In this document: positions 1-64,000 of the stretch, one piece after another | Position numbering within the stretch: the first letter of the stretch is position 1 | Layout of the letters: the number at the start of each line of letters is the position of its first letter | Source of the DNA: Escherichia phage GEP001 | Strand: one strand, 5' to 3' | Length of the DNA stretch: 64,000 bases | Sequence record: PV173775 | Made by a program: the position numbers and the translations under genes | The notes under the pieces: model-generated | The model's database searches: none | What the model was told of the DNA's origin: nothing | What the model saw: only the letters and a program-made list of their open reading frames with translations

Positions 1-633
1 ATTCGTTACTTGTCTCCGTATAAAGATGCCCTGTGTGTAATTAACAAATTAAAAGAAGATTATAATTTTGTAGCTGTTACAGCATTGGGTGATTCTATTG
101 ACGCTCTGTTGAATCGTCAATTTAATTTGAATGCTCTTTTTCCCGGTGCCTTCTCAGAAGTAATGATGTGTGGTCATGATTCTTCAAAAGAAGAGCTGTT
201 CAAAAAGGCAAAAGAGAAATATAACGTAATTTGTTATATTGACGATCTCGCTCATCACTGCGATCATGCGAGTGAAATATTAAATGTTCCTGTTTATTGG
301 ATGGCTCGAGGAGAGCGTGACAATATTCCAAAAACTGCACAGCGAGTTTATACATGGAATGATGTAGAAAATAAGCTTTTTTCGCCGAAGGAAAATAAAG
401 AAAGTTTTGATAGTGAAAAAGCTATAAAAGATTTAATTGAGAAGATGGTTAAAAACGATTCTTTTCCTTGGAACACTACCTGGAGAACGCCTGGATTTAA
501 TCCTTATAATCATCTATATCATCCATATCAGACACATCCGTTTCAGACATGGAACTATATTAAACCTGGTGGCATAGAGTATTTGTATAATAGACCTACT
601 TGTGGTGATAATATTTTCCAAGGAGCATTCTAA
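1..633 (+). CDS. hypothetical protein, 5'-truncated at window edge (position of T4 30.2)
   Basis: Frame-1 ORF open from nt 1 to stop at 631-633; lies upstream of ligase as the T4 30.x ORFs do; no motif recognised. Confidence 0.5.
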   Translation: MRYLSPYKDALCVINKLKEDYNFVAVTALGDSIDALLNRQFNLNALFPGAFSEVMMCGHDSSKEELFKKAKEKYNVICYIDDLAHHCDHASEILNVPVYWMARGERDNIPKTAQRVYTWNDVENKLFSPKENKESFDSEKAIKDLIEKMVKNDSFPWNTTWRTPGFNPYNHLYHPYQTHPFQTWNYIKPGGIEYLYNRPTCGDNIFQGAF

Positions 634-902
634 TGTTTGTTGTTCACACTATTTATGAAAATGAAGGTAATACTACACGTGATTATGGTCACGTAAATCA
701 ATTTTTTAGATGCAATCCAGAATTCCGAGCTCAAAAAGACGAACGAATTTTTAAAAAATGTGTAGAGCAAGGTTTCATTTACGTCAAGCACTGGATGCAA
801 GGAAATAAAGTTAGAACTACATATCATAAGTCTTTGCCTGAGCTTAATGATGAATTGATTTATAATAGAGCTGTAAATCAAACTCTGAAGGATGAACAAT
901 GA
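633..902 (+). CDS. hypothetical protein, 89 aa (position of T4 30.1)
   Basis: ORF whose stop overlaps the ligase ATG (ATGA junction at 899-902), suggesting translational coupling. Confidence 0.5.
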   Translation: MFVVHTIYENEGNTTRDYGHVNQFFRCNPEFRAQKDERIFKKCVEQGFIYVKHWMQGNKVRTTYHKSLPELNDELIYNRAVNQTLKDEQ

Positions 903-2359
903 TTCTTAAAATTCTGAATGAAATAGCATCTATTGGATCAACTAAGCAGAAGCAAGCAATTCTTGAAAAGAATAAAGATAATGAATTGCTTAAACGAGTA
1001 TATCGTCTGACTTATTCTCGTGGGTTACAGTATTATATCAAGAAATGGCCTAAACCTGGTATTGCTACCCAGAGTTTTGGAATGCTGACTATTACCGATA
1101 TGCTTGACTTCATTGAATTCACGTTAGCTACTCGGAAATTGACTGGAAATGCAGCAATTGAGGAATTAACTGGATATATCACTGACGGTAAAAAGGATGA
1201 TGTTGAAGTTTTACGTCGAGTTATGATGCGAGACCTTGAATGCGGTGCTTCAGTATCTATTGCAAACAAAGTTTGGCCAGGTTTAATTCCTGAACAACCT
1301 CAAATGCTGGCAAGTTCTTATGATGAAAAAGGCATTAGTAAGAATATCAAGTTTCCAGCTTTTGCGCAGTTAAAAGCAGATGGAGCTCGGTGTTTTGCTG
1401 AAGTTAGAGGTGATGAATTAGATGATGTTCGTCTTTTATCACGAGCTGGCAATGAATATCTAGGATTAGATCTTCTTAAGGAAGAGTTAATCAAAATGAC
1501 TGCTGAAGCCCGCCAGATTCATCCAGAAGGTGTGTTAATTGATGGCGAATTGGTATACCATGAGCAAGTTGAAAAGGAACCAGAAGGCCTAGATTTTCTT
1601 TTTGATGCTCCTGAAATCAGTAAAGCTAAAGAGTTTGCCGAAGTAGCTGAATCTCGTACTGCTTCTAATGGAATCGCCAATAAATCTTTAAAGGGAACTA
1701 TTTCAGAAAAAGAAGCCAAATGCATGAAGTTTCAGGTCTGGGATTATGTTCCGTTGGTAGAAATATACGGTCTTCCGGCGTTTCGTTTAAAATATGATGT
1801 ACGTTTTTCTAAACTAGAACAAATGACATCAGGATATGATAAAGTAATTTTAATTGAAAACCAGCTAGTAAATAACCTAGATGAAGCTAAGGTAATTTAT
1901 AAAAAGTATATTGACCAAGGTCTTGAAGGTATTATTCTCAAAAATACCGATGGATTGTGGGAAAATGCTCGTTCAAAAAATCTCTATAAATTTAAAGAAG
2001 TAATTGATGTTGATTTAAAAATTGTAGGAATTTATCCTCACCGTAAAGACCCTACTAAAGCAGGTGGATTTATTCTTGAATCAGAGTGTGGAAAAATTAA
2101 AGTAAATGCAGGTTCAGGCTTAAAAGATAAAGCTGGTGTAAAATCACATGAACTTGACCGTACTCGCATTATGGAAAACCAAAATTATTATATTGGAAAA
2201 ATTCTAGAGTGCGAATGCAACGGTTGGTTAAAATCTGATGGCCGCACTGATTACGTTAAATTATTTCTTCCGATTGCGATTCGTTTACGTGAAGATAAAA
2301 CTAAAGCTAATACATTCGAGGATGTATTTGGTGATTTTCATGAGGTAACTGGTCTATGA
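899..2359 (+). CDS. 30: ATP-dependent DNA ligase (T4 gp30)
   Basis: 486 aa; N-terminus MILKILNEIASIGSTKQKQAILEKNKDNELLKRVYRL matches T4 DNA ligase as recalled; adenylation motif K-A-D-G in FAQLKADGARCF. Confidence 0.95.
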   Translation: MILKILNEIASIGSTKQKQAILEKNKDNELLKRVYRLTYSRGLQYYIKKWPKPGIATQSFGMLTITDMLDFIEFTLATRKLTGNAAIEELTGYITDGKKDDVEVLRRVMMRDLECGASVSIANKVWPGLIPEQPQMLASSYDEKGISKNIKFPAFAQLKADGARCFAEVRGDELDDVRLLSRAGNEYLGLDLLKEELIKMTAEARQIHPEGVLIDGELVYHEQVEKEPEGLDFLFDAPEISKAKEFAEVAESRTASNGIANKSLKGTISEKEAKCMKFQVWDYVPLVEIYGLPAFRLKYDVRFSKLEQMTSGYDKVILIENQLVNNLDEAKVIYKKYIDQGLEGIILKNTDGLWENARSKNLYKFKEVIDVDLKIVGIYPHRKDPTKAGGFILESECGKIKVNAGSGLKDKAGVKSHELDRTRIMENQNYYIGKILECECNGWLKSDGRTDYVKLFLPIAIRLREDKTKANTFEDVFGDFHEVTGL

Positions 2360-2544
2360 AAGCTTACTTAGAAACAATTGTTATAGCTCAAAAAGAAGGT
2401 GGAGATGTTTCTACTTCTGTATCACAAGTCATTCTCGAATTTGTAGATGCATATGCTTATAATAAATTTACAGAAACATTTGATGCCTATGAAAAAGGGC
2501 CAAAGTTTGAAATATATCGTACTCTCTTACCATTAGATTATTAA
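2356..2544 (+). CDS. small hypothetical protein, 62 aa
   Basis: ORF overlapping ligase stop (ATGA), followed by hairpin terminator at 2543-2560; no homology recognised. Confidence 0.35.
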   Translation: MKAYLETIVIAQKEGGDVSTSVSQVILEFVDAYAYNKFTETFDAYEKGPKFEIYRTLLPLDY

Positions 2545-2560
2545 AGGCCTTCGGGCCTTT
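2543..2560 (+). terminator. hairpin terminator after ligase-region ORF
   Basis: AAAGGCC-TTCG-GGCCTTT then AATTTT. Confidence 0.5.
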
Positions 2561-2565
2561 AATTT

Positions 2566-2573
2566 TATAAATA
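2566..2573 (+). promoter_or_regulatory. T4-type late promoter TATAAATA upstream of alt copy 1
   Basis: Exact TATAAATA about 20 nt upstream of the ATG. Confidence 0.6.
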
Positions 2574-2593
2574 GAATAAACACTAGAGAGGAT

Positions 2594-4690
2594 ATGATGG
2601 AACTCATTACAGAATTATTTGACGAAGATACTACTCTTCCGATTACAAACTTAAATCCAAAGAAGAAAATACCGCAAATTTTTTCAGTTCATGTTGATGA
2701 CGCAATTGAACAACCAGGCTTTCGTTTATGTACCTATACATCTGGAGGTGATACTAACCGTGATTTAAAGATGGGCGATAAAATGATGCATATTGTTCCT
2801 TTTACATTAACTGCTAAAGGTTCAATTGCTAAATTAAAAGGTCTCGGTCCAAGCCCAATTAATTACATCAATTCAGTTTTTACTGTTGCAATGCAGACGA
2901 TGCGCCAGTATAAAATTGATGCCTGTATGCTTCGTATTCTTAAGTCTAAAACTGCTGGTCAAGCTCGACAAATTCAAGTTATTGCTGATAGACTTATCCG
3001 TAGTCGTTCAGGCGGCAGATACGTCCTTCTTAAGGAACTCTGGGATTACGATAAAAAGTATGCATATATTCTTATACATCGCAAAAATGTATCACTAGAA
3101 GACATTCCAGGAGTTCCAGAAATTAGTACCGAGCTCTTTACTAAAGTTGAATCGAAGGTCGGCGATGTTTATATCAATAAAGATACTGGAGCTCAAGTAA
3201 CTAAAAATGAGGCAATTGCAGCATCTATTGCGCAAGAAAATGATAAACGTTCTGACCAAGCTGTAATCGTTAAAGTTAAAATTTCCCGTAGAGCAATTGC
3301 ACAAAGTCAGTCATTGGAATCTTCTAGATTTGAAAGTGAATTATTCCAGAAATATGAATCTACCGCAGCTAATTTCAATAAACCTGCTACAGCTCCTTTA
3401 ATTCCCGAAGCAGAAGAAATGAAGCTTGGAATTAATTCATTAGCTTCTAAAACTAAGGCAGCAAAAATTATTGCCGAAGGAACCGCAGATGAACTTCACT
3501 ATGACTATAAATTCTTTTCAAAAAGTGATGTTAATGAAGTTTCTGAAAAAATTAAAGATGTAATTCTTAATGCGATTAAAAATGAACCAACTACTTCAAT
3601 AAAATGTTTAGAGAAGTATGCAGCAGCTATTAATAAATTCTTTGAAGAATATAAAGATACTTGGCTTGATAAACATAATAAAACTCGTAAAGGGCAGCCA
3701 GATGAAGTCTGGGAAGAAATAACTAAAAATTCCTGGAACGCAGCAAAAACTAAATTCCTCAAACGAATGATTTATAGCTTTTCTGGAATTGGTGCAGGTC
3801 CAATGATTGATATTACTATTGCCCGTGATGGTTCTAAATATACTCCATCACAAAAGCGCGGCATTAGAGAGTATTGTGGTTCAGGATATACTGACATCAA
3901 TAATCTTCTTTTGGGTCGTTACAATCCAGAACGATATGATGTAATGAGTGAAAAAGAAATTGAATCTGCGATAAATAATTTAGATTCAGCTTTTGAAAAT
4001 GGTGACCGTATACCAGAAGGCATTACAGTTTATCGTGCTCAAAGTATGACTGCTCCTATATACGAAGCGCTAGTTAAAAATAAAGTGTTCTATTTCAGAA
4101 ATTTTGTATCTACTTCTTTAACTCCTATCATTTTTGGACGTTTTGGAATTACACATGCTGGTATCGGTCTTTTAGAACCAGAAGCTCGTAATGAATTAAC
4201 AGTTGATAAAAATGAAGAAGGAATAACTATTAATCCAAACGAAATAAGAGCGTATAAAGAAAATCCTGAATACGTTAAAGTTCAAATAGGATGGGCAATT
4301 GATGGAGCTCATAAAGTTAATGTTGTATATCCAGGAAGTCTCGGAATAGCAACAGAAGCTGAAGTAATTCTACCACGCGGATTGATGGTCAAAGTTAATA
4401 AAATAACTGATGCTTCTAATAATGACGGAACAACATCTAATAATACAAAACTCATTCAAGCTGAAGTTATGACTACGGAAGAACTCACCGAATCAGTCAT
4501 TTATGACGGTGACCGTCTAATGGAAACCGGCGAAGTAGTTGCAATGACAGGTGATATTGAAATAGAAGACAGAGTTGACTTTGCATCATTTGTTTCATCA
4601 AATGTTAAACAGAAAGCAGAATCATCTCTCGGAATTATTGCGTCTTGCATAGATATTACAAACATGCCTTACAAGTTCGTTCAAGGATAA
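2594..4690 (+). CDS. alt: Alt-like NAD-protein ADP-ribosyltransferase, copy 1 (capsid-packaged)
   Basis: 698 aa; N-terminus MELITELFDEDTTLPITNL resembles T4 Alt; C-terminal R / S-T-S / E-x-E ART motifs (TVYRAQ, FVSTSL, EAEVILPRG); late promoter TATAAATA at 2566-2573; true start may be the second Met (2597). Confidence 0.85.
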   Translation: MMELITELFDEDTTLPITNLNPKKKIPQIFSVHVDDAIEQPGFRLCTYTSGGDTNRDLKMGDKMMHIVPFTLTAKGSIAKLKGLGPSPINYINSVFTVAMQTMRQYKIDACMLRILKSKTAGQARQIQVIADRLIRSRSGGRYVLLKELWDYDKKYAYILIHRKNVSLEDIPGVPEISTELFTKVESKVGDVYINKDTGAQVTKNEAIAASIAQENDKRSDQAVIVKVKISRRAIAQSQSLESSRFESELFQKYESTAANFNKPATAPLIPEAEEMKLGINSLASKTKAAKIIAEGTADELHYDYKFFSKSDVNEVSEKIKDVILNAIKNEPTTSIKCLEKYAAAINKFFEEYKDTWLDKHNKTRKGQPDEVWEEITKNSWNAAKTKFLKRMIYSFSGIGAGPMIDITIARDGSKYTPSQKRGIREYCGSGYTDINNLLLGRYNPERYDVMSEKEIESAINNLDSAFENGDRIPEGITVYRAQSMTAPIYEALVKNKVFYFRNFVSTSLTPIIFGRFGITHAGIGLLEPEARNELTVDKNEEGITINPNEIRAYKENPEYVKVQIGWAIDGAHKVNVVYPGSLGIATEAEVILPRGLMVKVNKITDASNNDGTTSNNTKLIQAEVMTTEELTESVIYDGDRLMETGEVVAMTGDIEIEDRVDFASFVSSNVKQKAESSLGIIASCIDITNMPYKFVQG

Positions 4691-4693
4691 ATC

Positions 4694-6751
4694 ATGGAAC
4701 TTATTACAGAATTATTTGACGGCGCTTCGGCGCCGGTTGTTAACTTAAATCCTAAGCATAAAATACCTCAAATTTTTGCTATTCAAGCCGGTGAAGAAAG
4801 CGTGCTTCCTGGATTTAGATTTTGTACATACACCTCTGGCGGTGATACAAATAAAAACGTTAAGCCAGGCGATAAAATGATGCATATCGTAATGATAGGT
4901 GTTAATGAGAAACTATCATTAGTTAAACTTAAAAACTTAGGTGGAAATCCAATTGGTGTCATTAATGCGGTTTTTGATACTGCTCTTCAGACAATGAAAC
5001 AGTACAAAATTGACGCATGCTTATTCCGCGTACTAAAGAGTAAAACAAATGGCGCAGCTCGACAAATTCAAGTTATTGCTGACCGTTTAGTACGTACTAA
5101 AGGAGCAGGTCGATATGTTCTTTTAAAAGAAATCTGGGATTACGATAAAAAGTACGCATATATTATGGTTTACCGTAAAAATGCTAATTTAGAAGACATT
5201 CCAGGTGTACCTCCTATTTCAACTGAGTTATTCACAAAAGTTGAATCAAAGGTTGGTGATGTTTATGTAGATGTTAAAACAGGTAATGCTGTTCCTAAAG
5301 CTGTTGCTGTTGCTGCTTCTATTGCTTTAGAAAATGATAAGCGCACGGATCAAGCTGTTATTCAGAAAACTAAAATTAGTCGTCGATTAGCAGCACAAGC
5401 TCAATACTCTACTGTCGATGCTTCACTTCAGGGTGATAGCTTCGCTGCTAAGAAATATCAAGAGTTTGAATCTAAAGTTCCGGTATATAAAGCAGAAGGA
5501 CCAATGAACTCCGGCGTTATTCAGGTTGGTTCAAACTTCAGCAAAGGAGCTATCGGTGGTATGAGAAGTGCTTCTCGTTTTAAATCTAATGATTATGAAC
5601 TAGAAAGCTTCCGAAATCATATTGCATTGGCTCATGCACGTTTACGTGATCCATCTATCAAGTTACAGAGCGATATAACATATCAAGGTTCTCAAGAATA
5701 TTTAAAGAATAAAGAATTTTTTGATTATAAAACTGATAAAATTTTAAGCGATCTTGCTGACATTAATATTTCTAATAGCTTTGATGTTATTAAGAAAATT
5801 GTCAATGATTTAGTTAAAGGTTCTAAAGCCACACCAGATGAAAAGGTAGCTATTGTTCAATTTGTCATGAATGGCATTTATAAATTGATTAATGAGTCTG
5901 CTTCTCAAGCGTATGAATATGCAAGTACTGAAGTACCCCCAAAAGGATTAACTCAAGCTGAGTCTGATGTAATTGAAGATTATTGCGCAGATTCATATGT
6001 TGAAATGAACTCGTTCCTTTTAGGTAAACCAGATTCTACTCGTGAAGAATATATGGAACGAGCTATTAAACACATCGAGACAATGGATTCTGCTTTTGCC
6101 AAAGGATCAGTTCTTCCTCCAGGAACTACGCTTTACCGTGGCCAAGAAGTTACCTTTAAAACTTTACGTCATAATATTGAAAATAAAATGTTCTATTTTA
6201 AGAACTTCGTATCCACATCGCTTAAACCAAATATCTTCGGTGAGTATGGTAAAAACTATATGGCCCTAGATGATTCCGGCACAGTATTTTCTGGTGAAGG
6301 AGAAGGTTCAGTTGATGCTGAAGATTTGATGCATATGGGCAGTCATTCTGCGTATGCCAATGAAGATGCTGAAACTAGCGTTGGTATGGTAATTAAAGGA
6401 GCTGAGCGAATCAAAGTTATCGTTCCAGGTCATTTATCAGGATTTCCATCAGAAGCTGAAGTTATTTTACCGCGTGGAATTTTGCTGAAGATTAATAAAG
6501 TGAGTACGTACATGATGAAAGAAACTGCTTATAACAAGTATCTAATCGAAGGCACAATCGTTCCTCCTTCTGAACAATTAGAAGAATCGGTATATGATGG
6601 TGACCATCTGATGGAAACTGGTGAAGTTCGTCCAATGACTGGATTTAACCAATTCCTTGTAGAAGAATCAAAAGAAGAGGAAAACGAAGTTTCTCAAATC
6701 TTGGCTTCTTTGGTTAACATCAACGGAATGTCTAAAAAGTTCAAGATGTAG
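4694..6751 (+). CDS. Alt-like ADP-ribosyltransferase, copy 2 (tandem paralog)
   Basis: 685 aa; N-terminal ~230 aa clearly homologous to copy 1 (MELITELFD..., GFRFCTYTSGGDTN, KMMHIV, QYKIDAC, RQIQVIADRL); middle region diverged; ART motifs retained (TLYRGQ, FVSTSL, SEAEVILPRG). Confidence 0.8.
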   Translation: MELITELFDGASAPVVNLNPKHKIPQIFAIQAGEESVLPGFRFCTYTSGGDTNKNVKPGDKMMHIVMIGVNEKLSLVKLKNLGGNPIGVINAVFDTALQTMKQYKIDACLFRVLKSKTNGAARQIQVIADRLVRTKGAGRYVLLKEIWDYDKKYAYIMVYRKNANLEDIPGVPPISTELFTKVESKVGDVYVDVKTGNAVPKAVAVAASIALENDKRTDQAVIQKTKISRRLAAQAQYSTVDASLQGDSFAAKKYQEFESKVPVYKAEGPMNSGVIQVGSNFSKGAIGGMRSASRFKSNDYELESFRNHIALAHARLRDPSIKLQSDITYQGSQEYLKNKEFFDYKTDKILSDLADINISNSFDVIKKIVNDLVKGSKATPDEKVAIVQFVMNGIYKLINESASQAYEYASTEVPPKGLTQAESDVIEDYCADSYVEMNSFLLGKPDSTREEYMERAIKHIETMDSAFAKGSVLPPGTTLYRGQEVTFKTLRHNIENKMFYFKNFVSTSLKPNIFGEYGKNYMALDDSGTVFSGEGEGSVDAEDLMHMGSHSAYANEDAETSVGMVIKGAERIKVIVPGHLSGFPSEAEVILPRGILLKINKVSTYMMKETAYNKYLIEGTIVPPSEQLEESVYDGDHLMETGEVRPMTGFNQFLVEESKEEENEVSQILASLVNINGMSKKFKM

Positions 6752-6780
6752 TTTACAAGTCCCTCGTGTTGTGTTATAGT
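6752..6780 (+). promoter_or_regulatory. sigma70-type early promoter for the 96-aa ORF
   Basis: -35 TTTACA (6752-6757), 17 nt spacer, -10 TATAGT (6775-6780). Confidence 0.55.
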
Positions 6781-6811
6781 AATTTTACTTACATAACATG
6801 AGGAACACAAA

Positions 6812-7102
6812 ATGAAATCTTCTTTGCGCTTTTTAGGTCAAGAACTTGTAGTTGAAGGCGTTATTCCTGCTGATAATGCTTTTAATGAAGCAGTTTATGA
6901 TGAATTTATCAAAATTTTTGGAACAGATAAAAAGTTTGGAATTTTTCCTTCTGAAAATTTTTCAAAGCCACAGCAGACTGAAAGCATTTTCCAAGGTGTA
7001 GTAACAGGTAAATTTGAGTCAGAAGCTCCGGTAAAAATTGAAGTTTATATTGAAGACAGTTTAGTTGCTTCAGTTGCTGCTTTTATTTCATTCCGTAAAT
7101 AA
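6812..7102 (+). CDS. hypothetical protein, 96 aa (early-gene cassette)
   Basis: ORF with SD GAGGA, preceded by sigma70-like early promoter (6752-6780) and followed by hairpin 7107-7128. Confidence 0.5.
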   Translation: MKSSLRFLGQELVVEGVIPADNAFNEAVYDEFIKIFGTDKKFGIFPSENFSKPQQTESIFQGVVTGKFESEAPVKIEVYIEDSLVASVAAFISFRK

Positions 7103-7106
7103 AAAT

Positions 7107-7128
7107 ATGGGGACCGAAAGGTCCCCAT
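7107..7128. terminator. bidirectional hairpin terminator between the 96-aa ORF and gene 54
   Basis: ATGGGGACC-GAAA-GGTCCCCAT flanked by A-run upstream and T-run downstream. Confidence 0.65.
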
Positions 7129-7132
7129 TGTT

Positions 7133-8098
7133 TTATATTGCTCCTAATATTTTACTTTGCGAGTTGACAATTCCCGTCATAGTATTAATGTTTGAAATGC
7201 TTCCAGCAGTTCCTCCTAATCTACTAAGTCGTGAAAGCGAATTAGATAGTCCAGTAACGCCTCCGCTATTTCCGAGAACGCTTTGAATGCCATTTATAGC
7301 AGCAGATTCAAGCCACTCAAGCGCAGCTTGTCTATCAACTGCTCCAGCCTGCATAACTCTATACGCAAAAGTAACATCAAATGTAGTTATTTGGTTATCT
7401 CCATCATATGATAACTCAGGAGCGCTCACTGACACTGGAATGCATCCGGTGAACATCACTGCAGTATGAGGTAATCCATTACGAGCATGAAGATTAACTT
7501 GAATATCTGCCTCGACATCTTGTGGTAAAGCACGCAGTCCAGTTACTGGGTCTTGAACAGAGTTAACCCAGTCTTGCATTGCACGATAGTTACATGCTTC
7601 TGAATCCATTCTAAATGAAATAACCAAAGGGTCTAATTCTCTCCCAGTTATACGAATATTAGGAGAATTATAGTTCCAGTCAGTTTCATAGGATAATCTA
7701 TTCTCTGGCATTTTTACAGAATATATCATCAATCCAGATGAGTTATATGCCATGTTAAAGAAGTCAATTAAATATGTACCAACTGTAAATGAGCCCAATA
7801 AACTTTGAACTGTACGTTGACTCATGGCACCAATAAGATATTTACTAACCCCTGATTTTCTTATCAGTTTTTGTGTGCCAGCTGTAATTAGCGTGGTAAT
7901 TCCCTGATTAATATCGCCTTGAGTCAATCCTAACCAATCTGAATTTAGACCCAAGTTATTATAAGAAAAGTTGCTAATTGAACTTATCAACGAAGAGCTT
8001 TTAGTTGATGGAGTTGTCGCAAAAACGCAGCTAAACATATTATTACGTTGGAAATCTGCGTTTATTGCTTGATTATTAAATTCCTCTAAAGAATACAT
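7133..8098 (-). CDS. 54: baseplate tail-tube initiator (T4 gp54)
   Basis: 321 aa, length and position match T4 gp54 between alt region and gene 48. Confidence 0.85.
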   Translation of the reverse strand: MYSLEEFNNQAINADFQRNNMFSCVFATTPSTKSSSLISSISNFSYNNLGLNSDWLGLTQGDINQGITTLITAGTQKLIRKSGVSKYLIGAMSQRTVQSLLGSFTVGTYLIDFFNMAYNSSGLMIYSVKMPENRLSYETDWNYNSPNIRITGRELDPLVISFRMDSEACNYRAMQDWVNSVQDPVTGLRALPQDVEADIQVNLHARNGLPHTAVMFTGCIPVSVSAPELSYDGDNQITTFDVTFAYRVMQAGAVDRQAALEWLESAAINGIQSVLGNSGGVTGLSNSLSRLSRLGGTAGSISNINTMTGIVNSQSKILGAI

Positions 8099-9192
8099 TA
8101 AAAAGTCCCCGCATATAAAGAAGCACGGTTTAACGTGATAATTTCTCTCATAGTAATCTCAAGAGTAAATGTACTAGGGAGGTTTGGAGCAATAGCTAAT
8201 CCGTTAAAGTTACCATTAGGTGTTTTATCAAATCTGATGCTCTGTATTTGGCATGGGCCAAATATTTCCGTTTTTCCATCAAACTTAGATGTTGCACCAA
8301 AGTTTTTCACCATCCAAATTGTCGGGTTTGAAACTACTAGAACGTTAGTTAAACTCGATGTCATTTTCTCAAATAGTGTTTTATTTTTAGCTGCGTCTTC
8401 CGGAGATAAAGGTTCAATTAACGTAGAACGATACCAATCATCTAAATACCCCTTTATTTCAGCAGCATATTGAGATTTGCCAGTTTCACCATAAGAAAAA
8501 TAGTTAAAATATTGATAGATATTAATAATAGCCATCAAATCTTCTGTTGAACGTGGAGTCAAATCCCATGTAAACACTTTAGTTCTATTCTCAGCACCAC
8601 CATACATACTTCTGGCTGTCGTATAAATCTGTTCATTATTATCAGCCATTATACCTTGTGTTATACTTTCCAGTGCCCCAAATACTGCAGTTGAAGCAAT
8701 ATTACTTAGCACACCAGTAGCAGTACCTCCGCCTCTGCTGATAAGACTTTCTTGAACATCATTAAATCTATGTGATGATGTATCAACATCAGATTTAGAT
8801 CTCGGTAAAAGAATGTTTGCGACAGGGGCTTTACTTATTGTTCCTGAATTATTATCTGATATTAATCCATTTGACAGTTTTGATACTGTATTACTGATAG
8901 TGTTTCTGGCTGTACGTAAAATACTCGAAGATGAAGAAGAGTAGTTAGATCTCATCGATCTAAGACTTCCAGAATCCCTAGATGACATATTGTATGCAGT
9001 AAATAATAATCCATTCTTATATAGATCTGTTACCTGGAAGTCCCCTGTAGTGTCATTACCACTAGCACGCCCAGTTGGAAACTGGGCAGTGTATGTTTTA
9101 GTTGCTACTTCTGATTTAGTACTCTGTCCGGCTGAAATTTTCTCACCGGACTTTTTAATTAAATCAGCAGTTATTTCTTTAACAATTGCCAT
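8098..9192 (-). CDS. 48: baseplate tail-tube cap (T4 gp48)
   Basis: 364 aa, same as T4 gp48; synteny 54-48-29. Confidence 0.85.
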   Translation of the reverse strand: MAIVKEITADLIKKSGEKISAGQSTKSEVATKTYTAQFPTGRASGNDTTGDFQVTDLYKNGLLFTAYNMSSRDSGSLRSMRSNYSSSSSSILRTARNTISNTVSKLSNGLISDNNSGTISKAPVANILLPRSKSDVDTSSHRFNDVQESLISRGGGTATGVLSNIASTAVFGALESITQGIMADNNEQIYTTARSMYGGAENRTKVFTWDLTPRSTEDLMAIINIYQYFNYFSYGETGKSQYAAEIKGYLDDWYRSTLIEPLSPEDAAKNKTLFEKMTSSLTNVLVVSNPTIWMVKNFGATSKFDGKTEIFGPCQIQSIRFDKTPNGNFNGLAIAPNLPSTFTLEITMREIITLNRASLYAGTF

Positions 9193-9200
9193 ATTATTCC

Positions 9201-10973
9201 TTAATTAACTCCTGTCGCGTCAAATACACCGGGAGCAGTTGTACTCGTAACAGGTGTCATATTATGAACGACAGTATTTTTCTTAATAACATTATTAGTA
9301 TTATTGATCGAAGGAGATGCTTGTTGAACAGGAGCTTGTTGTGCTTTGTTCTTTTCTATTACCTGGACTTGTTTTGCTTCTGGCGATTTAGCAGAAGTTT
9401 CAGGTTTGGCATTAGGCTGATTTTTCTTGAGCTCTTGATAAGTAGCATCAATTTTAGAAAATCTAGCAGCAAGTTCTTTTTTAACTGCCGGTGAATTATT
9501 TAAATCCGGGTCATCCATCCGTTTTTTAAGGTCTTCATAGGCAGCTTCAACTGATTTAACTGTTGAGTCTTTACTCATGTCAGCTGAATCAGCATATTTT
9601 TCAAAGCGAATCATCGCGGCGCGCGCTTCATTAGCCTTCATTAAAGCATTTTTTCTTTCTTCAGGTGAAAGTTGCTTTAATTTTTCTTCTTCTGCTGCAC
9701 GTTCTTCGTCGGTAGTTAGTGCTTCTTTATTATCAACTCCACGAATCCAGTTAGATGCACGAGTTTTCCAATTAGCAATTTTATCTAATCCTTTTGCTAT
9801 CGGACCAAGGTCTCCGTTCATTCGTTTATCTTGATAATTTGCAACTTTTTCCTGGTCTTCTTTATTGAGAGATGCTCCAGTAGAATTTTGGAAATTTTCT
9901 AGTGCTCTTCCTTCTACTTCATCAGCGGTATCCTTCATGCCAGGAATGACTCGAAGAATTGCAGCAGATAATTTAGCCATTCCAAGCTGAATAAGTTCTC
10001 CTAAATTATAAAGAACCTTTCCAAGCCCTTCTACAATAGCTACCGTCAAACCGCCCCAATCTCCCTCTTCCCAGAATTTTTTAATTTCATCAATAGAACT
10101 AAAGATGCTCTGTAATAAAGGACCCCATGTTCCGGTTTCGCTAGAGAATTTAGTAAAGTTTGAACTAAACAAATCCCAAGCCTGCGAAAATTTATCTGAC
10201 CAATATTTAAAGTGAACCATCAGCAGATCTATTCCAACAACAACAGCCAATATCATTGCAGTCATTTTAGCGGCTTCAATAGCAGCACTGACGGTGTACT
10301 TAAATAACATGCTTGATATTTTATCAGTAATTGAAATGGACTTCTTAAATCCAAAATCAACAGTCTTCGTTAATTTATCTAAAGCTTGAGATAATTTTAA
10401 GTTAAATGCGTCTTTTTTCTGTTTTTCTTCTGGTGATTCTTGTTTGGGTTCAACTGGCTGAGGGGTAGGGAAAAAATCAGCATCAGGATCATTATTAACT
10501 GCTTCAGGAGCCGGTAATAAAGGACCCACAGATTCAGCTGTATCATCCTCAACAACTTTAACAGGAATAGCGCTTTCAACCGTGGCTAAACTGGTTCCTG
10601 TTTGTTGAATTCCAGCTGTCTGAATTTTTTGCTCTAGTAAACTTGTTAATTTATCTAATTTGCTCCCGAGTGATTCACCGATTTCTTTATTAATATTGTT
10701 GCCAATTTCAACAGTTTCAGCAATTAACTCAGAACCGGCAGTAGTATCACTCACTGCGTTTTCTACGTTGTCAATTGCTCCAATTATTTCATTCGATTTT
10801 TCTTCGACAGTTTGAGCAATTAATTCAGAAGCAGCTTGAGCATCATCCAATTTCGTAGATATATCGTTAAGTCCAGATAAAGTGTTAGAAGCGGATTTAG
10901 CCGCTTCCTGTGTTGGTTTATTATCTGAAATAACTTTTCTACGCATCGTTTGCATTTCTTGTGGCTTTTTCAT
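9201..10973 (-). CDS. 29: baseplate hub / tail length determinator (T4 gp29)
   Basis: 590 aa, same as T4 gp29; synteny. Confidence 0.85.
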   Translation of the reverse strand: MKKPQEMQTMRRKVISDNKPTQEAAKSASNTLSGLNDISTKLDDAQAASELIAQTVEEKSNEIIGAIDNVENAVSDTTAGSELIAETVEIGNNINKEIGESLGSKLDKLTSLLEQKIQTAGIQQTGTSLATVESAIPVKVVEDDTAESVGPLLPAPEAVNNDPDADFFPTPQPVEPKQESPEEKQKKDAFNLKLSQALDKLTKTVDFGFKKSISITDKISSMLFKYTVSAAIEAAKMTAMILAVVVGIDLLMVHFKYWSDKFSQAWDLFSSNFTKFSSETGTWGPLLQSIFSSIDEIKKFWEEGDWGGLTVAIVEGLGKVLYNLGELIQLGMAKLSAAILRVIPGMKDTADEVEGRALENFQNSTGASLNKEDQEKVANYQDKRMNGDLGPIAKGLDKIANWKTRASNWIRGVDNKEALTTDEERAAEEEKLKQLSPEERKNALMKANEARAAMIRFEKYADSADMSKDSTVKSVEAAYEDLKKRMDDPDLNNSPAVKKELAARFSKIDATYQELKKNQPNAKPETSAKSPEAKQVQVIEKNKAQQAPVQQASPSINNTNNVIKKNTVVHNMTPVTSTTAPGVFDATGVN

Positions 10974-11503
10974 TCAAATAATCCAATAATATTGCCAATT
11001 CCGGTTATTGGACCATTAGGGCCAGGAATTGCTAAAGTTGTAAAAATATCATTTGCCCATTTTAAAACGAATGCTGGCATCTCAAGAAAATTAATTTCTT
11101 TAACTTCATCATTGACCTTAAGCAAGCATTTGGATAACATATCGCTCACAGTTAAAAATTGTTCAAATTTTCCAGGCGGTCTAAAATAAAATGTATTTCC
11201 TTGGTATTGAAATTCCAATCTTTGGCATACATAAACATCATTAATGTCATAAGTATAACCATCTATTTCTTTGCGAGATTTAATCTTTCCATTAAATTCC
11301 AATAAATGAATAGAAACGAAATCAACTTCTGCCGGTGATAAATTTGGACAAATAGAATCGATCAAAAGTTTTAAATTTTCATCAGGACCTTTAACATCTT
11401 TTAAAATGTTATAATGTTTAAGACCCATTTTAGGAATAGAAACTTCTTTATTGCTTATTGGAAGAACTACTTTCTTCAGTGGTAGTATCAGATTTAAATT
11501 CAT
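10970..11503 (-). CDS. 28: baseplate hub distal subunit (T4 gp28)
   Basis: 177 aa as in T4 gp28; overlaps gene 27 3' end. Confidence 0.8.
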
Positions 11504-12623
11504 TTTTAACCTTAACTGGGTCTATTGTTTCCAGTTTCGTTGCATTAGTGAACATATATAGATGAGTTACTGAATTATTATTGGATAATTCATGGATGAC
11601 TTCATCAACGTAAAATTCTGTTTTAAATTGGTTTTTACTATCATTAAAAATAATTTTAACGCCAGGTGTCAAGTTAAAATTACCGACAGTAGAACATTTA
11701 GCATAGCCATCGTATTGTGCCATAGTTTGAAGACGAATAGCTTCTTCATATCCATTCCTATAAGTCATTTCAGAATAAGCACCTGACCTTGACACTACAA
11801 TAGAGTTTTCGCCTTTTCCTGTAGTAATCATTGGCAATGAAGAATCTAAAAATGAATGCGCGTAGATAGTAGCGTTTTTCATTGGGTCGCGTTTGTGAGG
11901 ATTCGATTTAGTCAACCAAACGAAATCATACGCTAATGGATATTTTAATTCTTGGATGAATTGACCTATTAAAGATGGCTCACCGACAATCATTGGATAG
12001 GGTTCTTGATTTATCATCATATCATAGTCCATCATGTTAACTCCCATGATGTCTTGCCATACAAATACAAATTTGTCACTTCCTACAGCTAGAGCAACTT
12101 CTCTAACATATGACAAATAGTTTTCAAATGTGCTAGTCCACGGAATATCAGGAACATAAGCATTTATAGCATTTATTGCTGGAGTTAATAACGTGCGATC
12201 CTGATAAATGACACCAAGCATTTCCTTTATAGATTCACCTGCATCAGAGAAAAACGGTCTGCCAAATTTAAGATTTTCTATAGAATGAATAGTTCCCAAT
12301 TCAATAGCAATGATGTTATCACCCTTTGAATCTACTGACACGGAAAAATGCTTACATCCATAAATTCTTGTTTTAACATTATTAATATCGTTTGCATTAG
12401 CTACAGAAATCTGAATTATTTCATTTCCATCCATTTTTGTATGGATGTTTTTAGAATCATAAAACTGCAGCATTCCTTCATTTCGGCCATAAAGAGAATC
12501 CCGCATAGTTAATGTGGTAATAGTAGCAGCTAATTCAACAAATCTATTATTACTCCAAGCGTCGTAGCTATCAAACAATTTAACGCTGAGATTTGGATAT
12601 CCTGGGCGTTGCAACATACTCAT
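11448..12623 (-). CDS. 27: baseplate hub subunit (T4 gp27)
   Basis: 391 aa as in T4 gp27; synteny. Confidence 0.85.
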
Positions 12624-13372
12624 TATTGTTTATCCTTCTCAATCAGTTTTAATACGAATCCGCGCTCGGCAGGAATCATTTTCATTATTGAATTTAAACT
12701 ATAATTACTTTTTACGAGTGTGTGATTAATTTGATAAAAAGTAAATATCTCATCTGGGTTAACTAATAGCTTAAACACATCTACTATATCAGTGTATTTT
12801 TTTACATACTTATCACAGCATGACATGTGTAGCGTTAAATTAATAGGATTCATTGCATCGAGAATTTTTTCTAATGTTTCTATCTCGATGGCGTCAACAA
12901 GTTCTATTTGACTTGATTCACTAATTTCCTTCCAATCATACCATGTTTCATCTACTTGAACAGAATGAATATTTTCAGTAATCATCTTTGCTTTATTTTC
13001 ATAAAACTCAGAAGGAAACTTTAATTTAATTTTAACATTAGCTACATCAAAAACAGGTTCCTTTAGTTCTTTTTGATATATTTCAAATGGAACTGTCTTT
13101 TCTTTTTTACATTTTGGACATACAAATGTGACCGGTACTTTAGTTTTACCTATTGACCCTACAAATACCTGCAAAAATATAAATGGTTGCCAAGTCTTCG
13201 GATAGTCTCCAAAATAATCAGCAATTAAATCAGCAATTATTTCTTTTTGTTCTTGTGGTGACCGATGTTCTATATCGTTTCGAACTAACAAAAAATCTCG
13301 ATAATCTTCTACCGTAAATGGTTTAAAACGATGAACACCATCTGGTAATTTACAACGAATAATGTTTGCCAT
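12623..13372 (-). CDS. 51: baseplate hub assembly catalyst (T4 gp51)
   Basis: 249 aa as in T4 gp51; divergent late promoter at 13390-13397. Confidence 0.85.
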
Positions 13373-13389
13373 AGATGCTCCTTTTATTC

Positions 13390-13401
13390 TATTTATAAAT
13401 A
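13390..13401. promoter_or_regulatory. divergent overlapping late promoters for genes 51 (minus) and 26 (plus)
   Basis: TATTTATAAATA contains TATAAATA on both strands between divergently oriented late genes. Confidence 0.65.
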
Positions 13402-13422
13402 TGATAAATAAAGGAGCTAAAT

Positions 13423-14049
13423 ATGTATGAATACAAATTTGACGTGAGAGTTGGTTCTAAAATAATCAACTGTCGCGCATTTACTCTTAAAGAATATCTA
13501 GAACTTATTACTGCTAAAAAGAACGGTTCAGTAGAAGAGATCGTTAAAAAGCTAATCAAAGACTGTACAAATGCAAAAGATTTAAACCGTCAAGAATCAG
13601 AACTACTATTGATTCATTTATGGGCGCATTCTCTTGGAGAAGTTAATCACGAAAACTCCTGGAAGTGCACCTGTGGAACTGAAATACCAACCCATATAAA
13701 TCTATTACATACACAAATAGATGCACCAGAAGACCTCTGGTATACACTGGGTGACATTAAAATTAAGTTCCATTACCCTAAAATTTTTGATGATAAAAAC
13801 ATAGCCCACATGATAGTATCATGTATAGAAACAATTCATGCTAACGGTGAAAGCATTCCAATTGAAGACTTGAATGAAAAAGAGTTGGAAGATTTATATT
13901 CTATCATCACAGAGTCAGATATTGTAGCTATAAAAGATATGCTTTTAAAGCCTACTGTTTATTTGGCTGTTCCAATTAAATGTCCAGAGTGTGGAAAATC
14001 TCACGCTCATGTAATAAGAGGACTCAAAGAATTCTTTGAGCTATTGTAA
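13423..14049 (+). CDS. 26: baseplate hub subunit (T4 gp26)
   Basis: 208 aa as in T4 gp26; late promoter TATAAATA 13394-13401, SD AAGGAG. Confidence 0.85.
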
Positions 14050-14447
14050 TGGCAAATATTAATAAGCTTTATTCTGACATTGACCCGGAAATGAAAATGG
14101 ATTGGAACAAAGATGTTTCCAGATCACTTGGATTAAGGTCAATTAAAAACAGTCTTTTGGGAATTATTACAACAAGAAAAGGTTCAAGACCGTTTGACCC
14201 TGAATTTGGATGTGATTTATCAGACCAGCTTTTTGAAAATATGACTCCTCTTACTGCTGACACAGTTGAGCGTAACATCGAAAGCGCAGTAAGAAACTAC
14301 GAGCCACGTATTGATAAATTAGCAGTTAATGTAATACCAGTTTATGATGATTATACTTTGATAGTAGAAATACGCTTTTCGGTCATCGATAACCCTGATG
14401 ATATTGAGCAGATAAAACTACAACTAGCTTCCAGTAACAGAGTATAA
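14049..14447 (+). CDS. 25: baseplate wedge subunit (T4 gp25)
   Basis: 132 aa as in T4 gp25; start overlaps gene 26 stop. Confidence 0.85.
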   Translation: MANINKLYSDIDPEMKMDWNKDVSRSLGLRSIKNSLLGIITTRKGSRPFDPEFGCDLSDQLFENMTPLTADTVERNIESAVRNYEPRIDKLAVNVIPVYDDYTLIVEIRFSVIDNPDDIEQIKLQLASSNRV

Positions 14448-14473
14448 TGCTTCACGTATAAACGTGGTATAAT
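14448..14473 (+). promoter_or_regulatory. MotA-dependent middle promoter upstream of uvsY
   Basis: MotA box TGCTTCA (14448-14454), 13 nt spacer, -10 TATAAT (14468-14473). Confidence 0.6.
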
Positions 14474-14513
14474 GAATCTAAGTCCATCCAATAACAATTG
14501 AATAGAGAACAAT

Positions 14514-14927
14514 ATGAAATTAGAAGATCTTCAAGAAGAATTGAAGAAAGATGTGTTTATAGATTCGACTAAATTGCAGTATGAAGCAGCTAATAATGTG
14601 ATGTTATATAGTAAATGGCTTAATAAGCATTCAAGTATTAAAAAGGAAATGCTTAGAATTGAAGCACAGAAAAAAGTTGCTCTTAAAGCTAAATTAGACT
14701 ACTACTCGGGACGAGGAGATGGTGATGAATTTAGTATGGATCGTTATGAAAAATCAGAAATGAAGACAGTTCTATCAGCTGATAAGGACGTTTTAAAAGT
14801 TGATACTTCATTACAATATTGGGGAATTTTATTAGATTTCTGTAGCGGAGCTCTTGATGCTATTAAATCACGCGGATTTGCTATTAAGCATATTCAAGAC
14901 ATGCGAGCATTTGAGGCTGGAAAATAA
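14514..14927 (+). CDS. uvsY: recombination mediator UvsY
   Basis: 137 aa; N-terminus MKLEDLQEELKKDVFIDSTKLQYEAANN matches T4 UvsY as recalled; MotA-type middle promoter upstream. Confidence 0.9.
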   Translation: MKLEDLQEELKKDVFIDSTKLQYEAANNVMLYSKWLNKHSSIKKEMLRIEAQKKVALKAKLDYYSGRGDGDEFSMDRYEKSEMKTVLSADKDVLKVDTSLQYWGILLDFCSGALDAIKSRGFAIKHIQDMRAFEAGK

Positions 14928-15142
14928 TGAAATATAGCATTGATGATGCTTTTAATTATGAAGAAGAATTCGAAACGGAAATTCAATTCTTAATGAAAAA
15001 GTATAATCTCAAGCGTCAGGATATTCGTATCCTGGCCGACCACCCATGCGGTGAAGATGTACTTTATATTAAAGGAAAATTTGCCGGATATCTTGATGAA
15101 TATTTTTATTCTAAAGATATGGGCATTGATATGCGCATATGA
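14927..15142 (+). CDS. hypothetical protein (T4 uvsY.-1 position), 71 aa
   Basis: ORF coupled to uvsY stop (ATGA). Confidence 0.6.
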   Translation: MKYSIDDAFNYEEEFETEIQFLMKKYNLKRQDIRILADHPCGEDVLYIKGKFAGYLDEYFYSKDMGIDMRI

Positions 15143-15181
15143 GAGTTATATAAATAGATATATAATTTAGAGGAGACAATC

Positions 15182-15349
15182 ATGTCAGATAAGATTTGTG
15201 TTGTCTGTAAAACTCCAATCGATTCTGCATTGGTTGTTGAAACAGACAAAGGTCCTGTACATCCTGGGCCTTGCTATAATTACATTAAAGAACTACCAGT
15301 TTCAGAAAGTTCGGAAGAACAATTAAATGAAACTCAACTTTTGCTATAG
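15182..15349 (+). CDS. small Cys-rich protein, 55 aa (T4 uvsY.-2 position)
   Basis: ATG at 15182 with SD GAGGAG and late promoter TATAAATA at 15149-15156; C-x2-C ... C pattern (CVVCKTPIDS...GPCYNY); below ORF-track length cutoff. Confidence 0.5.
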   Translation: MSDKICVVCKTPIDSALVVETDKGPVHPGPCYNYIKELPVSESSEEQLNETQLLL

Positions 15350-15404
15350 TGTGACCTTTAGTCTATAGTTTTGGCCCTTCCTTTTTGGTTGGGCCTTTTT
15401 TAAT

Positions 15405-15647
15405 TTAAAAGCTTTCTTCTACTTCATCGTCTGAATCTTCTAATTCAGCTCTTTTTCCTGCCAAAGCATCTCTCACGGAGATGTCATCAGTATCTTTTAA
15501 TTCAGTTTCTTTAACTCTTTTCTTATAATAAGCTTCAAGTTCTTCTAGACCTTCTAATGTTTGGCAAGAGGCAATTTTACCCATAAATTCATCAATAGAA
15601 GCTTCATAAAGAAATTGTTTAAATTCTAGTAACATCTTTTTCTCCAA
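15405..15647 (-). CDS. UvsW.1-like small acidic protein, 80 aa
   Basis: ORF immediately downstream of uvsW on same strand, as T4 uvsW.1. Confidence 0.65.
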   Translation of the reverse strand: MEKKMLLEFKQFLYEASIDEFMGKIASCQTLEGLEELEAYYKKRVKETELKDTDDISVRDALAGKRAELEDSDDEVEESF

Positions 15648-15660
15648 AGGGCCGAAGCCC

Positions 15661-17172
15661 TTATAAATTAACTGTTTTCATTACGTAATTAAATTTTTCA
15701 TCTGCGTATCGCTGAATACGATCAATGCCGTGTTTTAAAAGATAGTTCAAATGAACATATTTCTTTTTCGTATTAGCAGATTTTGGCTTAACACCGCAAT
15801 CATCTATGAGGTCCCAGACCGTTGCAATTGTTTTAGAACCATGCTTACGTAATACACGACCTATTGTTTGCAATACAATAATTTTAGATTTAACACCGTG
15901 CGCTAAAACAACGTGATGCAGATTTTTAACTGAAATACCAGTAGAAAATACACCATAACTAGCTACTATAATTATTCCTTTACCGTTTTCAGCTAAGGTT
16001 TTCATTACGTTGCGTGTTTCAGTATCAACTTCCCCTGATACGTAATAAACTTTATCGTATTCATTTTTAATTAAATCGAAAATAGCTTTACCATGTGATA
16101 CATGCTTAAACATGACAAAAGTGTTTTCATCTTTTTGCGCAAGTTTAATAGCTAATTTAGCGATCCATTTATTTCTTTTACTGAGTCCAGTAATAATTTT
16201 TATTTCTTCTTGGTAAGTTTTTCCCTTTAATTTAGTAGTGAACTCATCAGGATAGCGAAGAAAAATACTATTAATTTTTAACTCAGTTACTTGTCCATCT
16301 TCCATTAATTTAGAAGTCGTTACTGGCTTAAATATTTCACCAAACATTCCAACATACTGCATGATATTAGCTTTGCCATCACGTAATGAACCTGATAGAC
16401 CAAATTTGAACATGCAGTTATTTAAACCTGATATGATAGATGAAATACTTTTTCCTGTGGCAAGATGGCATTCATCATTCATCATCATTCCAAACTGTGA
16501 GAACCATTCTTTTGGTTGTTTTACTACAGTTTGCCATGTACCAACAATTACCGGTGCATCATTTTTATATTTATCATCTTTTGATGCTCCACCACCGATT
16601 TTCTTTATCATTGCATGACTGAATAAACGATAGTCAACAAAGTCATCAGCCATCTGAGTTGTCAGAGCAGTTGTTGGAACAATGATAAGAATTTTACCTT
16701 CATAATTTTCCAAATAATAACGTGCAAGCAAAGCTTGAATTAAAGATTTACCTGCGGATGTTGGAAGATTAAGAATTCTACGACGATTAACTAATCCTTC
16801 GAACACTGCATCTTTTTGATACCAGTGTGGTTCAATTCTTTTATTTCCTGAATAGATTTCTAACTTAGAAAGCCATTCATCAAAATCTTTTCTTGATAAT
16901 TCTTCTTTTTCGTTAATTTGCGGGTCAATCCAAGCTTTATAGCCAAAGTTATCGCAGAACTTTTTAATTTGCCCAACTAAGCCGAATGGAAGAAGGCGAT
17001 TATAATCTAAAAGACGGATTCGTCCATCCCAGTGACCATATTTGTATTTCGGATTAAAACGATACCCATCAGCTTCAAAGCTAAAGAAATCACGGAGTTC
17101 ATGAAATGTACTTTCTTCACAATCAATTCTCACGTGACTAAAATCATAAAAATGTACTTTAATGTCAGTCAT
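15661..17172 (-). CDS. uvsW: UvsW SF2 DNA helicase
   Basis: 503 aa; Walker A LPTSAGKS and DExH-type box MMNDECHL; synteny with uvsY and inh. Confidence 0.9.
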   Translation of the reverse strand: MTDIKVHFYDFSHVRIDCEESTFHELRDFFSFEADGYRFNPKYKYGHWDGRIRLLDYNRLLPFGLVGQIKKFCDNFGYKAWIDPQINEKEELSRKDFDEWLSKLEIYSGNKRIEPHWYQKDAVFEGLVNRRRILNLPTSAGKSLIQALLARYYLENYEGKILIIVPTTALTTQMADDFVDYRLFSHAMIKKIGGGASKDDKYKNDAPVIVGTWQTVVKQPKEWFSQFGMMMNDECHLATGKSISSIISGLNNCMFKFGLSGSLRDGKANIMQYVGMFGEIFKPVTTSKLMEDGQVTELKINSIFLRYPDEFTTKLKGKTYQEEIKIITGLSKRNKWIAKLAIKLAQKDENTFVMFKHVSHGKAIFDLIKNEYDKVYYVSGEVDTETRNVMKTLAENGKGIIIVASYGVFSTGISVKNLHHVVLAHGVKSKIIVLQTIGRVLRKHGSKTIATVWDLIDDCGVKPKSANTKKKYVHLNYLLKHGIDRIQRYADEKFNYVMKTVNL

Positions 17173-17201
17173 GTCTAAATACCATGTAATAAATATATCT
17201 A

Positions 17202-17209
17202 TATTTATA
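17202..17209 (-). promoter_or_regulatory. late promoter for uvsW
   Basis: TATAAATA on minus strand about 30 nt upstream of uvsW ATG. Confidence 0.55.
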
Positions 17210-17222
17210 CTGAGGAAATATT

Positions 17223-17903
17223 ATGATAGATAAAGATTATATTGCAGAGCTGAAGGCTCTTGATGATAATAAAGAAGCTAAGGCTAAATTAGCTGAATAT
17301 GCTGAACAGTTTGGTATAAAGGTCAAAAAGAATAAATCTTTTGATAATATCGTTAATGATATTGAAGAAGCCCTCCAGAAGCTCGCTAGTGAACCTATGC
17401 CAGAGACTGATGGGTTATCTATTAAAGACTTAATTAATGCTGCTGATGCTGCAGAGGGATTAAAATATGACGATGAAGAAGTCAATCCAGAAGCAGCACT
17501 TCTGATTGATTCTCCGGTTAAATCTGATATTAAAATTGAAGTAGTAGAAACGGATAAAATTCCTGAAAATACCGATGTTTTGATTGAAGATACTCCTTTT
17601 GTTGAAGAAAAATTCGAACAGGCTGTAGCTGAGATTATTGAATCTGAAAAACCGTCTGTATTTACTCTTCCGGAAAACTTTAGTCCGAATCTTCAGCTGA
17701 TTGGGAAAAATCCAGGATTTTGTACTGTTCCTTGGTGGATTTACCAGTGGATTGCTGAAACTCCGGATTGGAAATCTCACCCAACTAGTTTTGAACACGC
17801 GTCAGCACACCAAACTTTATTTAGCTTAATTTACTACATTAACCGTGACGGATCAGTTTTAATTCGTGAAACACGCAACTCTTCTTTCGTAACATTAAAA
17901 TAA
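17223..17903 (+). CDS. inh: inhibitor of prohead protease (T4 Inh)
   Basis: 226 aa as T4 inh; adjacent to hoc. Confidence 0.75.
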   Translation: MIDKDYIAELKALDDNKEAKAKLAEYAEQFGIKVKKNKSFDNIVNDIEEALQKLASEPMPETDGLSIKDLINAADAAEGLKYDDEEVNPEAALLIDSPVKSDIKIEVVETDKIPENTDVLIEDTPFVEEKFEQAVAEIIESEKPSVFTLPENFSPNLQLIGKNPGFCTVPWWIYQWIAETPDWKSHPTSFEHASAHQTLFSLIYYINRDGSVLIRETRNSSFVTLK

Positions 17904-17912
17904 GGATAACTT

Positions 17913-19043
17913 ATGGCTTTTACAGTTGATATAACTCCTAAAACACCTACTGGAGTTATAGATCAGACTCAGCAGTTTACTGCTACACCCAGTGGTGAAA
18001 CTGGAGGTGGAACTATTACCTATGCTTGGACTGTAGATAATGTTCCACAAGATGGAGCTGAAGCAACTTTTAGTTATGTACTAAAAGGACCTGCCGGTCA
18101 AAAGACTATTAAAGTAGTTGCAACAAACACAGTTCCAGAAGCTGAGGCTGAAACAGCAGAAGCTTCTACAACTATCACAGTTCAAAATAAGACACAGACA
18201 ACTACCTTAGCTGTAACTCCTGCTAGTCCTGCTGCTGGAGTAATTGGAACTCCTGTTGAATTTACCGCTGCCTTAGCTTCTCAACCATCAGGTGCATCTG
18301 CTACGTATCAGTGGCATGTAGATGGTTCTCCTGTGAGCGAAGCAACTAGTGCTACATTCAATTACACTCCTACTACAAGCGGAGTTAAAAAAATTAAGTG
18401 TGTAGCCCAAGTAACAGCGACAGATTATGATGCAAAGGAAGTTACTTCTAATGAAGTATCATTGACGGTTAATAAGAAGACAATGAATCCACAGATTGCA
18501 TTGACTCCTCCTTCTATTAACGTTCAGCAAGATGCTTCGGCTACATTTACTGCTAATGTTACTGGCGCACCTGACGCAGCACAAATTACTTACTCGTGGA
18601 AGAAAGATTCTTCTCCTGTAGAAGGGTCAACTAACGTATACACTGTTGATACATCATCTATTGGAAGCCAAACCATTGAAGTTACTGCAACTGTTACCGC
18701 CGCTGATTATGATAGCAAAACTATTACAGCAGAAGGCCAAGTTCAAGTGACTGATAAAGTTGCTCCGGAACCAGAAGGTGAATTACCTTATGTTCATCCT
18801 CTTCCACATCGTACTTCAGCTTATATCTGGTGCGGTTGGTGGGTTATGGATGAAATCCAAAAAATGACTGAAGAAGGTAAAGATTGGAAAACTGACGACC
18901 CAGATAGTAAGTACTACTTGCATCGTTACACTCTTCAGAAGATGATGAAAGACTATCCAGAAGTTGATGTTCAAGAATCGCGTAATGGATACATCATTCA
19001 TAAAACTGCTTTAGAAACTGGTATAATCTATACCTATCCATAA
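17913..19043 (+). CDS. hoc: highly immunogenic outer capsid protein Hoc
   Basis: 376 aa as T4 Hoc; Thr/Ala/Val-rich tandem Ig-like segments; terminator hairpin at 19048-19063. Confidence 0.85.
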   Translation: MAFTVDITPKTPTGVIDQTQQFTATPSGETGGGTITYAWTVDNVPQDGAEATFSYVLKGPAGQKTIKVVATNTVPEAEAETAEASTTITVQNKTQTTTLAVTPASPAAGVIGTPVEFTAALASQPSGASATYQWHVDGSPVSEATSATFNYTPTTSGVKKIKCVAQVTATDYDAKEVTSNEVSLTVNKKTMNPQIALTPPSINVQQDASATFTANVTGAPDAAQITYSWKKDSSPVEGSTNVYTVDTSSIGSQTIEVTATVTAADYDSKTITAEGQVQVTDKVAPEPEGELPYVHPLPHRTSAYIWCGWWVMDEIQKMTEEGKDWKTDDPDSKYYLHRYTLQKMMKDYPEVDVQESRNGYIIHKTALETGIIYTYP

Positions 19044-19047
19044 TCTC

Positions 19048-19075
19048 AGGGGCTTCGGCCCCTTTCTTCATTTTG
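19048..19075 (+). terminator. hairpin terminator after hoc
   Basis: AGGGGC-TTCG-GCCCCT then TTCTTCATTTT. Confidence 0.6.
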
Positions 19076-19131
19076 AAAGCACATAAAACACAATCAGAAA
19101 ACGATGTATATAATGGCACCAACTCGATAAC

Positions 19132-19347
19132 ATGAGATTGATTATGAGAACTGAGGTTGTGGTGTTTACACTCCATGAGTCTGGAAAGTCATTCATTGAA
19201 ATTGCTCGTGAATTGAACTTACAGGCAAAGGAAGTGGCTGTATTATGGGCTCGAGCTATGACTGCTAAGAATAAATTTGAGACTCGAGAAAAAGTTGTCT
19301 ATAGAAAAAGACATATTAATAAGAAGGTGAAAAATGGAACAGTATGA
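19132..19347 (+). CDS. hypothetical protein (T4 24.3 position), 71 aa
   Basis: ORF between hoc and rnlB. Confidence 0.5.
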   Translation: MRLIMRTEVVVFTLHESGKSFIEIARELNLQAKEVAVLWARAMTAKNKFETREKVVYRKRHINKKVKNGTV

Positions 19348-19612
19348 TCTTTATGAAAATGAATCTTTTGCTAATCAATTACGCGAAAAAGCACTTAAAA
19401 GCAAACAGTTTAAACTAGAGTGTTTTATTAAAGATTTTTCGGAACTTGCTAATAAAGCAGCTGAACAAGGTAAAACATATTTTAGTTATTATTGTACTGC
19501 TCGCGATAAATTGATTACTGAAGAAATTGGTGATTGGCTGAGAAAAGAAGGATTTAGCTTTAAAGTCAATAGTGATCAGCGTGATGGTGATTGGTTAGAA
19601 ATTACATTTTGA
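19334..19612 (+). CDS. hypothetical protein (T4 24.2 position), 92 aa
   Basis: ORF between hoc and rnlB. Confidence 0.55.
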   Translation: MEQYDLYENESFANQLREKALKSKQFKLECFIKDFSELANKAAEQGKTYFSYYCTARDKLITEEIGDWLRKEGFSFKVNSDQRDGDWLEITF

Positions 19613-19621
19613 GGATTAATT

Positions 19622-20626
19622 ATGTTTAAAAAGTATAGCAGTCTTGAAAATCATTACAATTCTAAATTCATTGAAAAACTTTATAGTTTAGGATTGACTG
19701 GCGGCGAATGGGTAGCTCGCGAAAAGATTCACGGTACAAACTTTTCATTGATTATTGAGCGTGATAAAGCAACTTGTGCTAAACGTACTGGACCGATTCT
19801 TCCTGCTGAAGATTTCTTTGGGTATGAAATTATTCTAAAGAATTATACTGATTCCATTAAAGCAGTACAAGATATTATGGAAACTTCAGCAGTTGTATCT
19901 TATCAAGTCTTTGGCGAATTCGCTGGACCTGGTATTCAGAAGAATGTCGATTATGGCGATAAAGATTTTTATGTATTTGACATTATTGTTACTACCGAAA
20001 GTGGTGATGTGACTTATGTCGATGATTATATGATGGAATCATTCTGTAATACATTTAAATTTAAAATGGCTCCACTTTTAGGTCGCGGTAAATTTGAAGA
20101 GCTTATTAAATTGCCAAATGATTTAGATTCTGTCGTTCAAGATTATAATTTTACAGTAGACCATGCTGGATTAGTTGATGCAAATAAATGCGTTTGGAAT
20201 GCCGAAGCAAAAGGCGAAGTATTTACCGCTGAAGGTTATGTATTGAAACCTTGTTATCCTTCTTGGATGCCTAACGGAAATCGTGTAGCTATTAAATGCA
20301 AGAACTCTAAATTTAGTGAAAAGAAAAAGTCTGATAAGCCTATTAAAGCTAAAGTTGAGCTGTCAGAAGCTGATAATAAATTGCTGGGAATTTTAGCTTG
20401 CTACGTTACACTGAACCGAGTAAATAACGTTATTTCTAAAATTGGCGAAATTGGTCCAAAGGATTTTGGAAAGGTGATGGGACTAACTGTTCAAGATATT
20501 TTGGAAGAAACTTCTCGTGAAGGTATTACTTTAACTCAAGCGGATAATCCTTCTTTGATTAAGAAGGAATTAGTTAAAATGGTACAAGATGTACTTCGTC
20601 CGGCTTGGATTGAATTAGTGAGTTAA
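19622..20626 (+). CDS. rnlB: RNA ligase 2 (Rnl2)
   Basis: 334 aa; nucleotidyltransferase lysine motif K-I-H-G ([10 protein letters not shown]). Confidence 0.9.
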
Positions 20627-20630
20627 ATAA

Positions 20631-20652
20631 AAAGGGACCGAAAGGTCCCTTT
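20631..20652. terminator. bidirectional hairpin terminator between rnlB and gene 24
   Basis: AAAGGGACC-GAAA-GGTCCCTTT then TGTTTTATT; same GGGACCGAAAGGTCCC core as the hairpin at 7110. Confidence 0.65.
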
Positions 20653-20655
20653 GTT

Positions 20656-21939
20656 TTATTCATCAACGATAATTTTTGGTAGCTTAACACCCAATAAAAC
20701 AGACAAATCTGAACGACCCGCCATTTTATCCATGTCTCCACCATCAATTATTCTTGCTTCTTTTTCATCTTTTGCTACAGTGTAAGGATTTGCAGATAAA
20801 GCATATCTAACCAATAAACCGATAGATGGCTGCAAACTTTCTGGATCAACTACAACTTTAAATGCACCTACATGTTCAGGGTCATCTAAGTCAAGACCTT
20901 CTGTATACGGAGCATAGAAAATTGATCCAACAATTTCTTTTTCGCCAATATTTTCTACCACACCGACGATTACATAATCTAATGGGCTGTTAGTATCGCA
21001 ATAAAGCGGTAAACCATTAGCTAAAAACCCGTAGGCATTTTGTGAAAGATATTTATCATCTTCTGGTTTATGTTTTAACCAACCTGATGCAGCAAGAATC
21101 GCAGCAGCACGAGCTGAAGCAACACAGAACGTTGCTGTATAAGTTGATTCTTTTTGGATATGTGAAACCATTTCACATACCATTCGGTATAATGAACGAC
21201 CAGCTTCAGGTGCAGATGCATAGCTCAAATCAATGAATCCAGTGTCAGTAATTCCTGTAACTTTATATCGTTTTGATACTGTAATCAAAGACTGTAGAAT
21301 ATCTTTATTGATTTCATCCGCCATTTCAGTTGCAAGCAAATCTTCCAAGAAATTAGGAGCATCGAATCCATTTGCTTCTAAATCTTGTGCTAATTCAACT
21401 GTGATGCCAGTTTTAAGTTTACGAGATTTAACTGCGGTTTGCCATTTATTAATCTGGAATCTAGCATCCGCAATTTCGCTATCAGAGCTTTCAAATTTGC
21501 TCGTTGACGCTGCGTCAGAAAATAGACGAACCTTTAAAAGAACAATTGCAATCTGAAGAGCTAATTCTAAATCGCTTTCTTCAATAGTAGCAAATGGTGT
21601 ATCTTCTAATACTTTATAGACGATATTATTGTATTTGAATAAATCGCCTTTATTGAGAGTTAATTTAGACTCTTCTGTTAATTCTGTGATTTGTTCTCGG
21701 TCTACATATCCAGCTTCGCCAGCGTAAGTAGCACCAGTTTTAAATGTAAATTCGTTATCTGGATTAAGGTATTTGATACCATAAAAAGCAGCAACAGGTT
21801 GATTAGTTCTTTGCGTTGCTACAATGTCAGAATATATTAATTTAGTGGTAGCGCGAGTCAAAGCAACGAGATTTGGGCGACCGATTGAGTTGCTATTCGT
21901 TGTGGTTGATTCGCGCAGAAGTTCGTTGATTTTAGCCAT
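20656..21939 (-). CDS. 24: capsid vertex protein (T4 gp24)
   Basis: 427 aa as T4 gp24; late promoter at 21968-21975. Confidence 0.9.
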   Translation of the reverse strand: MAKINELLRESTTTNSNSIGRPNLVALTRATTKLIYSDIVATQRTNQPVAAFYGIKYLNPDNEFTFKTGATYAGEAGYVDREQITELTEESKLTLNKGDLFKYNNIVYKVLEDTPFATIEESDLELALQIAIVLLKVRLFSDAASTSKFESSDSEIADARFQINKWQTAVKSRKLKTGITVELAQDLEANGFDAPNFLEDLLATEMADEINKDILQSLITVSKRYKVTGITDTGFIDLSYASAPEAGRSLYRMVCEMVSHIQKESTYTATFCVASARAAAILAASGWLKHKPEDDKYLSQNAYGFLANGLPLYCDTNSPLDYVIVGVVENIGEKEIVGSIFYAPYTEGLDLDDPEHVGAFKVVVDPESLQPSIGLLVRYALSANPYTVAKDEKEARIIDGGDMDKMAGRSDLSVLLGVKLPKIIVDE

Positions 21940-21967
21940 TGCGCTTTCCTTGTTGAGAGTATATGTT

Positions 21968-21975
21968 TATTTATA
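21968..21975 (-). promoter_or_regulatory. late promoter for gene 24
   Basis: TATAAATA on minus strand about 30 nt upstream of gene 24 start. Confidence 0.6.
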
Positions 21976-21983
21976 AAAGTTGT

Positions 21984-22012
21984 TTACAGCAAGGTTATCA
22001 CATGTTACTATA
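21984..22012 (+). promoter_or_regulatory. sigma70-type early promoter for the 88-aa ORF between genes 24 and 23
   Basis: AAAGTTGTTTACA with -35 TTTACA, 17 nt spacer, -10 TACTAT. Confidence 0.6.
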
Positions 22013-22041
22013 GACCTATCAAAAACATGAGGAGATTAAAA

Positions 22042-22308
22042 ATGAACAAGTTAAACTTTATTCGTACTACTCTGTCCGCTCTTGATAAAGACATCAAAGC
22101 CCTGGTAGAAAAATATGGTTCCAATCCTAACGGTAATGCAGTGAATGCCCTAGTTAAGAAATATGAAACCATGGCTTATGCTACTGACTTCTGGTGGAAC
22201 GGTGAATATTCTACCCATACCAAAGACAAATCTGGTAACTGGCTGAAAATCCAAGAAAATCGTATTGACTTCCGTGACATCATCAACCGTCGAGTTAAGA
22301 TTGCGTAG
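22042..22308 (+). CDS. hypothetical early protein, 88 aa (cassette between genes 24 and 23)
   Basis: ATG at 22042 with SD GAGGA (track ORF starts 22027); early promoter 21984-22012; hairpin 22322-22343; opposite strand to flanking late genes. Confidence 0.55.
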   Translation: MNKLNFIRTTLSALDKDIKALVEKYGSNPNGNAVNALVKKYETMAYATDFWWNGEYSTHTKDKSGNWLKIQENRIDFRDIINRRVKIA

Positions 22309-22321
22309 TATAGAAACAAGA

Positions 22322-22343
22322 ATGGGAGACCGAAGTCTCCCAT
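22322..22343. terminator. bidirectional hairpin between the 88-aa ORF and gene 23
   Basis: ATGGGAGAC-CGAAG-TCTCCCAT between convergent gene ends. Confidence 0.6.
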
Positions 22344-22357
22344 AATAAGGTTATATC

Positions 22358-23923
22358 TTAGATACCTTTAACATATACACGGCGGAAGTAAGCGTTTTTA
22401 CCAAGGCTATTCAGAATAGAAGGCATACCGCTCTGGATGCGAGAAGCCGGAGCCTGAGCAGCGGATTCTGCAAATGGGTTGATACCGATACCGTAACGAG
22501 TTTTGAATCCCATTACTGGTTGGAAGTTCTTCGGATCAGAACCACGCAGCGGAGTCAGAGCTACATATGGAGCATAGTAAATACCAGCATCCATTTCGTT
22601 CGGACCTTTATAACCTACAGTGAAATAATCCTGTTTAGCATACTGGTCGATATATACACGGTATTTACCACCCAGAACACCAGCAAATACTGACTTGGTA
22701 GTATCAGTGTTAAAGCCGGTAGCCAGACCCTGTGCAGCATAAGAAATGCCAGTATCAACTGAAGCCAGAACGTTAACTACGTTACGGGAAGCGATAATGA
22801 AGTTACCTTCACCACGACCGGTCTGACGAGCAATTTCAACTGCTTCTTTGTCAATCTGGAACAACAGAGCTTTAAAGGATTCACCCGCCCAGCGAGCACC
22901 ACGAATATCAATCGGATCCTGGAAGTCAAATACACCAGCTTTAGAACCCGGAGTCAGGGTCATACCAGATTTACCAACCTGAGCTGAGTAGTTAATCCAA
23001 TCAACAACTTCACGGTTGATTTCCAGCATGATTTCGGTAGCCAGAATACCAGACAGTTCAGCATCAGCATCCATACCGTGAACAGCGCGGAGGTCTTGTG
23101 CTAATTCGATAGAGTAAGCAGCTTTCAGCTGACGAGATTTAGCTTCGATAACTTGTTTATCGATACGGAAGCCCATTTCATTCCATGGGTTATCGGTAGA
23201 ACCGTTGAAACCTTCCTGGAGTTCAGCGATAGAAGTAGCCATACCTTCAGCGATTTCTACCAATGCACCAGCTTCCATTTGTTTCTTAATTTCAGCATCT
23301 AATTTAGCTGCATCAGTTGCGCTTGCACTAATTGTTACTTGAGCAGAAGCCTGCAGATACACAGTACCAGTGTCCTGGAAGAAGTGAGTATAGATATCAC
23401 CTACTGTGGTTTCTGTGCTAGCAGCCAGAGCCGGGAATTTCTTAGCAGCGCCCTGACCAGAGAACATTGCATCTGGACCATACATTGGGTGGAATGCTTC
23501 TTTAGCGCCGGCAGCGATTGGGTCTTTACCATATACTGCGCGCAGTGCGAATACCTGACCGGTCGGGCTGTTCATCGGCTGAACACCGCAAATATCGAAA
23601 GCAATCAGGTTAGGAATAGCACGACGTACCATACCCATAACAGCTGGGCCAATCTGAGTTACTGCGCCAGAAGTCTGACCAGCAGCGATGTTAGTAGCGT
23701 TGTAACCGTGGTCACCACCGATTTCAGCTTCTGTTAAGAAAGAACCGAATGCCTGAGCAATTTTTTCGTCTTTGTACTCTGGAGCTGTCTGGAAATCTTT
23801 TTCCTGGTTTTCAAAGATTTTAGCGATAATCGCTTGTTTGCTATTAGCAATTTCCGGTAAACCTTCACCTTCCAGTAATGGCTTCCATTTGTTCAAAAGT
23901 TCAGCTTTAGTTTTGATAGTCAT
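22358..23923 (-). CDS. 23: major capsid protein (T4 gp23)
   Basis: 521 aa; N-terminus MTIKTKAELLNKWKPLLEGEGLPEIANSKQAIIAKIFENQ matches T4 gp23 as recalled. Confidence 0.95.
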   Translation of the reverse strand: MTIKTKAELLNKWKPLLEGEGLPEIANSKQAIIAKIFENQEKDFQTAPEYKDEKIAQAFGSFLTEAEIGGDHGYNATNIAAGQTSGAVTQIGPAVMGMVRRAIPNLIAFDICGVQPMNSPTGQVFALRAVYGKDPIAAGAKEAFHPMYGPDAMFSGQGAAKKFPALAASTETTVGDIYTHFFQDTGTVYLQASAQVTISASATDAAKLDAEIKKQMEAGALVEIAEGMATSIAELQEGFNGSTDNPWNEMGFRIDKQVIEAKSRQLKAAYSIELAQDLRAVHGMDADAELSGILATEIMLEINREVVDWINYSAQVGKSGMTLTPGSKAGVFDFQDPIDIRGARWAGESFKALLFQIDKEAVEIARQTGRGEGNFIIASRNVVNVLASVDTGISYAAQGLATGFNTDTTKSVFAGVLGGKYRVYIDQYAKQDYFTVGYKGPNEMDAGIYYAPYVALTPLRGSDPKNFQPVMGFKTRYGIGINPFAESAAQAPASRIQSGMPSILNSLGKNAYFRRVYVKGI

Positions 23924-23941
23924 TTGTGTTAACCTTTAAAA

Positions 23942-24751
23942 TTAGAAACGAGATGCGACTTTCGCATATACACTTACAATATCTTCTGCACCAGGTGCAG
24001 CTTTATCTTCTACAGCTTCAGTGACGAAATTCAGTCCGGCTGCTTCAGTATCAGGAGTATTTATACCCTCAGTAATAGTGCTTTCATCTTTATTAGACTT
24101 CTTCACCATTTCTACGATGGCACTCAATTTATTTGAGAATTCATCTGAATAATCCATACCTTCGACCAGAGCAGAGACTTTTTCTTTTTGAGACTCAGTC
24201 AGATCTTTAGTACTTTCGCTCAATGCCACTTCACGCTGCACATAATTGATATATGCGTCGCGCATATTGAGTTCTTCGAACAGACGAGCTGATTCTTCTT
24301 TATGTTCTTGCAGCTCTTCTTCCATTTCAGCCACAACATCAACTGATTCTTCTGGAACAACAACGTTGTGTTCAACAAAGAGCTCTTTTAATCCACCAAG
24401 CATGGATTCAAACAGTTCGGCTTTGATGCCTTTATCAACTGCTAATTTATTTTCAGCGAGCCATTCTTTCGCAAGATGGTCAATGAATTTAGAAGCTTGC
24501 TCAGCGATTTTCTTCTCAGCTTTTTCTTCGGCTTCTTCTTTATTTTTTTCTACTTCTTCTTCTGCTTTTTCAGCAATTTTAGCGATATGAGATTCAGCTA
24601 ATTTAACGGCGTGCTGCTTGACGGTAGCTTCGAATACAGTGCCGAAAGTTTCTTTTGCTTCCGGAGAAATATTAACTGATTCGAAAATACTATCAAGAGC
24701 AACGGAAGCATCAATTTTTTGCGCTTCAGCAATCAGTTGTTCTTTAAGCAT
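23942..24751 (-). CDS. 22: prohead core scaffold protein (T4 gp22)
   Basis: 269 aa, Glu/Lys-rich coiled coil; synteny 21-22-23. Confidence 0.9.
   Translation of the reverse strand: MLKEQLIAEAQKIDASVALDSIFESVNISPEAKETFGTVFEATVKQHAVKLAESHIAKIAEKAEEEVEKNKEEAEEKAEKKIAEQASKFIDHLAKEWLAENKLAVDKGIKAELFESMLGGLKELFVEHNVVVPEESVDVVAEMEEELQEHKEESARLFEELNMRDAYINYVQREVALSESTKDLTESQKEKVSALVEGMDYSDEFSNKLSAIVEMVKKSNKDESTITEGINTPDTEAAGLNFVTEAVEDKAAPGAEDIVSVYAKVASRF
24058..24065 (-). promoter_or_regulatory. candidate late promoter for gene 23, inside 3' end of gene 22
   Basis: TATAAATA on minus strand about 135 nt upstream of gene 23 ATG. Confidence 0.4.
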
Positions 24752-24781
24752 TTTGTAGTCCTGTTGTTTAGATAATAATAT

Positions 24782-25420
24782 TTATAACGCTTTTTTCATG
24801 GCCTCTGCGAGAGCCATATAGGCGTCATCGGCACTTGTATCGGCTTCCGCCGTCTGTGATTCGGTAATTTCCTTAGGAGTTACCCATGCATCTGGAGCAC
24901 TTGGACCCCATACTGCATCAACACCTACAGTTAATTTGAATCCTTCGTTTACGATACGATAACCTTTATTTGTGTCAGTCAATGAACCTAATCCACGAGA
25001 AGAAACTCCTGGAATCCATCCGGCACGAATATTAGCTGCTAATTTATCTCCAGGACCGTGGTCACCTTCAATAACACGAGCTCGTCCGTATACGTCATTT
25101 CCTTTCCACCACATATCTTCTATAATGATAGCGGCTTGCATCGGGTCAACATTAGCGCGTGGAGGATGATTTAATTCTCCGAGAGCTTGTTTAGTTAAAA
25201 CTTGCTCATTAATATAGTCTTTTACCGCTTTTTCTAATATGCGTTTTGGATAAAGACGTTTATTTCTATTGACGACTTCTGCTTGCATGAATATTCCTTC
25301 GATGTATAAACCCGGTTTTAAACCTAAGTCTTTTCCATCGTGGGATTCAAGCATTGGCACACCATCAATAATTTCGCCAGGTTGACCCCAAGTTTCAATT
25401 AGTAATTGGGGTTCATTCAT
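24782..25420 (-). CDS. 21: prohead core protease (T4 gp21)
   Basis: 212 aa as T4 gp21; synteny. Confidence 0.9.
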   Translation of the reverse strand: MNEPQLLIETWGQPGEIIDGVPMLESHDGKDLGLKPGLYIEGIFMQAEVVNRNKRLYPKRILEKAVKDYINEQVLTKQALGELNHPPRANVDPMQAAIIIEDMWWKGNDVYGRARVIEGDHGPGDKLAANIRAGWIPGVSSRGLGSLTDTNKGYRIVNEGFKLTVGVDAVWGPSAPDAWVTPKEITESQTAEADTSADDAYMALAEAMKKAL

Positions 25421-25845
25421 TAGCTTAATCCTAATGCTTTACGGCGTTTAAGAGCTTTTTTACGCTTACGCTGAGCACGAGATTGACCTGCTGGATTGGC
25501 AATCTTCGTTTTGGTAGCTTTGCGAGCAATTTGTCTACGTTTTGCTTTAGACAGCCCAGTGGTTTGAAATGCATTACGTTCGCGTGTTTTGCGGTCTTTA
25601 GTACGTGTAATTTCACCACGAGCTGAAACGTGCTTAACAATGAATTCATTTAACGGCATGTTTTCATTAATAGAAGCTAATGCAACTGCTAAATCAGTTT
25701 CATCATCAAGCATATTCTCGACAATTGTATTTATATCGTCTTTATTTAAAGCAGAAGACAATTCGTCAAAGCGACCCTGTGCTTCAGGAATAAGTGCTTC
25801 GACATTCTCGAGAACTAATTCATGAGTTTCAGGGATCAGAAGCAT
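25420..25845 (-). CDS. 68: prohead core protein (T4 gp68)
   Basis: 141 aa as T4 gp68. Confidence 0.8.
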
Positions 25846-26074
25846 TATTCATCATCCTCGTCTTCGTCATCTTCGTCTTTTTTGTCGTCTTTATCATCAC
25901 CGTCTTCGTCATCATCCTCGTCTTCAGGTTCTTCACCTTCGATTAAGAAATTACGAGCGATAGCGATTTTTTCTTCTTTAATTAAATCAATCGTTCTTGC
26001 AGCCATGGCTTCAGCAAATAATTTACGAGCGGCTACGAGGTCGTTTGATTTAATAGCTTCAATTAAACCTTCCA

Positions 26075-26075
<1 letters not shown>
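25845..26075 (-). CDS. 67: prohead core protein (T4 gp67), polyacidic C-terminus
   Basis: 76 aa ending [29 protein letters not shown]. Confidence 0.8.
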
Positions 26076-27700
<1,625 letters not shown>

Positions 27701-27732
27701 TTAAGCAGGATGGGGATTTCTCCCCATTCATT

Positions 27733-28224
27733 TTATTCCCAATAATCGAGAGCGAGAGTTACTTCAAAGGTTTGGATTTCATTGTTTGAATCCCAATCTA
27801 ACTGAAGTTCACCCACGTTAGTAGGCCACAGGCCTTTAATTTCGACTTCTTTTGTTACAGTTTTAGCGTCACGAGCATATTGGCGTACAATAGCACTCTT
27901 TTTATACTCTGCTGGTTTTCCACCAGTAATTTCGTTTCCTTGCCCAGCAGCAATGCTTTGCCAATCAACAAACTTCTGACGTGCATCATGCGCCTCATCA
28001 TTCATTACTGTAATAGTCCAGTCATCGAATGTACGATCGCCTGCTACGTTAATTTTACGGTTCATAAATCCGACTGGAATTTTTTCTACAATACCAGCTG
28101 GTAAAGCAGTGGCTTTACATTGAAACGTAAAATTTTGTCCAAGATAAGAAATTTCTACTTGGAATAAGTTAGGTCGAGCAAAATCACCAGATTCAAACGC
28201 TCGTGTTACATCATCTACAAACAT
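27733..28224 (-). CDS. 19: tail tube protein (T4 gp19)
   Basis: 163 aa as T4 gp19; late promoter at 28239-28246. Confidence 0.9.
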   Translation of the reverse strand: MFVDDVTRAFESGDFARPNLFQVEISYLGQNFTFQCKATALPAGIVEKIPVGFMNRKINVAGDRTFDDWTITVMNDEAHDARQKFVDWQSIAAGQGNEITGGKPAEYKKSAIVRQYARDAKTVTKEVEIKGLWPTNVGELQLDWDSNNEIQTFEVTLALDYWE

Positions 28225-28238
28225 ATTAGCCTCTGTAG

Positions 28239-28246
28239 TATTTATA
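28239..28246 (-). promoter_or_regulatory. late promoter for gene 19
   Basis: TATAAATA on minus strand upstream of tail tube gene. Confidence 0.6.
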
Positions 28247-28340
28247 TCCCTATGTTTAACCTAGGGCATATAGAATTAAAGAATTAAGGATATAGTGTAT
28301 TTATATGGCCTGCCGAAACAGGCCTTTAGAATGCACCGTA

Positions 28341-30320
28341 TTAACCTGCAAGACCAGTTAACTCATCGAAATCTGCACCTGTAGCAGTTGCTACGAAGTT
28401 CAAGGTAATGTAGTTAATGCTTCTAGCCGGTTGGATGTAGAATGTTGCAACAAACTCATTTCTATCAATTACTGACGGAGTGTTATTTGTTGTATCGCAA
28501 ACTACACGATATTCATAAATTCCACCGAGAGCTTTAATTCCCTGTAAGTATTGGGCAGTTTCTGTGCGGAATGATGAACGAGTAAACGCGTTGTTTAATT
28601 CGAACAAACGATATTTTGAACTACGTCCGATATTCGTTTTCAACATATTAAACAGACGACGAACGTTAATACGATCAAATGGAGAAGGAACAGAAGTAGC
28701 TGTTTTATCACCATATAATACGTAACCATCACCACCTGTACCAGTTACTGGGTTGATAGCTTCTTGATATAAACGGTCGCGCTGAGCTTGGCGAGTTTCA
28801 ATAGCAAGTTTAATAACGTTAAGAATCTGGCCGCGATTATAACCAGCTGGAGACATCCAAGTCTGAGAAACGTTATCGGTTCTTGCACATAAACCGGCAA
28901 TATCAGCTGCTAATGGAACCCAGCGATTGACATCATTATATTTGTCATACTGATATTTGTAGTTACCATCAATTGCTGCGTAGGTTGAACTGATATTAAA
29001 GTTATTATCAGTGTATGAACCTGTTGCGGTTCTCCAATTGACTAAGTTGTCAACAGCGCGAGTTACAGGAATTCCAACTACAGTTTCGCGCGGTGGTGAG
29101 CACAATACTAAGCAATCCTGGCGAGCATCCCCAATCGAAACGACGTGTTTTTGGACAGTAGATGCTGTTTCCAAAGATTCACCGGCACAAGAACCCGCAA
29201 TAAACAACTGAACGTCAACAGATTCACGGTCAGCAAAGAAGTCCCAAGCTTCCATCAAATCTCCTGCTGTTACTTCAGCATTTGATGATAATCCACCAGA
29301 CAGAGTTAAAATTCCAGAGAATCCTTCTGGCCAGTTTTGTGCAGTTGCGAAAATATATTCTGAACCGCCTTTTGCGAAAAAGTCATCAATGTAGATGTTA
29401 CTATCGTAAATATCTTTTTCACCACGCTTTGTTGAAAGAACAACGCTTTGAACAATAGCATCATTACGACGAACTATAATAGCGTATTGCGAATCAGTTT
29501 GTGGTCCATATCCAAACACTGCCTTAGCAGTAGATGCGCGTGTTCCGCCACCTGGATAAATTGGGAGTAATGCAGAAGCTCCTTTTGCGTAGTCAGCTTT
29601 AGATACGATTTCAATTTCGATTTTATCGCCCAACTCGCCTGGATAAAGAGCTACTACTCCTGGAATTCCATATTTTTCGAGATTTGTTTGAAATTCAACT
29701 GCTGTCATAGCAGCTTCAGCATTTTCAATCTCAGCTAATAAAATACCGGAATCAGTAATAATTTTTCCAAGAGTTATTACTGCAGCTAAACCAGATGAAG
29801 ACGAAGAAATTTCCGCGGTCCAGTTAGAACCTAATGCTGGATATTCACCGACTTCTTTCGCTTTAGCGATAATTTTTGCAGTAGGAATATTAATTTTCTT
29901 AATTTTTCCATCAGCATCTACTTCGGTAATTTTACCTTCCGTTTCAATGTCTTCTGAAACATACTTAACTGTGATTTTATCTCCAACCGCGTAGTTACTA
30001 CCTGGGGTAGAAATAGTGTATTCAATATTACCAGCAATCGGAGATGAGTTTTTAGCGGTATCTCTATCGACAGCACGCACAACTCGCAAATCATTTCCGT
30101 ATTGTAAGAAATTCATTGCAGACATAAAATAATCAGCAGTTTCAGCTGTAGGTTGACCAAAAGTATTAACTAAATCTACTTCATTTGTAACCTGTTTGAT
30201 CTGAAAAGCAGGACCCCACTGGAATTTACCGGCCAAAGCTGCTGTACCAGTAGAGTTATTAACCACGGTGCTTTGAACCGTAGTTTCTTTGAGCTCAATG
30301 CCCGGAGATAATAAAGTCAT
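28341..30320 (-). CDS. 18: contractile tail sheath protein (T4 gp18)
   Basis: 659 aa as T4 gp18; late promoter at 30349-30356. Confidence 0.9.
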   Translation of the reverse strand: MTLLSPGIELKETTVQSTVVNNSTGTAALAGKFQWGPAFQIKQVTNEVDLVNTFGQPTAETADYFMSAMNFLQYGNDLRVVRAVDRDTAKNSSPIAGNIEYTISTPGSNYAVGDKITVKYVSEDIETEGKITEVDADGKIKKINIPTAKIIAKAKEVGEYPALGSNWTAEISSSSSGLAAVITLGKIITDSGILLAEIENAEAAMTAVEFQTNLEKYGIPGVVALYPGELGDKIEIEIVSKADYAKGASALLPIYPGGGTRASTAKAVFGYGPQTDSQYAIIVRRNDAIVQSVVLSTKRGEKDIYDSNIYIDDFFAKGGSEYIFATAQNWPEGFSGILTLSGGLSSNAEVTAGDLMEAWDFFADRESVDVQLFIAGSCAGESLETASTVQKHVVSIGDARQDCLVLCSPPRETVVGIPVTRAVDNLVNWRTATGSYTDNNFNISSTYAAIDGNYKYQYDKYNDVNRWVPLAADIAGLCARTDNVSQTWMSPAGYNRGQILNVIKLAIETRQAQRDRLYQEAINPVTGTGGDGYVLYGDKTATSVPSPFDRINVRRLFNMLKTNIGRSSKYRLFELNNAFTRSSFRTETAQYLQGIKALGGIYEYRVVCDTTNNTPSVIDRNEFVATFYIQPARSINYITLNFVATATGADFDELTGLAG

Positions 30321-30348
30321 TTTTAATCCTCTTTAATATGCTTTAATA

Positions 30349-33489
<3,141 letters not shown>

Positions 33490-33530
33490 GATTTCTCCTA
33501 ATCTGGGCTTTAATTAGTTTATAATATTTA

Positions 33531-35232
<1,702 letters not shown>

Positions 35233-35245
35233 TTAAAAATCCTTT

Positions 35246-35263
35246 GGGGCCTTGCGGCCCCAT
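35246..35263 (-). terminator. hairpin between wac and gene 13
   Basis: TGGGGCC-TTGC-GGCCCCA in the 32 nt intergenic space. Confidence 0.4.
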
Positions 35264-35264
35264 G

Positions 35265-36722
35265 TTATGCTGGTGATAAAAAGGTAGAAAGTAGTACCCA
35301 TTCGCCGTCTTTACGAACGTAAGCTTGACCATCCTTTGGAGCTTCAGGAATATAACCTGCTTCCTGTAAAGTCTGAACATCCCCCTGTAATGAAGATACA
35401 TTACTTTTAATACTACGCATTTCTTGATTAATAGAAGAAATGTTAGTTTCATTAGCTTTTATTGAATTAGTTAATCCGCGCTCTTCTACCGTTGAACCAT
35501 TTGGATTTGTGCCGCTTACTAGTTTATTTAGTGCAACAACTTGGCCTTTAATTCCAGTAGTGTTATTACCAATTTCAACTTGTAAGTTTTGAACATCATT
35601 GTTCAGTCTATTAACTGAAGTTTCAATAGTTGAAACCCTATTTAAAAGAGACCCAGGAGGAGAAGGCTGACCTCCGCTAGAATCAGTTCCAACGATTTGA
35701 TTTAACCATGAAACGTTTGCTCGTAGTCCAGATGAAGTGTTTTCACCAACAATTCCATTTAAAAACTCAATAGATGTTGTATTATCTTTAATTCTACCTT
35801 TAATACTAGAAGGAATATCATCTGAGCCAATTGACGTTTCAATGACAGTCAATCGTTGTTTAATACCTCCGCTTTTATTTAGTTCATCATTTAAAGCTGA
35901 AACTTCTCGTGTATTAGTGTTAACATCTGTGATTATTGAAGTATTTCCTGGATATCCAATAGAAGTTTTGATAGATTTAATTTCGGAACTAAGATTAATT
36001 TGAGATTGATCTAAATTATGCACACGTGAATATATGCTTTCACTGAATGAAGATGGTCTTTGTCCAAGTTCTTGTCTAAGATTTCCGACTTCAATTGTCA
36101 GTGAACCTACATCAGATTCAATAAATTTTTCTTCCAAATCACTTAGACGTATTCCTTGGGAAGTTATAGCATCTGTATTATTAATGATGCGGTGCTTCAT
36201 ACCCGTGCTGCTATTTCCTACAACAGGAAGACCATTAATGTCTTGCCCAGCATATTGTCCTAATTCCCTTTTAATCCATAACAAATCATTTCTAATTGTT
36301 CTATAAACTGAATTTGCTTGCGAATTAAATGGACCAATATCAGAAAGAATATTATCAACCGTAGTATTTGTACCATTTAATATATCAGTATGTTCATTCG
36401 TGAGTGTCTTTAAATTTGATATATCATTTTTATTAACACTGATCTGTGATAGCGCTTCTATATCTCCTGATACATCTAAAATGCCTTGAATGGTTTTAAT
36501 ATCTTCCTGAGATGTTTCAATGGCAGTTTTAAGAATTCCTACATTTTCGTCGAGAACCTCGACATTTTTAAACACAGAAACAGTTGGTCTATTCATTGAC
36601 CCATCGTTTCCATACTTAGTACTAGCTCCTAATATTTCTTCACCATTTTTAATCCATGAAATACGTTCCTGACCTTCGCCAGGAACGCTATCAACAAAAG
36701 GTAACTCTTTTAATTCAATCAT
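35265..36722 (-). CDS. wac: fibritin (whisker antigen control) with C-terminal foldon
   Basis: 485 aa; C-terminus [27 protein letters not shown] is the foldon trimerisation motif (T4 has R where this has K, from memory); heptad-rich body. Confidence 0.9.
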
Positions 36723-36731
36723 TTGTAATCC

Positions 36732-38282
36732 TTAGTAATGAATTTTAATAATATAGTTTAATGATATATTCCATGGTCTAGTTTCATAACCAATTAATCC
36801 TTCACGATTAAGTGTACCAAGGGCATCTCTCGGTCCACCCAATTCAAATCCATCATTAGTGAAGTATGAAGCATTATCCCAGTCGGAATATTTTCTAGTT
36901 CCAAGATATCCTTGATAAACGGACGCGCCAAATGGAGCTTCATGTCTTTGGTATTCTCCCCAACCACCAGCGTGTTTATGGTATGACATTTGTTGTGCCT
37001 GAACACCACCAACATGCATTCCGTCACATCCTACGCCAAGTCTATCCTTCCCATAACCATCTTGTCCACGTTGATTTAAAATATGACCGCCCGTGCCAGC
37101 TCCTCTAACAAAAAGACCTCTCATATCAGGAATCCCTGGATTATTCCAATCACCACCAAATCTTGCTCCAACCGTGTTTCTATAATCAGGATATTGATCT
37201 CCTGACACGGTTCCGCCGTGGCACATAATCCAACCCGGAGGTGCTGAATCACCCGCAAACATCATAATAGTTCCGACTGGAACCCTTTCGGACGCATATC
37301 TTTCAGTGGCAACAGGTTGATCGCCATTTTTCCACATTCCGCCGCGTGACCAAATTCCGTTTGCTGTAAGATGGTCTAAATTTAAAGAACCATTAATAGT
37401 TTGTCCACCACGAGTATTAATTACATCTGCGTTCCATGCTAATGCACCAGAGCTATCACCTTCAGGGGCAATACCGGCTTGCGTCGTTAATTTAACTACT
37501 CCACGCATAGAACCAGTAGCTCCTCGACCATTTAGTGTTTCACCTGTTACTGCAACATCTCCTAAATTACTGTTAATTTCCGATTGTGTTCCTAAACGTA
37601 TAACACCCTTATATTCTTGTGTTGCAACAGAATTCATAAAGGTATACGGAGAAATTGCATATCCTTCGCGGAGAGTTCCTTGACGAGTTTGCGCAACAGT
37701 AGATAATTGAACTACACCTCTCACAGATTCTGATGCAGTATCTTCGGAAGGAGCTATTTGTGAAATTAATTTTATTGCAAGTTTTTGGGTTTTTAATGGA
37801 GTCATTGCCGTAGTATCATCTACACCAGCTAAAGCTGCAGGTGTAGATGATATTTTAATAACCCCGTTTGATGACTCAGACGAATATCTATTTTGGAACA
37901 CATCGTCAGTATGATATTTCAGTTTTTGCGGCGTTATTGATGAATTATTATCTGAACCTTCTAATGTTTCTTCATTTGTTGAATAACGCGTTAAACCATA
38001 TTTAGTTTCAGTAGCATTTGGATACAATAATCTTGTTGCTAATGTAGCTGGTGTAACGATTTTAGAATTATTAGTTCCATCTAAAACCTCTTGCTCTGAC
38101 GCAATCATTGCTATTCCTTTAACTTCCATAGTTGCATCAGGAATACCATTTACGCCGATATTACTTATTTTTGATAATGCAGACTGCACTGTCGTGACAG
38201 TGTCAGGAAAATTCGATCCAGTAGGATCGAATTTAACATATTTTGATTCATTTGATACGTGCTGATATGTATTGTTACTCAT
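36732..38282 (-). CDS. 12: short tail fibre protein (T4 gp12)
   Basis: 516 aa (T4 527 from memory); position between wac and gene 11. Confidence 0.85.
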
Positions 38283-38956
38283 GCTATTCTCTCAAAATAA
38301 TAAAATACCGTAGGTTGTGTGTGACTATCTAGCGTGACAGTTTGCGCACCTAATAATTGCCAAGTTCCGTATCCAGGTTTAGAAGGAGAAATTATTTCCT
38401 GTTTGAAAGTAATTCCTTTATCAGAGTATTGTTCTAAGATATGTTCTTGGTTATCTAAATACTTAACTTGTATTTTATTTCCTATGGTAGGATGGTCTTC
38501 AAATGAATCAATTGCAATAAATTTTGCAACCATTTCCTGTAGAGCTGTTCTAACGGCACTGGTAAATTCGATTGAAGTCATTCCGTTGGTAGCTTTAACA
38601 GGAATGCCAAACATGTTAACAATAACTGGGTCACCTGGTTTGGCTGAAGTATCATTGACAGTTCCTTCAAATGACCAATAGTCTGTTTGCTGCACGCCAG
38701 TAGGAGATACGCCACTTATATTAACTAATACAGCTCCAACCTGTTGCTCTGCCATATTTCTAACATCATTAATAGCAGATTCTACATTTGGGTCATAAAA
38801 CCCTTTTGCTATTTGTGAAATTGTTACAGCACCTACTGGCTGATTATTCATAACCGAAATATCATTTTTCTTAGTTCTAAAACCAAGAAAATCTGCTAAG
38901 CGGGAAATAACTCCCGCTTTATTATTAAGTAAACTCATTATGCAATCCTTATCCAA
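38279..38956 (-). CDS. 11: baseplate wedge / short-fibre attachment protein (T4 gp11)
   Basis: ORF of 225 aa (T4 219 from memory; start probably an internal Met). Confidence 0.8.
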
Positions 38957-40743
38957 CGATATACAGTAATAGACGGTTGAATATTACTAATATTAGCAGG
39001 AGGAGTATGTGAAGAGTTTGTTGTTGCATAGTCTTCACGATATTTTGTATATATAGGACCAGTTTCGTCTGGGTCATATTGGCAACCTCCAATAATAACC
39101 GATCCATTTTCGTCTTCAATTAAAACTCTTTCGTCGGTTTTAGTTGCAGGAAGATTTGCGTTTTCAAGCGTTACTGATGTTGTTCCAACTGTTCCACCGG
39201 CAGTATGTGAAGGATTTCCGCTAGAATCTAAATCATTATTGTTTAAAGCAAAGTTTGGATCCGTAACATCATCATTCCATCCTACTAAAACTTGTCCTTT
39301 ACCAAATAATTTCCATGAACCAAATCCCATATAAGTCACCGGATTATTTGGATTTATAGCATTTTCATAAATTGAACCTACAGGATAAATGCTATCGAAA
39401 ATAGATGATATTGAATTATACGTTCTAGTATAAGAATCAACTTTTTCAACATTTGGCCAACCGATTTTATCAAAATCTGTTAAGGCTACATCACCAGTAA
39501 CTTCGGTAGATGATCCTTTACTAACATAACGGTCATCAGTCAATTCAATAATGTCATCTTTTTCTAAAAGAGTTCCTAAATCGTTATTGAACCATGTTAT
39601 AACGATAATGTCACCTGATTCAAATTTTCTATCAAATAAAAGACTGGTAGGTTTTCCATCTTCATATTCTATAGAATAATCTGTGTTTGATTCTTTCCAT
39701 TCGCCACCAAGAGATATACATCCTTCTTGTGTATCTGAACTAGCGCCTTCACACAAAAACAGAGGATATCCAGCTGTTCCAGCCTGCTGCTGTAAAATTC
39801 CATTAAAACGAACCTCAAGAGAGTTAGGATTAATGGGTTCACCAGGAATTAATCCAAATGCAGAAAATGGAATTGATTTCATCGCCGATAAATCAGTAAC
39901 ATAAATGCTTCCTTCTAAAGAAGTCTTTGATGTTAGTTTTGAATCTAGTACTTTTATTTGGCGTCTAGTATATGAACTTCTCCATTGTGATACACCATCC
40001 ATAAATGTTTCAATTTGAACAGTGTCACCAATATTACAAGGCTGTCTTAATCGAATATTAAATCCATCAAGAGGAACTAATTCGCCTTCATTTTCGCCCG
40101 GAGAGCCAAAGTCACTGTTTTCGCTAAATACATCGCCGTAATACAATTCGTTACCACGATGTTTTACTCTGATGTTATTGACATTATAACTAGTTCCATT
40201 GAAAACATCTAAAAAGTCTGTTTGTCCTTGAACTTCAACTAAAAATTCTTTGCGAGCTACATTACTAATGTCTGAACTAATAATTTTATCAATTTGCTTA
40301 TTTTTGACATACTCCCAGCGTCCTGGAGCGCAATAAACGAGCTCTAAATCACTAAATTGAATATTAATTTCAACTGATGATGACGACCCTTTAATTGTAT
40401 CTCCGGAAGCAGCTACTAGTGTAACTGGATTGATGTTCCACGTTGCAAATACATCCCTGGCTCTAATTACCTTGTTGTAATCATTGACAGTTCCTTTAGG
40501 AAGTTGTAGAGTTACTCTTCCAGAAGAGGTATTAATAGCGTATGATTTTCCCCATTCTGCCGTTAGTGTTTGACCAGATGAAGCATCATAAGTTTTCCAG
40601 GCACCGGCTGAATATGGAACATCTCCATCACCAAGTTCATAATAAAGCTCATCAAAGTTTTCATTTATTTTTATACCACCTTTACGCAGGTAGTCACCGG
40701 TACCATCATCAACAACATTACCGATATTAATATTTTGTTTCAT
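38938..40743 (-). CDS. 10: baseplate wedge protein (T4 gp10)
   Basis: 601 aa (T4 602). Confidence 0.85.
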
Positions 40744-41609
40744 TATTGAGCCACCCCGATTTTCTGCGTAGCGATAACTTTAACTGCTGCTCTCATACCG
40801 ACAGTTGAAGAACTTATAGTCGCCGTTACATAATTTTCTTTAATACTAAATGCAATATTAGCGATTTCGTCTTCTTCGGTTTCATTCCCAACCCGCATGA
40901 CAGCATATTCAGAAGAAATGACCGTTGAATTAACAGTATCTACAAGAATATTTATTTCTGCCGTTTTAATTTTTCTTCCATCTACCGATTGACAAGTAAC
41001 TAGCAATTTAGCCATATTGTATTCAGTACGATGAAATAATGGAATGTCAACTGATCCGGATGTAGAAATATTCCATGTACCTTCAGCCGGTGATTCCTTT
41101 TGGCCAAACATACTTTCAATAGAATAATTCCAAACTGACGTAGAATTATCAGATGAAATACAACGTAAAGTAACTTTACTATATGGGCTAGTTACTACCA
41201 AATTACCTGAAACACCTTTAATTGAATCAATGGCTTGAATTGTTAAAGGATTAGTAACTGATATCGATCCGTTAGAATTAATGAATTCAACACAGTCACC
41301 GAGTTCTCCTCTTTCAATGATAACTTTAACACCAACAGTAGAGGTATCAATATCATGCCTAGTACCAACTTTCACCGGAGTTGCGTACTCTGTGATAGAA
41401 TGCTTTTGATAATATCCAGTAGCATGGATAATTTGGCCGTCAGCACCAGTACCATTTGCTACTGCCATTTTACGCTGATCGCCAAACGCGTTATAAATTG
41501 CATTAAAATCACTATTAATTTTATTACCACCGTCGAATAAGATATCACCAGTAGAAGCGTTACCAATTTCGCCGGTATCAATCAATTTCTTTGGTTCTTG
41601 AATGAACAT
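40743..41609 (-). CDS. 9: baseplate wedge / long-fibre socket protein (T4 gp9)
   Basis: 288 aa as T4 gp9. Confidence 0.85.
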   Translation of the reverse strand: MFIQEPKKLIDTGEIGNASTGDILFDGGNKINSDFNAIYNAFGDQRKMAVANGTGADGQIIHATGYYQKHSITEYATPVKVGTRHDIDTSTVGVKVIIERGELGDCVEFINSNGSISVTNPLTIQAIDSIKGVSGNLVVTSPYSKVTLRCISSDNSTSVWNYSIESMFGQKESPAEGTWNISTSGSVDIPLFHRTEYNMAKLLVTCQSVDGRKIKTAEINILVDTVNSTVISSEYAVMRVGNETEEDEIANIAFSIKENYVTATISSSTVGMRAAVKVIATQKIGVAQ

Positions 41610-41648
41610 AGCGGTTTCCTTATGAGTTTATAGTATTTATAAAGAAAA

Positions 41649-41668
41649 AGGGAGCCCATGGGCTCCCT
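41649..41668 (-). terminator. palindromic hairpin between genes 9 and 8
   Basis: AGGGAGCCCATGGGCTCCCT, a perfect palindrome in the intergenic space. Confidence 0.4.
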
Positions 41669-41672
41669 TAAT

Positions 41673-42677
41673 TTAAAATGTAAACAGAATATTGATTTCT
41701 TCTGTTTGATCCATTGCCATAATAATAGGTGGCCTATTTTCCATATAAATCATTTCGCCCGAATGCCTCATTAAATCTTCCGGATCATAGTAATCCTTTT
41801 CAGCTTTAACGTTTGGGTCATTTGGATGAACTTTAGCTTCAAGAGGATTCGTGATTATCGATATTTGTCTAAATCCTTTATTTCCTGGCAATGCAGCTTC
41901 AGGAAAATAAACTGAATCTAAGTATGCTTTAAAACGAATAGTATTTGCCTTAACCCGGTAAATTAATCCAAAATCATCTTGCTGCCAAGTGAGGTTATCT
42001 TCATACCCCCATCTAGTCGGGTCTTCTTTTAATTCCTCGGGCCAAGGAACCACGATATATTCATTCGTGCATCTGTTTATAGATACATCAGGCGGAATCT
42101 CAAAAAGATATTCCCATACATACCCGTCTCCAGGTTCGATTGTTCCTTCCGCGTCTCCTCGACCTTCAGGAGGAGTCATTGACCTAACAGAAGGAGTCCA
42201 TTTTCCACCTAGCTTAAGGCATTCATCCTTATTAGTTAAAGACTCAATTGAGCACATTCCAGTATCAGGAACATCTAAACAACGATATACTAACCAGCCT
42301 GCGCCTGATTCGGTAGCGTTGTAAGGAGCTGAGTTACACACTACAATATCGTTAATTCTAAATGTGTATGGATCCGGATATCTAGTATCTCCCCAATCTC
42401 GACGAGGAATAACTGCATCAAGCATAGATGGAAGAACCTTCACGGTTCCCATCATATGAGTCCACATGTCAGTTACACCTAACACAGAATCGGTGGGATA
42501 AGGTGGGGCAAATCCCACCTCATTTTCGTTTGATGACCACGGTTCTGATCTTCCAAATGTAATAAAGATAGTGTTTTTATCCGGACCACTTCCAATTGAA
42601 TTATAAAAATTCAACATTTTTTCTGTTCTAAATTTTGAAGTAACTATCGCACGATAGATAACACTTGAATCATTCAT
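41673..42677 (-). CDS. 8: baseplate wedge protein (T4 gp8)
   Basis: 334 aa as T4 gp8. Confidence 0.85.
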   Translation of the reverse strand: MNDSSVIYRAIVTSKFRTEKMLNFYNSIGSGPDKNTIFITFGRSEPWSSNENEVGFAPPYPTDSVLGVTDMWTHMMGTVKVLPSMLDAVIPRRDWGDTRYPDPYTFRINDIVVCNSAPYNATESGAGWLVYRCLDVPDTGMCSIESLTNKDECLKLGGKWTPSVRSMTPPEGRGDAEGTIEPGDGYVWEYLFEIPPDVSINRCTNEYIVVPWPEELKEDPTRWGYEDNLTWQQDDFGLIYRVKANTIRFKAYLDSVYFPEAALPGNKGFRQISIITNPLEAKVHPNDPNVKAEKDYYDPEDLMRHSGEMIYMENRPPIIMAMDQTEEINILFTF

Positions 42678-45600
42678 CTATTTTAACCTGTGTTGGATTT
42701 TCATGGTCTCTTGGATTTCCTATATTATCTTTTAGACGTTTATTAACTAAATCCCTAAATTGTGCAAATGTTGTTCCAGATGCATCAAATAGAGGACTCA
42801 TTAATTTACGTCGTTCAGATGGCAATTGACCTTGAAATATTGAATTATTATTTTCAGCATTATAGTCATCAGGAAGAGGATATTCTACACCAGCCATTGG
42901 GCCAGGTTCATAAATTGCTTCGCCTGTTACTGAGTCATGCTCAATTTCACCGGTTGGAGTCAATTTGGCTACTCTATCAGCATATTCAGTAGGCAATCCA
43001 GAATCCCATTTATAGTTTTTGTATTTATTAATTATAGTCTCTGTGTGTTTAAGAGTTAAACCAACATTAATAAACATTGTTAAAAGGGTAATTGCTATAA
43101 ATCCAAATCCTACTGGATGAACAAAACGAATAACGTCAGATTTCCAGCGGGAAGAAGGTAAATTGGATTTAATTTTCATTACATAATATGATCTACTTCT
43201 ATTAATATAGTCTATATTATTTTGAAGCAAATCCTTTCCTTTAACCCCGCGAATAATTTCGCCTTCGAAACTAGGGAGTCTTTCTGCTTTAACTTCTTGA
43301 CCGGCAATTAATCTTCCCAAAAGATTATGAATAGTTACGGTCCATTGCAATTTACCATTAGAATAGCTTCTTTCTATATAAGTAACATTACATCTTCCTG
43401 TAGCTGTATAAATCGTTTGTCCTACTAAGTCTTCGGTTAAAGAATCAGATTGAACGATTATATCATATTCAGTACCAGCTCCAGATTCAATTTCAATTTC
43501 AACTTCTTCATTATAAAGAACTTTAAAAAGAAATTTGTATGATGCTTCAATTCCTTTAGTAGAATAAAAATCATAGCTACGTGATTCAAAAAATCTTGCA
43601 ACAGCATCACGTTTATCAGCATTTAAATAAATGTTTCTTTTATATATCTCTGACCACAAATATTCCCACGCGTGCTCTTCTCGCGGATATTGGTTACGAA
43701 TTAAATTTCGTAAATTATTATACTGAGTTCCATATCCATCAGAAAGATACTGAATATATGCTTCACAGAATGCCTCAAAATTAGAATCCTGTAGCAAATA
43801 AGAATCAGGCATCATTGTGCCAATCAATGGTCTTAAATCAGGATCAGCTAATCCATGCTCTTCTTCCGGGGACCAAGGAGTTTCACGCTCTTGGTTTTGT
43901 AAAAATGCTTTTAAAAATATTCCAGTTGGCTTCCAAATTATTTCAACCGTGTCTCTCACTCGATAGTTAAAATCATAGTAAGAAATTATTTCACCAGAAG
44001 ACTTATAAAAAAGCATCCCAGACGCGTATTTTTTAAATCCCGTGAATTTAACATTTGGCATTACTATCGTGCAATCACCATCATCCCAATATTCATGAAC
44101 TAATCTATCTGGTGATGTTTCAGGAATATTTTCTATAACTTTAGTGTATTTTAAATCAGCATAAACTACTACAGCTCTGTCAGAGTTGTTTATCCAACAA
44201 CGTGTGTTAGATTTTTTAGACCAGTTAAAGAATGGTTCTGCATAGTATTTCATCGGCTGAGGCGTAAAAGTTTCCCAATCAGATTTTTCATCTGCTATAA
44301 ATGCCATCATATGATAATGCTTATCAGCTAGCCATTCACGTGGAAATTCATATTTAACAGCACCGATTAACTGATATTTCGCTGCAGTTTCAGGGTCATT
44401 AACAATGTTATCACTTAAAAATTTAAAATTACTCGAAGACAGAGAAACTAATTTACCGTCAGTTGACATATTCGCATATCCAGGTTGAATACGTCTTCTT
44501 TCTTCTTCAGTGTTGCCAAAAACTCTTTTCCATGTTTTCGTGCCATGATTTAAAACATATATTCCTTTATCGGCAGAATCAATTATTTTTGATGTTCTAG
44601 GATTAGCATTTAATGTTTCAACTTCTCCAACAATAAGAGCAAAAACTTTATCACCAATAGAATCCATTTTATAACATACTGCTTTAGGATTTCCGGTTAT
44701 AGTCATCGTATCAGGTTCAAATAGCCTTTCCGAATATGTTGGAGATAATGGGTCAGAATCTATAGGTGCATTACTCGTTTTTATGTATCTAACTTTGTCT
44801 CTGGCGACAACGTAAATGTAATCATCGGTGCAAGTAATAGCTTCTGCAATACGGTATACATTAGCTGGCAAAGTCGCGTAAGTGGCAAAAATTTCTACAT
44901 CAAATCCTAGATGTAATTGGTCGCCAAGTTTAGCGAATGTTATATCCTGCGAACTAAATCTGACATCATCAGCTGACCATCTAACATCAGTAGATTTGCG
45001 GCCGTAGAAAATCTTGTCGTATCCTAGAACGTATGTTGTGTTTGCAGATTGGTAATATACAGTCTTAGATAAAGGATATCCTACGCGGTCATTGAAGAGC
45101 TTTACAGCTTTCCAGGTTTGTCCTTTATCATTAGATACTTTAACTACAGGTTGATAACGCTCAAAAAGATATAGAATCCCTTCTGATTCCATCAAATAAA
45201 CTCGGTTAATATCCTTACATACTTGCTGAATAGAACCTTGTATTTCATGATACTCATTTTCACCAATAATAAAATTACTTATTGATGAAACATCAACATA
45301 TGATGGGCTGAATTGAAACGATTCATTCATCAATGCAGCCATTATAGTGTCATTGTTAAAATTGACATAGTCAGAATTATTAAGAGTAAATTTTTCCTGA
45401 ATGAATTTATTAGCTAATTGCATTTCAATCATGTTTTGAAATGTATAAGCGTTTGTAGCAAAAGTTTCAAACTCTTCAGTATAAATCCAATCAGACTGCT
45501 CAAAATCCTGCGCAGCTGTAGCTACTCTAATAATGTACGATGTCAATGGATTAGCATTATCAAAAAAGAAGCTGTTATTTGCAGTATATCCTAAGTTAAT

Positions 45601-45768
45601 CCATCGGTATTGATTGCTCGGGAGATTTTCTCCCGAGTTTGTTTTTGTCTCAGCGATTTCTACAAAATAGTAGAAATTAGCACCAACGTCATCCCAGCGT
45701 ACTTGCACCTGATTTGCGGATAACTTGGAAATTCTGAGACTAGTGACTGAAGGTGCTTTTACTGTCAT
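42670..45768 (-). CDS. 7: baseplate wedge protein (T4 gp7)
   Basis: 1032 aa as T4 gp7. Confidence 0.9.
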   Translation of the reverse strand: MTVKAPSVTSLRISKLSANQVQVRWDDVGANFYYFVEIAETKTNSGENLPSNQYRWINLGYTANNSFFFDNANPLTSYIIRVATAAQDFEQSDWIYTEEFETFATNAYTFQNMIEMQLANKFIQEKFTLNNSDYVNFNNDTIMAALMNESFQFSPSYVDVSSISNFIIGENEYHEIQGSIQQVCKDINRVYLMESEGILYLFERYQPVVKVSNDKGQTWKAVKLFNDRVGYPLSKTVYYQSANTTYVLGYDKIFYGRKSTDVRWSADDVRFSSQDITFAKLGDQLHLGFDVEIFATYATLPANVYRIAEAITCTDDYIYVVARDKVRYIKTSNAPIDSDPLSPTYSERLFEPDTMTITGNPKAVCYKMDSIGDKVFALIVGEVETLNANPRTSKIIDSADKGIYVLNHGTKTWKRVFGNTEEERRRIQPGYANMSTDGKLVSLSSSNFKFLSDNIVNDPETAAKYQLIGAVKYEFPREWLADKHYHMMAFIADEKSDWETFTPQPMKYYAEPFFNWSKKSNTRCWINNSDRAVVVYADLKYTKVIENIPETSPDRLVHEYWDDGDCTIVMPNVKFTGFKKYASGMLFYKSSGEIISYYDFNYRVRDTVEIIWKPTGIFLKAFLQNQERETPWSPEEEHGLADPDLRPLIGTMMPDSYLLQDSNFEAFCEAYIQYLSDGYGTQYNNLRNLIRNQYPREEHAWEYLWSEIYKRNIYLNADKRDAVARFFESRSYDFYSTKGIEASYKFLFKVLYNEEVEIEIESGAGTEYDIIVQSDSLTEDLVGQTIYTATGRCNVTYIERSYSNGKLQWTVTIHNLLGRLIAGQEVKAERLPSFEGEIIRGVKGKDLLQNNIDYINRSRSYYVMKIKSNLPSSRWKSDVIRFVHPVGFGFIAITLLTMFINVGLTLKHTETIINKYKNYKWDSGLPTEYADRVAKLTPTGEIEHDSVTGEAIYEPGPMAGVEYPLPDDYNAENNNSIFQGQLPSERRKLMSPLFDASGTTFAQFRDLVNKRLKDNIGNPRDHENPTQVKIDE

Positions 45769-47747
45769 TGTGATATAGGCTCCAAATCGATAGTTAAGTA
45801 TTGTGGGCGTAAATCATTTTCAAATACAATCAGTGAACCATCGCGTGTGAAAATAACATCGTCTATTGGATCAGAATATAGCTCAATAGTCTGAACCTCA
45901 AATTTATCGGATGTTAAATTAATTTTAGCGATATTCCAATAAATCATGTCAGCTGGATAATTTATTTCACCGATAACATAGTATTTGTCACGTCCATCGG
46001 AACTTGCTAATTTATTAAAATCATTGCCTGTATATGGCTGAATGTTTTCATTTTCTGTAACATCACCCGAAGCAAATGGACCAATAATAACTTTACCAAT
46101 TCCTTTAGAATCTCGGTCTGTTGATACTATACGAACGTCATATAATACATCTTCTTCTAAGCCAGTATCAGGATTTACAACCTTTCGTCCTGAATTAAAT
46201 GAAAACGTATTAGATTCCATAGAACGATCTTTTATTTGATTATTGTATTTAATACCCGCTTCAGGCGTTTTATAGAAGTTTTGTACTTCACGTACCATCT
46301 GAATTGTCGCTGATGAGCCAATAATAGAATGATCTGCATCATCTACATATGTCAACATCTTAGATTTAGCGAAAGATGAGTTAAAAATTTCTACATCTTC
46401 GGTATAATAACGATCAATTTTATCAATTATTTGACCTTCTAGCCACTGTTCTGATTCTTGCAGCTTATTTAAAGCATATGTGACTTTTAAATTAGTCTTA
46501 ACAAAAAGATAATTAGGAGAAATAATTGATGGTGTAATAGGAGCTAAATTATAATCTTTGAGATAATTTTTAATATCTTCACGTTGTACAGTAGTTAAAT
46601 ATAGTCCTGATTTAGGTTTAGCAGCAATAAATGCATAACCAGGTTTAGTAGAATCAGTGAAAGTCTGAACCGCTTGAATAATAGAACCGAATCTTTCTGA
46701 AACAAATGTATCATAGTCGGTCGCAGTTACGCAGCGTTGCTGGGTTTCGCGTTTAATAGTACCCAATTCGCGAATACGCTCAATATCTTCTGGATCGCCA
46801 CCGCCATCTGCCCCAACAAAATCTGGGTCATCATTTGGATTTTCGTTAATATTGATGACAGTTATATTTGTTAATGTATCTGCGTATGAAAATCCGACTG
46901 CACCATTCGCATCTGCACCGTTAGTACTGATATACTCAATAACAATCGTAGAGTTCTGAGTAGGTTTAAGACCTCCAATATAATTAGCGGTCAATGCTCC
47001 TTCTGCCGCGTTAACAGAAATCTCACCTTCACCAAAATAAAATTCAGTATTTCCATCAATAGTTTCACGCATGTAGTAAATTGTTGATGTAGAACCAGCA
47101 TGAACCATTGACTTTCTTGTCCAGTTAATCCATTCTGCTCCATCAACGTATAGTTTAACTTGGTTTCTATCTATATTTTTGTCATAAATGATAATAGGTG
47201 TTAATTTATCATAAATGATTTCAGTTCTTACTATACGTCCTTGGGCCAATTTTAAACGTGGAAAATACTGGTTATTTTTATCACGAATAGCAATAACATC
47301 TTCGGTAGATACAAAGTTGTAAGGATTAACGGAAGTATCTTTTGCATATGCTAAAAAGCGAGTACCACGAGGAATAGTAATGTAATTTCTATTCAATGCG
47401 TCTGTGCAAGTTAGCATAATTTCAGTTTGAGCAGCTGATTTTGAAGTAGGTAAATATCCATTATCTTGTGCCGCTTGAACTACTGAACTACGTAAGTTAG
47501 CAGTACGCATAAAGCTTTCATATACGGCAGCATTACCAAACTGCTGAATGTATAATGTATTATAAGCTAAAAGGTCACACAGAACGTTTAATCTTGAGCC
47601 TTCAAAATCATAATCCAAAAATTCATTTTGACCATTAAGCCATTCAATGAGGTTTTGTTTTATTTCAGCAAATGTACCCCCGACGAATATCTCGGGAATA
47701 GCATTTGCTGTTCTTGTTAATTGATAATTTACAGGGGTATTTGCCAT
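45765..47747 (-). CDS. 6: baseplate wedge protein (T4 gp6)
   Basis: 660 aa as T4 gp6. Confidence 0.9.
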   Translation of the reverse strand: MANTPVNYQLTRTANAIPEIFVGGTFAEIKQNLIEWLNGQNEFLDYDFEGSRLNVLCDLLAYNTLYIQQFGNAAVYESFMRTANLRSSVVQAAQDNGYLPTSKSAAQTEIMLTCTDALNRNYITIPRGTRFLAYAKDTSVNPYNFVSTEDVIAIRDKNNQYFPRLKLAQGRIVRTEIIYDKLTPIIIYDKNIDRNQVKLYVDGAEWINWTRKSMVHAGSTSTIYYMRETIDGNTEFYFGEGEISVNAAEGALTANYIGGLKPTQNSTIVIEYISTNGADANGAVGFSYADTLTNITVININENPNDDPDFVGADGGGDPEDIERIRELGTIKRETQQRCVTATDYDTFVSERFGSIIQAVQTFTDSTKPGYAFIAAKPKSGLYLTTVQREDIKNYLKDYNLAPITPSIISPNYLFVKTNLKVTYALNKLQESEQWLEGQIIDKIDRYYTEDVEIFNSSFAKSKMLTYVDDADHSIIGSSATIQMVREVQNFYKTPEAGIKYNNQIKDRSMESNTFSFNSGRKVVNPDTGLEEDVLYDVRIVSTDRDSKGIGKVIIGPFASGDVTENENIQPYTGNDFNKLASSDGRDKYYVIGEINYPADMIYWNIAKINLTSDKFEVQTIELYSDPIDDVIFTRDGSLIVFENDLRPQYLTIDLEPISQ

Positions 47748-47755
47748 TTTGAATC

Positions 47756-48049
47756 CTATTTAATGAATACTTTAGATGATGCCTGAGCCACAGTATCACC
47801 GCATGATATTGGATCAGCCATTTGAACAGCTTTCTTTCCAGTGACATATACCTTAGAAGTTCTAGGTTGTGTCACTCCGCCATGTGTTTCATATGGTTTT
47901 TTAATTTCTGTATGTTCTGTAATTGGATCACCTGCCACGAGAACAGCAATTCCTCCAGTGAATACTTTACTTTGTGTAGCATTCACAACTGTTGGAGGCC
48001 ATGCTTCATGGCCAGCAGTAACACACTTATCATAACTTAATCCTGACAT
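47756..48049 (-). CDS. 5.4: PAAR-repeat spike tip protein (T4 gp5.4)
   Basis: 97 aa as T4 gp5.4; small Gly/Val-rich beta protein between genes 5 and 6. Confidence 0.8.
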
Positions 48050-48607
48050 TTATTGCCTCTCATACACGTAGCTTCTTAATTTATTAGCCCAACGACTCCA
48101 ATTTCCAACTATAGTTTTTGTGTAATTTTTAACAAGGGTTTTTCTTATTGGAGCTGGAGGATCGGTTGGTTCAGTAGTATCAGAAGATGACCTAGAATTA
48201 CTGCCAGAACCTCCAGATTCACTTTGTTCTTGGTAGTCATATATTAACGTTACTTCATAAGTGAATGTCTTCTGGAGGTTTTGAGGAGCTTTCCATAGAT
48301 ATAACTGAGTATTAGAATCAGTTGGAAGGTCTTCCCATGAAGCAGCAGTTTTAAATTCATTATCTAAACGATATTTCAATGCGTCATTTCCAAATCCAAA
48401 TACAGATTCATACGTTCCATATAAACGATTTTCTTCTACTAAAACCCCAGGAGTTTCTTCGTAACTAGTTATATTTATAGATACTAACGTTTCACCTGTT
48501 TCTAATTGAGCGGTAAAGGTGACGTCGATAGAAGAACCTTCCATGGATTCTCCTAAATCAGCGCTCATTGGAAGTATATTAGCCAATGTCAATCCTCGAT
48601 CCATCAA
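48050..48607 (-). CDS. hypothetical protein (T4 5.1 position)
   Basis: ORF of 185 aa on track overlapping the gene 5 3' end by 29 nt; true start probably an internal Met. Confidence 0.55.
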
Positions 48608-50306
48608 TTGTGTATTGACCAGATGAAATAGAACTCATAGATGCCATTTTTTCTGTCCAATCACCACCAACATCCCAATCAACTGTTCCAGCAACTTTCC
48701 AAGAAAGATTTCCATTTACTGTATTAGTCTGGTTTCCTTCAACTAAAGTAGTAGCATCTCCTTTAACTGTAATGTCAGCATTGCCTTCAACTACAATAGT
48801 AACATTACCTTTGACTAGGATAGTTCCATTACCTTCAACTGTCTTAGTTTCATCGCCACGGACAAATATCGTATTGCTTCCATCTATTTGGTGAAGACGA
48901 TTATCCATGTTGTAATAAATTTCTGATCCACCGACGTTAGTCTTTTTATCGCCGGCTACCAAAAAATTACCGTCAGCATTTGTTATATCATACAAATTAT
49001 CAACAGTTTTTCTTGTTCTTCTTCCTGATGGTGATACTTCCTCATACGTTCCAGTCGGATGAACTAATCTGTATCGCTCTTGCCCAGGGGTATCATCAAA
49101 TTCCTGAATATGACCGCTTTCAGTTTCCATTGTGTGAACATACGGATATTCGCCTTTATATGAAGAAACAGGTTCTTTGAATAAAATTCTTGAATCATTC
49201 GGAATAGGAGGGTCAGCTGGGTCAGAAGACTTTGCTACAGTAGCAGCCATTGCAGACAAAGACCTAGCTGGCGTTTTCACTTCAATACCATATGATTCCA
49301 AATTCCCTGTAAGAATAATCATGGTAACACGGGATGCACGGCCTTTTGTTTGTTGATACCACAACGAATCACGACCGGCTTTATATGCTTTTTCCCAATC
49401 TCCGGCTAACATAGCAGTTAACATTGTGTTAAATTTAGCTACACCGCCAACGCCCATTTGGAATGCCATATTTTCTAACGCCATTTGACGAGAACGATTA
49501 ACTGCTTTCCAAACTGGGCCAACTTTAGAATGTGATTTAATGTCACGTTGCATATCAGCCAAATCGCGTTCAAATAAAGTTACCGCTTCTTCCATTGTAA
49601 TAGAACCTGGATTTCCGGTAATTTCACGACCAACTTGTTTTGATAAAACTTTATTAATTTGGGTCATATCACGAACTGGCTGCTTCATGATAAGATGACC
49701 AATACCAATTGTCGGATATCCTTCAGTATCCCAATAAACTTTTAGTCTTAATCCTTCATCGCGGCGAAGCATTTCAGCCATTGACATATTTGGATTATCA
49801 TCAGTTGGAATTTCTGATAGCGGTCTATCATCAGGATTTATCGCAGTATCTAGATTGCTATCTTGGATAATATTAGAAGACGAATCATATCCTACTTCTC
49901 CGCCTTGGTTTAATACGTTAGTATCATTTCCTAGACGTCTAGGATACTGTCCAGTTGGGTCAGAAAAGCCTTCAAGTCTATTAGGTTTTTCACGAACTAT
50001 CCCACCATACGTGCCAAGGACAATTCCGTTAGTTTTCCATTTGTCTAAAAAATGACCATAAACTCTAGTTCCTTCTACTGGACCAGTAACGGAGCCTCCA
50101 ATTCCAGACATTGCTGCAGAAGTTATCGGTTGAATAACTGACATCCATGGCAATTTATCGGTTGGAATACCCATTACATCGCCTTGTGCTCTTTGAGGCG
50201 GATGCAGACCAACCACACGAACACGAACACGACCTAATTTTAATGGGTCCATTCTATCTTCAACAACGCCAACAAACCAGTTGAGGTTATTACTTATCAT
50301 TTCCAT
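48579..50306 (-). CDS. 5: baseplate central spike with lysozyme domain (T4 gp5)
   Basis: 575 aa; internal lysozyme motif DEGLRLKVYWDTEGYPTIGIGHLI paralogous to gene e; C-terminal V-x-G-x repeats of the beta-helix needle. Confidence 0.95.
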   Translation of the reverse strand: MEMISNNLNWFVGVVEDRMDPLKLGRVRVRVVGLHPPQRAQGDVMGIPTDKLPWMSVIQPITSAAMSGIGGSVTGPVEGTRVYGHFLDKWKTNGIVLGTYGGIVREKPNRLEGFSDPTGQYPRRLGNDTNVLNQGGEVGYDSSSNIIQDSNLDTAINPDDRPLSEIPTDDNPNMSMAEMLRRDEGLRLKVYWDTEGYPTIGIGHLIMKQPVRDMTQINKVLSKQVGREITGNPGSITMEEAVTLFERDLADMQRDIKSHSKVGPVWKAVNRSRQMALENMAFQMGVGGVAKFNTMLTAMLAGDWEKAYKAGRDSLWYQQTKGRASRVTMIILTGNLESYGIEVKTPARSLSAMAATVAKSSDPADPPIPNDSRILFKEPVSSYKGEYPYVHTMETESGHIQEFDDTPGQERYRLVHPTGTYEEVSPSGRRTRKTVDNLYDITNADGNFLVAGDKKTNVGGSEIYYNMDNRLHQIDGSNTIFVRGDETKTVEGNGTILVKGNVTIVVEGNADITVKGDATTLVEGNQTNTVNGNLSWKVAGTVDWDVGGDWTEKMASMSSISSGQYTIDGSRIDIG

Positions 50307-50880
50307 AAGATTTCTCCATTATACGTATAAGGTCGTTCATAAATGAATTGATGTCTGATTTTGCTATTATTTTTATTTGACGAAGTTTTTCATTTTCAAG
50401 AACAGCAGCTTCATACGTATCGACCGCAGCAAGTGCTCCTTCGTATTGAGGATATTTTCTAGCTTTATCGCCTTTATCATACCAAACATATGGATTATCA
50501 TCGTATGATATTAAATTATAAAATTTTTCACCATTCTCATTCACGTGATATACTATTTGGTCTCCACCTACATTTTTGTATTTTTGTATAGATGCTTGAT
50601 AAGCAGCTTCTTGCGAAGTAATCCATCCATAATACGGATCATAATTATCATTACACATCAATAAAACCCAATACAACTGTGGATTTCCATATATAGCATT
50701 TGCTAATTCTTCCGGGCGTGGTGAACCTTTAATATAATAAGTACGTAAGCGATATCCCGCAAGAGCACGTTTGAAATAGTCTTTATAGTTTCTAAAAATA
50801 TCTGTCATAGGAATAGTCGGCGCGTTTTTATTCACCGTTTTGGCCGCATATTCAATCGGATCAAAAAATGTAAAGAGCAT
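50290..50880 (-). CDS. 53: baseplate wedge protein (T4 gp53)
   Basis: 196 aa as T4 gp53; late promoter at 50909-50916. Confidence 0.85.
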   Translation of the reverse strand: MLFTFFDPIEYAAKTVNKNAPTIPMTDIFRNYKDYFKRALAGYRLRTYYIKGSPRPEELANAIYGNPQLYWVLLMCNDNYDPYYGWITSQEAAYQASIQKYKNVGGDQIVYHVNENGEKFYNLISYDDNPYVWYDKGDKARKYPQYEGALAAVDTYEAAVLENEKLRQIKIIAKSDINSFMNDLIRIMEKSYGNDK

Positions 50881-50893
50881 GGGCCCTCCTGTT

Positions 50894-50916
50894 TATAAAT
50901 ATATTATCTATTTATA
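50894..50916. promoter_or_regulatory. divergent late promoters for gene 4 (plus, 50894-50901) and gene 53 (minus, 50909-50916)
   Basis: Two TATAAATA elements on opposite strands in the 47 nt intergenic region. Confidence 0.65.
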
Positions 50917-50927
50917 AGGAGAATCCA

Positions 50928-51380
50928 ATGGCATATTCTGGAAAATGGGTTCCTAAAAATATATCAAAATATAGAGGTGACCCTAAAAAAATTACGTATA
51001 GATCAAATTGGGAAAAATTCTTTTTTGAATGGTTAGATAAAAATCCAGAAATTATTGCATGGGGTAGTGAAACAGCAGTAATTCCTTATTTTTGTAATGC
51101 AGAAGGGAAAAAACGTAGATACTTCATGGATATTTGGATGAAAGATTCTTCTGGACAAGAATTTTTTATTGAAATAAAGCCTAAAAAAGAAACACAACCA
51201 CCAGTTAAACCAGCACATCTAACAACTGCAGCGAAGAAAAGATTTATGAATGAAATTTATACATATTCCGTTAATACTGACAAATGGAAAGCAGCTCAAG
51301 CTTTAGCTGAAAAGCGTGGAATAAAATTTAGAATTTTAACAGAAGATGGATTACGAGCTCTTGGCTTTAAGGGGGCATAA
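50928..51380 (+). CDS. 4: head completion protein (T4 gp4)
   Basis: 150 aa as T4 gp4; late promoter 50894-50901, SD AAGGAG. Confidence 0.85.
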
Positions 51381-52204
51381 TGGCTATTTTTCAAATAATT
51401 AATGAAAGCACTCCCCAAGTTCCAAAGGTTAAGCAATCATTAAACGAAAAGAAATGGATTCAGATAGGTCTTGAATACAGAAAGGCCAAAGCAAAAGGAA
51501 TGACAGGAAAGCAATTTGCTGAAGAAAGAGGAATCAAATACTCTACGTTTACTTCGGCAATGTCAAAATATGCTTCAGGAATTAAAACGGCTGAAAAGAT
51601 TCAAAAGCTTGAATCAAAACCAATGAATAAACTCAATAAGCAAGAAAGACAACTGCTTATGATAAATTCATTCAGGCAAACGTTGCGTGATAAAATTCGT
51701 AATGAAGGTGCAGCAATTAATAATAAAACCAGAAAGTGGTTTGCTGAAACTATTAAGCAAGTAAAAGGACATAAAGTTGTTCGCCCGCAGCCGGGACGAA
51801 TATATGCTTTTGCTTATGATGCTAAACACAAGGAAACTCTTCCTTATTGGGATAAATTTCCTTTGATAATTTACCTTGGTTTAGGTAAACACAATTTAAT
51901 GTACGGATTGAACTTGCACTATATTCCACCTAAAGCTCGTCAGCAATTTCTAGAAGAGCTTTTAAAGCAATATGCAAATACGCCTACTATTACTAATAAA
52001 ACGAAATTAAAAATTGATTGGAGTCAAGTGAAAGGATTTAGGGGTGCAGACCAAATGATTAAGGCATATATACCTGGTAATATCATGGGTAGTCTTGTTG
52101 AAATCGCCCCGAAAGACTGGGCGAACGTTGTGTTGATGCCACTTCAGCAGTTCGTTTCAAAAGGAAAACGTTTCTCTGCAAACAAAGTCTGGTCAAATAT
52201 CTAA
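51380..52204 (+). CDS. 2: DNA end protector protein (T4 gp2)
   Basis: 274 aa as T4 gp2; start overlaps gene 4 stop. Confidence 0.85.
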
Positions 52205-52310
52205 TTCTATTATCTTCCATTCTTTTCTATTGTTTGTTCTAATTGGAATTGAATGGAAGGGACTTAGACCCATTATACCACCAACATTTATAAAGCATTA
52301 TGAGGAATAT

Positions 52311-52841
52311 ATGTCGCAAGCACTACAACAAATTTTTAACCAAGCAAATACAACTAACTTTGTAGTATCAATACCGCATAGTAATACTACATCTGCTTTT
52401 ACTTTAAATGCTCAGTCAGTTCCTATTCCAGGAATTAGAATACCTGTTACTGATACCGTGACTGGGCCGTTTGGACTAGGCAGAGCGCAACGTCCAGGAG
52501 TTACATTTGAGTACGACCCACTCATTGTGAGATTTATAGTTGATGAAGAGCTTAAGTCGTGGATAGGAATGTATGAATGGATGCTAGGAACTAGTAACTA
52601 TCTTACGGGTGAAAATACTGCCCAAAAAACAGGTCCTGAATACATTACGCTTTACATTTTAGATAATAGTAAAACTGAAATCGTGATGTCAATAAATTTT
52701 TATAAGCCTTGGGTTTCTGACCTGTCTGAAGTAGAATTTAGCTACACGGAAGATTCAGACCCAGCTTTAGTATGTACAGCAACGATTCCTTATACGTATT
52801 TTCAAGTAGAAAAAGATGGTAAAATTATAGCAGAAGTTTAA
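52311..52841 (+). CDS. 3: tail completion / sheath stabiliser (T4 gp3)
   Basis: ATG at 52311 with SD GAGGAA gives 176 aa as T4 gp3 (track ORF begins upstream at 52230). Confidence 0.8.
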   Translation: MSQALQQIFNQANTTNFVVSIPHSNTTSAFTLNAQSVPIPGIRIPVTDTVTGPFGLGRAQRPGVTFEYDPLIVRFIVDEELKSWIGMYEWMLGTSNYLTGENTAQKTGPEYITLYILDNSKTEIVMSINFYKPWVSDLSEVEFSYTEDSDPALVCTATIPYTYFQVEKDGKIIAEV

Positions 52842-52842
52842 T

Positions 52843-52866
52843 GCTTCAGTTTCATGTGTTATAATC
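52843..52866 (+). promoter_or_regulatory. MotA-dependent middle promoter upstream of gene 1
   Basis: MotA box TGCTTCA (52843-52849), 11 nt spacer, extended -10 TGTTATAAT (52858-52866). Confidence 0.6.
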
Positions 52867-52890
52867 TTAACTAAATTTGAGGAGAAACAT

Positions 52891-53615
52891 ATGAAACTAA
52901 TCTTTTTAAGTGGTGTAAAGCGTAGTGGAAAAGATACTACCGCAGATTTTATCATGAATAATTATTCTGCAGTTAAATATCAACTTGCTGGTCCTATTAA
53001 GGATGCATTGGCTTATGCATGGGGCGTATTTGCAGCAAACACTGACTATCCTTGCTTAACTCGTAAAGAGTTTGAAGGAATTGACTATGATCGTGAGACT
53101 AATTTAAATCTGACTAAATTAGAAGTAATTACGATTATGGAACAAGCATTTTGCTATCTTAATAGTAAAAGCCCAATTAAAGGTGTGTTTGTTTTTGATG
53201 ACGAAGGAAAGGAATCAGTTACTTTCGTAGCATTTAACAAGATTGCTGACGTTATAAATAATATTGAAGATCAATGGTCAGTCCGTCGTCTGATGCAAGC
53301 CCTAGGTACGGATTTGATTGTTAATAACTTCGACCGCATGTATTGGGTAAAATTATTTGCTTTAGATTATCTTGATAAATTTAACTCAGGTTATGATTAT
53401 TATATCGTTCCTGATACTCGTCAAGATCATGAAATGGATGCGGCTAGGGCGATGGGTGCTACAGTAATTCATGTAGTTCGTCCTGGTCAAAAATCCAATG
53501 ATACTCATATTACAGAAGCTGGATTGCCAATTCGTGATGGTGATTTAGTAATTACAAACGATGGTTCTCTTGAAGAACTTTTTTCTAAAATTAAAAATAC
53601 ACTAAAGGTACTATA

Positions 53616-53616
<1 letters not shown>
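52891..53616 (+). CDS. 1: deoxynucleoside monophosphate kinase (T4 gp1)
   Basis: 241 aa; P-loop LSGVKRSGKDT; MotA-type middle promoter at 52843-52866. Confidence 0.9.
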
Positions 53617-54313
<697 letters not shown>

Positions 54314-54326
54314 TTTCACAAAGTTG

Positions 54327-54355
54327 TTTACACGCTGATGAGGTAGTGATACTAT
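54327..54355 (+). promoter_or_regulatory. early promoter for ipI
   Basis: TTTCACAAAGTTGTTTACA...TGATACTAT; -35 TTTACA, 17 nt spacer, -10 TACTAT. Confidence 0.65.
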
Positions 54356-54385
54356 TATCTCATCAAAATTAATTAGGAAAATAAA

Positions 54386-54673
54386 ATGAAAACATTTAAA
54401 GAATTTACTTCTACAACTACCCCGGTTTCTACCATTACCGAAGCTACTCTTACTTCTGAAGTTATTAAAGCAAATAAAGGACGAGAAGGTAAACCAATGA
54501 TTAGTCTGGTTGATGGCGAAGAAATCAAAGGTACTGTTTACCTAGGCGATGGGTGGTCTGCTAAAAAGGATGGTGCTACAATCGTTATCTCTCCTGCTGA
54601 AGAAACTGCGTTGTTTAAAGCTAAACATATTTCTGCGGCACATCTCAAGATTATTGCTAAAAATCTTTTGTAA
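54386..54673 (+). CDS. ipI: internal protein I (capsid-packaged, anti-restriction in T4)
   Basis: 95 aa; N-terminal capsid-targeting sequence MKTFKEFTSTTTPVSTITE; early promoter 54327-54355. Confidence 0.85.
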   Translation: MKTFKEFTSTTTPVSTITEATLTSEVIKANKGREGKPMISLVDGEEIKGTVYLGDGWSAKKDGATIVISPAEETALFKAKHISAAHLKIIAKNLL

Positions 54674-54693
54674 TAAATATTTCACAAAGTTGT

Positions 54694-54722
54694 TTACATA
54701 GGGTTTTAGTTGTGATACTATT
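54694..54722 (+). promoter_or_regulatory. early promoter for the 61-aa membrane protein gene
   Basis: The same 19-nt TTTCACAAAGTTGTTTACA as the ipI promoter, then -10 TACTAT after 17 nt. Confidence 0.65.
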
Positions 54723-54749
54723 ACCCTATCAACTACTGAGGAGAATAAA

Positions 54750-54935
54750 ATGAAACGTTGTGAATTAATTCGAAATGTTGCTATTGCAATTTCTGCTTCT
54801 GCTTTTAGTTTTTCAATGTTTGTTGGATTTATATGCGGATTATTGACTACAGCAGAAAACGTTTTTTCACTTGTAGTAGCATTTTTAATTGGTTTAATCG
54901 CTATTGTTATGGATAAAATTTCTAAAGGTGAATAG
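54750..54935 (+). CDS. small membrane protein, 61 aa, two predicted TM helices
   Basis: Hydrophobic segments AIAISASAFSFSMFVGFICGLL and FSLVVAFLIGLIAIV; own early promoter 54694-54722. Confidence 0.55.
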   Translation: MKRCELIRNVAIAISASAFSFSMFVGFICGLLTTAENVFSLVVAFLIGLIAIVMDKISKGE

Positions 54936-55320
54936 AATGTATAAAGTGTACGCGGATTATCAGGCTAATCCATCTAAAAAGCCAAGCTGTCAAATAGGAT
55001 GGGCTCATGATACTTTGCTTGAAGCAGTAGATGCTGCTCAAAAATTGGGATATAAATATGTAGAGATTGTTCAACTTCCATCAGGAACAGTTATTACTCT
55101 CGAAGAGTTTAATAATATTAAATCAAACTTTTTACTTTTTGCAGGTGATAATTATTATCCTCGTGGTGGATATGCTGATTTAATCGCGAAAGCCGCTACC
55201 GAAGATGAACTTCGTGATATTATTAAAGAAAATGAAAATAAACCGATGTATGGTTCTAATCGCTTTGATTGGTGGCAAATCGTAAATGCCCATACTCATA
55301 CTATTGTTGATGAAGGCTGA
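54904..55320 (+). CDS. hypothetical protein
   Basis: ORF of 138 aa on track; likely start is Met at 54940 (MYKVYADY). Confidence 0.55.
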   Translation: MLWIKFLKVNRMYKVYADYQANPSKKPSCQIGWAHDTLLEAVDAAQKLGYKYVEIVQLPSGTVITLEEFNNIKSNFLLFAGDNYYPRGGYADLIAKAATEDELRDIIKENENKPMYGSNRFDWWQIVNAHTHTIVDEG

Positions 55321-55322
55321 TA

Positions 55323-55628
55323 ATGATTCTTTATGCGAAAGTATCGTCCATTGAAAATGGATATAAATATGATCAAGAAGCAGCTAAAGCCTTGATTGAT
55401 GATTATGGCATTTTAACGTGTTTTGAAGTTGAAAAGGTTTACATTGACCGTTCATCTTCTCAAGTTAAATTAGTGAAGGAAGACCGTAAATTTAATACAG
55501 TAAATTTTGATTTCTTTATTGAAACAGAAAAAGGTCCTCTTGAATATGATATTTTCAAGAATCCTTTGGGTCTTGAATGTATTAAATATACTTACATTAA
55601 TATGGTGAACAAATGTATATTCGTTTAG
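55323..55628 (+). CDS. hypothetical protein, 101 aa
   Basis: ORF closely packed with neighbours; no motif recognised. Confidence 0.5.
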   Translation: MILYAKVSSIENGYKYDQEAAKALIDDYGILTCFEVEKVYIDRSSSQVKLVKEDRKFNTVNFDFFIETEKGPLEYDIFKNPLGLECIKYTYINMVNKCIFV

Positions 55629-56128
55629 GCAGCACAATTCCTAAGGGTTACGTAATTGATGTCACTACCTGGGAAAATGATGGTGACAACTATAAAACAA
55701 AAACTCTGTTTGGCGTAGAAGAGCATGAGCTCCAACAATTTAAATATCTCTTGAAGAAGTTTAAGAGTCGTCATTCTAGTACCAAAGTTGAACGTTATTG
55801 TGGTAATGGTTTGTTCAGCGAGCAAGAGCTTTTTATATATGAATATTTGGTTGAAGGACTGTTCTCAGACCAACTTTATCCAGAATTCATTAAAAAGGTC
55901 TTTGACATAGAAGTTGACCTTGGTAATAAATCCGAAGAAGATGAAGAACGTGTATTTGACTTATTCTTTGTGAATGGTAATAAGATATCTGAAGGCCTCA
56001 TTGATATTCTTGGTCATGCTTCTGAATACTATGAATATGATTTCTTGCGTGTAGTTGAACATGTAGAATTTGCTTATATCGAAGAAGAAATTGTTTTGCC
56101 GACTGTTAAAATGGTTGATTTGCTTTAA
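55613..56128 (+). CDS. hypothetical acidic protein, 171 aa
   Basis: ORF overlapping previous ORF end; no motif recognised. Confidence 0.55.
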   Translation: MYIRLGSTIPKGYVIDVTTWENDGDNYKTKTLFGVEEHELQQFKYLLKKFKSRHSSTKVERYCGNGLFSEQELFIYEYLVEGLFSDQLYPEFIKKVFDIEVDLGNKSEEDEERVFDLFFVNGNKISEGLIDILGHASEYYEYDFLRVVEHVEFAYIEEEIVLPTVKMVDLL

Positions 56129-56214
56129 GAATTATTTGTTATTATTAACTCATATCGCACTGATTAATACCCTCTATCATCAAGGGTTCTTATTTGAGAG
56201 CCTTTGTTAATAAT

Positions 56215-56287
56215 TGGGAATTAGCCAAGTTGGTAAGGCACTGGATTTTGATTCCAGGATGCAAAGGTTCGAGTCCTTTATTCCCAG
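56215..56287 (+). tRNA. tRNA-Gln (anticodon UUG)
   Basis: Cloverleaf read by hand: acceptor TGGGAAT/ATTCCCA, anticodon stem CTGGA/TCCAG with loop TTTTGAT, T-loop TTCGAGT; CCA not encoded. Confidence 0.85.
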
Positions 56288-56288
56288 C

Positions 56289-56375
56289 GCGAGAATGGTC
56301 AAATTGGTAAAGGCACAGCACTTAAAATGCTGCGGAATGATTTCCTTGTGGGTTCGAGTCCCACTTCTCGCACCA
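56289..56375 (+). tRNA. tRNA-Leu (anticodon UAA), type II
   Basis: Acceptor GCGAGAA/TTCTCGC, anticodon loop CTTAAAA, long variable arm, T-loop TTCGAGT, encoded CCA; starts 1 nt after tRNA-Gln. Confidence 0.85.
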
Positions 56376-56380
56376 AATTT

Positions 56381-56454
<74 letters not shown>

Positions 56455-56464
56455 ATTTAATTTA

Positions 56465-56538
56465 CTCCGTGTAGCTCAGTTTGGTAGAGCGTCTGCTTTG
56501 GGAGCAGAATGTCGTAGGTTCAAATCCTGCTACGGAGA
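56465..56538 (+). tRNA. tRNA-Pro (anticodon UGG)
   Basis: Acceptor CTCCGTG/TACGGAG, D arm GCTC...GAGC, anticodon loop TTTGGGA, T-loop TTCAAAT. Confidence 0.85.
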
Positions 56539-56540
56539 CT

Positions 56541-56630
56541 GGAGGCGTGGCAGAGTGGTTTAATGCACCGGTCTTGAAAACCGGCAGTCGCTCCGGCGAC
56601 TCATAGGTTCAAATCCTATCGCCTCCGCCA
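56541..56630 (+). tRNA. tRNA-Ser (anticodon UGA), type II
   Basis: Acceptor GGAGGCG/CGCCTCC, anticodon stem CCGGT/ACCGG with loop CTTGAAA, long variable arm, T-loop TTCAAAT, CCA. Confidence 0.85.
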
Positions 56631-56636
56631 GTTTTT

Positions 56637-56712
56637 GCTGATTTAGCTCAGTAGGTAGAGCACCTCACTTGTAATGAGGACGTCGGCGGTTCGATTCCGT
56701 CAATCAGCACCA
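56637..56712 (+). tRNA. tRNA-Thr (anticodon UGU)
   Basis: Acceptor GCTGATT/AATCAGC, anticodon stem CCTCA/TGAGG with loop CTTGTAA, T-loop TTCGATT, CCA. Confidence 0.85.
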
Positions 56713-56713
56713 A

Positions 56714-56788
56714 GGCCCTGTAGCTGGAAGGTTCAAGCAAGCGACTCATAATCGCCAGATGGTGGTTCAATTCCACCCAGGGCCACCA
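56714..56788 (+). tRNA. tRNA with anticodon CAU (T4 tRNA-Ile-type reading AUA after modification, or Met)
   Basis: Acceptor GGCCCTG/CAGGGCC, anticodon loop CTCATAA, T-loop TTCAATT, CCA; T4 tRNA-Ile carries a modified CAU-type anticodon. Confidence 0.75.
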
Positions 56789-56797
56789 AATTAATTT

Positions 56798-56884
56798 GGG
56801 GAGTTATCCCGTAGAGGTAGCGGTGTGGACTGTAAATTCATTGTCATTGCGACTCGGGTGGTTCGACTCCATCACTCCCCACCA
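56798..56884 (+). tRNA. tRNA-Tyr-like (anticodon GUA), type II, irregular D arm
   Basis: Acceptor GGGGAGT/ACTCCCC, anticodon stem GTGGA/TTCAT (two G-U pairs) with loop CTGTAAA, long variable arm, T arm GGTGG-TTCGACT-CCATC, CCA; D stem only 3 bp with 4 nt linker. Confidence 0.6.
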
Positions 56885-56888
56885 ATTT

Positions 56889-56963
56889 GGATGTGTAGCT
56901 CAATGGCAGAGCGATCGCCTGTTAAGCGATTGGTTATAGGTTCGAATCCTATCACGTCCGCCA
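56889..56963 (+). tRNA. tRNA-Asn (anticodon GUU)
   Basis: Acceptor GGATGTG/CACGTCC, D arm GCTC-AATGGCA-GAGC, anticodon stem ATCGC/GCGAT with loop CTGTTAA, T arm ATAGG-TTCGAAT-CCTAT, CCA. Confidence 0.8.
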
Positions 56964-56967
56964 AATC

Positions 56968-57043
56968 CGAGGCATAGCTCAGAAGGAAGAGCAAGGACCT
57001 TCTAAGTCCTAGGTCGTAGGTTCGATCCCTACTGCCTCGACCA
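56968..57043 (+). tRNA. tRNA-Arg (anticodon UCU)
   Basis: Acceptor CGAGGCA/TGCCTCG, D arm GCTC-AGAAGGAA-GAGC, anticodon stem AGGAC/GTCCT with loop CTTCTAA, T arm GTAGG-TTCGATC-CCTAC, CCA. Confidence 0.85.
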
Positions 57044-57059
57044 ATTAAGTGAGGAAAAT

Positions 57060-57410
57060 ATGAAAGGTAATGTTTATTTAGTAGTTCATGATTTAACATT
57101 CTATTTTAATCACAATGACACTGTTATTTCTGAACGTGTAATTAATTTACTTTATCAGCACGCAGATTATGTTTATGTCGAAAACGAATATGGTCATTGG
57201 CAATTTCTCAAAAATCGTTCATTTGGTTTAGATGGTTACGAATACTTTGAACGTAAAGACCTTTTAGATAAAATTCCGTTATCTACACAATATCAAAATC
57301 ATAAGTCTTTACATAAATGCCGTCAAATTCGAAATGCTGAATCTGCGTATGAAGCAATTGATTTATGGCGTAAACGTCGTGAACAGATTGATGCATTAAA
57401 AGAATATTAA
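57060..57410 (+). CDS. hypothetical protein, 116 aa
   Basis: ORF with SD GAGGAAAA immediately after tRNA-Arg. Confidence 0.5.
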   Translation: MKGNVYLVVHDLTFYFNHNDTVISERVINLLYQHADYVYVENEYGHWQFLKNRSFGLDGYEYFERKDLLDKIPLSTQYQNHKSLHKCRQIRNAESAYEAIDLWRKRREQIDALKEY

Positions 57411-57414
57411 GAAG

Positions 57415-57717
57415 CCGGGTCGCTACCGGTAAGTCGTCGGACTGATGTTCCCTGGAGTATAGTTTCTCCCACAGTTTTACTGTGTTCTGATTCTTTACTA
57501 TCACAGCAGAAACGGCGCACAGAATTATCGATTCGAGGAAATATCTTTGCCGTAAGCCGAGTAGCGTTTTTGACGGAACGTTCGGATATGGTCGAGATAT
57601 GGCCTTTTAAAAATATTGAGTAGCGTCAACTGCTTAATAACCGGGTTCGAATCCCGGCGTTTCGTACAAACACTTGCCTTAGCAGGTGGAACCCCGACAA
57701 GGTTGCCGCAAGGCTTA
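57415..57717 (+). ncRNA. candidate tRNA-like stable RNA(s) (cf. T4 species 1/2 RNAs rnaC/rnaD)
   Basis: ~300 nt with no long ORF next to the tRNA cluster; contains T-arm-like CCGGG-TTCGAAT-CCCGG (57640-57656) and several GC-rich stems; ends at terminator 57718-57745; boundaries approximate. Confidence 0.4.
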
Positions 57718-57745
57718 GCCCCGACCGAAAGGTTGGGGCTTTTTG
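57718..57745 (+). terminator. rho-independent terminator ending the tRNA / stable-RNA transcription unit
   Basis: AGCCCCGACC-GAAA-GGTTGGGGCT then TTTTT. Confidence 0.7.
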
Positions 57746-57878
57746 GTATCTAGGCCTTTCTGGACCTCTCTAGGCATCATTTAGTTTCTACCCTTTATAA
57801 TATATTATCCTATCCTTTAATTGCCCCTCCCTTCCCTAGAATTCCCTAAAACTTTTTAAAAAATTTTTCACAAAACTG

Positions 57879-57908
57879 TTTACATCCCTGTTCTTCCATG
57901 GTACTATA
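57879..57908 (+). promoter_or_regulatory. early promoter with A/T-rich UP element
   Basis: TTTTTCACAAAACTGTTTACA, -10 TACTAT; upstream A/T tract. Confidence 0.55.
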
Positions 57909-57950
57909 TCAATATCAACTACTGATACAGAAAACAACTTGGAGAATAAA

Positions 57951-58214
57951 ATGGATAATTACGGCGAACTGTTCAACTTCTTTATGAAATGCGTTTCAGA
58001 AGATTTCGGTCGTACGGTGAATGATATTAAAGTTATCGGTCCTGACCATCCGATGTTTGAAACTTACGCAGTAATGGGTAATGAAGATGGTCAGTGGTAT
58101 ACTGTAAAGGTTGTGATTAACATGTTCACTGCTGAAGGTTATGTTAAACTGTCTTCTAAAGTTTACCACGATAACGACGAAATCGCAGAAGAATATTTCA
58201 ATAATATGAAATAA
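57951..58214 (+). CDS. hypothetical protein, ~87 aa
   Basis: ATG at 57951 with SD GGAGAATAAA (track ORF starts 57939); early promoter 57879-57908. Confidence 0.5.
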   Translation: MDNYGELFNFFMKCVSEDFGRTVNDIKVIGPDHPMFETYAVMGNEDGQWYTVKVVINMFTAEGYVKLSSKVYHDNDEIAEEYFNNMK

Positions 58215-58282
58215 ATGTGTACAAACACCAAGGACGGTGTTATTATAGATTTATCAAAACAATCACAGAAGCGGAGAAATAA

Positions 58283-58459
58283 ATGACTACTTTAACTATT
58301 TGGTTTGACGAAAATGAAGAAACATACTGTGTGAACATTAATGAAAGTCCAATGCCTGACTTTGAATCTTCAGATAAGAAGTCGGTTATATCTTGGGCTA
58401 AAGGTTATAAAGCAGCAAAAGGCGATGTCGAAATAGTTTATAAACTCTTTGGAGTATAA
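58283..58459 (+). CDS. small hypothetical protein, 58 aa
   Basis: ATG at 58283 preceded by GGAGAAATAA; below ORF-track cutoff. Confidence 0.4.
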   Translation: MTTLTIWFDENEETYCVNINESPMPDFESSDKKSVISWAKGYKAAKGDVEIVYKLFGV

Positions 58460-58502
58460 TATTCTCACGGATTTTAAATCTCAATTAACCTAAGGAAATA
58501 CT

Positions 58503-59096
58503 ATGAACACACTGAAGAAAATTATTGAGTTTATTCGCACTAAACTTGGTTCTGCTATGGCTAAAAATCTATCTGTTGAAGAACAGTATACTGCTGCAGC
58601 AGCAAAACTTCTTGATAAAATTAAAGACCTAAAAACTGCTTCTGTTAAATCTATTAATGAAGAAAAACGTATTCGTGAACTTGTTATCGAAAAGAATCGA
58701 CAAGCCGAATCAAAAGAGCGTGAAATTCGCAAACTTCTTTCCGAAGGTCAAGATGTAACAATGCATGCTAAACTCGGTTTACTATATCGTCGAACAGCTG
58801 AGCAGTTGACTACTAAGGCTGACGGTTATGCTGAAATGCGAATTGAAATCGCCAAGAAAGTAGTTGAGTTAGATGATGCTCGCCAAGAACTTGCAGTTAA
58901 ATTGGAATATATCCGTGAAACTCGTGCGGCAAATGCCCTTGGAATTAGTACTGCCGATGATGTAGTTGAAATTGCAGCACTGACTAAGGTTGATATTGAA
59001 GATACCCTTGCTCGAGTTGAAACCTTTAATGGTAATATTTCTGGGGTTGAAACTACCTCTGCCGATGTTCAGGAATACATCAATTCTCTGAAATAA
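58503..59096 (+). CDS. coiled-coil protein, 197 aa (possibly PspA/IM30-like)
   Basis: Ala/Glu/Lys/Arg-rich heptad-like sequence throughout; terminator hairpin at 59102-59117. Confidence 0.55.
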
Positions 59097-59101
59097 TGAT
59101 A

Positions 59102-59122
59102 AGGGGCTTCGGCCCCTATTAC
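59102..59122 (+). terminator. hairpin terminator after the coiled-coil ORF
   Basis: AGGGGC-TTCG-GCCCCT then TATT. Confidence 0.5.
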
Positions 59123-59137
59123 TTGGAGTAAATAGGA

Positions 59138-59746
59138 ATGAGAATGCAAAATGATTTCAATTCAATGTTTGAAGAGTTCCAAAGACAGGTTGATGTTCCA
59201 GACCAATTACTGAATGCTCTTAAACGTATGGCAGAAGGACGTAATTACTATTGGGGGTCTTCATATGAAACTGACGAAAGTCTTTCTGGAAGATTTTATA
59301 GAGGTAAAAAGTCTTTAATACGTCCTGGAATACTTATTAACAGTATTGAATCAATTCATTCATTGACATGTGATTTTGATGTTGAATTTACTGATTTCAT
59401 TTCCCCTGAATGGACGGTATGCTATTTAAACGACGATTATGACTATCTTGGCATTTATAGTTTAAGTGACGCGGGGTTTAGACGTAATTTACAAAAGTCA
59501 AATTTATTTTATATTGATACTACAGTAAAATTTCAGGGAAAGAAATATTTCTTTACTCTTATAGTTGACTCTGAAACAAAATATGAAAATAAGCGTATTC
59601 TTAGTAAAAAGAATATCTTAACTATTGTTGATGATCTTTTTGATAAATTCGTAGAAAATCCCAATTTTGAAAGCGATTTATTATTAGAAAAATTTGTTAA
59701 GGAATGTAGAGAATATGTCAAAGCCATCACTATACCTTCCAAGTAA
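59138..59746 (+). CDS. hypothetical protein, 202 aa
   Basis: ORF with SD GGAGTAAATAGGA; no motif recognised. Confidence 0.55.
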   Translation: MRMQNDFNSMFEEFQRQVDVPDQLLNALKRMAEGRNYYWGSSYETDESLSGRFYRGKKSLIRPGILINSIESIHSLTCDFDVEFTDFISPEWTVCYLNDDYDYLGIYSLSDAGFRRNLQKSNLFYIDTTVKFQGKKYFFTLIVDSETKYENKRILSKKNILTIVDDLFDKFVENPNFESDLLLEKFVKECREYVKAITIPSK

Positions 59747-60107
59747 ACCTGTGAAGTATGAACTAAAGCGCCAGATAATTTCTACCGATGTATTAATGGG
59801 TCCTGTGGTAGCTGTATCATTTGTGATTCTGCTAATTGCTGGAATGGTTATAGACGTTATGACTGATATTGAATCTGGTGTAATATTTGGAGCAACACTA
59901 ATTCTTCCAATGATAGTTCCATTTTTATTAGTACCTGTAAATTGGGTAGGATACTGGTATCAAGGAAGACATTATCGTAAACGCGTACGTGAATGGAAAG
60001 CTCAGTGTAAAAAGATTAAAAATGAACACCAGCTTAAACTAGATATGTATGAATTTAACGAAATTATGAAATTTGTTAAGGAATCACGATGCAAAAGCCA
60101 AAACTAA
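59715..60107 (+). CDS. membrane protein, ~130 aa, two TM helices
   Basis: ATG at 59715 (MSKPSLY) with SD AAGGAA inside the upstream gene; hydrophobic VVAVSFVILLIAGMVI and VIFGATLILPMIVPFLLV. Confidence 0.55.
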   Translation: MSKPSLYLPSKPVKYELKRQIISTDVLMGPVVAVSFVILLIAGMVIDVMTDIESGVIFGATLILPMIVPFLLVPVNWVGYWYQGRHYRKRVREWKAQCKKIKNEHQLKLDMYEFNEIMKFVKESRCKSQN

Positions 60108-60451
60108 ATAAAGTCAAATATTCGCTTCCTGAGTCATTTTTAATTTTTGCTGTGGCGTTGGCTGCAGCTCTTGCGGGTAGTCTTTTTGGATTGTTAATTG
60201 ACTGTCTTATTTTAAACATCGATGGCACAGTAAATATAATAGAAGTTTGGAGTGAACTTCGCTATACTAAAATTATTTCATTATTTTCATTCTTTTGTAT
60301 CATTCTATATTTTCATTATGATAATTTTAAAATAAATTGGCAAAGAAAAAAGGATTACAAAATACAATTAAAAGAATATAATAACCATATGTCTTATATT
60401 GAAAATGAATCAATGAAAGAGTTTGTGAGTGATTGTAGGAAAATCAGATGA
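60089..60451 (+). CDS. membrane protein, 120 aa
   Basis: Start with SD AAGGAA in upstream gene; hydrophobic LIFAVALAAALAGSLFGLLIDCLIL and IISLFSFFCIILYF. Confidence 0.55.
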   Translation: MQKPKLNKVKYSLPESFLIFAVALAAALAGSLFGLLIDCLILNIDGTVNIIEVWSELRYTKIISLFSFFCIILYFHYDNFKINWQRKKDYKIQLKEYNNHMSYIENESMKEFVSDCRKIR

Positions 60452-60756
60452 TTTTAAAAACTCGCTGGTATGATTTAGATGATGGGGATGATGGCATTCC
60501 AGTTGATAGAGTTGACTGGAATGGCTGTTCCGAAGATATGAAAAATTTGTTGATTAGGGAGTTTAGAATGGGATATCAACCAGTTAAGCCATCTACTGCA
60601 ACAGATGATAAATTTGTGTGTATTCATAATGGTCGCGCTAAATTAACGAACGCTGATTGGTTCACAGATAAAATTATGATTCTGTGGTATATTATTAGTC
60701 TTCCTGTGACATCATTCGTATTTTACTTTTTTATAAAAATCCAATGGACAGAATAG
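60448..60756 (+). CDS. hypothetical protein with C-terminal TM anchor, 102 aa
   Basis: Start overlaps previous stop (ATGA); C-terminal IMILWYIISLPVTSFVFYFFI. Confidence 0.5.
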   Translation: MILKTRWYDLDDGDDGIPVDRVDWNGCSEDMKNLLIREFRMGYQPVKPSTATDDKFVCIHNGRAKLTNADWFTDKIMILWYIISLPVTSFVFYFFIKIQWTE

Positions 60757-60915
60757 GAGATTGGATTCTTTTAACTATACTTGTTAATATTTTACAGCAG
60801 CAATATTATCTGGAATATGGTATACGTTCATTGAAATGCCATGGCGGCGACGCAGACAACAAAAGATTTTTGATGAAAAGAAATATACTCAAAATTTAAA
60901 TAACTTTATCGCTGA

Positions 60916-61371
60916 ATGCAGGAAATTAAAATGAAAACAATATCAGCTGGTATTATCTTTATGACAGAAGATAAAGATTTATTCATGGGACGGGTTACTG
61001 GTTCTCGTAAGCCTGGAATGATGGCACATCGCTGGGATATTCCAAAGGGCCGTGTAGAAAATTCTGATTTAAGCGCACTAGATGCAGCACGAAGAGAATG
61101 CTTAGAAGAGACTGGTTTTAGCAATTATAATCCAGACCTTCTAGAAGACCTAGGTGTATTTAAATATTCTAGTAATAAAGACTTACAGTTATTTTATTAC
61201 ACGATTCCAGTAGAGCATGAGATGTTTAGAAATTGCCATTGCGAGTCTTATTTTGAAAATAAAGATGGTGTTATGATTCCAGAGATGGATGCTTTTGCTC
61301 TTATTCCTCGCACTCAGTGGCAATATGTGATGGGTCCTTCACTTTACCGAATAATGAACAACCTCTTTTAA
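60916..61371 (+). CDS. nudE: Nudix hydrolase (T4 NudE / e.1)
   Basis: 151 aa; Nudix box G-x5-E-x7-REC-x-EE-x-G in GRVENSDLSALDAARRECLEETGF; alternative start at 60931 has the better SD. Confidence 0.85.
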   Translation: MQEIKMKTISAGIIFMTEDKDLFMGRVTGSRKPGMMAHRWDIPKGRVENSDLSALDAARRECLEETGFSNYNPDLLEDLGVFKYSSNKDLQLFYYTIPVEHEMFRNCHCESYFENKDGVMIPEMDAFALIPRTQWQYVMGPSLYRIMNNLF

Positions 61372-61902
<531 letters not shown>

Positions 61903-61906
61903 AGTT

Positions 61907-61935
61907 GTTTACTTTCTCCTAGAACTGTGATAGTA
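61907..61935 (+). promoter_or_regulatory. early promoter for the IPII-like gene
   Basis: AAGTTGTTTACT, 17 nt spacer, TG-n-TAGTAT. Confidence 0.55.
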
Positions 61936-61973
61936 TATTCATAGTTACTAATTAAAATATTTAAAGGAACCAT

Positions 61974-62291
61974 ATGAAAACGTTTAAAGAATTTATTGCA
62001 GAATCTGCCCAAGGACAACGTGTAGAAGGCGGTTATATCTGGATTGAACAAGTTGAGCCGCCAAGTCGCACTTCTACAGGTAAATGGAAAATCACTGTTG
62101 ATGGTCCTGGTGGTAAACGTAGGACTCTTAAAGAAATTAACGGGTACTATGAAGAAGCTCTTTCTGACGCGGGTACTTATATGATGCAAATCATGATTAA
62201 AAACCCAGAAAATCGTTTTGCGGCTAGAGTTTTCCGCCGTATTGGAAATAAGCTTTATGATGCATATTCTAAAAACTTCCCTAAAGAATAA
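61974..62291 (+). CDS. internal-protein-like capsid-targeted protein (IPII-like position), 105 aa
   Basis: N-terminus MKTFKEFIAE matches the capsid-targeting sequence shared with ipI; early promoter 61907-61935. Confidence 0.7.
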   Translation: MKTFKEFIAESAQGQRVEGGYIWIEQVEPPSRTSTGKWKITVDGPGGKRRTLKEINGYYEEALSDAGTYMMQIMIKNPENRFAARVFRRIGNKLYDAYSKNFPKE

Positions 62292-62307
62292 AAATTAAAG
62301 GATACAC

Positions 62308-62781
62308 ATGAAAACATATCAAGAATTTATTACTGAAGCAGCTATTAATTCTCAAATTATTGCTGAATCTTTTACTGATCTTTTGAAATTTAAAAAAGGA
62401 CAGAAAATCACTGCTGTATTGGATGATGGTACAGAAGTTGAGATGGATGTACAGGGATATAATTATGCAGTAGATGGAAAACTGTATAATAAATCTCATG
62501 CTAAATTTGATTCATTTGACGACTTTGTTAATACAGTTGAAGATGAAAAAACTCGTCGATCCATTGCAACTGGTGATGCTAAGGTTCTTATGGCACATGG
62601 TCATGAACGCATTCGCGCTAAACAGAATAAAATGGGTGAAGATAATTTTGCATTAGTTGGTTATCAATCTGGTAAGCAAACTTATGGCTATCAGCGTACT
62701 GCTACCATGTATAATAAAAATGGTAAAATCGCTTTCGTGAATAGTAAAGGTTCTATTCAGTACGTTAAATCGTTCAAATAA
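62308..62781 (+). CDS. internal-protein-like capsid-targeted protein (IPIII-like position), 157 aa
   Basis: N-terminus MKTYQEFITE (capsid-targeting-like); directly downstream of previous IP-like gene. Confidence 0.7.
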   Translation: MKTYQEFITEAAINSQIIAESFTDLLKFKKGQKITAVLDDGTEVEMDVQGYNYAVDGKLYNKSHAKFDSFDDFVNTVEDEKTRRSIATGDAKVLMAHGHERIRAKQNKMGEDNFALVGYQSGKQTYGYQRTATMYNKNGKIAFVNSKGSIQYVKSFK

Positions 62782-62921
62782 TATGGGAACAACCTGGACC
62801 TCATGATTCTGTGAGGGATTCCCGCCAACCTGTAATAAGGTCGAGCCCAAGTGCGGTAATGGGTAAATACAGAAATGGACAATTCATGCGCCACGGAATG
62901 GCCCAAATTTAGAGAGAAGAA

Positions 62922-63461
62922 ATGAGAACATTTTTAACTGGTCCTTATCTATCCCTGATGAATGCTTTTACACACCATTCTGATGCTAGAGTAGAAGAAA
63001 TTTGTAAAAACGAATATATCCCGCCATTTGAAGAATTACTTAAACAGTATTGCACACTTCGACTAGACGGTGGACGTCAATCCGGTAAATCAATTGCTGT
63101 GACTAACTTTGCTGCTAATTGGTTGTATGATGGCGGAACAGTTATTGTTCTTTCTAATACTTCAGCTTACGCTAAAATTTCTGCAAATAACATTAAAAAG
63201 GAATTTTCGCGTTATTCTAATGATGATATACGTTTTCGTTTATTTACTGATTCTGTGCGCAGTTTTATCGGTAATAAAGGAAGCAAGTTCAGAGGTTTAA
63301 AGCTTTCGCGAATTTTATATATAATTGATGAGCCTGTCAAATCTCCTGATATGGATAAGATTTATAGTGTCCATATTGACACTGTACACTGCTGCTGTAA
63401 TATTAAATGTTGCATTGGTGGTATTACTCGTCCACAGTTTTTCGTAATCGGAATGCAATGA
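62922..63461 (+). CDS. hypothetical protein with P-loop motif, 179 aa
   Basis: Walker A-like GGRQSGKS; Cys cluster near C-terminus (HCCCNIKCC); not similar to T4 DenV as recalled. Confidence 0.5.
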   Translation: MRTFLTGPYLSLMNAFTHHSDARVEEICKNEYIPPFEELLKQYCTLRLDGGRQSGKSIAVTNFAANWLYDGGTVIVLSNTSAYAKISANNIKKEFSRYSNDDIRFRLFTDSVRSFIGNKGSKFRGLKLSRILYIIDEPVKSPDMDKIYSVHIDTVHCCCNIKCCIGGITRPQFFVIGMQ

Positions 63462-63787
63462 TGACAGACACTCAGCTTTTCGAATATCTCTATTTTTCGC
63501 CAAAAACTATTAAAAATAAATTGGTGAATCATTTTGAAATTTTAGCAAAAAATAACATTTTGAGCGAATTTTATCCTAAGCAATACAAATTACAAAAAGG
63601 CGTATTCAAAGGATGCAGAGTTTTGTGCACGGCTCCTAATGCACGGCTAATGAATAAAATTCCATATTTTACTATGAAATTTATTGATGGGCCTTTTAAA
63701 GGACTAATCACACAGAGTTTAATGGCATATGATTCTGAGCCATTTTTAATTAAAGAACAATCTTGGATAAATTTATTTTCTAATTGA
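63458..63787 (+). CDS. hypothetical protein, ~109 aa
   Basis: ATG overlapping previous stop (track ORF starts 63407); no motif recognised. Confidence 0.45.
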
Positions 63788-63794
63788 GGTTTAT

Positions 63795-64000
63795 ATGAAA
63801 GCATATCAAATTCTTGAAGGCACACACAAAGGTACTATTTATTTTGAAGACGGTATTCAAGCACGAATTATTGTATCTAAAACCTTTAAAGAGGACTCTT
63901 TTGTAGACCCAGAAATTTTCTACGGTTTGCATGCCCGTGAAATTGAAATTGAAACACAACCTAAAGTTAAAATCGAAGGCGGTCAACACCTGAACGTTAA
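63795..64000 (+). CDS. hypothetical protein, 3'-truncated at window edge
   Basis: ATG at 63795 with SD GAGG; ORF open to end of window. Confidence 0.45.

Follow-up and report, generated by a model that had tools for sequence, protein, structure and literature searches.

Within the 64,000-nucleotide window that was analysed (Escherichia phage GEP001, sequence record PV173775), two full-length alt-like genes lie head to tail, and the second of these (referred to here as Alt2) is under strong purifying selection. Our preferred reading, to which we assign a probability of roughly 60%, is that Alt2 is an old functional paralogue of T4 Alt that serves as a complementary injected effector, kept by most Tequatrovirus phages and lost from T4. 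A second alt gene is already known: duplications of alt were described by Nolan et al. (2006), and the public record names the gene ‘alt.-2’, ‘altb’ or ‘Alt2’. What the present analysis offers is therefore a pointer to an effector that is uncharacterised but open to experiment, together with a view of how its locus has evolved in modules.

Layout and expression signals of the gene pair

The first copy (alt) occupies an open reading frame at 2594-4690 that encodes 698 amino acids when read from the first ATG in the ORF map; the likelier start lies one codon later (MELITE..., 2597..4690), giving 697 residues. Alt2 (685 amino acids, 76 kDa; the full-length ‘alt.-2’ or ‘altb’ of other genomes) follows at 4694..6751 after a spacer of three nucleotides (ATC, 4691-4693), so that two intact genes in tandem are present as the earlier note had described; these and all other features given below are on the + strand. 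By comparison of the ORF map with the T4, T2 and T6 annotations, Alt2 is situated between gene 30/alt.1 and alt.-3/gene 54. Both proteins match phrog_802 (E 1.8e-272 for the first copy; E 4.5e-255 for Alt2, over residues 1-685, which establishes full-length homology to the T4 Alt family), and both match Pfam family PF03496 (E 1.3e-37 and 3.1e-20).

The same two-gene layout is found in T2, T6, RB68, wV7, Shfl2, phiD1 and Bas40, and the 1.7 kb specific to the second copy was recovered from 401 phage records at 93-98% identity; the arrangement is the majority state in Tequatrovirus, and is not unusual. The full-length copies annotated as ‘alt.-2’, ‘Alt2’ or ‘altb’ in that genus (T2, T6, RB14, RB32, RB51, RB68, Shfl2, wV7, Bas37 and Bas40) likewise encode 685 residues and begin 3 nt after alt, and the protein described here, at 93-99% identity to them, is one more allele with no substantial difference. 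The altb of SP18 is a different type of ADP-ribosyltransferase (ART) from Alt2, with MX01_195 as its nearest relative.

Directly after the alt.1 stop, a GC-rich hairpin with a UUCG loop (AAAGGCC-TTCG-GGCCTTT, 2543..2560) can be read from the sequence; it is probably a terminator or an RNA-stabilising element upstream of alt, and it is unchanged in T2, T6, phiD1, RB68, wV7 and Shfl2. A predicted terminator upstream of alt was reported for five of six T4-like genomes (Nolan 2006). A consensus match to a T4-type late promoter, TATAAATA (2566..2573), lies 24 nt upstream of alt and is kept in six related genomes. It is the sole exact + strand match within 2300-7150, and the closest one-mismatch site ahead of the second copy is some 440 nt away, which bears out the suggestion that an obvious late promoter precedes copy 1 only.

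The Shine-Dalgarno element of Alt2 (AAGGA, 4683..4687) falls within the final codons of alt, 6 nt upstream of the start codon (ATG) of Alt2 and immediately ahead of the alt stop codon (TAA, 4688-4690); this junction, including the 3-nt spacer, is unchanged in seven genomes and in T4. A further stable hairpin (CGGCGC-UUCG-GCGCCG, 4720..4735) covers Alt2 codons 10-14, appears in both the MFE and centroid folds, and is unchanged in seven genomes and in T4 alt.-1. Its local variability is not an outlier (3 variable sites in the 100 nt around it against a mean of 9.4 for stretches of that length, others of which are equally low), and a search of 2200-7300 against Rfam returned no match. With this layout, the single late promoter at 2566 would drive alt and Alt2 together, late in infection, and translation of Alt2 would start from a separate ribosome-binding site that lies within the end of alt.

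Domain organisation and catalytic residues

Alt2 begins with a basic N-terminal domain (residues 1-245, 4694..5428; pI 9.5), which is followed by a middle region predicted to be entirely helical (residues 246-415, 5429..5938). Variability within the family is highest in this middle region, and many distant members align solely in two stretches that flank it. The ART domain (residues 416-625, 5939..6568) carries the catalytic residues R482 (6137-6139), S507-T-S509 (6212-6220) and E587-A-E589 (6452-6460), together with an acidic loop of low model confidence at residues 518-541, and the protein ends in an acidic tail (6569..6748; pI 4.3) that contains a conserved YDGDxLMETGE motif and a terminal helix. 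The equivalent catalytic motifs in the first copy are R480 (VYRAQ), S505-T-S507 and E587-A-E589. The presence of the R / S-T-S / E-x-E signature in both copies, as proposed from the initial inspection, is thus confirmed, with all motifs (VYRAQ/LYRGQ, STS and EAEVILPRG) intact on alignment.

Residues R482, S507, E587 and E589 of Alt2 are invariant across an alignment of 59 family sequences, and nine of nine family-invariant ART residues are kept. The PF03496 (ADPrib_exo_Tox) profile matches Alt2 at residues 414-620 with 72.8 bits (curated cut-off 23.4), and the AF2 model has a pLDDT of 82.6 and a pTM of 0.79. Neither the loss of the fold nor the inactivating substitutions that the earlier note had allowed for were found in the second copy; as judged from the model and the alignment, its ART fold and catalytic residues are intact. 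Sequence comparison of Alt2 with the PDB produced no match with an E value of 0.01 or lower (Alt itself gave only weak matches to CdtA and iota-toxin), a structural search with the Alt2 N-domain identified no informative relative, and an NCBIfam search gave no match.

The closest characterised relative is T4 Alt, which shares with Alt2 the order of N-domain, helical middle, R-S-ExE ART domain and acidic tail, with homology from end to end, the same position in the genome (ligase/alt.1 to alt.-3/gene 54) and the same N-terminal MELITE. The two are 41% identical over their full length (68% in the N-domain, about 8% in the middle region), and the variable acidic loop that separates STS from ExE in Alt2 is particular to it. 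Toxins of the C3-like / VIP2 / Vis R-S-E clade (PF03496) share the fold and the catalytic R, S-T-S and E-x-E of Alt2; however, their identity to it is only 14-27%, and Alt2, unlike them, is not a secreted toxin and has a phage-specific N-terminal part of about 415 residues fused to the catalytic domain.

The shared MELITE contains an I4-T-E6 that fits the (L/I)-x-E cleavage consensus of the T4 prohead protease (gp21), and at least 90% of the 59 family members keep residues E6 and F8 of the extended (L/I)xE-(V/L)F motif. On the preferred reading, this site, together with the basic N-terminal domain of about 245 residues that both proteins possess, would direct Alt and Alt2 into the prohead.

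Divergence, possible exchange and loss

The two proteins encoded in the window are 41% identical (BLASTP, E 3e-160). In alignment columns 1-250, 164 of 243 positions are identical (67%; about 68% for the N-domain overall), as compared with 20 of 155 (13%) in columns 251-450 (about 9-13% for the middle region) and 95 of 253 (about 37-38%) in the remaining, catalytic part. These values agree with the earlier description of homologous N-terminal regions of about 230 residues and a strongly diverged centre. Copy 1 in turn resembles T4 alt at the DNA level (96-99% identity) only over its N-terminal ~240 and C-terminal ~40 codons; its middle and ART cassette (codons ~241-600) is another allele than that of T4.

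The description of the locus as a tandem duplication with a diverged second copy stands insofar as two intact paralogues are present, but a ‘recent’ duplication is too simple an account, and was ruled out because synonymous divergence between alt and Alt2 is saturated and because Alt2 has a positional orthologue (MX01_194) in another genus, Dhakavirus. The N-terminal domain clusters by genome, whereas the catalytic cassette clusters by type across genera, a pattern which suggests that exchangeable effector cassettes have been joined to an N-terminal module that is specific to the genus and plausibly serves delivery. On this clustering, the N-terminal likeness of the two copies appears to be the product of homogenisation or module exchange within a genome, and not of slow divergence. 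A similar logic has been described for MuF-fused or polyvalent head-packaged effectors and for polymorphic toxins (Iyer et al. 2017, PMC5512222), in which a conserved N-terminal module, plausibly for delivery, is combined with variable C-terminal cassettes that are exchanged horizontally; the likeness of Alt2 to the MuF class is in logic only, as no Pfam match to a MuF domain was found in it.

In the annotation of T4 (NC_000866) a single alt gene of full length precedes three small ORFs, alt.-1, alt.-2 and alt.-3, in agreement with the earlier note, and a second full-length gene is therefore not part of the T4 reference locus. Comparison with T4 by blastn, and inspection of the junction sequences, identified a segment (5033..6740) that corresponds to a T4 deletion of 1,699 bp, with direct repeats at its ends: CTAAAGAGT (5033-5041) and CTAAAAAGT (6732-6740). 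The reading frame of the T4 remnant is in addition shifted by -1 in an A5 run near codon 55. From these comparisons, alt.-1 and alt.-2 of T4 are the remnant of the second copy, left by a microhomology deletion plus the frameshift, and derived from the first ~116 codons of Alt2. In keeping with this origin, phrog_23015 and phrog_15247 match Alt2 (E 2e-40 and 3e-38) more strongly than they match Alt (1e-21 and 2e-19). The note in the T4 record treats alt.-1/alt.-2 as a duplicated first part of alt, whereas the comparison made here shows a remnant of the whole gene; T4 represents a derived, deleted state of the locus. The T4-type deletion junction is present in 91 phage records, and Alt2 has also decayed in phage sutha. 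The gene has thus been lost at least twice, and it is for that reason dispensable in some settings.

The decay in T4 (by frameshift and deletion) and in sutha could be taken to mean that the second copy is a redundant or degenerating duplicate with no function of its own. We consider this highly improbable: none of the seven genomes examined has an interrupted Alt2 ORF, and dN/dS is 0.02-0.07 at a dS of ~0.2, a result that effectively refutes a pseudogene; to this may be added the 401 records at 93-98% identity, the orthologue at the same position in another genus, and a phenotype in phage Bas37 that differs from that of Alt.

A candidate complementary effector

T4 Alt ADP-ribosylates Arg265 of the RNA polymerase alpha subunit, as well as other host proteins. 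It is an injected internal head protein (PMC2988021). From this and the features described above, we infer late co-transcription, packaging, injection, enzymatic activity and distinct targets for Alt2. Both proteins would be ejected with the DNA from the prohead-derived particle into the next host, where each R-S-ExE cassette would mono-ADP-ribosylate arginines, the host proteins modified by one being different from those modified by the other; with separate sets of substrates, Alt and Alt2 would act as complementary effectors rather than as redundant copies. A literature search for Alt2 as a phage ADP-ribosyltransferase found no paper, and no enzymatic assay of any Alt2. What also counts against the reading is that no direct evidence for Alt2 in virions was found, in a search whose one relevant proteome table (phage fD1, i.e. 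phiD1; PMC8309999) was legible outside rows g190-g202, where Gp200 and Gp201 should stand.

Data that bear on this reading come from a HIDEN-SEQ supplement on Bas37. On strain CFE331, insertions in Alt were depleted (log2FC -1.56, adjusted p 0), whereas those in Alt2, which lacks this phenotype, were not (+0.12, p 0.66). On K-12, Alt2 was classed as ‘Intermediate’ (saturation 0.71, 44.5 reads per site) and Alt as ‘Non-essential’ (saturation 0.92, 203.6 reads per site). These values suggest that Alt and Alt2 are not redundant, and that Alt2 matters more than Alt on this laboratory host; the difference between the two genes is the sole experimental hint that Alt2 has a different target. The polarity expected of a simple operon is not seen, in that alt insertions are less costly on K-12 than Alt2 insertions; therefore either the transposon is non-polar (as its authors argue in general), or Alt2 has a second promoter, or a truncated Alt2 is itself harmful. 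Against Mokosh type I, the Alt proteins of T4 and Bas37 have been found not to be interchangeable.

The K-12 result can also be turned in favour of a mainly structural role, in which Alt2 would belong to the prohead core or internal volume and affect head filling or DNA ejection, with its enzymatic activity secondary: a pure takeover or anti-defence effector would be expected, like Alt, to be dispensable on that host, yet disruption of Alt2 reduces the recovery of insertions there. The N-domain is, moreover, both basic (pI 9.5) and the most constrained part of the protein (dN/dS 0.017), the T4 core has been described as including Alt (PMC11404850), and in alt- mutants the amount of DNA packaged is greater (PMC3012670). 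A purely structural role, however, does not require an ART part that is nearly as constrained (dN/dS 0.034) and that keeps all nine family-invariant residues, and T4 and about 90 further records manage without Alt2; we regard this explanation as unlikely.

Less likely still is an active but unpackaged enzyme that acts late in the producing cell on host or phage targets, in the manner of ModA and ModB, which act once they have been synthesised. Those two non-packaged T4 ARTs, at 200 and 207 residues, lack the Alt N-domain, whereas Alt2 retains the whole of it, along with the (L/I)xE N-terminus common to packaged Alt. In favour of this reading, the search for virion proteomes of Tequatrovirus phages found none that mentions Alt2; the hairpin at 4720-4735 could in addition reduce the expression of Alt2 relative to that of alt.

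The reading of Alt2 as a complementary injected effector can be extended, more tentatively, to the locus as a whole. The T-even alt locus may hold between one and three injected effectors arranged in tandem, in each of which a genus-specific, head-targeting N-domain and tail surround a middle/ART cassette that is exchangeable across genera, with the Alt2 cassette having targets unlike those of Alt and contributing more than Alt to fitness on K-12. What is known of how phages ADP-ribosylate host proteins comes almost entirely from T4, a phage without Alt2. This strongly conserved second Alt-type enzyme is found in the majority of T-even phages, T2, T6 and many therapy candidates among them. If the proposal is true, an account of ‘three phage ARTs’ that is centred on T4 leaves out a fourth activity, present in most of the relatives of that phage, and the loss of Alt2 from T4 may play a part in how T4 and T2/T6 differ when they take over the host or evade its defences.

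Two alt genes in the ligase region and their distribution

The window segment is part of a T4-like (Tequatrovirus) genome in which the DNA ligase gene gp30 (899-2359), alt.1 (2356-2544), alt (2594/2597-4690, 697/698 aa), a second alt-like gene, Alt2 (4694-6751, 685 aa), and alt.-3 (6812-7102) all lie on the plus strand, with genes 54, 48 and 29 following alt.-3 on the opposite strand. The two alt genes are arranged head to tail, separated only by the trinucleotide ATC. Their products are 41% identical (E 3e-160), a value that resolves into 67% identity across the first ~245 residues, ~13% across the next ~170, and 38% across the catalytic part and tail. Both proteins match Pfam PF03496 above threshold and phrog_802 (‘Alt-like RNA polymerase ADP-ribosyltransferase’) from end to end, and both contain the catalytic arginine (VYRAQ / LYRGQ), S-T-S and E-A-E-VILPRG motifs of the ADP-ribosyltransferase (ART) family; the earlier note’s description, of a tandem pair with related N-termini, a diverged centre and a complete ART signature in each copy, is therefore accurate.

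Several details of annotation accompany these genes. The alt reading frame opens with two ATGs (ATGATG, 2594-2599), of which the second is used in the GenBank records of T2 and T6 (697 aa) and the first in the BASEL collection (698 aa); a start at 2597 is favoured because the GAGG of the ribosome-binding site lies 5 nt from that codon, as opposed to 2 nt from the one at 2594. Pfam assigns the 62-residue product of alt.1 to PF24647 (‘Phage blade protein’, E 1.9e-29), and its labels in some other records (‘siderophore-interacting protein’ or ‘double-stranded DNA-binding protein’) both look like errors of annotation transfer. A precomputed Pfam domain, PF26846.1, is listed in the protein database on all the full-length Alt-family proteins retrieved, and presumably covers their N-terminal or middle part.

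Although the earlier interpretation holds up for the most part on its facts, this pair of genes has been recognised and annotated before. A megablast search with the locus returned 356 phage records (coverage of at least 80%, 95-98% identity), the majority of which annotate two ‘Alt-like RNA polymerase ADP-ribosyltransferase’ genes, and the 1.7 kb specific to Alt2 was found in 401 records at 93-98% identity. T2 and T6 have exactly the layout of the window (a 2094-nt gene, 3 nt, and a 2058-nt gene), as do phiD1, RB68, wV7 and Shfl2. The second gene is called ‘alt.-2’ in the record notes of RB68 (a note in Shfl2 points to RB14, RB32 and RB51) and ‘ADP-ribosyltransferase Alt2’ in the BASEL phages Bas40 and Bas37. 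Nolan et al. (2006) had described T4 alt.-1/alt.-2, RB49ORF183c and 44RRORF188c as paralogous alt duplications, and 44RRORF187c as a full-length duplicate (PMC1524935). Comparable arrays occur in Dhakavirus MX01 (three full copies in tandem, with 3 nt between each), Gaprivervirus SP18 (alta and altb) and Aeromonas phage UP87 (two copies and a fragment). A second alt gene would not surprise a specialist in T-even phages: T4, as the earlier note states, has one full-length alt accompanied by small reading frames, and it is T4 that is the exception among its relatives.

Loss of Alt2 in T4 and its relatives

The order of genes in T4 is 30, alt.1, alt, alt.-1, alt.-2 and alt.-3, so that copy 1 corresponds in position to T4 alt, while Alt2 occupies the place of alt.-1 and alt.-2. 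Window positions 5042-6731 are absent from T4, the consequence of a 1,699-bp deletion running from CTAAAGAGT (5033-5041) to CTAAAAAGT (6732-6740), with a microhomology junction between 9-bp repeats. The T4 remnant is divided into alt.-1 and alt.-2 because one A has been lost from an A5 run near codon 55; phage FL23 displays the same junction without the frameshift, leaving a 128-aa reading frame. The T4-type junction was found in 91 records, and phage sutha harbors an independent, different deletion that spares only the last 38 codons of Alt2 (Alt2-loss loci: L015, 7092-7478; L005, 6012-6128). At least two losses of Alt2 have therefore occurred, yet about four-fifths of Tequatrovirus-type records retain it.

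The adjacent alt.-3 gene encodes a DUF5498 protein. It has its own sigma-70 / T4-early-like promoter (TTTACA-17-TATAGT with a TG element, 6752-6780), and a bidirectional terminator lies at 7107-7128. T4 alt.-3 mutants whose product is extended at its C-terminus escape CmdTAC, a defence system (PMC11618068). In the HIDEN-SEQ tables, insertions in the Bas37 orthologue were depleted in one of the comparisons involving a clinical isolate (log2FC -2.70, q 0.02).

Integrity, expression and possible role of Alt2

In an alignment of 59 family sequences, Alt2 retains all nine invariant positions (Y430, D465, R482, S507, E587, E589, P593, R594 and G595). The second glutamate of its E-x-E motif corresponds to E577 of T4 Alt, whose replacement by alanine abolishes activity (PMC11404850). 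An AlphaFold2 model built from the same alignment is confident (pLDDT 82.6, pTM 0.79), and in its C-terminal domain it superposes on the solved structures of R-S-E ADP-ribosyltransferases. Both genes are intact in each of seven genomes compared (the window, T2, T6, phiD1, RB68, wV7 and Shfl2), with pairwise dN/dS of 0.035-0.08 for alt and 0.02-0.07 for Alt2 (dS ~0.1-0.27). Alt2 is under strong purifying selection, and these low ratios rule out a decaying duplicate.

The sole exact plus-strand match to the late-promoter consensus TATAAATA in the locus lies at 2566-2573, directly 3' of a UUCG hairpin that itself follows alt.1, bearing out the view that copy 1 alone is preceded by an obvious late promoter. 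No candidate promoter was found within ~440 nt upstream of Alt2, which has a good Shine-Dalgarno sequence (AAGGA, 4683-4687) inside the 3' end of alt; because of this arrangement, late co-transcription of the two genes is plausible. A stable hairpin (CGGCGC-UUCG-GCGCCG, 4720-4735) within codons 10-14 of Alt2 is shared without change by the seven genomes and kept in T4 alt.-1. It lies in a region of low but not exceptional variability, and could represent the RNA 3' end of the alt message or a damper on Alt2 translation.

We found no paper on the function of Alt2, and the main text of the HIDEN-SEQ preprint (10.1101/2025.11.20.689424) does not mention it. The supplementary tables of that study, however, report transposon insertions in Bas37, whose alt-Alt2 layout is identical to that of the window. 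In K-12, Alt2 (bas37_0032) was hit at 116 of 164 TA sites (saturation 0.71, 44.5 reads per site) and classed as ‘Intermediate’; Alt (bas37_0033) was hit at 164 of 179 (0.92, 203.6 reads per site) and classed as ‘Non-essential’. In the clinical strain CFE331, insertions in Alt were depleted (log2FC -1.56, adjusted p 0) and those in Alt2 were not (+0.12, p 0.66). The same preprint reports that T4 Alt aids evasion of Mokosh type I and that Bas37 Alt does not substitute for it. Together, these data indicate that functions differ among Alt alleles and paralogues, which agrees with the earlier note’s suggestion but does not bear on targets or injection. On the basis of homology, conservation and such indirect genetic data, Alt2 is most likely a second arginine mono-ADP-ribosyltransferase that would be made late, packaged in the head and injected, with targets of its own.

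Proposed modular evolution of tandem Alt genes

When its DNA is compared with T4 alt, copy 1 shows 96-99% identity in codons 1-240 and 97% in its final ~40 codons (~660-697), but only 38-71% in codons 241-600. Its ART core (codons ~451-630) matches Dhakavirus MX01_196 (1864-3948 of the MX01 locus, L011) at 87-94% in DNA and 95% in protein, and genes flanking the locus are about 65-67% identical between the two phages, a pattern suggesting that the catalytic cassette has been exchanged horizontally between genera.

Neighbour-joining trees of the N-terminal and ART domains (loci including L011 and two others, L012 and L013) conflict with full bootstrap support. The N-terminal domains (2597-3331 and 4694-5428 in the window) cluster by genome, with Tequatrovirus Alt and Alt2 together in 200/200 replicates; the ART domains sort by type irrespective of genus. 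In these, Alt joins MX01_196 and Alt2 joins MX01_194, both in 200/200 replicates, and MX01_195 pairs with SP18 altb (76% identity). Given this conflict, the N-terminal likeness of Alt and Alt2 is best read, in a small sample of sequences, as within-genome homogenisation or as the exchange of cassettes onto a genus-specific N-terminal module.

The N-terminal module is basic (pI 9.4-9.5), and at its start stands a conserved motif, (L/I)-x-E-(V/L)-F, which fits the consensus site of the T4 prohead protease; a search for structural relatives of the domain returned none that were informative. Three metagenomic proteins, P0226 (1142 aa), P0200 (485 aa) and P0217 (541 aa), match approximately residues 10-165 of the Alt N-terminal domain. 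Pfam shows an ADP-ribosyltransferase domain in none of them, and the module may be joined there to effectors of another kind. No description of this N-domain/ART pattern was found elsewhere; as judged from these alignments and trees, it suggests concerted evolution or module swapping within tandem arrays that comprise two or three Alt genes.

Follow-up and report, generated by a model that had tools for sequence, protein, structure and literature searches.

The window, by which we mean the whole stretch of 64,000 nucleotides of Escherichia phage GEP001 that was analyzed (record PV173775), is a segment of a Tequatrovirus (T4-like) genome; in a DNA search with a 701-nt query spanning the locus described here, at least 497 phage records matched at 90-99% identity and covered at least 80% of the query. 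The locus lies between a second alt paralogue and gene 54 and comprises the following features:

4694..6751, + strand: second alt paralogue, 685 aa, an Alt-like ADP-ribosyltransferase (Pfam ADPrib_exo_Tox, E = 3e-20; phrog_802, E = 4.5e-255)
6751..6780, + strand: predicted T4-type early (sigma-70) promoter, 10/12 match, extended -10
6798..6804, + strand: leader motif ATGAGGA with the Shine-Dalgarno sequence GAGGA, invariant in 8/8 aligned sequences
6812..7102, + strand: alt.-3 coding sequence, 96 aa, DUF5498 (Pfam PF17602)
7097..7140, both strands: predicted bidirectional intrinsic terminator (A-tract, hairpin at 7107-7128, T-tract)
7133..8098, - strand: gene 54 (baseplate tail-tube initiator), 321 aa, converging on alt.-3 (phrog_45, E = 7e-73)

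The initial annotation had described this stretch as a cassette of promoter, 96-aa ORF and hairpin, built like another cassette between genes 23 and 24. All three elements are present at these positions, and the same layout was found at the 23/24 site. A second Alt is also annotated in the records of phages PP01, RB32, T2 and IME08, and the label 54 is used in the annotations of T4, PP01 and RB32. The TAG stop codon of the second alt copy (6749-6751) runs directly into the next unit, its final G being the first base of the -35 element of the alt.-3 promoter. At the other end of the unit, the stop codons of alt.-3 (7100-7102, + strand) and gene 54 (7133-7135, - strand) converge across a gap of 30 nt, 22 of which are taken up by the hairpin, with 4 bases separating it from the alt.-3 stop and another 4 from the gene 54 stop.

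The 96-aa ORF had initially been treated as an unknown ORF; homology searches name it as alt.-3, a member of DUF5498. The protein matches Pfam PF17602 over positions 1-96 of 96 (E = 5.3e-64; 213.2 bits, cut-off 27) as well as phrog_1739, a family without an assigned function, and it is 99% identical to, and of the same length as, T4 Alt.-3 (NP_049808); the name alt.-3 is given in the T4, PP01, RB32 and IME08 annotations. Alt.-3 has been described as an uncharacterized 96-aa protein, and an alt.-3 deletion mutant is viable (Vassallo et al., Nature 2024; PMC11618068). Homologues numbered 7 in a single-sequence search, 37 in a profile search and 16 in an exhaustive HMMER search, and all of them were phage proteins to which no function is assigned. 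Against PDB sequences, the Alt.-3 profile gave no match below E = 0.66, and a search of BFVD returned only uncharacterized Straboviridae proteins. Alt.-3 is a well-folded (AF2 model, pLDDT 95.5), non-essential protein that is specific to Straboviridae.

The alt.-3 promoter consists of GTTTACA (6751-6757), a spacer of 17 nt and TATAGT (6775-6780), with TG at 6772-6773 forming an extended -10 element (TGtTATAGT), so the early promoter claimed initially (TTTACA at 6752-6757, 17 nt, TATAGT) is indeed there. With its 10/12 match and extended -10, it was the top-scoring site of the promoter scan between 4 and 10 kb, and transcription would start near 6787; GAGGA lies 7 nt upstream of the alt.-3 ATG. 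We aligned the 80 nt preceding the start codon at seven orthologous loci (6-7 genera) and at the window's 23/24 cassette, and found that GTTTAC, the TG.TA...T of the -10 region, ATGAGGA and the ATG are invariant and that spacer and leader vary; these promoter elements are kept despite the Alt.-3 proteins of the same loci falling to 24-56% identity. Within the window, GTTTAC-N17-19-TAnnnT occurs at 6 sites, 6/6 of them on the + (early-gene) strand. Relative to TTTACW-N17-TAYWAT, the early-promoter consensus of the PST and T4 PeSL elements (Comeau et al., 2014; PMC4122927), the alt.-3 promoter has one deviation, a G at position 5 of the -10 box. Taken by its sequence, it is a standard T4 early promoter, which would be active and would act at early times.

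A separate observation concerns the spacer of the promoter, which in other genera contains a short inverted repeat, CCACA-nGGA-TGTGG (L003 3951-3968, L004 3948-3965, L006 3949-3966 and L005 3951-3968). The Melville spacer is different yet self-complementary (ACATCC...GGATGT), and in the window and in T4 the repeat is only weakly developed.

The hairpin between alt.-3 and gene 54, ATGGGGACC-GAAA-GGTCCCCAT (7107-7128), is a perfect palindrome with a 9-bp stem that includes 6 GC pairs. It scanned as terminator-like on both the + and the - strand, with the tails TGTTTTAT (+) and ATTTTTAT (-), and its RNA is predicted to fold with -24.1 kcal/mol on the + strand (z = -7.4) and -19.3 kcal/mol on the - strand (z = -6.5). 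Neither T-tract is continuous (TTGTTTTAT on the + strand, ATTTTTATTT on the - strand). The stem at the orthologous site is GGAGAGC/GCTCTCC in IME08, GGGAGCC/GGCTCCC in Marfa, GGGGACC/GGTCCCC in Melville, GGGAGAGC/GCTCTCCC in EcS1 and GGGGCC/GGCCCC in the Klebsiella phage Roth01, and in each of these five phages an A-run precedes it and a T-run follows it. An RNAalifold analysis of 8 sequences, a small sample aligned with MAFFT, recovered 9 pairs, 6/9 of which have compensatory double changes. The depositors of KAW1E185, G50, Marfa and Melville annotated a "terminator" at this site, and Rfam gave only sub-threshold noise around the hairpin.

Because the gap between the converging genes is only 30 nt, A- and T-tracts flank the stem, folding is strong on both strands and the stem shows compensatory changes, the hairpin is best read as a bidirectional intrinsic terminator, which would end transcripts arriving from either side. 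In Aeromonas phage 44RR, which does not have alt.-3, an A-tract, a hairpin and a T-tract (AAAGGGAGCC-cta-GGGCTCCCTTTTT) lie directly between alt and 54; since this equivalent element is present without the ORF, the putative terminator seems to belong to the point where early and late transcription converge and not to the ORF.

It should be mentioned that the T4 reference NC_000866 (L002 5725-5745) has ATGGACC as the left arm of this stem, where T4 strain 147 (KJ477685; L056) and all other relatives have ATGGGGACC. The variant lowers the predicted stability of the stem from about -24 to about -9 kcal/mol, and it probably goes back to an old gel-compression artefact in the reference sequence. 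A scan of IMG/VR with a 16-mer at the alt.-3 stop retrieved 43 loci, nearly all of them chance matches; the only Tequatrovirus loci among them were L019, L020, L041 and L050, and L031 was a distant relative.

The 16-nt hairpin core, GGGACCGAAAGGTCCC, has exactly two copies in the window, at 7110-7125 and 20634-20649, where 0 would be expected (100 shuffles). The second is an identical copy between rnlB and gene 24, as initially reported, and forms part of a further feature:

20624..20662, both strands: second predicted bidirectional terminator, AAAGGGACC-GAAA-GGTCCCTTT (hairpin at 20631-20652), with the same 16-nt core

This hairpin, whose sequence is identical in T4, is predicted to fold with -19.0 and -16.8 kcal/mol on the two strands, and it is flanked by a 334-aa ORF (19622..20626, + strand), which corresponds to T4 rnlB, and a 427-aa ORF (20656..21939, - strand), which corresponds to T4 gene 24. 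The flanks TAAATAAAAA ... TTGTTTTAT are partly common to both sites, and the two sites are alike at roughly 35/41 positions including gaps, beyond what bare consensus needs would demand. Comparison of the window with itself (whole-window repeat scan) returned the hairpin pair as family D10, with no further copy. At rnlB/24, the same kind of device thus recurs at a further place where early and late transcription converge. What the two sites have in common, core and flanks, is put down to equal functional demands, namely a stop codon, an A-tract, a G-rich stem, a stable tetraloop and a T-tract, to which a Tequatrovirus-specific common origin may possibly be added, and is not a sign of a mobile cassette. 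In IME08 and EcS1 the stems of the two sites do not resemble each other, so the likeness of the cores is specific to Tequatrovirus. For the same reason, concerted evolution of the two sites in every genus was considered and rejected.

To what extent the alt.-3 unit is fixed in place was addressed by comparison with other phages. A tblastn search found alt.-3 in 836 phage records, 498 at 90% identity or more and 338 below 60%. Tequatrovirus-type gp54 was found at 95% identity or more in 499 records, so practically every Tequatrovirus has alt.-3, and no insertion, deletion or replacement of alt.-3 was encountered among these close relatives (498 versus 499 records). The order alt -> alt.-3 -> followed by the converging <- 54 -> 48 -> 29 is found in T4, PP01, RB32, T2 and teqskov, and again in IME08 (Dhakavirus), Marfa (Marfavirus), Melville (Gelderlandvirus) and EcS1 (Kagamiyamavirus). 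Counting a Klebsiella Jiaodavirus-like phage, the context extends to at least five other genera, with promoter, Shine-Dalgarno sequence and hairpin laid out alike; the slot of Klebsiella phage Roth01 holds a 92-aa ORF that is below the Pfam threshold and aligns with Alt.-3, with the same promoter, leader and hairpin layout. Finding a conserved T4 gene in the same context argues against recent modular insertion, and it is the very outcome that the initial annotation had named as speaking against it. Over larger distances the slot does change: in ECD7 (Krischvirus) it holds an unrelated 161-aa ORF, in 44RR there is no ORF between alt and 54, and in Acinetobacter phage Kimel alt is co-directional with gene 54.

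The only structural difference adjoining the alt.-3 unit is a deletion in T4, which is without about 1.69 kb of the second alt copy and retains alt.-1/alt.-2 as a remnant; the full 685-aa paralogue is kept in the window phage, T2, RB32, PP01 and teqskov. The junction of this deletion is a 9-nt coding microhomology, CTAAA(A/G)AGT (5035-5043 and 6731-6739 in the window), that lies 20 nt before the -35 element, outside both promoter and hairpin.

The 23/24 cassette (21982-22343 in the window) comprises GTTTACA-17-TACTAT, ATGAGGAG, an 88-aa ORF that has no Pfam match, and the hairpin ATGGGAGAC-cgaa-GTCTCCCAT. Its presence truly varies between phages, the cassette being missing in RB32 and teqskov and having segD in its place in T4. 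Shuffling of promoters and stem-loops is an idea already published under the name PeSLs, which are cassettes of an early promoter and a stem-loop that flank ORFans in the hyperplastic regions of T4-type phages, recombine and form mini-circles (PMC2839356; PMC4122927). As a statement about a class of loci, modular exchange is reasonable, and the alt-54 slot itself varies over deep time (ECD7, 44RR); of what had been proposed for alt.-3 in particular, the anatomy and the repeated core are borne out, and a role as recombination substrate or recent insertion is not, given the fixed position.

The whole-window repeat scan also returned an early-promoter family, D4/D5, at 21969, 54313, 54679, 57862 and 61891, of which the alt.-3 promoter is not a member. 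These promoters share an extended upstream similarity, AATTTCACAAAGTTGTTTAC ... TACTAT ... TCAA (54 nt at 63-78% identity), and they fit the description of PeSLs far better than the alt.-3 promoter does.

We consider it very probable that the locus is a self-contained early transcription unit of alt.-3 with a two-way terminator, and no mobile cassette. Sequence elements, conservation, covariation, gene identity and the fixed position are directly seen, and from them we infer how the promoter would act and when, and termination in both directions. In this model, alt.-3 would be the last gene of the early-strand block ending at alt, and host sigma-70 RNA polymerase would start at the T4-class early promoter that overlaps the upstream alt stop. 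Translation of Alt.-3 would then be driven by a leader of about 25 nt that includes a strong Shine-Dalgarno sequence, and the hairpin would end two transcripts that reach it from opposite sides, the early one of alt.-3 and the late one of gene 54, probably also protecting both 3' ends. As a result, the converging early and late transcription programmes would be kept from antisense run-through. The annotation of the locus can be tidied in these terms, with the ORF as alt.-3, a standard T4 early promoter and a putative two-way terminator at an early/late boundary, and the unit provides no evidence for modular exchange.

Three other explanations were weighed against this one. It is conceivable that the hairpin acts mainly as a stabilizer of RNA 3' ends, or as a processing barrier for read-through transcripts, and not as a site of termination. 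T4 is reportedly known for stable tetraloop hairpins in intercistronic regions, several CUUCGG hairpins occur within the window, the stem with its GNRA loop is very stable and the T-tracts here are interrupted, all of which would suit such a role. We nevertheless regard it as very unlikely as the main function, because the symmetry of A- and T-tracts is kept around unrelated stems in seven other phages, which is the signature of a two-way intrinsic terminator; stabilization and termination do not exclude each other. Even less probable, in our estimation, is a mobile cassette of the PeSL type, in which promoter and hairpin would serve as recombination linkers that move alt.-3 in and out, for instance through mini-circles. 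Such shuffling is known from T4-type phages, among them the pair T4 and PST (PMC2839356; PMC4122927), the 23/24 cassette of the window has the same layout and is truly variable, and the alt-54 slot differs between genera over deep time, but alt.-3 is fixed in about 498/499 Tequatrovirus records and in five more genera. The unit also does not offer the linkers that this explanation needs: the hairpin scan found no stem-loop upstream of the promoter (none between 4735 and 7107), where the stretch before 6751 is alt coding sequence; no second promoter follows downstream, where the next gene converges; and the whole-window repeat scan found no second copy of the alt.-3 promoter, the unit sharing outside its hairpin just 7-9-nt consensus words with other modules. 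The neighbouring deletion in T4, moreover, went through coding microhomology.

The sole partner of the hairpin, finally, lies far away, the two copies being direct repeats 13.5 kb apart around 54, 48, 29, 28, 27, 51, 26, 25, uvsY and uvsW. Since 54, 48, 29, 28, 27, 51, 26 and 25 are essential according to the RB32 annotation, a crossover between the copies within one genome would be lethal through loss of essential baseplate genes. In the third explanation, ectopic gene conversion would keep the two sites alike as active recombination partners, with the ORF itself immobile. It would account for the identical 16-nt core and the similar flanks, which are seen in the window and, for site 2, also in T4, and for the fact that site 1 of the window uniquely has TTGTTTTAT, as site 2 does, where relatives have TTGTTAT. 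This TT difference, however, falls within a T-run and is easily put down to slippage, the two stems are not equally long (ATGGGGACC versus AAAGGGACC), in other genera the hairpins of the two sites do not resemble each other, and the loop states of the sites are uncoupled (site 1/site 2 being TTTC/GAAA in T4 and teqskov, GAAA/GAAA in the window and TTTC/TTTC in JE01). We therefore give ongoing conversion very little credence, although a one-off copying event between the sites is conceivable. An early transcription unit of alt.-3 closed by a two-way terminator is the reading that we retain.

The loop states just mentioned were counted in the phage collection with 51-nt queries, every 28-mer seed of which includes part of the loop, at the two converging junctions and at a co-directional control:

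7116-7119, loop of site 1, alt.-3/54, converging: GAAA 271, TTTC 211
20640-20643, loop of site 2, rnlB/24, converging: GAAA 242, TTTC 242
2540-2563, control hairpin C(UUCG)G, alt.1 -> alt, co-directional: TTCG 496, flipped 0

Around the site 1 loop, all 47 remaining nt of the query were exact in 210 GAAA and 164 TTTC records. In an alignment of 11 genomes (6760-8100), the window and teqskov show no difference over about 170 nt on the left and about 113 nt on the right side of the hairpin, the flip and a TT indel excepted. Each site 1 loop state is combined there with either allele of the closest SNPs, about 30 nt to each side, which in this small sample argues for recurrent inversion over a single old event. 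Records of the same laboratory phage agree at site 1 (4/4 of T4 with TTTC, 2/2 of T2 with GAAA), and very fast switching is not suggested by these limited data.

On balance, we lean towards the view that both converging-junction hairpins flip recurrently and nearly neutrally, and that the state of the alt.-3/54 hairpin could affect escape from the CmdTAC system discussed below. At a two-way terminator, a flip would merely swap which of the transcripts receives the GNRA loop and would thus be nearly neutral; at a one-way UUCG hairpin it would be selected against. Loop flips bear on the handling of such sites in alignments and phylogenies, and they offer a natural test of the effect of loop orientation on termination.

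A possible further case was noticed in T4 strain 147, between cd.3 and cd.2 (L056 5713-5740), where the depositors flag 14 nt as "inverted complement of previously reported sequence" that "corrects" an early promoter. These 14 nt are exactly the loop between GGTAGAG and CTCTACC and contain the -10 box, which has a 17-nt spacer in one orientation and not in the other. The inversion may be another loop flip and not an error.

The alt.-3/54 hairpin is also of relevance for a published escape route from phage defense. In the study of Vassallo et al., every T4 mutant that escaped CmdTAC had an Alt.-3 lengthened at its C-terminus, to 117 or 110 aa; this longer form blocks degradation of the antitoxin CmdA, and wild-type Alt.-3 neither triggers nor blocks CmdTAC (PMC11618068). 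When the alt.-3 stop codon of T4 strain 147 is read through in translation (L056 16289-16352), the product has exactly 117 aa with the extension KYGDLSVPIVILLLIFYSAN, a length that matches the published escape allele (PMC11618068). Because read-through gives exactly this length, the extension is encoded by the terminator hairpin together with the antisense of the 3' end of gene 54. Read-through in the window phage (7100-7145) gives 111 aa and a different peptide, KYGDRKVPIVLYCS, the tails of the two phages differing because of the flipped loop and the 2-nt longer T-run. The putative terminator thus doubles as reading frame of the Alt.-3 extensions that defeat CmdTAC, with a frame that varies between phages. 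If this is true, the state of the hairpin could affect how readily a phage evolves escape from CmdTAC, which in T4 goes through loss of the alt.-3 stop codon.

Among known systems, the closest is alt.-3 of T4 itself, which occupies the same slot between alt(.-2) and gene 54; its promoter sequence agrees with that of the window except for a few leader bases. The two differ upstream, where T4 has the alt.-1/alt.-2 remnant and the window phage a full-length second alt, and in the hairpin, whose loop is TTTC in T4 and GAAA in the window, with a T-run 2 nt longer in the latter. With PeSLs (Arbiol et al., 2010, PMC2839356; Comeau et al., 2014, PMC4122927), the unit shares a near-consensus early promoter, a Shine-Dalgarno sequence, a small ORF without an assigned function, and a stem-loop terminator by which the unit would be isolated transcriptionally. 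It differs from them in that PeSLs have the stem-loop just upstream of the promoter, occur as tandem elements in hyperplastic regions and vary by indels between close relatives, whereas the alt.-3 unit has its stem-loop downstream of the ORF at a converging junction, has no tandem partner and shows no presence/absence polymorphism.

The hairpin matches the general class of bidirectional Rho-independent terminators in its GC-rich palindrome, its A-tract and T-tract, its placement between converging stops and its prediction on both strands, with no difference of substance, the window element being a predicted one. For the loop flips, the nearest parallel is reportedly found in the hairpin-associated minute inversions of chloroplast non-coding DNA, where, as here, a loop between short inverted-repeat arms occurs in both orientations in close relatives and on the same flanking haplotypes. 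The window case differs from these in concerning a lytic phage and predicted functional terminators, in the frequency of the flipped state (about 45-50%), and in that the flips, among the cases tested, are restricted to hairpins at converging junctions.

Follow-up and report, generated by a model that had tools for sequence, protein, structure and literature searches.

The gap between the capsid genes 24 and 23 of Escherichia phage GEP001 (PV173775) very probably carries an accessory early gene that sits in an insulated slot, bounded by the gene 23 terminator and the gene 24 late promoter, and that arrived by allelic replacement from another genus. The window analysed here is a 64,000-nt stretch of this genome, and the features of the locus are collected in Table 1. 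Positions 21900-22400 match Escherichia phage vB_EcoM-G28, a Tequatrovirus, at 100% identity; by this match, the phage of the window is a vB_EcoM-G28-type Tequatrovirus of the G28 clade. The original prediction described a small ORF, a promoter, a Shine-Dalgarno sequence (SD), and a hairpin in the gap. All are present, and its coordinates and sequence quotations proved correct. The ORF lies on the plus strand and both flanking genes on the minus strand, as described, and the sequence supports an early-type, separately promoted gene antisense to the late genes 23 and 24.

Table 1. Features of the gene 24-23 region in the window, from left to right.
Feature	Position	Strand	Basis
Gene 24, capsid vertex protein (left flank)	20656..21939	-	427-aa ORF; G28 annotation; T4-type allele
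Recombinant JS98-like tract, whole 23-24 intergenic region	21950..22357		392/406 = 96.6% identity to JS98
Late promoter of gene 24, T4-type, TATAAATA	21968..21975	-	exact motif, 29 nt upstream of the gene 24 ATG
Predicted sigma70/T4-early-type promoter, TTTACA-17-TG-n-TACTAT	21983..22011	+	match to T4/PST consensus
Shine-Dalgarno AGGAG	22030..22034	+	from sequence; 7 nt upstream of ATG 22042
88-aa ORF, PHROG 6003	22042..22308	+	ATG 22042, TAG 22306-22308; profile match, dN/dS, structure model
Predicted intrinsic terminator of gene 23, ATGGGAGAC-CGAA-GTCTCCCAT	22322..22343	-	perfect 9-bp stem, UUCG loop, U-tract, covariation
Gene 23, major capsid protein (right flank)	22358..23923	-	521-aa ORF; annotation; T4-type allele

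The ORF belongs to PHROG 6003, a family of unknown function, which it matches over its full length (E = 7.2e-50, profile positions 1-88 of 90), and it is already annotated as hypothetical in many genomes. A tblastn search finds a homolog in 237 phage records, always as a single copy per record; the coverage of residues 1-72 given for IME08-type copies is an alignment artefact, as the IME08 ORF is full length. Eight synonymous differences and one non-synonymous difference separate the ORF from its JS98 counterpart (dN/dS 0.03), and dN/dS is 0.13 against VR26 and 0.21 against JS09. The family match, the number of records, the synonymous bias of the substitutions, and a confident AlphaFold model together argue that the ORF is a genuine gene on which purifying selection acts. 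Another ATG in the same frame, at 22027, was rejected as the start; it lacks an SD and is thrown out of frame in 310Ecol104PP by a 1-nt deletion, which supports 22042. The 54-55-aa ORFs on the minus strand of the region were likewise rejected, as the substitution pattern fits the plus-strand frame.

Orthologs include JS98 orf173 (EpJS98_gp173), IME08 orf166, VR26 gp250/VR7ORF190c, and JS09_0270, which is annotated as RB69ORF188c-like. The protein is 99% identical to JS98 orf173 and 34-65% identical to the other orthologs (37% to JS09), and 16 columns of the family alignment are invariant, an NGNA motif among them. At least four genera and one unrelated phage keep length and frame over a range of 30%-98% identity. 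This unrelated phage is the Vequintavirinae phage ABPH49, where a distant homolog (34% identity) lies among small hypothetical genes, flanked by GNRA-loop hairpins; genes 23 and 24 are not its neighbours there. The PHROG 6003 orthologs of JS98, IME08, VR26, and JS09 share length, slot, and antisense orientation with the ORF, but the carrier here is a Tequatrovirus, a genus in which the slot is normally empty or holds segD. In three other genera, the ORF regularly occupies this very slot, and the idea of a novel ORF shuttled between genomes does not fit it.

The ORF encodes a 10.3-kDa, basic (pI 9.6), hydrophilic, soluble protein without cysteine. An AlphaFold2 model (mean pLDDT 84) places helices at residues 3-25, 31-48, and 77-87 and a loop or short beta region between helices 2 and 3; the predicted fold is a generic three-helix bundle. 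The best-conserved stretch, EKYG-x3-NGNA-x-N, falls at the turn that joins helices 1 and 2. The earlier description of the product as lacking a recognisable motif holds across sequence-profile and fold searches. Pfam gave only a sub-threshold match to DUF5380 (E = 0.09), NCBIfam and PADLOC gave only noise, a profile search of PDB sequences returned nothing below E = 0.1, and Foldseek returned nothing below E = 1.7 against the PDB and one family member only against BFVD. No GIY-YIG domain was matched in Pfam or NCBIfam, and the sequence is unrelated to the SegD proteins of T4 and IME08. A profile HMM searched against 1.84 billion representative proteins recovered only ~7 true family members. 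The long repeat proteins P0017 and P0020 were dismissed as spurious, their scores being the sum of many weak repeat matches, and P0021 is the product of a chimeric contig that holds an exact fragment of the ORF. A search of the literature on orf173 and RB69ORF188c found no report on this gene and no transcript, protein, or phenotype data. Very tentatively, the product might, early in infection, bind a macromolecule of the host or the phage, in host take-over or counter-defence.

Upstream of the ORF, the early promoter is composed of a -35 element (TTTACA, 21983-21988), a 17-nt spacer, a TG, and a -10 element (TACTAT, 22006-22011). TTTACW-N17-TAYWAT is the early-promoter consensus for the T4/PST pair (PMC4122927), and the ORF promoter fits it exactly. 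Four matches to this consensus occur in the 64-kb window against 0.23 expected, a count reached by none of 100 shuffles; all four lie on the plus strand, each 29-32 nt before the start of a plus-strand ORF. The sigma70-type promoter (TTTACA-17-TACTAT) and strong SD (AGGAG) of the original prediction were both found, the SD within a leader of ~24 nt. Ahead of the -35 element lies an AT-rich stretch, TATTTATAAAAG. The gene 24 late promoter is arranged back-to-back with the early promoter, and its plus-strand reading forms the AT-rich region before the -35; the fPS-2 annotation also marks this late motif as a late promoter.

The early promoter motif is found at the same position in JS98, IME08, JS09, and 310Ecol104PP and also before T4 segD (five phages); VR26 has no exact consensus match at the slot. 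The T4 segD promoter, TTTACA-17-TATTAT, is homologous to the slot promoter of this phage. Time-resolved omics of T4 place segD RNA in the early class and detect the protein from the first minutes onward (PMC9697503 supplements). The homology with a promoter whose RNA is early supports early expression of the ORF, and its promoter, which also fits the consensus, is probably active early in infection. A 2010 review stated that no segD-specific promoter was identifiable and that transcript levels were expected to be vanishingly low (PMC2988022). The early promoter resident in the slot may be the driver of T4 segD, which would be a simple explanation of the T4 data.

The hairpin beyond the ORF starts 13 nt past the stop codon. 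Its fold (~-15 kcal/mol) has z = -3.6 on the plus strand and -3.2 on the minus strand, and 0-1 of 200 shuffles were equally stable. On the minus strand, the loop is a UUCG tetraloop and the stem is followed by TCTTGTTTCT, and a terminator scan calls this strand only. On the plus strand, no U-tract follows the stem, the next bases being AATAAGG (AATAAGGTTA). The same scan reports the hairpin between rnlB and gene 24 (20631-20652) on both strands. Ten of the ten T4-type phages examined, those with empty slots included, have a hairpin and T-run just downstream of gene 23. Its loop is UUCG in nine of them, and VR26 has a different stem with a 5-nt loop. The stem of JS98, IME08, and JS09 is identical to the one here, and three stem versions are seen (GGGAGAC/GTCTCCC, GGGACC/GGTCCC, and GGGAACC/GGTTCCC). 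Five of the nine pairs have changed in both partners and none in just one partner; the covariation score observed was reached by none of 500 shuffles, and slid registers give no covariation.

Nolan et al. predicted a terminator downstream of gene 23 in six of the six genomes that they compared (PMC1524935). In Rfam, nothing scored above threshold; the one weaker hit, on the minus strand, paired the hairpin with the terminator end of the PhrS model. By its conservation, the hairpin is the predicted terminator of gene 23. Two parts of the original prediction are not borne out here. The hairpin was thought to end transcripts from both directions, but the U-tract and the scan call are on the minus strand only. 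It was also counted as part of the early cassette, a role that was rejected because the hairpin is a conserved gene 23 terminator, found in T4 and in slots that are empty.

Across T4-type phages, the gene 23-24 gap exists in four states: empty, ORF, ORF with segD, and segD alone. Most Tequatroviruses (Shfl2, fPS-2, RB10, RB33, KAW1E185, and others) have an empty gap of 83 bp made up of the late promoter, 14 bp, and the hairpin. An ORF ortholog occupies the same place and orientation in Dhakavirus JS98, Gaprivervirus VR26, Mosigvirus JS09, and two metagenomic T4-likes, and Dhakavirus IME08 has the ORF and then segD 4 nt later. T4 has segD alone; the original prediction correctly placed segD at about this position, and it likewise lies on the opposite strand to the capsid genes. 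The Tequatrovirus rows in a spread sample of 1053 matching records comprise ~25 empty slots, 3 with segD, and 1 with the ORF. The ORF is found in only ~8 Tequatrovirus records (G28, EP01, KIT06, HZ_ZJUN4, JE01, W143, Ec2-ASingh, and 310Ecol104PP), and in 310Ecol104PP it is broken and frameshifted by a 10-bp deletion and a 10-bp duplication.

The empty-slot phages (Shfl2, fPS-2, RB10, RB33, and others) have flanks 98% identical to the window. The original prediction had named absence or disruption of the ORF in near-identical genomes as evidence against an early cassette. Both were found, the slot being empty in most relatives and the 310Ecol104PP copy frameshifted, but the cassette stands, because absence and disruption in relatives are what an accessory cassette predicts. 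The empty slots of most close relatives and the disrupted copy also suggest, with low confidence, that the ORF may be dispensable for laboratory growth.

Identity to other phages switches abruptly at the borders of the gap. Gene 24 is 96.6% identical to T4 and 68.6% to JS98 at the nucleotide level, and gene 23 is 97.2% identical to T4 and 80.6% to JS98. The JS98-like tract between them (~410 bp) holds the gene 24 5' UTR with its late promoter, the early promoter, the ORF, the JS98-type hairpin, and the spacer to the gene 23 stop. It is largely unalignable to T4, where segD fills most of the space; only the stretch from promoter to ATG and the hairpin can be aligned. The left switch falls at ~21936-21951, in a shared 16-mer around the gene 24 start codon, and the right switch at ~22358-22388, at the stop codon of gene 23. 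Identity to the nearest donor sampled reaches only ~95-97%. Because the tract is JS98-like and the flanking genes are T4-like, the tract is best read from these identities as an allelic import across genera, of Dhakavirus-like origin. Vertical inheritance in this genome is excluded by the identity discontinuity. The claim of an acquired module is borne out for this genome, given a Tequatrovirus slot that is usually empty or filled by segD and a tract whose affinity differs from that of its flanks.

An alternative is that the unit moved as a canonical PeSL cassette, that is, as a promoter-ORF-stem-loop unit transferred through PeSL repeats and possibly excised as a mini-circle. A PeSL is defined by a stem-loop just upstream of an AT-rich region, -35, -10, SD, and ATG (PMC2839356; PMC4122927, Fig. 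3 legend), and in PeSL modules two tandem PeSLs flank the cargo and recombination occurs within the elements (PMC2839356, PMC4122927). The locus has the promoter features of this definition: a promoter that fits the T4/PST PeSL consensus, an AT-rich region upstream, and an SD and start codon at the 3' end. Its size of ~350-400 bp resembles the ORF210 mini-circles. T4 and this phage also carry different cargo between a shared promoter, SD, and ATG and a shared hairpin, the pattern left by exchange anchored in regulatory elements.

No stem-loop was called between the end of gene 24 at 21939 and the -35, a space taken up by the gene 24 5' UTR and late promoter; the only hairpin, on the far side, is the gene 23 terminator. 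No second tandem PeSL is present either, as downstream of the ORF there is only this hairpin and then the convergent gene 23, with no plus-strand promoter. The JS98-like tract (21950-22357) extends past the promoter and the hairpin on both sides, to the gene 24 start and the gene 23 stop, which places the crossovers in the conserved gene ends rather than in repeats formed by promoters or stem-loops. Among T4-type phages, the gene occurs in one slot only, in one copy per genome, with no sign of hopping. Transfer as a canonical PeSL cassette is, on this balance, unlikely. The proposal of a PeSL-type shuttle unit survives in its promoter half, but the upstream stem-loop, the tandem partner, and junctions within the element are missing.

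The locus resembles the PeSL systems of Arbiol et al. (2010, PMC2839356) and Comeau et al. (2014, PMC4122927) in its early promoter, in a small ORF that varies among close relatives, and in insulation by a stem-loop. It differs in that the stem-loop is downstream and belongs to gene 23 and in that the locus is part of the conserved structural core, not of a hyperplastic region. Judged by its sequence features, the ORF unit would work like a PeSL module, with its own promoter and insulation, but is outside the class by the published definition. Over longer times, the homologous promoter, SD, ATG position, and hairpin of T4 segD favour regulatory elements as anchors of exchange.

Homing could have driven the import instead, if a Dhakavirus-type donor with ORF and segD, as in IME08, cut the slot, co-conversion copied the intergenic region, and segD was then lost or left out. 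Tandem ORF and segD alleles do exist, the place of segD is exactly between the stop codon of the ORF and the TATAGAAACAAGA that precedes the hairpin, and homing typically leaves a short conversion tract that ends at the flanking genes. Nuclease genes reportedly lie at boundaries of genetic exchange between phages (PMC10448857). Against this, the window holds no segD remnant, and the ORF-hairpin junction is identical to that of the segD-less JS98 allele. SegD would be a putative agent of such a cut, and T4 general recombination needs only short homology patches and no nuclease (PMC2839356). A homing-driven import is decidedly unlikely on these grounds. The T4 segD locus is like the present one in slot, antisense orientation, homologous promoter, SD and ATG position, and UUCG hairpin, and its RNA is early; it is unlike it in cargo, a 223-aa GIY-YIG nuclease (a free-standing homing endonuclease) that is unrelated to the 88-aa helical protein.

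The family has kept its antisense place between the capsid genes in at least four T4-type genera while diverging to ~35% identity, and this might reflect a function tied to the capsid, although such a function is improbable enough to be held only at the margin; the possibility that the slot promoter drives T4 segD is separate from it. The Lit protease is triggered by the Gol region of gp23. One example of such a function might be an early factor to mask or forestall host defences that the major capsid protein sets off, and a control on antisense transcription over the gene 23 3' end might be another. A capsid-related role of the family is not required by an accessory gene in an insulated slot. 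Least probable of all, and very remote, is an RNA element with incidental coding, in which early antisense transcription over the gene 23 3' end regulates capsid expression or terminator use: read-through into gene 23 antisense is plausible with no plus-strand U-tract, and promoter and hairpin are better conserved across genera than the ORF (the JS09 stem is identical, its protein 37%), but the ORF substitutions are overwhelmingly synonymous, length and frame persist from the T4-type genera to the unrelated ABPH49, and most Tequatroviruses lack both promoter and ORF.

An imported accessory early gene in an insulated slot would work as follows. Right after infection, host sigma70 RNA polymerase would fire the ORF promoter, as for segD in T4, and the early transcript would be translated into the 10-kDa soluble basic protein. 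The hairpin would end or stabilise the early plus-strand RNA, probably weakly, because that strand has no U-tract after the stem, and some of this RNA would likely read through, antisense to gene 23, before that gene is expressed. Later, transcripts of gene 23 would stop at the hairpin and, also late in infection, gene 24 would restart from its own late promoter. With this terminator and this promoter on either side, the inserted gene should leave capsid gene expression undisturbed. The import itself would have taken place in a mixed infection, when homologous recombination used short patches of identity in the gene 24 5' end and the gene 23 3' end.

Morons of tailed phages are accessory genes that carry a promoter and a terminator of their own and sit inside a conserved operon, between two of its genes. 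The ORF is present or absent among near-identical genomes, has its own predicted promoter, and lies between adjacent conserved head genes, probably without disturbing them, all as in morons. The only structure downstream of it is the gene 23 terminator, which lacks a plus-strand U-tract, and a terminator of its own is not demonstrable. Also unlike morons, the carrier is a strictly lytic phage with no prophage expression, and the slot is occupied across genera.

The locus is a tidy case of ordinary accessory-gene exchange and no new kind of element, and such plasticity is well known. Its value lies in being a clean, fully delimited example of T4-type accessory-gene exchange across genera inside a conserved capsid module, in which recombination at very short patches of identity, located in the ends of two essential genes, probably replaced a 410-bp spacer. 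The ORF product adds one more small early protein, which becomes important only if a host target or an anti-defence role is found. The four states of the 23-24 gap make it a convenient natural system in which to measure recombination and homing between phages. The gap may also serve as a neutral landing pad, where an insert would be expressed early and capsid expression would remain untouched.

The ORF family reaches beyond T4-type phages; its only homolog outside them is in Acinetobacter phage ABPH49 (Vequintavirinae). This homolog shares 34% identity with the window protein, starts at a GTG codon, and lies among small hypothetical genes between two GC-rich GAAA-loop hairpins, AGGGCC-GAAA-GGTCCT upstream and GGCCCC-GAAA-GGGGCC downstream. 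It follows that the ORF family has moved between unrelated groups of phages. A search of representative proteins also returned a 160-aa metagenomic protein, P0021, whose C-terminal part is an exact 34-residue ORF fragment, ALVKKYETMAYATDFWWNGEYSTHTKD, joined to unrelated sequence; P0021 is most likely a chimeric assembly.

Carriers of the ORF differ in gene 24 copy number and in the integrity of the ORF itself. Two tandem copies, 24a and 24b, are present in the examined ORF-bearing Dhakavirus and Gaprivervirus phages and related metagenomic T4-likes (JS98, VR26, IME08, L010, and L011), and gene 24 is single in the window, T4, and Mosigvirus JS09. In Tequatrovirus 310Ecol104PP, the JS98-type module that the window also carries has lost 10 bp, TGGCTTATGC, and gained a 10-bp tandem duplication, GAAAATCCAA, 62 nt beyond the deletion. 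The ORF product is predicted to be cut to 64 aa; this copy may be a genuine pseudogene, or the disruption may come from the assembly.

Coordinates of the slot region, its relatives, and associated regulatory elements
Feature	Genome	Position	Strand	Remarks
ORF and segD region	IME08 (L006)	2486-3442		compared with T4 (L002) 8562-9233
Early-promoter consensus match, TTTACA-17-TATTAT	T4 (L002)	9254-9282; ~107253-107281 in NC_000866	minus	exact; TG upstream
ORF homolog locus	ABPH49 (L009)	3424-3785		
Module with deletion and duplication	310Ecol104PP (L012)	1642-1836		
Early-promoter consensus match, TG-n-TACTAT	window	54327-54355	+	exact; ORF start 54386
Early-promoter consensus match, TG-n-TACTAT	window	54693-54721	+	exact; ORF start 54750
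Early-promoter consensus match, TG-n-TACTAT	window	57879-57907	+	exact; ORF start 57939
Hairpin AAAGGGACC-GAAA-GGTCCCTTT	window	20631-20652	both	between convergent rnlB and gene 24

Regulatory elements of similar type occur elsewhere in the window. Three further matches to the T4-type early-promoter consensus, each 29-32 nt from a downstream small plus-strand ORF, are probably early promoters for a cluster of small accessory genes. The hairpin between rnlB and gene 24 is flanked by T-runs on either side, and each strand receives a terminator call, marking it as a predicted true bidirectional terminator, unlike the gene 23 hairpin.

Two accounts of segD transcription in T4 disagree. A review stated that a segD-specific promoter could not be found in T4 (2010; PMC2988022), and segD RNA belongs to the early class in T4 omics data (PMC9697503 supplements). 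The T4 segD start lies ~20 nt downstream of an exact early-promoter consensus match, a putative promoter that is, by sequence, homologous to the slot promoter of the window. This promoter may reconcile the review's missing promoter with early segD RNA.

Comparison of IME08 with T4 suggests how this arrangement could have arisen. In IME08, 4 nt separate the ORF stop codon from segD, which is inserted exactly before TATAGAAACAAGA, the sequence preceding the hairpin; T4 segD starts at the position where the ORF would begin. The T4 slot could derive from an ancestor carrying both ORF and segD, with two AAAAT(A)TGAA microhomologies as the endpoints of a deletion that removed the ORF. If so, loss of the ORF in an ancestor of T4 would have brought segD directly under the slot promoter.

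Follow-up and report, generated by a model that had tools for sequence, protein, structure and literature searches.

Between ipI and the tRNA genes of Escherichia phage GEP001 (record PV173775) lie four small open reading frames (ORFs), and the question raised by this locus is whether they make up an accessory island of new genes or a stretch of genome already familiar from T4. A preliminary description of the window (the whole stretch of 64,000 nucleotides analysed here) had counted four ORFs on one strand, which are indeed found in the ORF list at 54750-56128, had called them unknown, and had placed them where T4 carries segB. It is now highly probable that what lies here is the standard tRNA leader cassette of T-even phages, an early four-gene unit; this estimate takes in the inferences on deletion and function that are given below. 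The genes of the cassette and their positions were already known, and the fourth is a previously sequenced, widely conserved hypothetical gene.

The ipI-to-tRNA interval and its T4 counterpart

The entire window is collinear with T4, from approximately 126 kb down to 66 kb, its plus strand corresponding to the T4 minus strand. Positions 52000-54939 match T4 76265-73326 at 97% identity. The 4-kb stretch around the ORFs matched 1154 phage records, nearly all of them T4-like coliphages, and the closest were Escherichia phages EPIMRB01 and AUBRB02 (97.7% identity). In the T4 record, ipI is followed by trna.4 (61 aa), trna.3 (136 aa), trna.2 (95 aa) and tRNA-Gln. Judged by sequence, the first three ORFs of the window are the orthologues of these three genes, with the same order, strand and place between ipI and tRNA-Gln (Table 1). 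The window differs from T4 in the N-terminal half of trna.3, in six extra residues at the tail of trna.2 and in the added fourth gene. Closely spaced ribosome-binding sites precede the four starts, and the ORFs are co-oriented and tightly packed, with an overlap of 16 nt between trna.2 and the 171-aa ORF. Rfam found no structured RNA within 54750-56128. The preliminary description had itself allowed that the ORFs might be conserved T4 genes in the same order and that segB had been misplaced, and this was found to be so for three of the four.

Table 1. Features of the ipI-to-tRNA region and of the seg slots in the window
Feature	Positions	Strand	Description
ipI	54386-54673	+	From the ORF list; preceded by gene 1, 57A and 57B
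Early-promoter-like site	54693-54721	+	TTTACA, 17-nt spacer, TG-extended TACTAT; precedes the cassette
trna.4 orthologue	54750-54935	+	61 aa; two hydrophobic (predicted membrane) stretches
trna.3 orthologue	54937-55320	+	127 aa; divergent N-terminal half, invariant C-terminal domain of ~60 aa
trna.2 orthologue	55323-55628	+	101 aa
Acidic WENDGD-motif protein, phrog_2290	55613-56128	+	171 aa; not in T4
MotA-box-like site	56121-56145	+	TGCTTTA, TATTAT 12 nt on; overlaps the stop codon of the 171-aa ORF
Ten tRNA genes	56215-57043	+	ARAGORN; 9 of 10 recovered by Rfam
Putative SegB recognition site in tRNA-Asn	56939-56965	+	27 bp, GGTTCGAATCCTATCACGTCCGCCAAA; GGTTCRANTCC core and CCAR
ORF of phrog_3355	57060-57410	+	116 aa; in the segment substituting T4 tRNA-Ile, segB and tRNA-Arg
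segE slot			22 bp in the window, 638 bp in T4
segD slot			369 bp with one 93-aa ORF in the window, 765 bp in T4
segC slot			19 bp in the window, 582 bp in T4

The first ORF, which sits directly after ipI and before trna.3 as in T4, encodes a protein identical to T4 Trna.4 (NP_049748) at 61 of 61 residues, and all six nucleotide differences between the two genes are synonymous. It matches phrog_1692 over profile positions 1-61 of 61 (E 6e-35). The two hydrophobic segments reported earlier for this protein were borne out by hydropathy, at about residues 9-33 and 37-54. The most likely start of the second ORF is the ATG at 54937, which has an AAGGTGA ribosome-binding site, gives 127 aa and is the start annotated in a close relative; an alternative upstream TTG at 54904 would give 138 aa. 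This ORF matches phrog_1411 over profile positions 2-127 of 129 (E 3e-55), and its 56% identity to T4 Trna.3 (NP_049747) lies almost entirely in the C-terminal half. The C-terminal domain reads NFLLFAGDNYYPxGGYxDL...FDWWQIVNA; the last ~60 residues are nearly invariant, all 24 invariant columns fall in the C-terminal half, and stand-alone protein versions also exist. Homologues at 50-98% identity carry a precomputed PF26894 assignment, while the Pfam scan of the window ORF itself was empty. The structure model of the trna.3 protein was moderately confident (pLDDT 86, pTM 0.64) and gave no informative fold match. The third ORF product is identical to T4 Trna.2 (NP_049746) at 88 of 91 residues (97%) and matches phrog_2023 (E 1e-48), and its C-terminus diverges from that of T4 at the deletion junction described below.

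The ORFs are not unknown, as all four belong to PHROG families that cover them at full length (E 6e-35 to 2e-66) and three are named T4 genes. All four are under purifying selection, with dN/dS values of 0.17 for the C-terminal half of trna.3, 0.19 for trna.2 and 0.14-0.16 for the 171-aa gene. That the three longer ORFs carry no recognisable motifs was confirmed by Pfam, NCBIfam and PADLOC scans, which gave no significant match for any of the four ORFs or for the 116-aa ORF, the PADLOC library being one of defence proteins and not of counter-defence proteins. In T4, the RNAs of trna.2, trna.3 and trna.4 are all classed as early, and so are the proteins of trna.2 and trna.3 (PMC9697503 supplement). 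All three T4 genes are non-essential on Escherichia coli K-12, with transposons in 92-98% of TA sites, and the Bas37 orthologues of trna.2-trna.4 are likewise non-essential. The picture of a functionally unassigned, hyperplastic island thus holds in that the genes have no assigned function in the literature searched, are dispensable in T4 and lie in a variable region, and fails in that they form a conserved T4 gene block. Relatives differ in whether they have the 171-aa ORF, in the N-terminal half of trna.3, which has been exchanged, and in the inner tRNA segment, which has been replaced.

The 61-aa gene had also been credited with its own early promoter. A promoter-like site does stand upstream of the cassette, and ipI is preceded by a nearly identical one at 54327-54355. 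Repeated blocks of ~80 bp were recovered by blastn at 54308-54391, 54675-54755 and 57848-57925, so that copies are found upstream of ipI and e.8 too. A generic promoter scan was not enriched, with 11 sites found against 10.7 expected in shuffles, and the early-promoter call therefore rests on conservation and on the expression data from T4. From these we infer early promoter function for the site at 54693-54721, which leaves this part of the preliminary description standing for the site itself and conditional for its activity. At the other end of the cassette, the TGCTTTA stretch presumably represents a match to the MotA-box consensus. With its TATTAT, it is on sequence grounds a probable middle promoter of the tRNA operon, and a middle promoter has been described just upstream of the T4 tRNA cluster (PMC2330249). 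T4 retains the TGCTTTA stretch at its deletion junction.

The segB slot and the tRNA array

In T4, segB (71253-71918) is preceded by seven tRNA genes, the last of them tRNA-Ile, and followed by tRNA-Arg; from trna.2 onwards the order is tRNA-Gln, Leu, Gly, Pro, Ser, Thr, Ile, segB, tRNA-Arg, rnaD and rnaC. Its discoverers also placed segB inside the tRNA cluster (Brok-Volchanskaya et al., 2008; PMC2330249). The ipI-to-tRNA interval, which the preliminary description had named as the place of segB in T4, is therefore not that place; in the alignment to T4, the segB segment lies opposite 56734-57409 and not opposite 54750-56128. This true segB slot is of the T2L type, without a counterpart in T4, and contains most of tRNA-Met(CAU), followed by tRNA-Tyr, tRNA-Asn, tRNA-Arg and the 116-aa ORF, and the complete tRNA set of the window is Gln, Leu, Gly, Pro, Ser, Thr, Met(CAU), Tyr, Asn and Arg, with no segB. 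To read the interval as an island of new genes is misleading, since it is a textbook T4 block and the slot of the missing segB comes about 1 kb later.

The absence of an endonuclease from the interval was upheld. None of the four ORFs has a Pfam match of any kind at E <= 1, and hence none to the GIY-YIG domain, with a library that detects this domain in T4 SegB and in the endonuclease of phage KAW1E185, and tblastn found no Seg relatives there. Across the window, no relatives of T4 SegA-G, MobB-E or I-TevI/II were found by tblastn at E <= 1e-2, the best Seg match having an E of 0.35. The T4 record agrees on the positions of segD, flanked by genes 23 and 24, and of segE, beside uvsW, and the corresponding slots of the window hold no endonuclease-sized ORF, as had been stated. 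Endonuclease genes do occur in this region in other phages. KAW1E185 has a GIY-YIG endonuclease between tRNA-Gly and tRNA-Ser, Klebsiella phage Mineola has an endonuclease gene inside its tRNA array, and SegB homologues co-localise with tRNA genes in general, according to a 2026 study (PMC13096335). In the tequatroviruses Bas37 (bas37_0256) and JoYop (cm3_251), a putative endonuclease of ~200 aa stands directly after trna.2; trna.4, trna.3 and trna.2 precede it and the tRNA array follows, flanks that are also those of the window. This gene, which is absent from the window, replaces the slot of the 171-aa gene and tRNA-Gln; its product has no Pfam match and is unrelated to SegB.

The tRNA region of the window shares with that of T2L (PMC2330249) the tRNA set, the lack of segB and the presence of an ORF after tRNA-Arg. 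T2L, as known from that paper's description, differs in having two ORFs and about 1250 bp of non-homology, whereas the window has one ORF and 684 bp. The 27-bp site in tRNA-Asn has G6, A16, G18, A26 and A27, where tRNA-Ser of the window has A, G, C, G and T. These same five positions separate the preferred tRNA-Asn SegB site from the weaker tRNA-Ser site (PMC2330249). The window tRNA-Asn thus appears to carry the preferred SegB target sequence, and cleavage is predicted. Given this site and the T2L precedent, the phage is an expected recipient for SegB homing: it has an intact preferred SegB target sequence and is without SegB, SegC, SegD and SegE, and its tRNA region would be expected to be lost to T4 in a mixed infection.

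The 171-aa gene and its absence from T4

The product of the fourth ORF matches phrog_2290 (E 2e-66, profile positions 1-164 of 165). Its family comprises at least 959 clusters at 50% identity (E <= 1e-3), all of them stand-alone proteins of about 130-190 aa, and 617 clusters at 90% identity, every one of them annotated as hypothetical and none with a Pfam domain. The family is uniformly acidic (pI 4.05-5.6). Its motif G-Y...T-W-E-N-D-G-D and the conserved R146 are present in the window ORF; among 60 diverse members, E21, D23 and R146 are invariant, and G12, W20, N22, D25, F50, G64 and N65 are near-invariant. In the confident AlphaFold model (pLDDT 88, pTM 0.82), a beta-hairpin with WENDGD at its turn is accompanied by a helical bundle and by a third strand from R146. 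The clustering of E21, D23 and R146 at the hairpin turn of this model suggests a specific binding or catalytic site. Pfam searches with the 60 diverse members gave four isolated chance matches only. Nothing was found in PDB sequence searches with single proteins and the family profile, or when the literature was searched for RB69ORF151c and for the identifiers in PHROG and Pfam. A scan of 185,579 prokaryotic species' genomes returned one member, on a 43-kb MAG contig where it adjoins an array of ten tRNAs. This contig is probably phage DNA, and the family is apparently restricted to phages.

Window positions 55589-56108 (about 520 bp) have no T4 counterpart, T4 having about 11 bp in their place. 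T4-type phages show a deletion of ~507 bp between short (A)ATGGT repeats. The T4 junction reads ...AAATGGTAAATATGCTTTAAGAATTATTTG, joining the window sequence ATATGGTGA, which precedes the ORF start, to AAAATGGTTGATTTGCTTTAAG, the last codons of the ORF, so that T4 keeps the final ~20 nt of the 171-aa gene. The gene is kept (at >= 80% coverage) in 247 of 682 matching phage records, about a third, and in roughly one in two of the records that were sampled along the ranking an identical two-piece match, spanning 464 bp, marks the same deletion. The homologues in RB27 and RB32 are 98.8% and 87.7% identical, and RB69ORF151c, also a homologue, adjoins tRNA.2; these three share phrog_2290 and the position of the window ORF, and all are hypothetical proteins. 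T4-like phages that infect Klebsiella, Aeromonas, Proteus and Cronobacter carry syntenic homologues at 28-44% identity. A depositor's note likens the homologue in phage 235Ecol030PP to a T4 '14.2 kDa protein'. This likeness was ruled out, because a search of all T4 genome reading frames with the 171-aa family profile found no member (best E 0.37).

Because homologues hold the syntenic position in distant T4-like phages, the sequence evidence favours a deletion in the T4 lineage, with loss of the 171-aa gene, over a gain here. Insertion into the window lineage as mobile cargo seems quite improbable. It would suit the sharp, identical boundaries between presence and absence, the short direct repeats that flank the gene and the ability of nearby homing endonucleases to co-convert flanking DNA (PMC2330249, PMC13096335), but the distant homologues lie downstream of gene 1, 57A and 57B, at or in the tRNA array, and the last ~20 nt of the gene are recognisable in T4. 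Very improbable, too, is the idea that the four ORFs are a lineage-specific accessory island filling the T4 segB place. It is true that segB is missing from the window, that relatives differ in this region and that JoYop and Bas37 have their putative endonuclease directly after trna.2; T4 itself, however, has trna.4, trna.3 and trna.2 here, and three of the ORFs are orthologous to them. That some of the ORFs are chance frames in the AT-rich leader RNA of the tRNA operon is hardly credible. Their products are short, dispensable and devoid of known domains, yet the PHROG matches are full length, dN/dS is 0.14-0.19, the changes in trna.4 are synonymous only, each start has a ribosome-binding site, T4 Trna.2 and Trna.3 have been detected as proteins, and the structures of the 171-aa and trna.3 proteins are modelled with confidence. 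The four ORFs are genuine genes.

Possible functions and comparison with counter-defence proteins

In the proposed scheme for the leader cassette, an early promoter after ipI would drive trna.4, trna.3, trna.2 and the 171-aa gene and would read into the tRNA operon, whose own middle promoter would overlap the end of the fourth gene. Four small accessory proteins would thereby be made early and would act on host factors, plausibly in counter-defence. By analogy with neighbouring genes, such a host-factor or counter-defence role is tentatively put forward as the likeliest function, because the genes are dispensable in the laboratory, yet conserved under selection, and lie between proven counter-defence genes and a tRNA array; the proposal may well fail for some or all of the proteins. 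Hints in the same direction are the neighbours ipI and 57B/Acb1, the co-purification of Trna.2 with DRT1, and the recurrence of the 171-aa family within tRNA arrays of phages and beside gp30.3/AdfN homologues. T4 Trna.2 was one of two T4 proteins enriched in an active DRT1 pull-down (PMC13275509). That result is an association and not a function, and its authors left Trna.2 aside. When transposon mutants of T4 and Bas37 were screened against a number of defence systems, no phenotype was reported for trna.2, trna.3 or trna.4 (preprint). The gene table of Bas37 is without the 171-aa gene.

The genomic context of the 171-aa family was surveyed at 75 loci, which were reduced to 39 lineages (clusters at >= 45% identity), with flanks of up to 6 kb. 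A tRNA gene is found in the flank in 24 of the 39 lineages, and within 1 kb in 15; the tRNAs are on the strand of the family gene at each of the 41 loci that hold any tRNA. Among these tRNA-linked loci are some from jumbo phages of 350 kb and from unrelated contigs of 96-200 kb. The linkage is a strong excess over rates of 0.2 and 0.06 that were assumed and not measured, with many of the lineages being syntenic T4-like phages and thus non-independent. It may only reflect shared early accessory regions. 57B/Acb1 recurs upstream of family members, and a gp30.3-family gene follows them immediately at 11 loci in five lineages; gp30.3/AdfN has been described as an anti-DarTG enzyme (HIDEN-SEQ preprint).

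The main alternative to counter-defence is a role in phage tRNA biology for the whole cassette or at least for the 171-aa protein, in the maturation, modification, protection or repair of the co-transcribed tRNAs. The strand shared with the tRNAs at 41 of 41 loci, the tRNA within 1 kb in 15 of 39 lineages, and the invariant acidic and arginine residues, which fit an active site, all speak for such a role. It is nevertheless unlikely: no sequence or fold likeness to known RNA-processing or modifying enzymes was seen, T4 and about half of its relatives express the same tRNAs without the 171-aa gene, and 15 of the 39 lineages have no tRNA in the flanks examined (up to 6 kb either side). A doubtful, more specific reading would have the 171-aa protein and the phage tRNAs together counter tRNA-targeting immunity, the loss of the gene being a host-range trade-off, and would separately make Trna.2 a ligand, trigger or inhibitor of DRT1. 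An anticodon nuclease could, for example, be blocked, or the phage tRNAs could be protected or repaired.

Overall, the region is ordinary and already catalogued, and its one modest lead is the WENDGD family with its tie to tRNA arrays. The 171-aa gene represents a very large family that tracks tRNA arrays and counter-defence genes, and it is a reasonable candidate for functional screens. The cassette proteins have no sequence or fold similarity to IPI, 57B/Acb1 or gp30.3/AdfN, and their tie to these proteins is positional only: ipI and 57B adjoin the cassette upstream in the window, and the tie to gp30.3 is drawn from loci of the 171-aa family. What the counter-defence reading takes from these known systems is a common profile, for IPI (anti-GmrSD), 57B/Acb1 (anti-CBASS) and gp30.3/AdfN (anti-DarTG) are, like the proteins of the cassette, small, early and dispensable phage proteins.

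Homing-endonuclease slots and the SegB target

Relatives of any of the T4 homing endonucleases were searched for across the whole window, and none was found. The slots corresponding to T4 segE and segC have shrunk to 22 bp and 19 bp, while that of segD, in the interval between genes 24 and 23, holds a small ORF without a Pfam match (see table). Within the tRNA array, a sequence inside tRNA-Asn agrees with the preferred SegB recognition site as described in PMC2330249, and all five discriminating bases are present. Judged by its sequence, the phage should be able to act as a recipient in SegB homing. In the same array, tRNA-Tyr falls below the gathering score of the Rfam tRNA model, which the other nine tRNAs of the window reach.

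Features located in the window
Feature	Position	Strand	Remark
Second Alt-like ORF	4694-6751	+	685 aa, intact
T4 segE slot	17163-17186		shrunk to 22 bp
T4 segD slot, genes 24/23 interval	21988-22358		369 bp
93-aa ORF in segD slot	22027-22308	+	
T4 segC slot	48053-48073		shrunk to 19 bp
Repeated block (~80 bp) upstream of ipI	54308-54391		sequence comparison
Repeated block upstream of trna.4	54675-54755		sequence comparison
Repeated block upstream of e.8	57848-57925		sequence comparison
tRNA-Tyr	56798-56884		ARAGORN call
SegB-site-like sequence in tRNA-Asn	56939-56965	+	27 bp

The 171-aa family in other phages

At L006 3001-4008, a locus of another phage, and at ten other loci, a member of the 171-aa family lies within a tRNA array with a gp30.3 (PF08010) homologue directly downstream. 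The T4-like phages carrying this pairing in the tRNA array infect Klebsiella, Enterobacter and Cronobacter. The homologue in phage 235Ecol030PP (L092 2401-2916) bears the depositor's note 'similar to uncharacterized 14.2 kDa protein from T4'. The family profile matches no T4 reading frame, so this likeness was rejected as an apparent misannotation. On a 139-kb viral contig (L086), a tmRNA gene is predicted at 6381-6698, approximately 230 bp downstream of the family match and inside a 14-tRNA region.

Differences from T4 and a repeated block

The N-terminal half of trna.3 (54940-55124) is without nucleotide similarity to T4, between flanks that are 92–97% identical to it. Since relatives carry both types of N-terminal half, the difference is an allelic swap within the gene. 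The block repeated upstream of ipI, trna.4 and e.8 contains a promoter-like core, TTTACA-17-TGnTACTAT. At the second Alt-like ORF, the region is approximately 1690 bp longer than in T4, which has only the truncated remnants alt.-1/alt.-2 at this position, whereas the ORF of the window is intact.

Follow-up and report, generated by a model that had tools for sequence, protein, structure and literature searches.

Two one-base deletions probably cut off the C-terminal third of gene e.2 upstream of nudE in a T4-like phage

The segment at positions 60744 to 60934 of the window, the 64,000-nt stretch of Escherichia phage GEP001 (PV173775) analysed here, is most likely the C-terminal third (60-65 residues) of gene e.2, cut off by two one-base deletions, rather than a separate gene; we put the probability of this reading at roughly 80%. 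The window belongs to a T4-like phage (Tequatrovirus) and is about 97% identical to the closest member of the phage collection, and its e.2 has the sequence background of SP21535-type phages rather than that of T4. The original prediction had placed a fourth small membrane-protein gene, split by a frameshift, between the last intact ORF of a short run and nudE. A frame-disrupted coding sequence is indeed present there, but it contains two breaks instead of one, in an A run and in a T run, and in the intact relatives obtained as sequence records or as proteins, e.2 reads straight through the segment to give one 162-aa protein. Plain intergenic DNA at this position, which would have counted against the prediction, is not what the relatives show: nearly all of those listed keep an intact frame.

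The e.2 locus and its two deletions

The truncated e.2 ORF (60448..60756, on the forward strand, as are all features described below) encodes 102 aa and ends at an early stop, TAG, at 60754-60756. It comprises the N-terminal domain and the first membrane helix, the only one detected by hydropathy in the truncated protein, where it lies at the C-terminal end. The match to the e.2 family extends over both parts: the ORF matches phrog_2203, which represents the full-length form, at E 7e-44 and phrog_35263, the 102-aa form, at E 3e-62, and e.2 homologues carry a precomputed match to PF26896 (Phage_T4_Y06M). The position of the gene, upstream of nudE and the lysozyme gene e, is also conserved. A single ORF of about 160 aa, with a second helix and a FIxECRK tail overlapping the next start codon, is absent here; the coding capacity for it is retained but is split across three frames by the two deletions. 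When two bases are inserted, the ORF becomes 162 aa long and shares 96% identity with P0001, the best family member, and hydropathy then gives two helices, at residues 76-96 and approximately 105-129, with the T-run break inside the second. An AlphaFold2 model built from the e.2 alignment has helices at 73-94 and 103-161, but its confidence is low (mean pLDDT 49.7), too poor for claims about topology or fold.

In almost all relatives listed, e.2 is one 162-aa ORF that reaches the nudE start codon, and in the intact protein the N-terminal domain is followed by two membrane helices and by a basic, conserved tail with the ending FI(T/A)ECRKLK. Shigella phage SP21535 and Escherichia phage EPIMRB01 each have one annotated ORF of 489 nt that begins with e.2 and extends into the nudE overlap, and the two fragments of the window both appear in its translation, in the right order; over codons 1-97, there is not one amino-acid change between the window and SP21535. 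Of the 51 e.2 protein clusters recovered by searching 5.8 billion proteins, 42 were 162 aa long. Homologues with less than 50% identity are full length too, end in FIxxCRK and retain the gene order beside nudE and the lysozyme gene.

The first frameshift site (60735..60739) has five A residues where intact relatives have six, as seen in alignments, in the indel list and in the run lengths, and it separates e.2 from the MDRIGD frame. The second (60790..60793) has four T residues, and every relative examined has five. DNA alignments place single-base gaps exactly in these two runs, and all of the best 60 of 447 records span the two extra bases. At least 22 of 422 records have the five-A state (T4 stocks, RB55, RB59, fPS-2, F1, FN and AV121), and so does one Logan contig, on a non-T4 haplotype. 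Exact-pattern scans of IMG/VR with the five-A and six-A variants returned 0 and 2 T4-like contigs, respectively, too few for counting.

Two short overlapping frames do exist past 60756, at 60744-60899 and 60788-60934, and the ATG of the first, predicted at 60747, actually lies at 60744. The middle remnant of e.2 (frame 0, 60744..60790; MDRIGDWILLTILVNI) corresponds to the predicted periplasmic loop and the first half of the second membrane helix, and its ORF (MDRIGDWILLTILVNIL...) continues out of frame beyond 60790. The last remnant (frame 2, 60791..60934) holds the second half of that helix and the conserved, putatively cytoplasmic tail ending in EMPWRRRRQQKIFDEKKYTQNLNNFIAECRKLK; the open frame from 60788 ends in NFIAECRKLK, and PHROG 35580 (36 aa) represents this displaced C-terminal fragment. 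Intact forms show almost no variation in the tail FIEMPWRLRRQQKI(F/Y)DEKKYxQNLNNFITECRKLK. Two of its otherwise invariant positions are changed in the window (L135R and T156A), an excess of amino-acid changes in the remnant (2 versus 0) that is not significant. The final codons of the last remnant contain the Shine-Dalgarno sequence of nudE (AGGA) and an ATGA stop/start overlap. The NUDIX hydrolase gene nudE itself (60931..61371; Pfam NUDIX, E 1e-13) starts at ATG 60931 with AGGA 7 nt upstream, and an alternative ATG lies upstream at 60916, the annotated lengths being 146 aa and 151 aa. A 32-aa ORF from ATG 60836 (MPWRRRRQQ...), with no Shine-Dalgarno sequence before it, could in principle express the tail.

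Taken as a mechanism, the ancestral e.2 would have encoded about 162 aa. An acidic domain of roughly 75 aa at the N-terminus would be followed by a two-helix membrane hairpin and by a basic, cytoplasmic helix of some 33 aa with the F-I-x-E-C-R-K end, and the stop codon would overlap the nudE start (ATGA). Shortening of the A run from six to five and of the T run from five to four would have shifted the frame twice. The product would be a 102-aa protein whose N-terminal domain is held at the membrane by a single C-terminal helix, while the second helix and the conserved tail would no longer be translated with e.2. The remnant would be a decaying piece of pseudogene, and its 3' end would stay conserved because it carries the ribosome-binding site of nudE. 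We infer that both indels are real mutations rather than read errors and that the e.2 tail is unexpressed in this phage.

Alternative explanations for the broken frame

Both lesions are one-base homopolymer changes, the classic type of sequencing error, and one or both lengths, that of the T run especially, might have been miscalled in a phage that truly carries an intact or T4-like e.2. None of the 447 other records shares the four-T run, every best match listed spans one more base and no record reaches 99% identity to the T-run query; in addition, a lookup across 153 billion gene positions returned no record of the exact 102-aa product. However, when about 60 kb of the window, including some 40 structural and replication genes, was aligned to the closest phage, EPIMRB01, the only uncompensated indels of a length other than a multiple of three in the bodies of conserved genes were the two in e.2, and pervasive sequencing error is therefore unlikely. 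The five-A state has been independently verified in many T4 sequences, Sanger-era records included, the runs are short (4-6 bases), lengths at which miscalls are uncommon, and the two changes at invariant tail positions fit a genuine relaxation of constraint. We thus regard a read error as an unlikely source of the breaks, an isolated miscall at the unique T-run site being the conceivable form of it.

If the segment instead were, or had recently been, an independent small membrane-protein gene, namely the 63-aa MDRIGDW...ECRKLK frame as in X57093, a single frameshift would have inactivated it here, and its translation might have begun at the ATG at 60744, through re-initiation once e.2 had been read. 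All other five-A carriers examined (T4, T4T, fPS-2, F1, AV121 and the Logan contig) keep the 63-codon ORF intact, its ATG lies 13 nt before the e.2 stop in these carriers, two genome records (X57093 and AV121) annotate it, and the halves of a split membrane hairpin could reassemble within the membrane. Nevertheless, this ATG has no preceding Shine-Dalgarno sequence and corresponds to Met100 of the intact e.2 protein, and one helix plus a tail is unlike the two-helix architecture of e.3 and e.4. The split state is also derived and rare: phages LH2, B1.1 and HMD-9 differ from T4 over 106 nt only by one extra base, consistent with six A residues, and the split in T4 thus looks recent. Since the origin would be e.2 in either case, with no separate paralogue involved, a fourth gene is quite improbable.

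Programmed recoding, in which successive -1 slips of the ribosome, one in the A run and one in the T run, would yield full-length e.2, the frameshift setting the ratio of short to long product, is hardly credible. A -1 slip of Lys-tRNA on A-AAA-A would, by reasoning from the sequence, restore the ancestral ...IKNPMDRIGD... exactly, the five-A state recurs on more than one haplotype and the other five-A carriers keep the downstream 63 codons open. Yet the A-run sequence UAUAAAAAUCC has no canonical X-XXY-YYZ heptamer, and two successive inefficient slips would be required, the second with mismatched re-pairing (UUA onto UUU). The sole nearby hairpin begins within the A run and, at -7.4 kcal/mol (z -0.11), is no stabler than shuffled sequence; it was rejected as a frameshift stimulator. 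The combination expected of a -1 site, a slippery heptamer with a stimulatory structure 5-9 nt downstream and conservation of the out-of-frame arrangement, was not found; since the frame is uninterrupted in most relatives, this is not a site at which recoding is conserved. Loss of the e.2 end through two deletions accordingly remains our preferred reading of the locus.

The overlapping genes from e.5 to nudE

The three ORFs predicted upstream of the segment, at 59715-60107, 60089-60451 and 60448-60756, are present exactly as claimed and correspond to e.4, e.3 and e.2, conserved genes that are found in about 500 phage records and are so named in the T4 annotation. They are preceded by the e.5 homologue (59138..59746; 202 aa), a soluble protein identified from its ORF, the T4 annotation and phrog_2607 (E 1e-108); Pfam PF26876 (Phage_T4_Y06P) is found on e.5 homologues, and no membrane helix was detected in e.5 by Kyte-Doolittle hydropathy. 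The e.4 homologue (130 aa) matches phrog_2604 over residues 1-130 (E 2e-70; family PF26873, Phage_T4_Y06O), and the e.3 homologue (120 aa) matches phrog_2330 over residues 1-118 (E 5e-59). Both are supported by alignments and by the T4 annotation, and both combine a full-length match with the same gene order. Relative to e.3 and e.4 of T4 (Y06N and Y06O), the window ORFs are orthologues, with 76-94% identity and equal lengths and overlaps.

As proposed, each ORF begins within or at the end of the preceding gene, e.4 overlapping e.5 by 32 nt and e.3 overlapping e.4 by 19 nt, while e.3 and e.2 share a 4-nt ATGA. AAGGA or AGGA lies 6-11 nt before each ATG, inside the upstream gene, so the starts that overlap upstream stops are each accompanied by a Shine-Dalgarno sequence. 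Translational coupling is therefore plausible, judging from the overlaps and the well-spaced Shine-Dalgarno sequences. A scan for promoters and terminators from e.5 to nudE found nothing above background.

Membrane helices were called by Kyte-Doolittle hydropathy with a 19-residue window and a threshold of 1.6. The predicted hydrophobic helices were borne out in part, with two in e.4 (approximately residues 31-49 and 55-73), one strong helix in e.3 and one in the truncated e.2; a shorter hydrophobic stretch at e.3 residues 62-76 is probably a second helix. Together, the overlaps and the hydropathy support a tightly packed run of small membrane-protein genes. From hydropathy and the positive charges beside the helices, we infer that e.4, e.3 and e.2 would form N-in/C-in hairpins in the inner membrane. 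The e.3 and e.4 proteins share with e.2 two helices, a basic tail and a C-terminal motif of the F-V/I-x-E/D-C-R-K type: the basic C-terminal tail of e.4 ends in FVKESRCKSQN and that of e.3 in FVSDCRKIR. Profile-profile comparisons among the three gave only short matches at the termini (probability 1-8%), and e.3 gave one weak match to the e.4 PHROG (E 0.004). Because the profile matches are short and terminal only, we make no claim of paralogy.

The C-terminal F-[IV]-x-E-C-R-K motif also provides the following gene with its ribosome-binding site and start. The protein ends ...N-F-[IV]-K/x-E-C-R-K-stop, and the DNA reads ...TTT RTT AAG GAA TGY AGR AAA TGA. It is carried by soluble e.5, where the C-terminal FVKECR overlaps the e.4 start, by the membrane proteins e.4, e.3 and e.2, and, in a distant relative, by an additional membrane protein of 101 aa. 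An exact 16-nt repeat, AAATTTGTTAAGGAAT (family D10), occurs at 59690..59705, where it encodes KFVKE at the e.5 end and holds the e.4 Shine-Dalgarno sequence, and at 60069..60084, where it encodes KFVKE at the e.4 end and holds that of e.3. It is a speculative idea, to which we give a low weight, that the motif acts as a dual-coded, portable junction cassette supplying both a C-terminal peptide and, for the gene that follows, the Shine-Dalgarno sequence and ATGA start. Unequal recombination driven by the repeated copies could add, delete or fuse genes here. In T4-type lineages, the short A run of e.2 could similarly serve as a switch, used recurrently, that divides the protein into halves made separately.

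The T4 proteins Imm and Sp are small phage inner-membrane proteins. They are encoded at a different locus from e.4, e.3 and e.2 and showed no sequence relationship to them in family searches. The suggested link to superinfection exclusion or immunity is only an analogy: searches of Pfam, NCBIfam, PADLOC and PDB gave no match to Imm, Sp or any characterised family, and the evidence neither supports nor excludes such a role. In Pfam, neither the Imm family, whose accession we take to be PF14373, nor any other meaningful family matched at E up to 1, and NCBIfam and PADLOC gave no exclusion or immunity match above noise. A literature search on e.2 to e.6, including the Petrov 2010 review, found nothing on function. 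The e.4, e.3 and e.2 proteins, encoded in the early-gene region, may be accessory and dispensable, with the conserved cytoplasmic tails as the parts through which they would act. The contigs behind three apparent chimeras among the homologues (P0149, P0195 and P0206) measure only about 0.5-0.7 kb, and misassembly is the probable cause; a 2100-aa protein with 7 repeats (P0199) is a spurious repeat match; all four were set aside.

Precedent in T4 and implications

The e.2 gene of T4 (Y06M_BPT4, PF26896) occupies the same locus, between e.3 and nudE, and members of the family are 89-96% identical to the window protein. T4 has the same five-A frameshift and the same 102-aa product ending in ...FFIKIQWTE. 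In the window, the additional T-run deletion breaks the downstream 63-codon frame that is open in T4. The split has been recorded before: in phage T4T (GenBank HM137666), e.2a and e.2b are annotated as "probably split of e.2 conserved hypothetical protein", and X57093 annotates an "orf 102aa" and an "orf 63aa". The displaced e.2 C-terminus before nudE was thus recognised there as here, but those records describe one break, whereas the window has two and the 63-aa ORF itself is destroyed. Because a similar one-deletion split is already annotated in T4, the finding is real but ordinary, and its significance for biology at large is little.

For this phage family, the result amounts to a correction of annotation. 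In T4-type genomes, the "gap" of about 160 nt ahead of nudE consists of e.2 coding sequence that has been displaced. The e.2 of the T4 reference, at 102 aa, is a truncated allele; most relatives have the protein in its full form of 162 aa, and this is the right construct for studying e.2. T4, this phage, N-terminally shortened 122-aa forms and the e.4::e.2 fusion of UFV provide natural domain-deletion alleles, and the natural truncations suggest that e.2 is dispensable under laboratory conditions. Finally, the C-terminal motif that doubles as a ribosome-binding site offers a small, testable lead on how the accessory genes of T4 are packed and reshuffled.

Gene order and the three predicted membrane-protein genes

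The phage is T4-like, and the plus strand of the window corresponds to the minus strand of T4. Following the T4 annotation (KJ477685), the region carries e.6 (58503-59096, 197 aa) and, on the plus strand, e.5 (59138-59746, 202 aa), e.4 (59715-60107, 130 aa), e.3 (60089-60451, 120 aa), e.2 (60448-60756, 102 aa) and nudE (60916 or 60931 to 61371, 151 or 146 aa), the last lying immediately upstream of the lysozyme gene e (61408-61902). The segment 59694-60935 matched 504 phage records by megablast, nearly all of them Tequatrovirus, with best identities of 94-95%, and the nearest genome over 25 kb was that of Escherichia phage EPIMRB01 (~97%). A GC-rich palindromic hairpin, AGGGGCTTCGGCCCCT, is located between e.6 and e.5 (59099-59119; the scan returned it for the minus strand only), and T4 record L13089 shows a putative stem-loop at the corresponding place, behind msp3, its counterpart of e.6.

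The original prediction described three consecutive ORFs encoding hydrophobic helices, each starting inside or at the stop of the preceding gene, and this was borne out for e.4, e.3 and e.2, with overlaps of 32, 19 and 4 nt and with AAGGA or AGGA 6-11 nt 5' of every start codon. By Kyte-Doolittle analysis, e.4 has two membrane helices, the 102-aa e.2 has one at its C-terminal end, and e.3 has one strong helix, to which inspection of its sequence added a shorter hydrophobic stretch at residues 62-76. The three ORFs showed very strong, full-length PHROG matches, and recent Pfam families were found on homologues of e.4 (Phage_T4_Y06O), e.2 (Y06M) and e.5 (Y06P). The first membrane helix of e.4 varies in length among relatives: EPIMRB01 and other phages with a 126-aa e.4 have 12 nt (4 codons) fewer there (window 59823-59837).

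The e.2 gene and its two deletions

The 160 nt between 60756 and nudE had been taken for a possible fourth gene of the run, split by a frameshift and represented by two short reading frames. Both frames are present (the ATG of one at 60744 rather than 60747) and the idea of a frameshift holds in essence, but the segment belongs to e.2 and is not a separate gene. In Shigella phage SP21535 and EPIMRB01, e.2 is annotated as one ORF of 489 nt with a stop codon overlapping the ATG of nudE. Both window fragments appear in its translation, ...FFIKNPMDRIGDWILLTILVNIFTAAILSGIWYTFIEMPWRLRRQQKIFDEKKYTQNLNNFITECRKLK, in the same order and without a change of frame. In DNA alignments with relatives, exactly two length differences were seen in e.2: AAAAA at 60735-60739 where intact relatives have AAAAAA, and TTTT at 60790-60793 where all others have TTTTT. 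The latter falls in the middle of the second membrane helix (approximately residues 105-129), and once both bases are restored the ORF encodes 162 aa, with 96% identity to the best-matching member of the family. The object is thus e.2, a gene already known, bearing a type of split that is also known and, in addition, a private deletion. The start of nudE is annotated in two ways in relatives, as 151 aa (MQEIKMKT..., 60916) or 146 aa (MKT..., 60931); the latter seems more likely, since its ATG has AGGA 7 nt upstream and an ATGA overlap with the intact e.2.

The split is already on record for T4. The early entry X57093 lists two overlapping reading frames, "orf 102aa" and "orf 63aa"; in the T4T genome (HM137666) the pair e.2a and e.2b carries the remark "probably split of e.2 conserved hypothetical protein", and PHROG 35580 (36 aa) is the e.2b fragment of T4T, whereas the reference T4 annotation leaves the gap before nudE empty. 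What the window adds is the second lesion.

Distribution and origin of the e.2 states

Among the homologues found by searching 5.8 billion proteins, the 162-aa form accounted for 42 of 51 clusters, the others including two of the 102-aa form, four of a 122-aa form starting at Met41 and one fusion. Homologues below 50% identity are 157-195 aa long; every one combines the N-terminal domain with two helices and with a tail that ends in FIxxCRK. In the two loci fetched, nudE and the lysozyme gene follow downstream of them. The long form is therefore ancestral. The downstream reading could in principle be recovered by ribosomal recoding, as a -1 slip on A-AAA-A would give back the ancestral e.2 frame. 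However, the canonical heptamer is absent, the sole local hairpin does not exceed shuffled sequence in stability (z -0.11), e.2 is in frame in most relatives, and the window would require two consecutive slips; we therefore regard recoding as very improbable.

A 101-nt query across both runs matched 447 records, and each of the best 60 spans 103 nt. The five-A state was found in at least 22 of 422 records, comprising 16 T4/RB55/RB59 records together with fPS-2, F1, FN and AV121, and also in a Logan contig whose background is SP21535-like rather than T4. Over 106 nt, a single extra base, consistent with a sixth A, is all that separates LH2, B1.1 and HMD-9 from T4. From this distribution, the A-run deletion looks recent and recurrent, or spread by recombination. 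With a 74-nt query over the T run, every best match listed spans 75 nt and no record reached 99% identity; the T-run deletion thus appears private to the window so far. The downstream 63 codons are open in all other five-A carriers examined and broken only here.

A lone sequencing error at the T run might still account for that deletion. Approximately 60 kb of the window was aligned to EPIMRB01 and every gap listed: apart from the two in e.2, indels within conserved-gene bodies either have lengths divisible by three or occur as compensated pairs where the sequences diverge, and the remaining 1-2-base indels are intergenic, at gene junctions, in a tRNA spacer or 18 nt before the end of a small ORF. 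Such a pattern is in keeping with real evolution and speaks against homopolymer miscalls on a wide scale. Relative to EPIMRB01, the small conserved ORF, near uvsY, has a 2-nt insertion at 15133 within the palindrome GATATGCGCATATG, which would alter the last few residues of its product; the gene 1 (dNMP kinase) homologue carries a 12-nt in-frame insertion (53204-53215). Compared with SP21535, e.2 codons 1-97 show three synonymous and no amino-acid changes, and the displaced C-terminal remnant (60744-60934) shows three synonymous and two amino-acid changes (L135R and T156A), at positions invariant across nine diverse intact e.2 sequences. This suggests relaxed constraint on the remnant, although the numbers are too small for proof.

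Gene-end motif, predicted topology and probable dispensability

When the whole 64-kb window was translated in six frames, the pattern F-[IV]-x-[ED]-C-R gave three matches, where shuffles predict 0.09. Each match lies at a C-terminus, one in e.5, one in e.3 and one in the e.2 remnant; e.4 carries the variant FVKESRCK. As N-F-[IV]-x-E-C-R-K, the motif occupies 59690-59710 (e.5), 60069-60084 (e.4, variant), 60422-60439 (e.3) and 60905-60922 (e.2), and in fetched relatives 815-859, 3270-3313 and 4450-4492 of L013 and 2625-2669 of L012, and it includes the Shine-Dalgarno sequence and ATGA start belonging to the gene that follows. An exact 16-nt repeat, AAATTTGTTAAGGAAT, lies directly ahead of the e.4 and e.3 starts. 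The motif is kept in T4-like contigs below 50% identity; in one distant contig it closes e.5, e.4, e.3, e.2 and an extra 101-aa membrane protein, and its DNA, TTTATTAAGGAATGYAGAAAATGA, comprises a Shine-Dalgarno sequence, a spacer and an ATGA stop/start, so that the motif appears to have two uses, as a peptide and as a signal starting translation of the following gene. It may represent a dual-coded junction cassette, and that it also promotes recombination is speculation.

Searches of Pfam, NCBIfam, PADLOC and the PDB linked none of e.2, e.3 and e.4 to a characterised family, and the AlphaFold model of e.2 was too weak for a fold search. Judging from hydropathy and positive-charge distribution, we infer that the three proteins are N-in/C-in hairpins with basic cytoplasmic tails. 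The tail is likely their working end, because it is the most conserved part in all three families. A role in superinfection exclusion is conceivable, but the family searches lent it no support.

Truncation of e.2 also takes other forms. In four proteins (P0044, P0045, P0047 and P0048) a 122-aa e.2 is called from Met41, implying that the first 40 codons are damaged or lost while the membrane hairpin and tail are intact, a truncation opposite to that of T4. Escherichia phage vB_EcoM-UFV10 (L008, 2501-2821) encodes a fusion protein of 106 aa in which residues 1-31 of e.4 run into residues 86-162 of e.2, with the join inside the first membrane helices (GPV | TSFVFYFF). It takes the place of the greater part of e.4, the whole of e.3 and the N-terminal domain of e.2; an identical protein bears the name of UFV05 and occurs on five contigs. 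The recurrence of such natural truncations (the five-A split, the Met41 forms and the UFV fusion deleting e.3) argues that the phages can do without e.2, at least as far as propagation is concerned.

Follow-up and report, generated by a model that had tools for sequence, protein, structure and literature searches.

Organization of the locus between the lysozyme gene and vs.8

The 64-kb stretch of DNA analyzed here (the window) is a piece of a Tequatrovirus (T4-like) genome, oriented along the direction of transcription. As listed in Table 1, two open reading frames, ORF-A and ORF-B, are located directly 3′ of the lysozyme gene e, between e and vs.8. Both are on the plus strand, and their coordinates and lengths agree with those given in the original prediction. 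The position is syntenic with ipIII-ipII of phage T4, in which the order at the same place is e-ipIII-ipII-denV-vs.8; the two loci differ in gene order and number, and denV is found neither at the locus nor anywhere else in the window. An identical layout, e-ip10-ipIV-vs.8, is present in phage PP01. The 1.6 kb around the ip10/ip4 region matches 777 phage records and shares 98.6% identity with Escherichia phage vB_EcoM_G50. Antisense ORFs of 120, 72, and 65 aa gave no family matches and were taken as spurious.

Table 1. Features of the window at and around the two internal-protein loci.
Feature	Coordinates	Strand	Basis
ipI, T4-type, with 19-residue propeptide	54386-54673		
tRNA genes (n = 10)	56215-57043		
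e.x genes and nudE	60916-61371		
Two T4 late promoters, TATAAATA (at 61374 and 61387)	61374..61394	+	T4-specific motif scan
e, lysozyme	61408-61902		Pfam Phage_lysozyme
Intergenic control element, 5′ of ORF-A	61903..61973	+	motif scan, T4 comparison, fold
ORF-A (ip10), internal head protein precursor, 105 aa	61974..62291	+	PHROG 3966
Capsid-targeting sequence of ORF-A, codons 1-10, ending I-A-E	61974..62003	+	
16-nt spacer with the AAGGA ribosome-binding site of ORF-B	62292..62307	+	
Candidate recombination block, 45 nt (ribosome-binding site and leader codons of ORF-B)	62294..62338	+	BLASTN
ORF-B (ip4/ipIV), internal protein precursor, 157 aa	62308..62781	+	Pfam DUF7412, PHROG 3155
Right-hand cassette junction, T4 homology resumes	62780..62921	+	BLASTN, tblastn
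vs.8 homologue ORF	62922-63461		

ORF-A and ORF-B are catalogued internal-protein alleles

ORF-B matches the Pfam family DUF7412 with an E-value of 5.7e-96 (319 bits vs. a cut-off of 27) over residues 1–157 of the 158-position model, and PHROG 3155, annotated as internal virion protein, with 6e-102. It shares 99% identity with UniProt Q38388, the Ip4 protein of Enterobacteria phage K3, and 100% identical copies are found in T2, RB33, Yersinia phage fD1, and many other phages. Its counterpart is named Ip4 in ime09 and IpIV in PP01. With a full-length family match and the same locus, ORF-B is thus the same protein as Ip4/IpIV of T-even phages, from which the window differs in the upstream neighbor of the gene: ip10 in the window, denV in ime09 and fD1, and e in T2. 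The AlphaFold2 model of ORF-B was of moderate quality (pLDDT 73, pTM 0.65), consisting, from N- to C-terminus, of a helix, a beta-hairpin region, three helices, and a sheet. A search with this model against the predicted viral protein structures of BFVD retrieved a single protein, Ip4 of K3. Literature searches for DUF7412, IpIV, or Ip4 combined with phage terms gave nothing relevant.

For ORF-A no Pfam match was obtained; the protein matches PHROG 3966 (2.4e-33) and is 97% identical to the PP01 protein annotated as Ip10 internal head protein. Copies at 97–100% identity occur in 131 phage records, and a 100% identical copy is present in three other phage records. More distant relatives are Ip10 of SP18 and VR20/VR25 (approximately 70% identity) and leader-bearing proteins without a name from Karamvirus-type Enterobacter phages, e.g., CC31 (approximately 50%), with roughly 40 homologues of the Karamvirus type detected by tblastn. 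ORF-A shares leader type and locus with the Ip10 proteins of PP01, SP18, and VR20/VR25, although the leader starts with MKTFKEF in the window copy vs. MKTYQEF. The structure model of ORF-A was unusable (pLDDT 46). An exhaustive profile search among 1.84 billion representatives added one true homologue, the leader-bearing protein P0018. Matches to four giant repeat proteins (FG-GAP, SdrD_B, RTX, and Ig-like) were rejected as compositional or repeat artefacts, since different short segments of ORF-A were matched many times over.

We are practically certain that the two genes are ip10 and ip4, with both names taken from database annotations. They are catalogued T-even internal-protein alleles, already known and widespread among relatives, T2 and PP01 included. 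In later papers, Repoila et al. (1994) is the source given for the ten internal proteins of T-even phages.

The mature regions are unrelated to IPII and IPIII of T4

In BLASTP comparisons, alignment of T4 IPII and IPIII with both ORFs was limited to the first 12–14 residues. A 77-residue alignment between ORF-B and IPII was carried by the leader, with approximately 21% identity outside it. Orthology of either ORF to IPII or IPIII was rejected, as the leader alone aligns, and so was paralogy of ORF-A and ORF-B, which are unrelated to each other past the leader. The original prediction had inferred from protein sizes that the bodies differ from those of IPII and IPIII and had proposed an alignment as the check; the alignment bears this out. 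The window proteins have in common with IPII and IPIII the locus, the upstream promoter/stem-loop, and the 10-residue leader with its I-x-E motif, as well as a similar size and basic charge and, presumably, a similar mode of action, while no sequence similarity is detectable between the mature regions.

Searches of PDB sequences returned no related solved structure above noise, and PADLOC and NCBIfam searches gave noise only. As fold and homology offer no clue, the mechanism must be argued from the biology of the family.

Leader, cleavage motif, and selection on the two genes

The leaders of ORF-A and ORF-B read MKTFKEFIAE/S and MKTYQEFITE/A, respectively (the slash marks the predicted cleavage position), and match those of T4 IPII and IPIII at 8–10 of 10 residues. 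In both genes, an AAGGA ribosome-binding site lies 6–7 nt 5′ of the ATG. A six-frame scan of all 64 kb with the pattern MK[TS][FY]x[ED][FY] gave three matches only, namely ORF-A, ORF-B, and ipI, all of them at ORF starts within the two known internal-protein (IP) loci. Of these hypervariable loci, one lies between e and denV/vs.8 and the other in the tRNA-57B region. Chance is therefore no explanation for the shared leader, and the scan confirms the earlier observation that both ORFs have it in common with ipI.

The consensus for cleavage by the gp21 protease, (L/I)-x-E, which had been proposed as a check, is present after the leader as I-A-E and I-T-E at residues 8–10. In the T4 record X04567, residues −10 to −1 of IPII and IPIII are annotated as a removed signal peptide. 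By analogy, gp21 is predicted to cut ORF-A and ORF-B after E10. Such a cut would leave a mature protein of 95 aa (10.9 kDa, pI 9.6) for ORF-A and of 147 aa (16.5 kDa, pI 9.1) for ORF-B; these predicted pI values are similar to those of mature IPII (9.6) and IPIII (9.7), and the mature forms contain 16–22 Lys + Arg. ORF-B has a second site of the form (I/L/M)-x-E at residues 18–20, which is conserved in the family, with E20 almost invariant in the family alignment. Judging from this conserved motif, S21 may be the mature N-terminus of Ip4, similarly to the 19-residue propeptide of IPI; the predicted mature protein would then have 137 aa.

Comparison with cross-genus homologues gave dN/dS values for the bodies of 0.14 for ORF-B and 0.24–0.27 for ORF-A, at dS of 0.9–1.8. 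These low values indicate that both genes are real and subject to purifying selection.

Expression signals

Upstream of ORF-A we found a T4-type early promoter composed of AAGTTGTTTAC at position 61907, a 17-nt spacer, and then GATAGTAT, with TGTGATAGTATATT as the −10 element. A weak stem-loop, AGAACUGUGA/UCAUAGUU (−10.4 kcal/mol, z −0.67), overlaps this promoter. The control element as a whole has its homologue in the intergenic element between e and ipIII of T4, with 91% identity through the region. The motif AAGTTGTTTAC...GTGATACTAT occurs also on both sides of ipI, at 54326 and 54692, and there the stems are stronger (z −3.6 and −2.85). The promoter/stem-loop motif agrees with the elements of IP loci of Repoila et al. 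(1994), as they are described in PMC2839356.

For the search of expression signals, a generic sigma-70 and terminator scan was replaced by T4-specific motif scans; the former returned 5 promoter-like sites vs. 6.7 expected, which is uninformative, and no terminators. With the T4-specific motifs, no promoter/inverted-repeat element was detected between ORF-A and ORF-B or 3′ of ORF-B. As the 16-nt spacer contains no promoter element, ORF-A and ORF-B appear to be co-transcribed as one unit. The same scan found no late promoter directly 5′ of ip10 or ip4. The only late promoters near these genes are the two TATAAATA boxes 5′ of e, an arrangement identical in T4, and they are thus the probable source of late ip transcripts. 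Late synthesis for prohead loading would accordingly occur by read-through from the e promoters.

The locus is a mosaic of exchangeable cassettes

From position 61350 to 62005, the DNA shares 91% identity with T4, over e, the intergenic element, and the leader-coding 33 nt (11 codons) at the start of ipIII. The homology stops within the leader-coding DNA, at approximately 62005, and resumes (96%) two bases ahead of the end of the ORF-B stop codon, at 62780, which corresponds to the denV/vs.8 junction of T4. The break in leader DNA together with the resumption at that junction indicates a cassette swap, in which the replaced unit extends from leader-coding DNA on the left to the sequence upstream of vs.8 on the right. 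Between these limits, the 45-nt block at the start of ORF-B shares 91% identity with the corresponding DNA of T4 ipII and of T4 ipIII alike (BLASTN, query 945–989 vs. T4 2073–2117 and 2770–2814), and it is a candidate recombination site for the shuffling of cassettes.

The 140 nt that follow ORF-B are GC-richer (47%) and apparently non-coding, and correspond to the 5′ part of vs.8. This part is readable from a GTG at 62811 for 33 codons, to an in-frame TAG, and residues 1–219 of T4 Vs.8 align with 62811–63458 (95%, tblastn). An RNA or a mobile-element remnant was thereby ruled out for this segment.

Internal-protein loci had been described in the original prediction as hypervariable, and comparison with other phages showed this one to be mosaic. 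The layouts at the e-vs.8 locus were e-ip4 in T2, e-denV-ip4 in fD1, e-(leader ORF)-denV-ip4 in ime09, e-ip5-denV-ip10-(leader ORF)-ip7 in VR25, e-ip4-like-ipII in PKO111, e-(leader ORF)-denV-ip10-like in CC31, and e-denV, without an IP gene, in Bas37. Combinatorial shuffling of this kind has already been reported for IP loci (PMC2839356). Evolution of the locus proceeds by exchange of entire cassettes and not by point-mutational drift, with recombination taking place in conserved DNA, namely that of the leader, the ribosome-binding site, and the promoter. In tblastn searches of 50,697 phage records, we counted Ip4 in 470, T4-type IPIII in 261, IPII in 198, and Ip10 in 189. The alleles of the window are thus ordinary, with Ip4 being the commonest of the four counted.

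Proposed role as packaged and injected anti-restriction proteins

On balance, the best explanation for the locus is that ip10 and ip4 are cassette alleles which have replaced ipIII-ipII-denV and whose products are packaged, injected, and directed against type IV restriction; we regard this combined reading as reasonably probable. According to it, early transcripts of both genes would start from the promoter/stem-loop at 61907, and late ones would arise by read-through from the promoters of e. The 10-residue leader would direct the precursors to the scaffolding core of the prohead, where gp21 would cut after Glu10. The basic mature proteins would remain with the packaged DNA and be injected along with it. 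Each would then bind and inactivate one specific subtype of a GmrSD- or McrBC-type type IV enzyme that attacks incoming glucosyl-hmC DNA, with inhibition by protein-protein contact and not by DNA mimicry. DNA mimics of the Ocr/ArdA type are strongly acidic; the basic pI of both mature proteins argues against mimicry of this kind.

That the products of ip10 and ip4 are packaged, cleaved, and injected is, by analogy with T4, highly probable. In the LC-MS/MS analysis of fD1 particles, g129, the sequence of which is that of ORF-B, is listed as "Head protein, PPAP" (PMC8309999, Table S3). The same particle preparation scored also DenV, lysozyme e, and NudE as particle-associated (PMC8309999), so it constitutes weak, low-specificity evidence for the packaging of Ip4.

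Inhibition of modification-dependent (type IV) restriction enzymes is a step for which analogy speaks as well, and we propose it tentatively, as the likeliest role, though one that could still prove wrong. Each of IPI, IPII, and IPIII of T4 acts on one distinct GmrSD-type enzyme, without cross-protection, and it was proposed that all proteins of both IP loci target variants of the GmrSD family (PMC12373910). Growth on ECOR17 requires IPIII, which is active in the cytoplasm without its leader (PMC9391042). Bas37_0260, which bears the leader and is encoded at the ipI locus of Bas37, blocks McrBC (bioRxiv 10.1101/2025.11.20.689424). Similarly to T4 IPI* (target GmrSD-CT596), it is a small, injected, leader-bearing inhibitor of a single type IV restriction target. 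Yet, IPI* and Bas37_0260 come from the other (ipI) locus, for which the window itself has a T4-type ipI, the propeptide of IPI is 19 residues long, and neither protein shows sequence similarity to ORF-A or ORF-B past MKTFKEF.

The published tests of these alleles were negative. When ip4-10 were assayed against a panel of GmrSD systems, no reproducible inhibition was seen (PMC12373910); the tested constructs may differ in sequence from ORF-A and ORF-B. Phage T2 is restricted by GmrSD-ECOR17 and GmrSD-ECOR21 (PMC12373910), the targets of IPIII and IPII, respectively. As T2 carries an identical Ip4 and is nevertheless restricted, Ip4 does not block these two systems at its natural dose. HIDEN-SEQ fitness data were set aside as inapplicable to ip10 and ip4, given that Bas37 has no IP gene at the locus and T4 has other alleles.

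The original reading of the two genes as capsid-targeted internal-protein genes and candidates for anti-restriction or anti-defence effectors is supported in every element. Anti-restriction activity is now the expectation of the field (PMC12373910; bioRxiv 10.1101/2025.11.20.689424), but the alleles are catalogued as Ip10 and Ip4/IpIV. Their newness was overestimated, since they are very common and ip4-10 had already been run against a GmrSD panel without reproducible inhibition.

Alternative explanations

The negative panel, and the restriction of T2 by two GmrSD systems despite its Ip4, would also fit a different target. Ip4 and/or Ip10 could be injected inhibitors of a defence other than a GmrSD/McrBC-type nuclease, e.g., the modification-dependent DNA glycosylases Brig1 or Brig3 with BapA, which attack glucosyl-hmC or hmC DNA, or some other first-response system. 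Further modification-dependent defences against T-even phages exist (PMC13160076), and the fold of Ip4 is an orphan one. On the other hand, all four internal proteins that bear the leader and have a known target act against nucleases of type IV restriction. GmrSD diversity is, moreover, very large and only 15 groups were sampled, which makes the negative panel weak evidence. We consider such a target unlikely. Of the same low likelihood is the related proposal that Ip4 and/or Ip10 neutralise a class of entry-stage defence new to injected proteins, and do so by means of the orphan Ip4 fold. Candidates for that defence are Brig-type glucosyl-hmC/hmC DNA glycosylases or an undescribed modification-dependent system of wild Enterobacteria. 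This proposal would explain how Ip4 can be the commonest of the four alleles counted and yet GmrSD-negative.

The lack of a target in the published screen (PMC12373910) could also be read as the lack of any specific host target, with Ip4 and Ip10 acting mainly as abundant basic head proteins that neutralise DNA charge and aid packaging or ejection. The basic pI (9.1–9.6) and Lys + Arg content of both mature forms agree with this, as does the presence of about 1000 internal proteins per T4 head, the lysines of which touch DNA phosphates (PMC3012670). However, IPI, IPII, and IPIII of T4 are just as basic and have specific targets. The locus is dispensable and its content varies, to the point that Bas37 lacks an IP gene there, while a generic counter-ion role would neither keep unrelated folds under purifying selection nor drive their turnover. 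A mainly structural role is in our view improbable. Still less probable is that the two proteins are expressed but neither packaged nor injected, with action after early synthesis and a leader that is a relic kept as a site of DNA recombination. The early promoter 5′ of ORF-A, the lack of a dedicated late promoter for either gene, the cytoplasmic activity of IPIII without its leader, and the low specificity of the proteomic data would be in line with this. Yet, T4 ipIII and ipII are packaged despite the same promoter layout. The protein sequence of the leader, including I-x-E, is conserved across genera at dS of 0.5–1.5, and Ip4 was detected in fD1 particles, whereas the non-structural neighbors g125–g128 and g133 were not.

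Implications for T-even phages

As both the genes and the hypothesis on their function are already in the literature, the window presents another instance of a known arrangement and no discovery; the original prediction is supported as to the kind of gene, and the finding is not new. The interest of the two proteins lies in their place in infection. Internal proteins enter the cell with the DNA, ahead of any phage gene expression, and are thus the first counter-measure of the phage and a direct determinant of its host range. Among the 470 records with Ip4 are T2 and many phages that are candidates for therapy, with hosts in E. coli, Shigella, Yersinia, Salmonella, and Klebsiella. Once found, the targets of Ip4 and Ip10 would probably turn out to be additional variants of modification-dependent immunity, or a new type of it, and knowing them would help to predict phage host range.

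Features of the vs.8 and ipI regions and of related loci
Feature	Coordinates	Description
ipI, T4-type	54386-54673	95 aa, MKTFKEFTSTTTPVSTITE↓A, mature form 76 aa
Early-promoter/stem-loop copies on either side of ipI	54320-54385; 54674-54760	
Element resembling those flanking ipI	57878 (57873-57925)	
tRNA cluster, ten genes	56215-57043	Gln, Leu, Gly, Pro, Ser, Thr, Met(CAT), Tyr, Asn, Arg
vs.8, 5′ piece	from 62811	GTG start, 33 codons, then in-frame TAG
vs.8, main ORF as annotated	restart at 62922	179 aa
Leader-bearing ORF, VR25	1829-2092 of locus extract L008	87 aa, starts MKTYQEFITESAKAPTG; hypothetical protein
Leader-bearing ORF, ime09	1235-1516 of locus extract L006	hypothetical protein
Leader-bearing ORF, CC31	726-1016 of locus extract L010	hypothetical protein

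Ip4 processing and the surroundings of the e-vs.8 locus

After the canonical leader, Ip4 carries a second hydrophobic-x-Glu motif, I-A-E↓S, at residues 18-20 (62359-62367). Among 15 family members Glu20 is nearly invariant and P3 is I, L or M, which suggests a two-step or longer propeptide as in IPI.

Alignment to T4 Vs.8 showed that the gene downstream of ip4 (62782-63461) lies in two pieces, unlike in T4, and that 62811-63458 matches the T4 protein (219 aa) end to end with 95% identity. The GC content of the 140-nt “spacer” preceding the annotated ORF is 47% vs. 36% window-wide. Since the piece upstream of the TAG retains 95% conservation despite the stop, its translation may persist, either as a small ORF or via read-through. 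The 179-aa form is common to PP01, G50, fD1, ime09 and Bas37.

The e-vs.8 locus (61903-62921) lacks denV (endonuclease V), and tblastn detected none across the whole 64-kb window (1-64000), whereas the gene is present in this locus of T4, fD1, ime09, VR25, CC31 and Bas37. Like PP01 and G50, GEP001 may lack this UV-repair glycosylase or carry it elsewhere.

The ipI locus and the diversity of internal proteins

As ipI at the other IP locus is of the T4 type, GEP001 pairs the GmrSD-CT596 inhibitor of T4 with e-vs.8 alleles that differ from those of T4. The elements on either side of ipI consist of an early promoter, AAGTTGTTTACA followed by GTGATACTAT, with an overlapping inverted repeat. Both have strong stems, with folding energies of -14.8 and -20 kcal/mol and z-scores of -3.6 and -2.85. 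We regard these elements as candidate recombination sites in the exchange of IP cassettes. T4 has eight tRNA genes, and in the ten-gene cluster found here those for Tyr and Asn therefore appear, as we assume, to be additional to the T4 set.

On a 1.7-kb contig of a public Logan assembly (P0003), Ip10 occurs as a frameshifted variant of 68 aa, the same as Ip10 up to residue 45 and out of frame beyond; the shift is either genuine, making this a natural pseudogene, or an error of the assembly. In other genera, the e-vs.8 loci of VR25, ime09 and CC31 hold leader-bearing ORFs annotated merely as hypothetical proteins. Judged by these sequences, there are more IP alleles than those named Ip1-Ip10.
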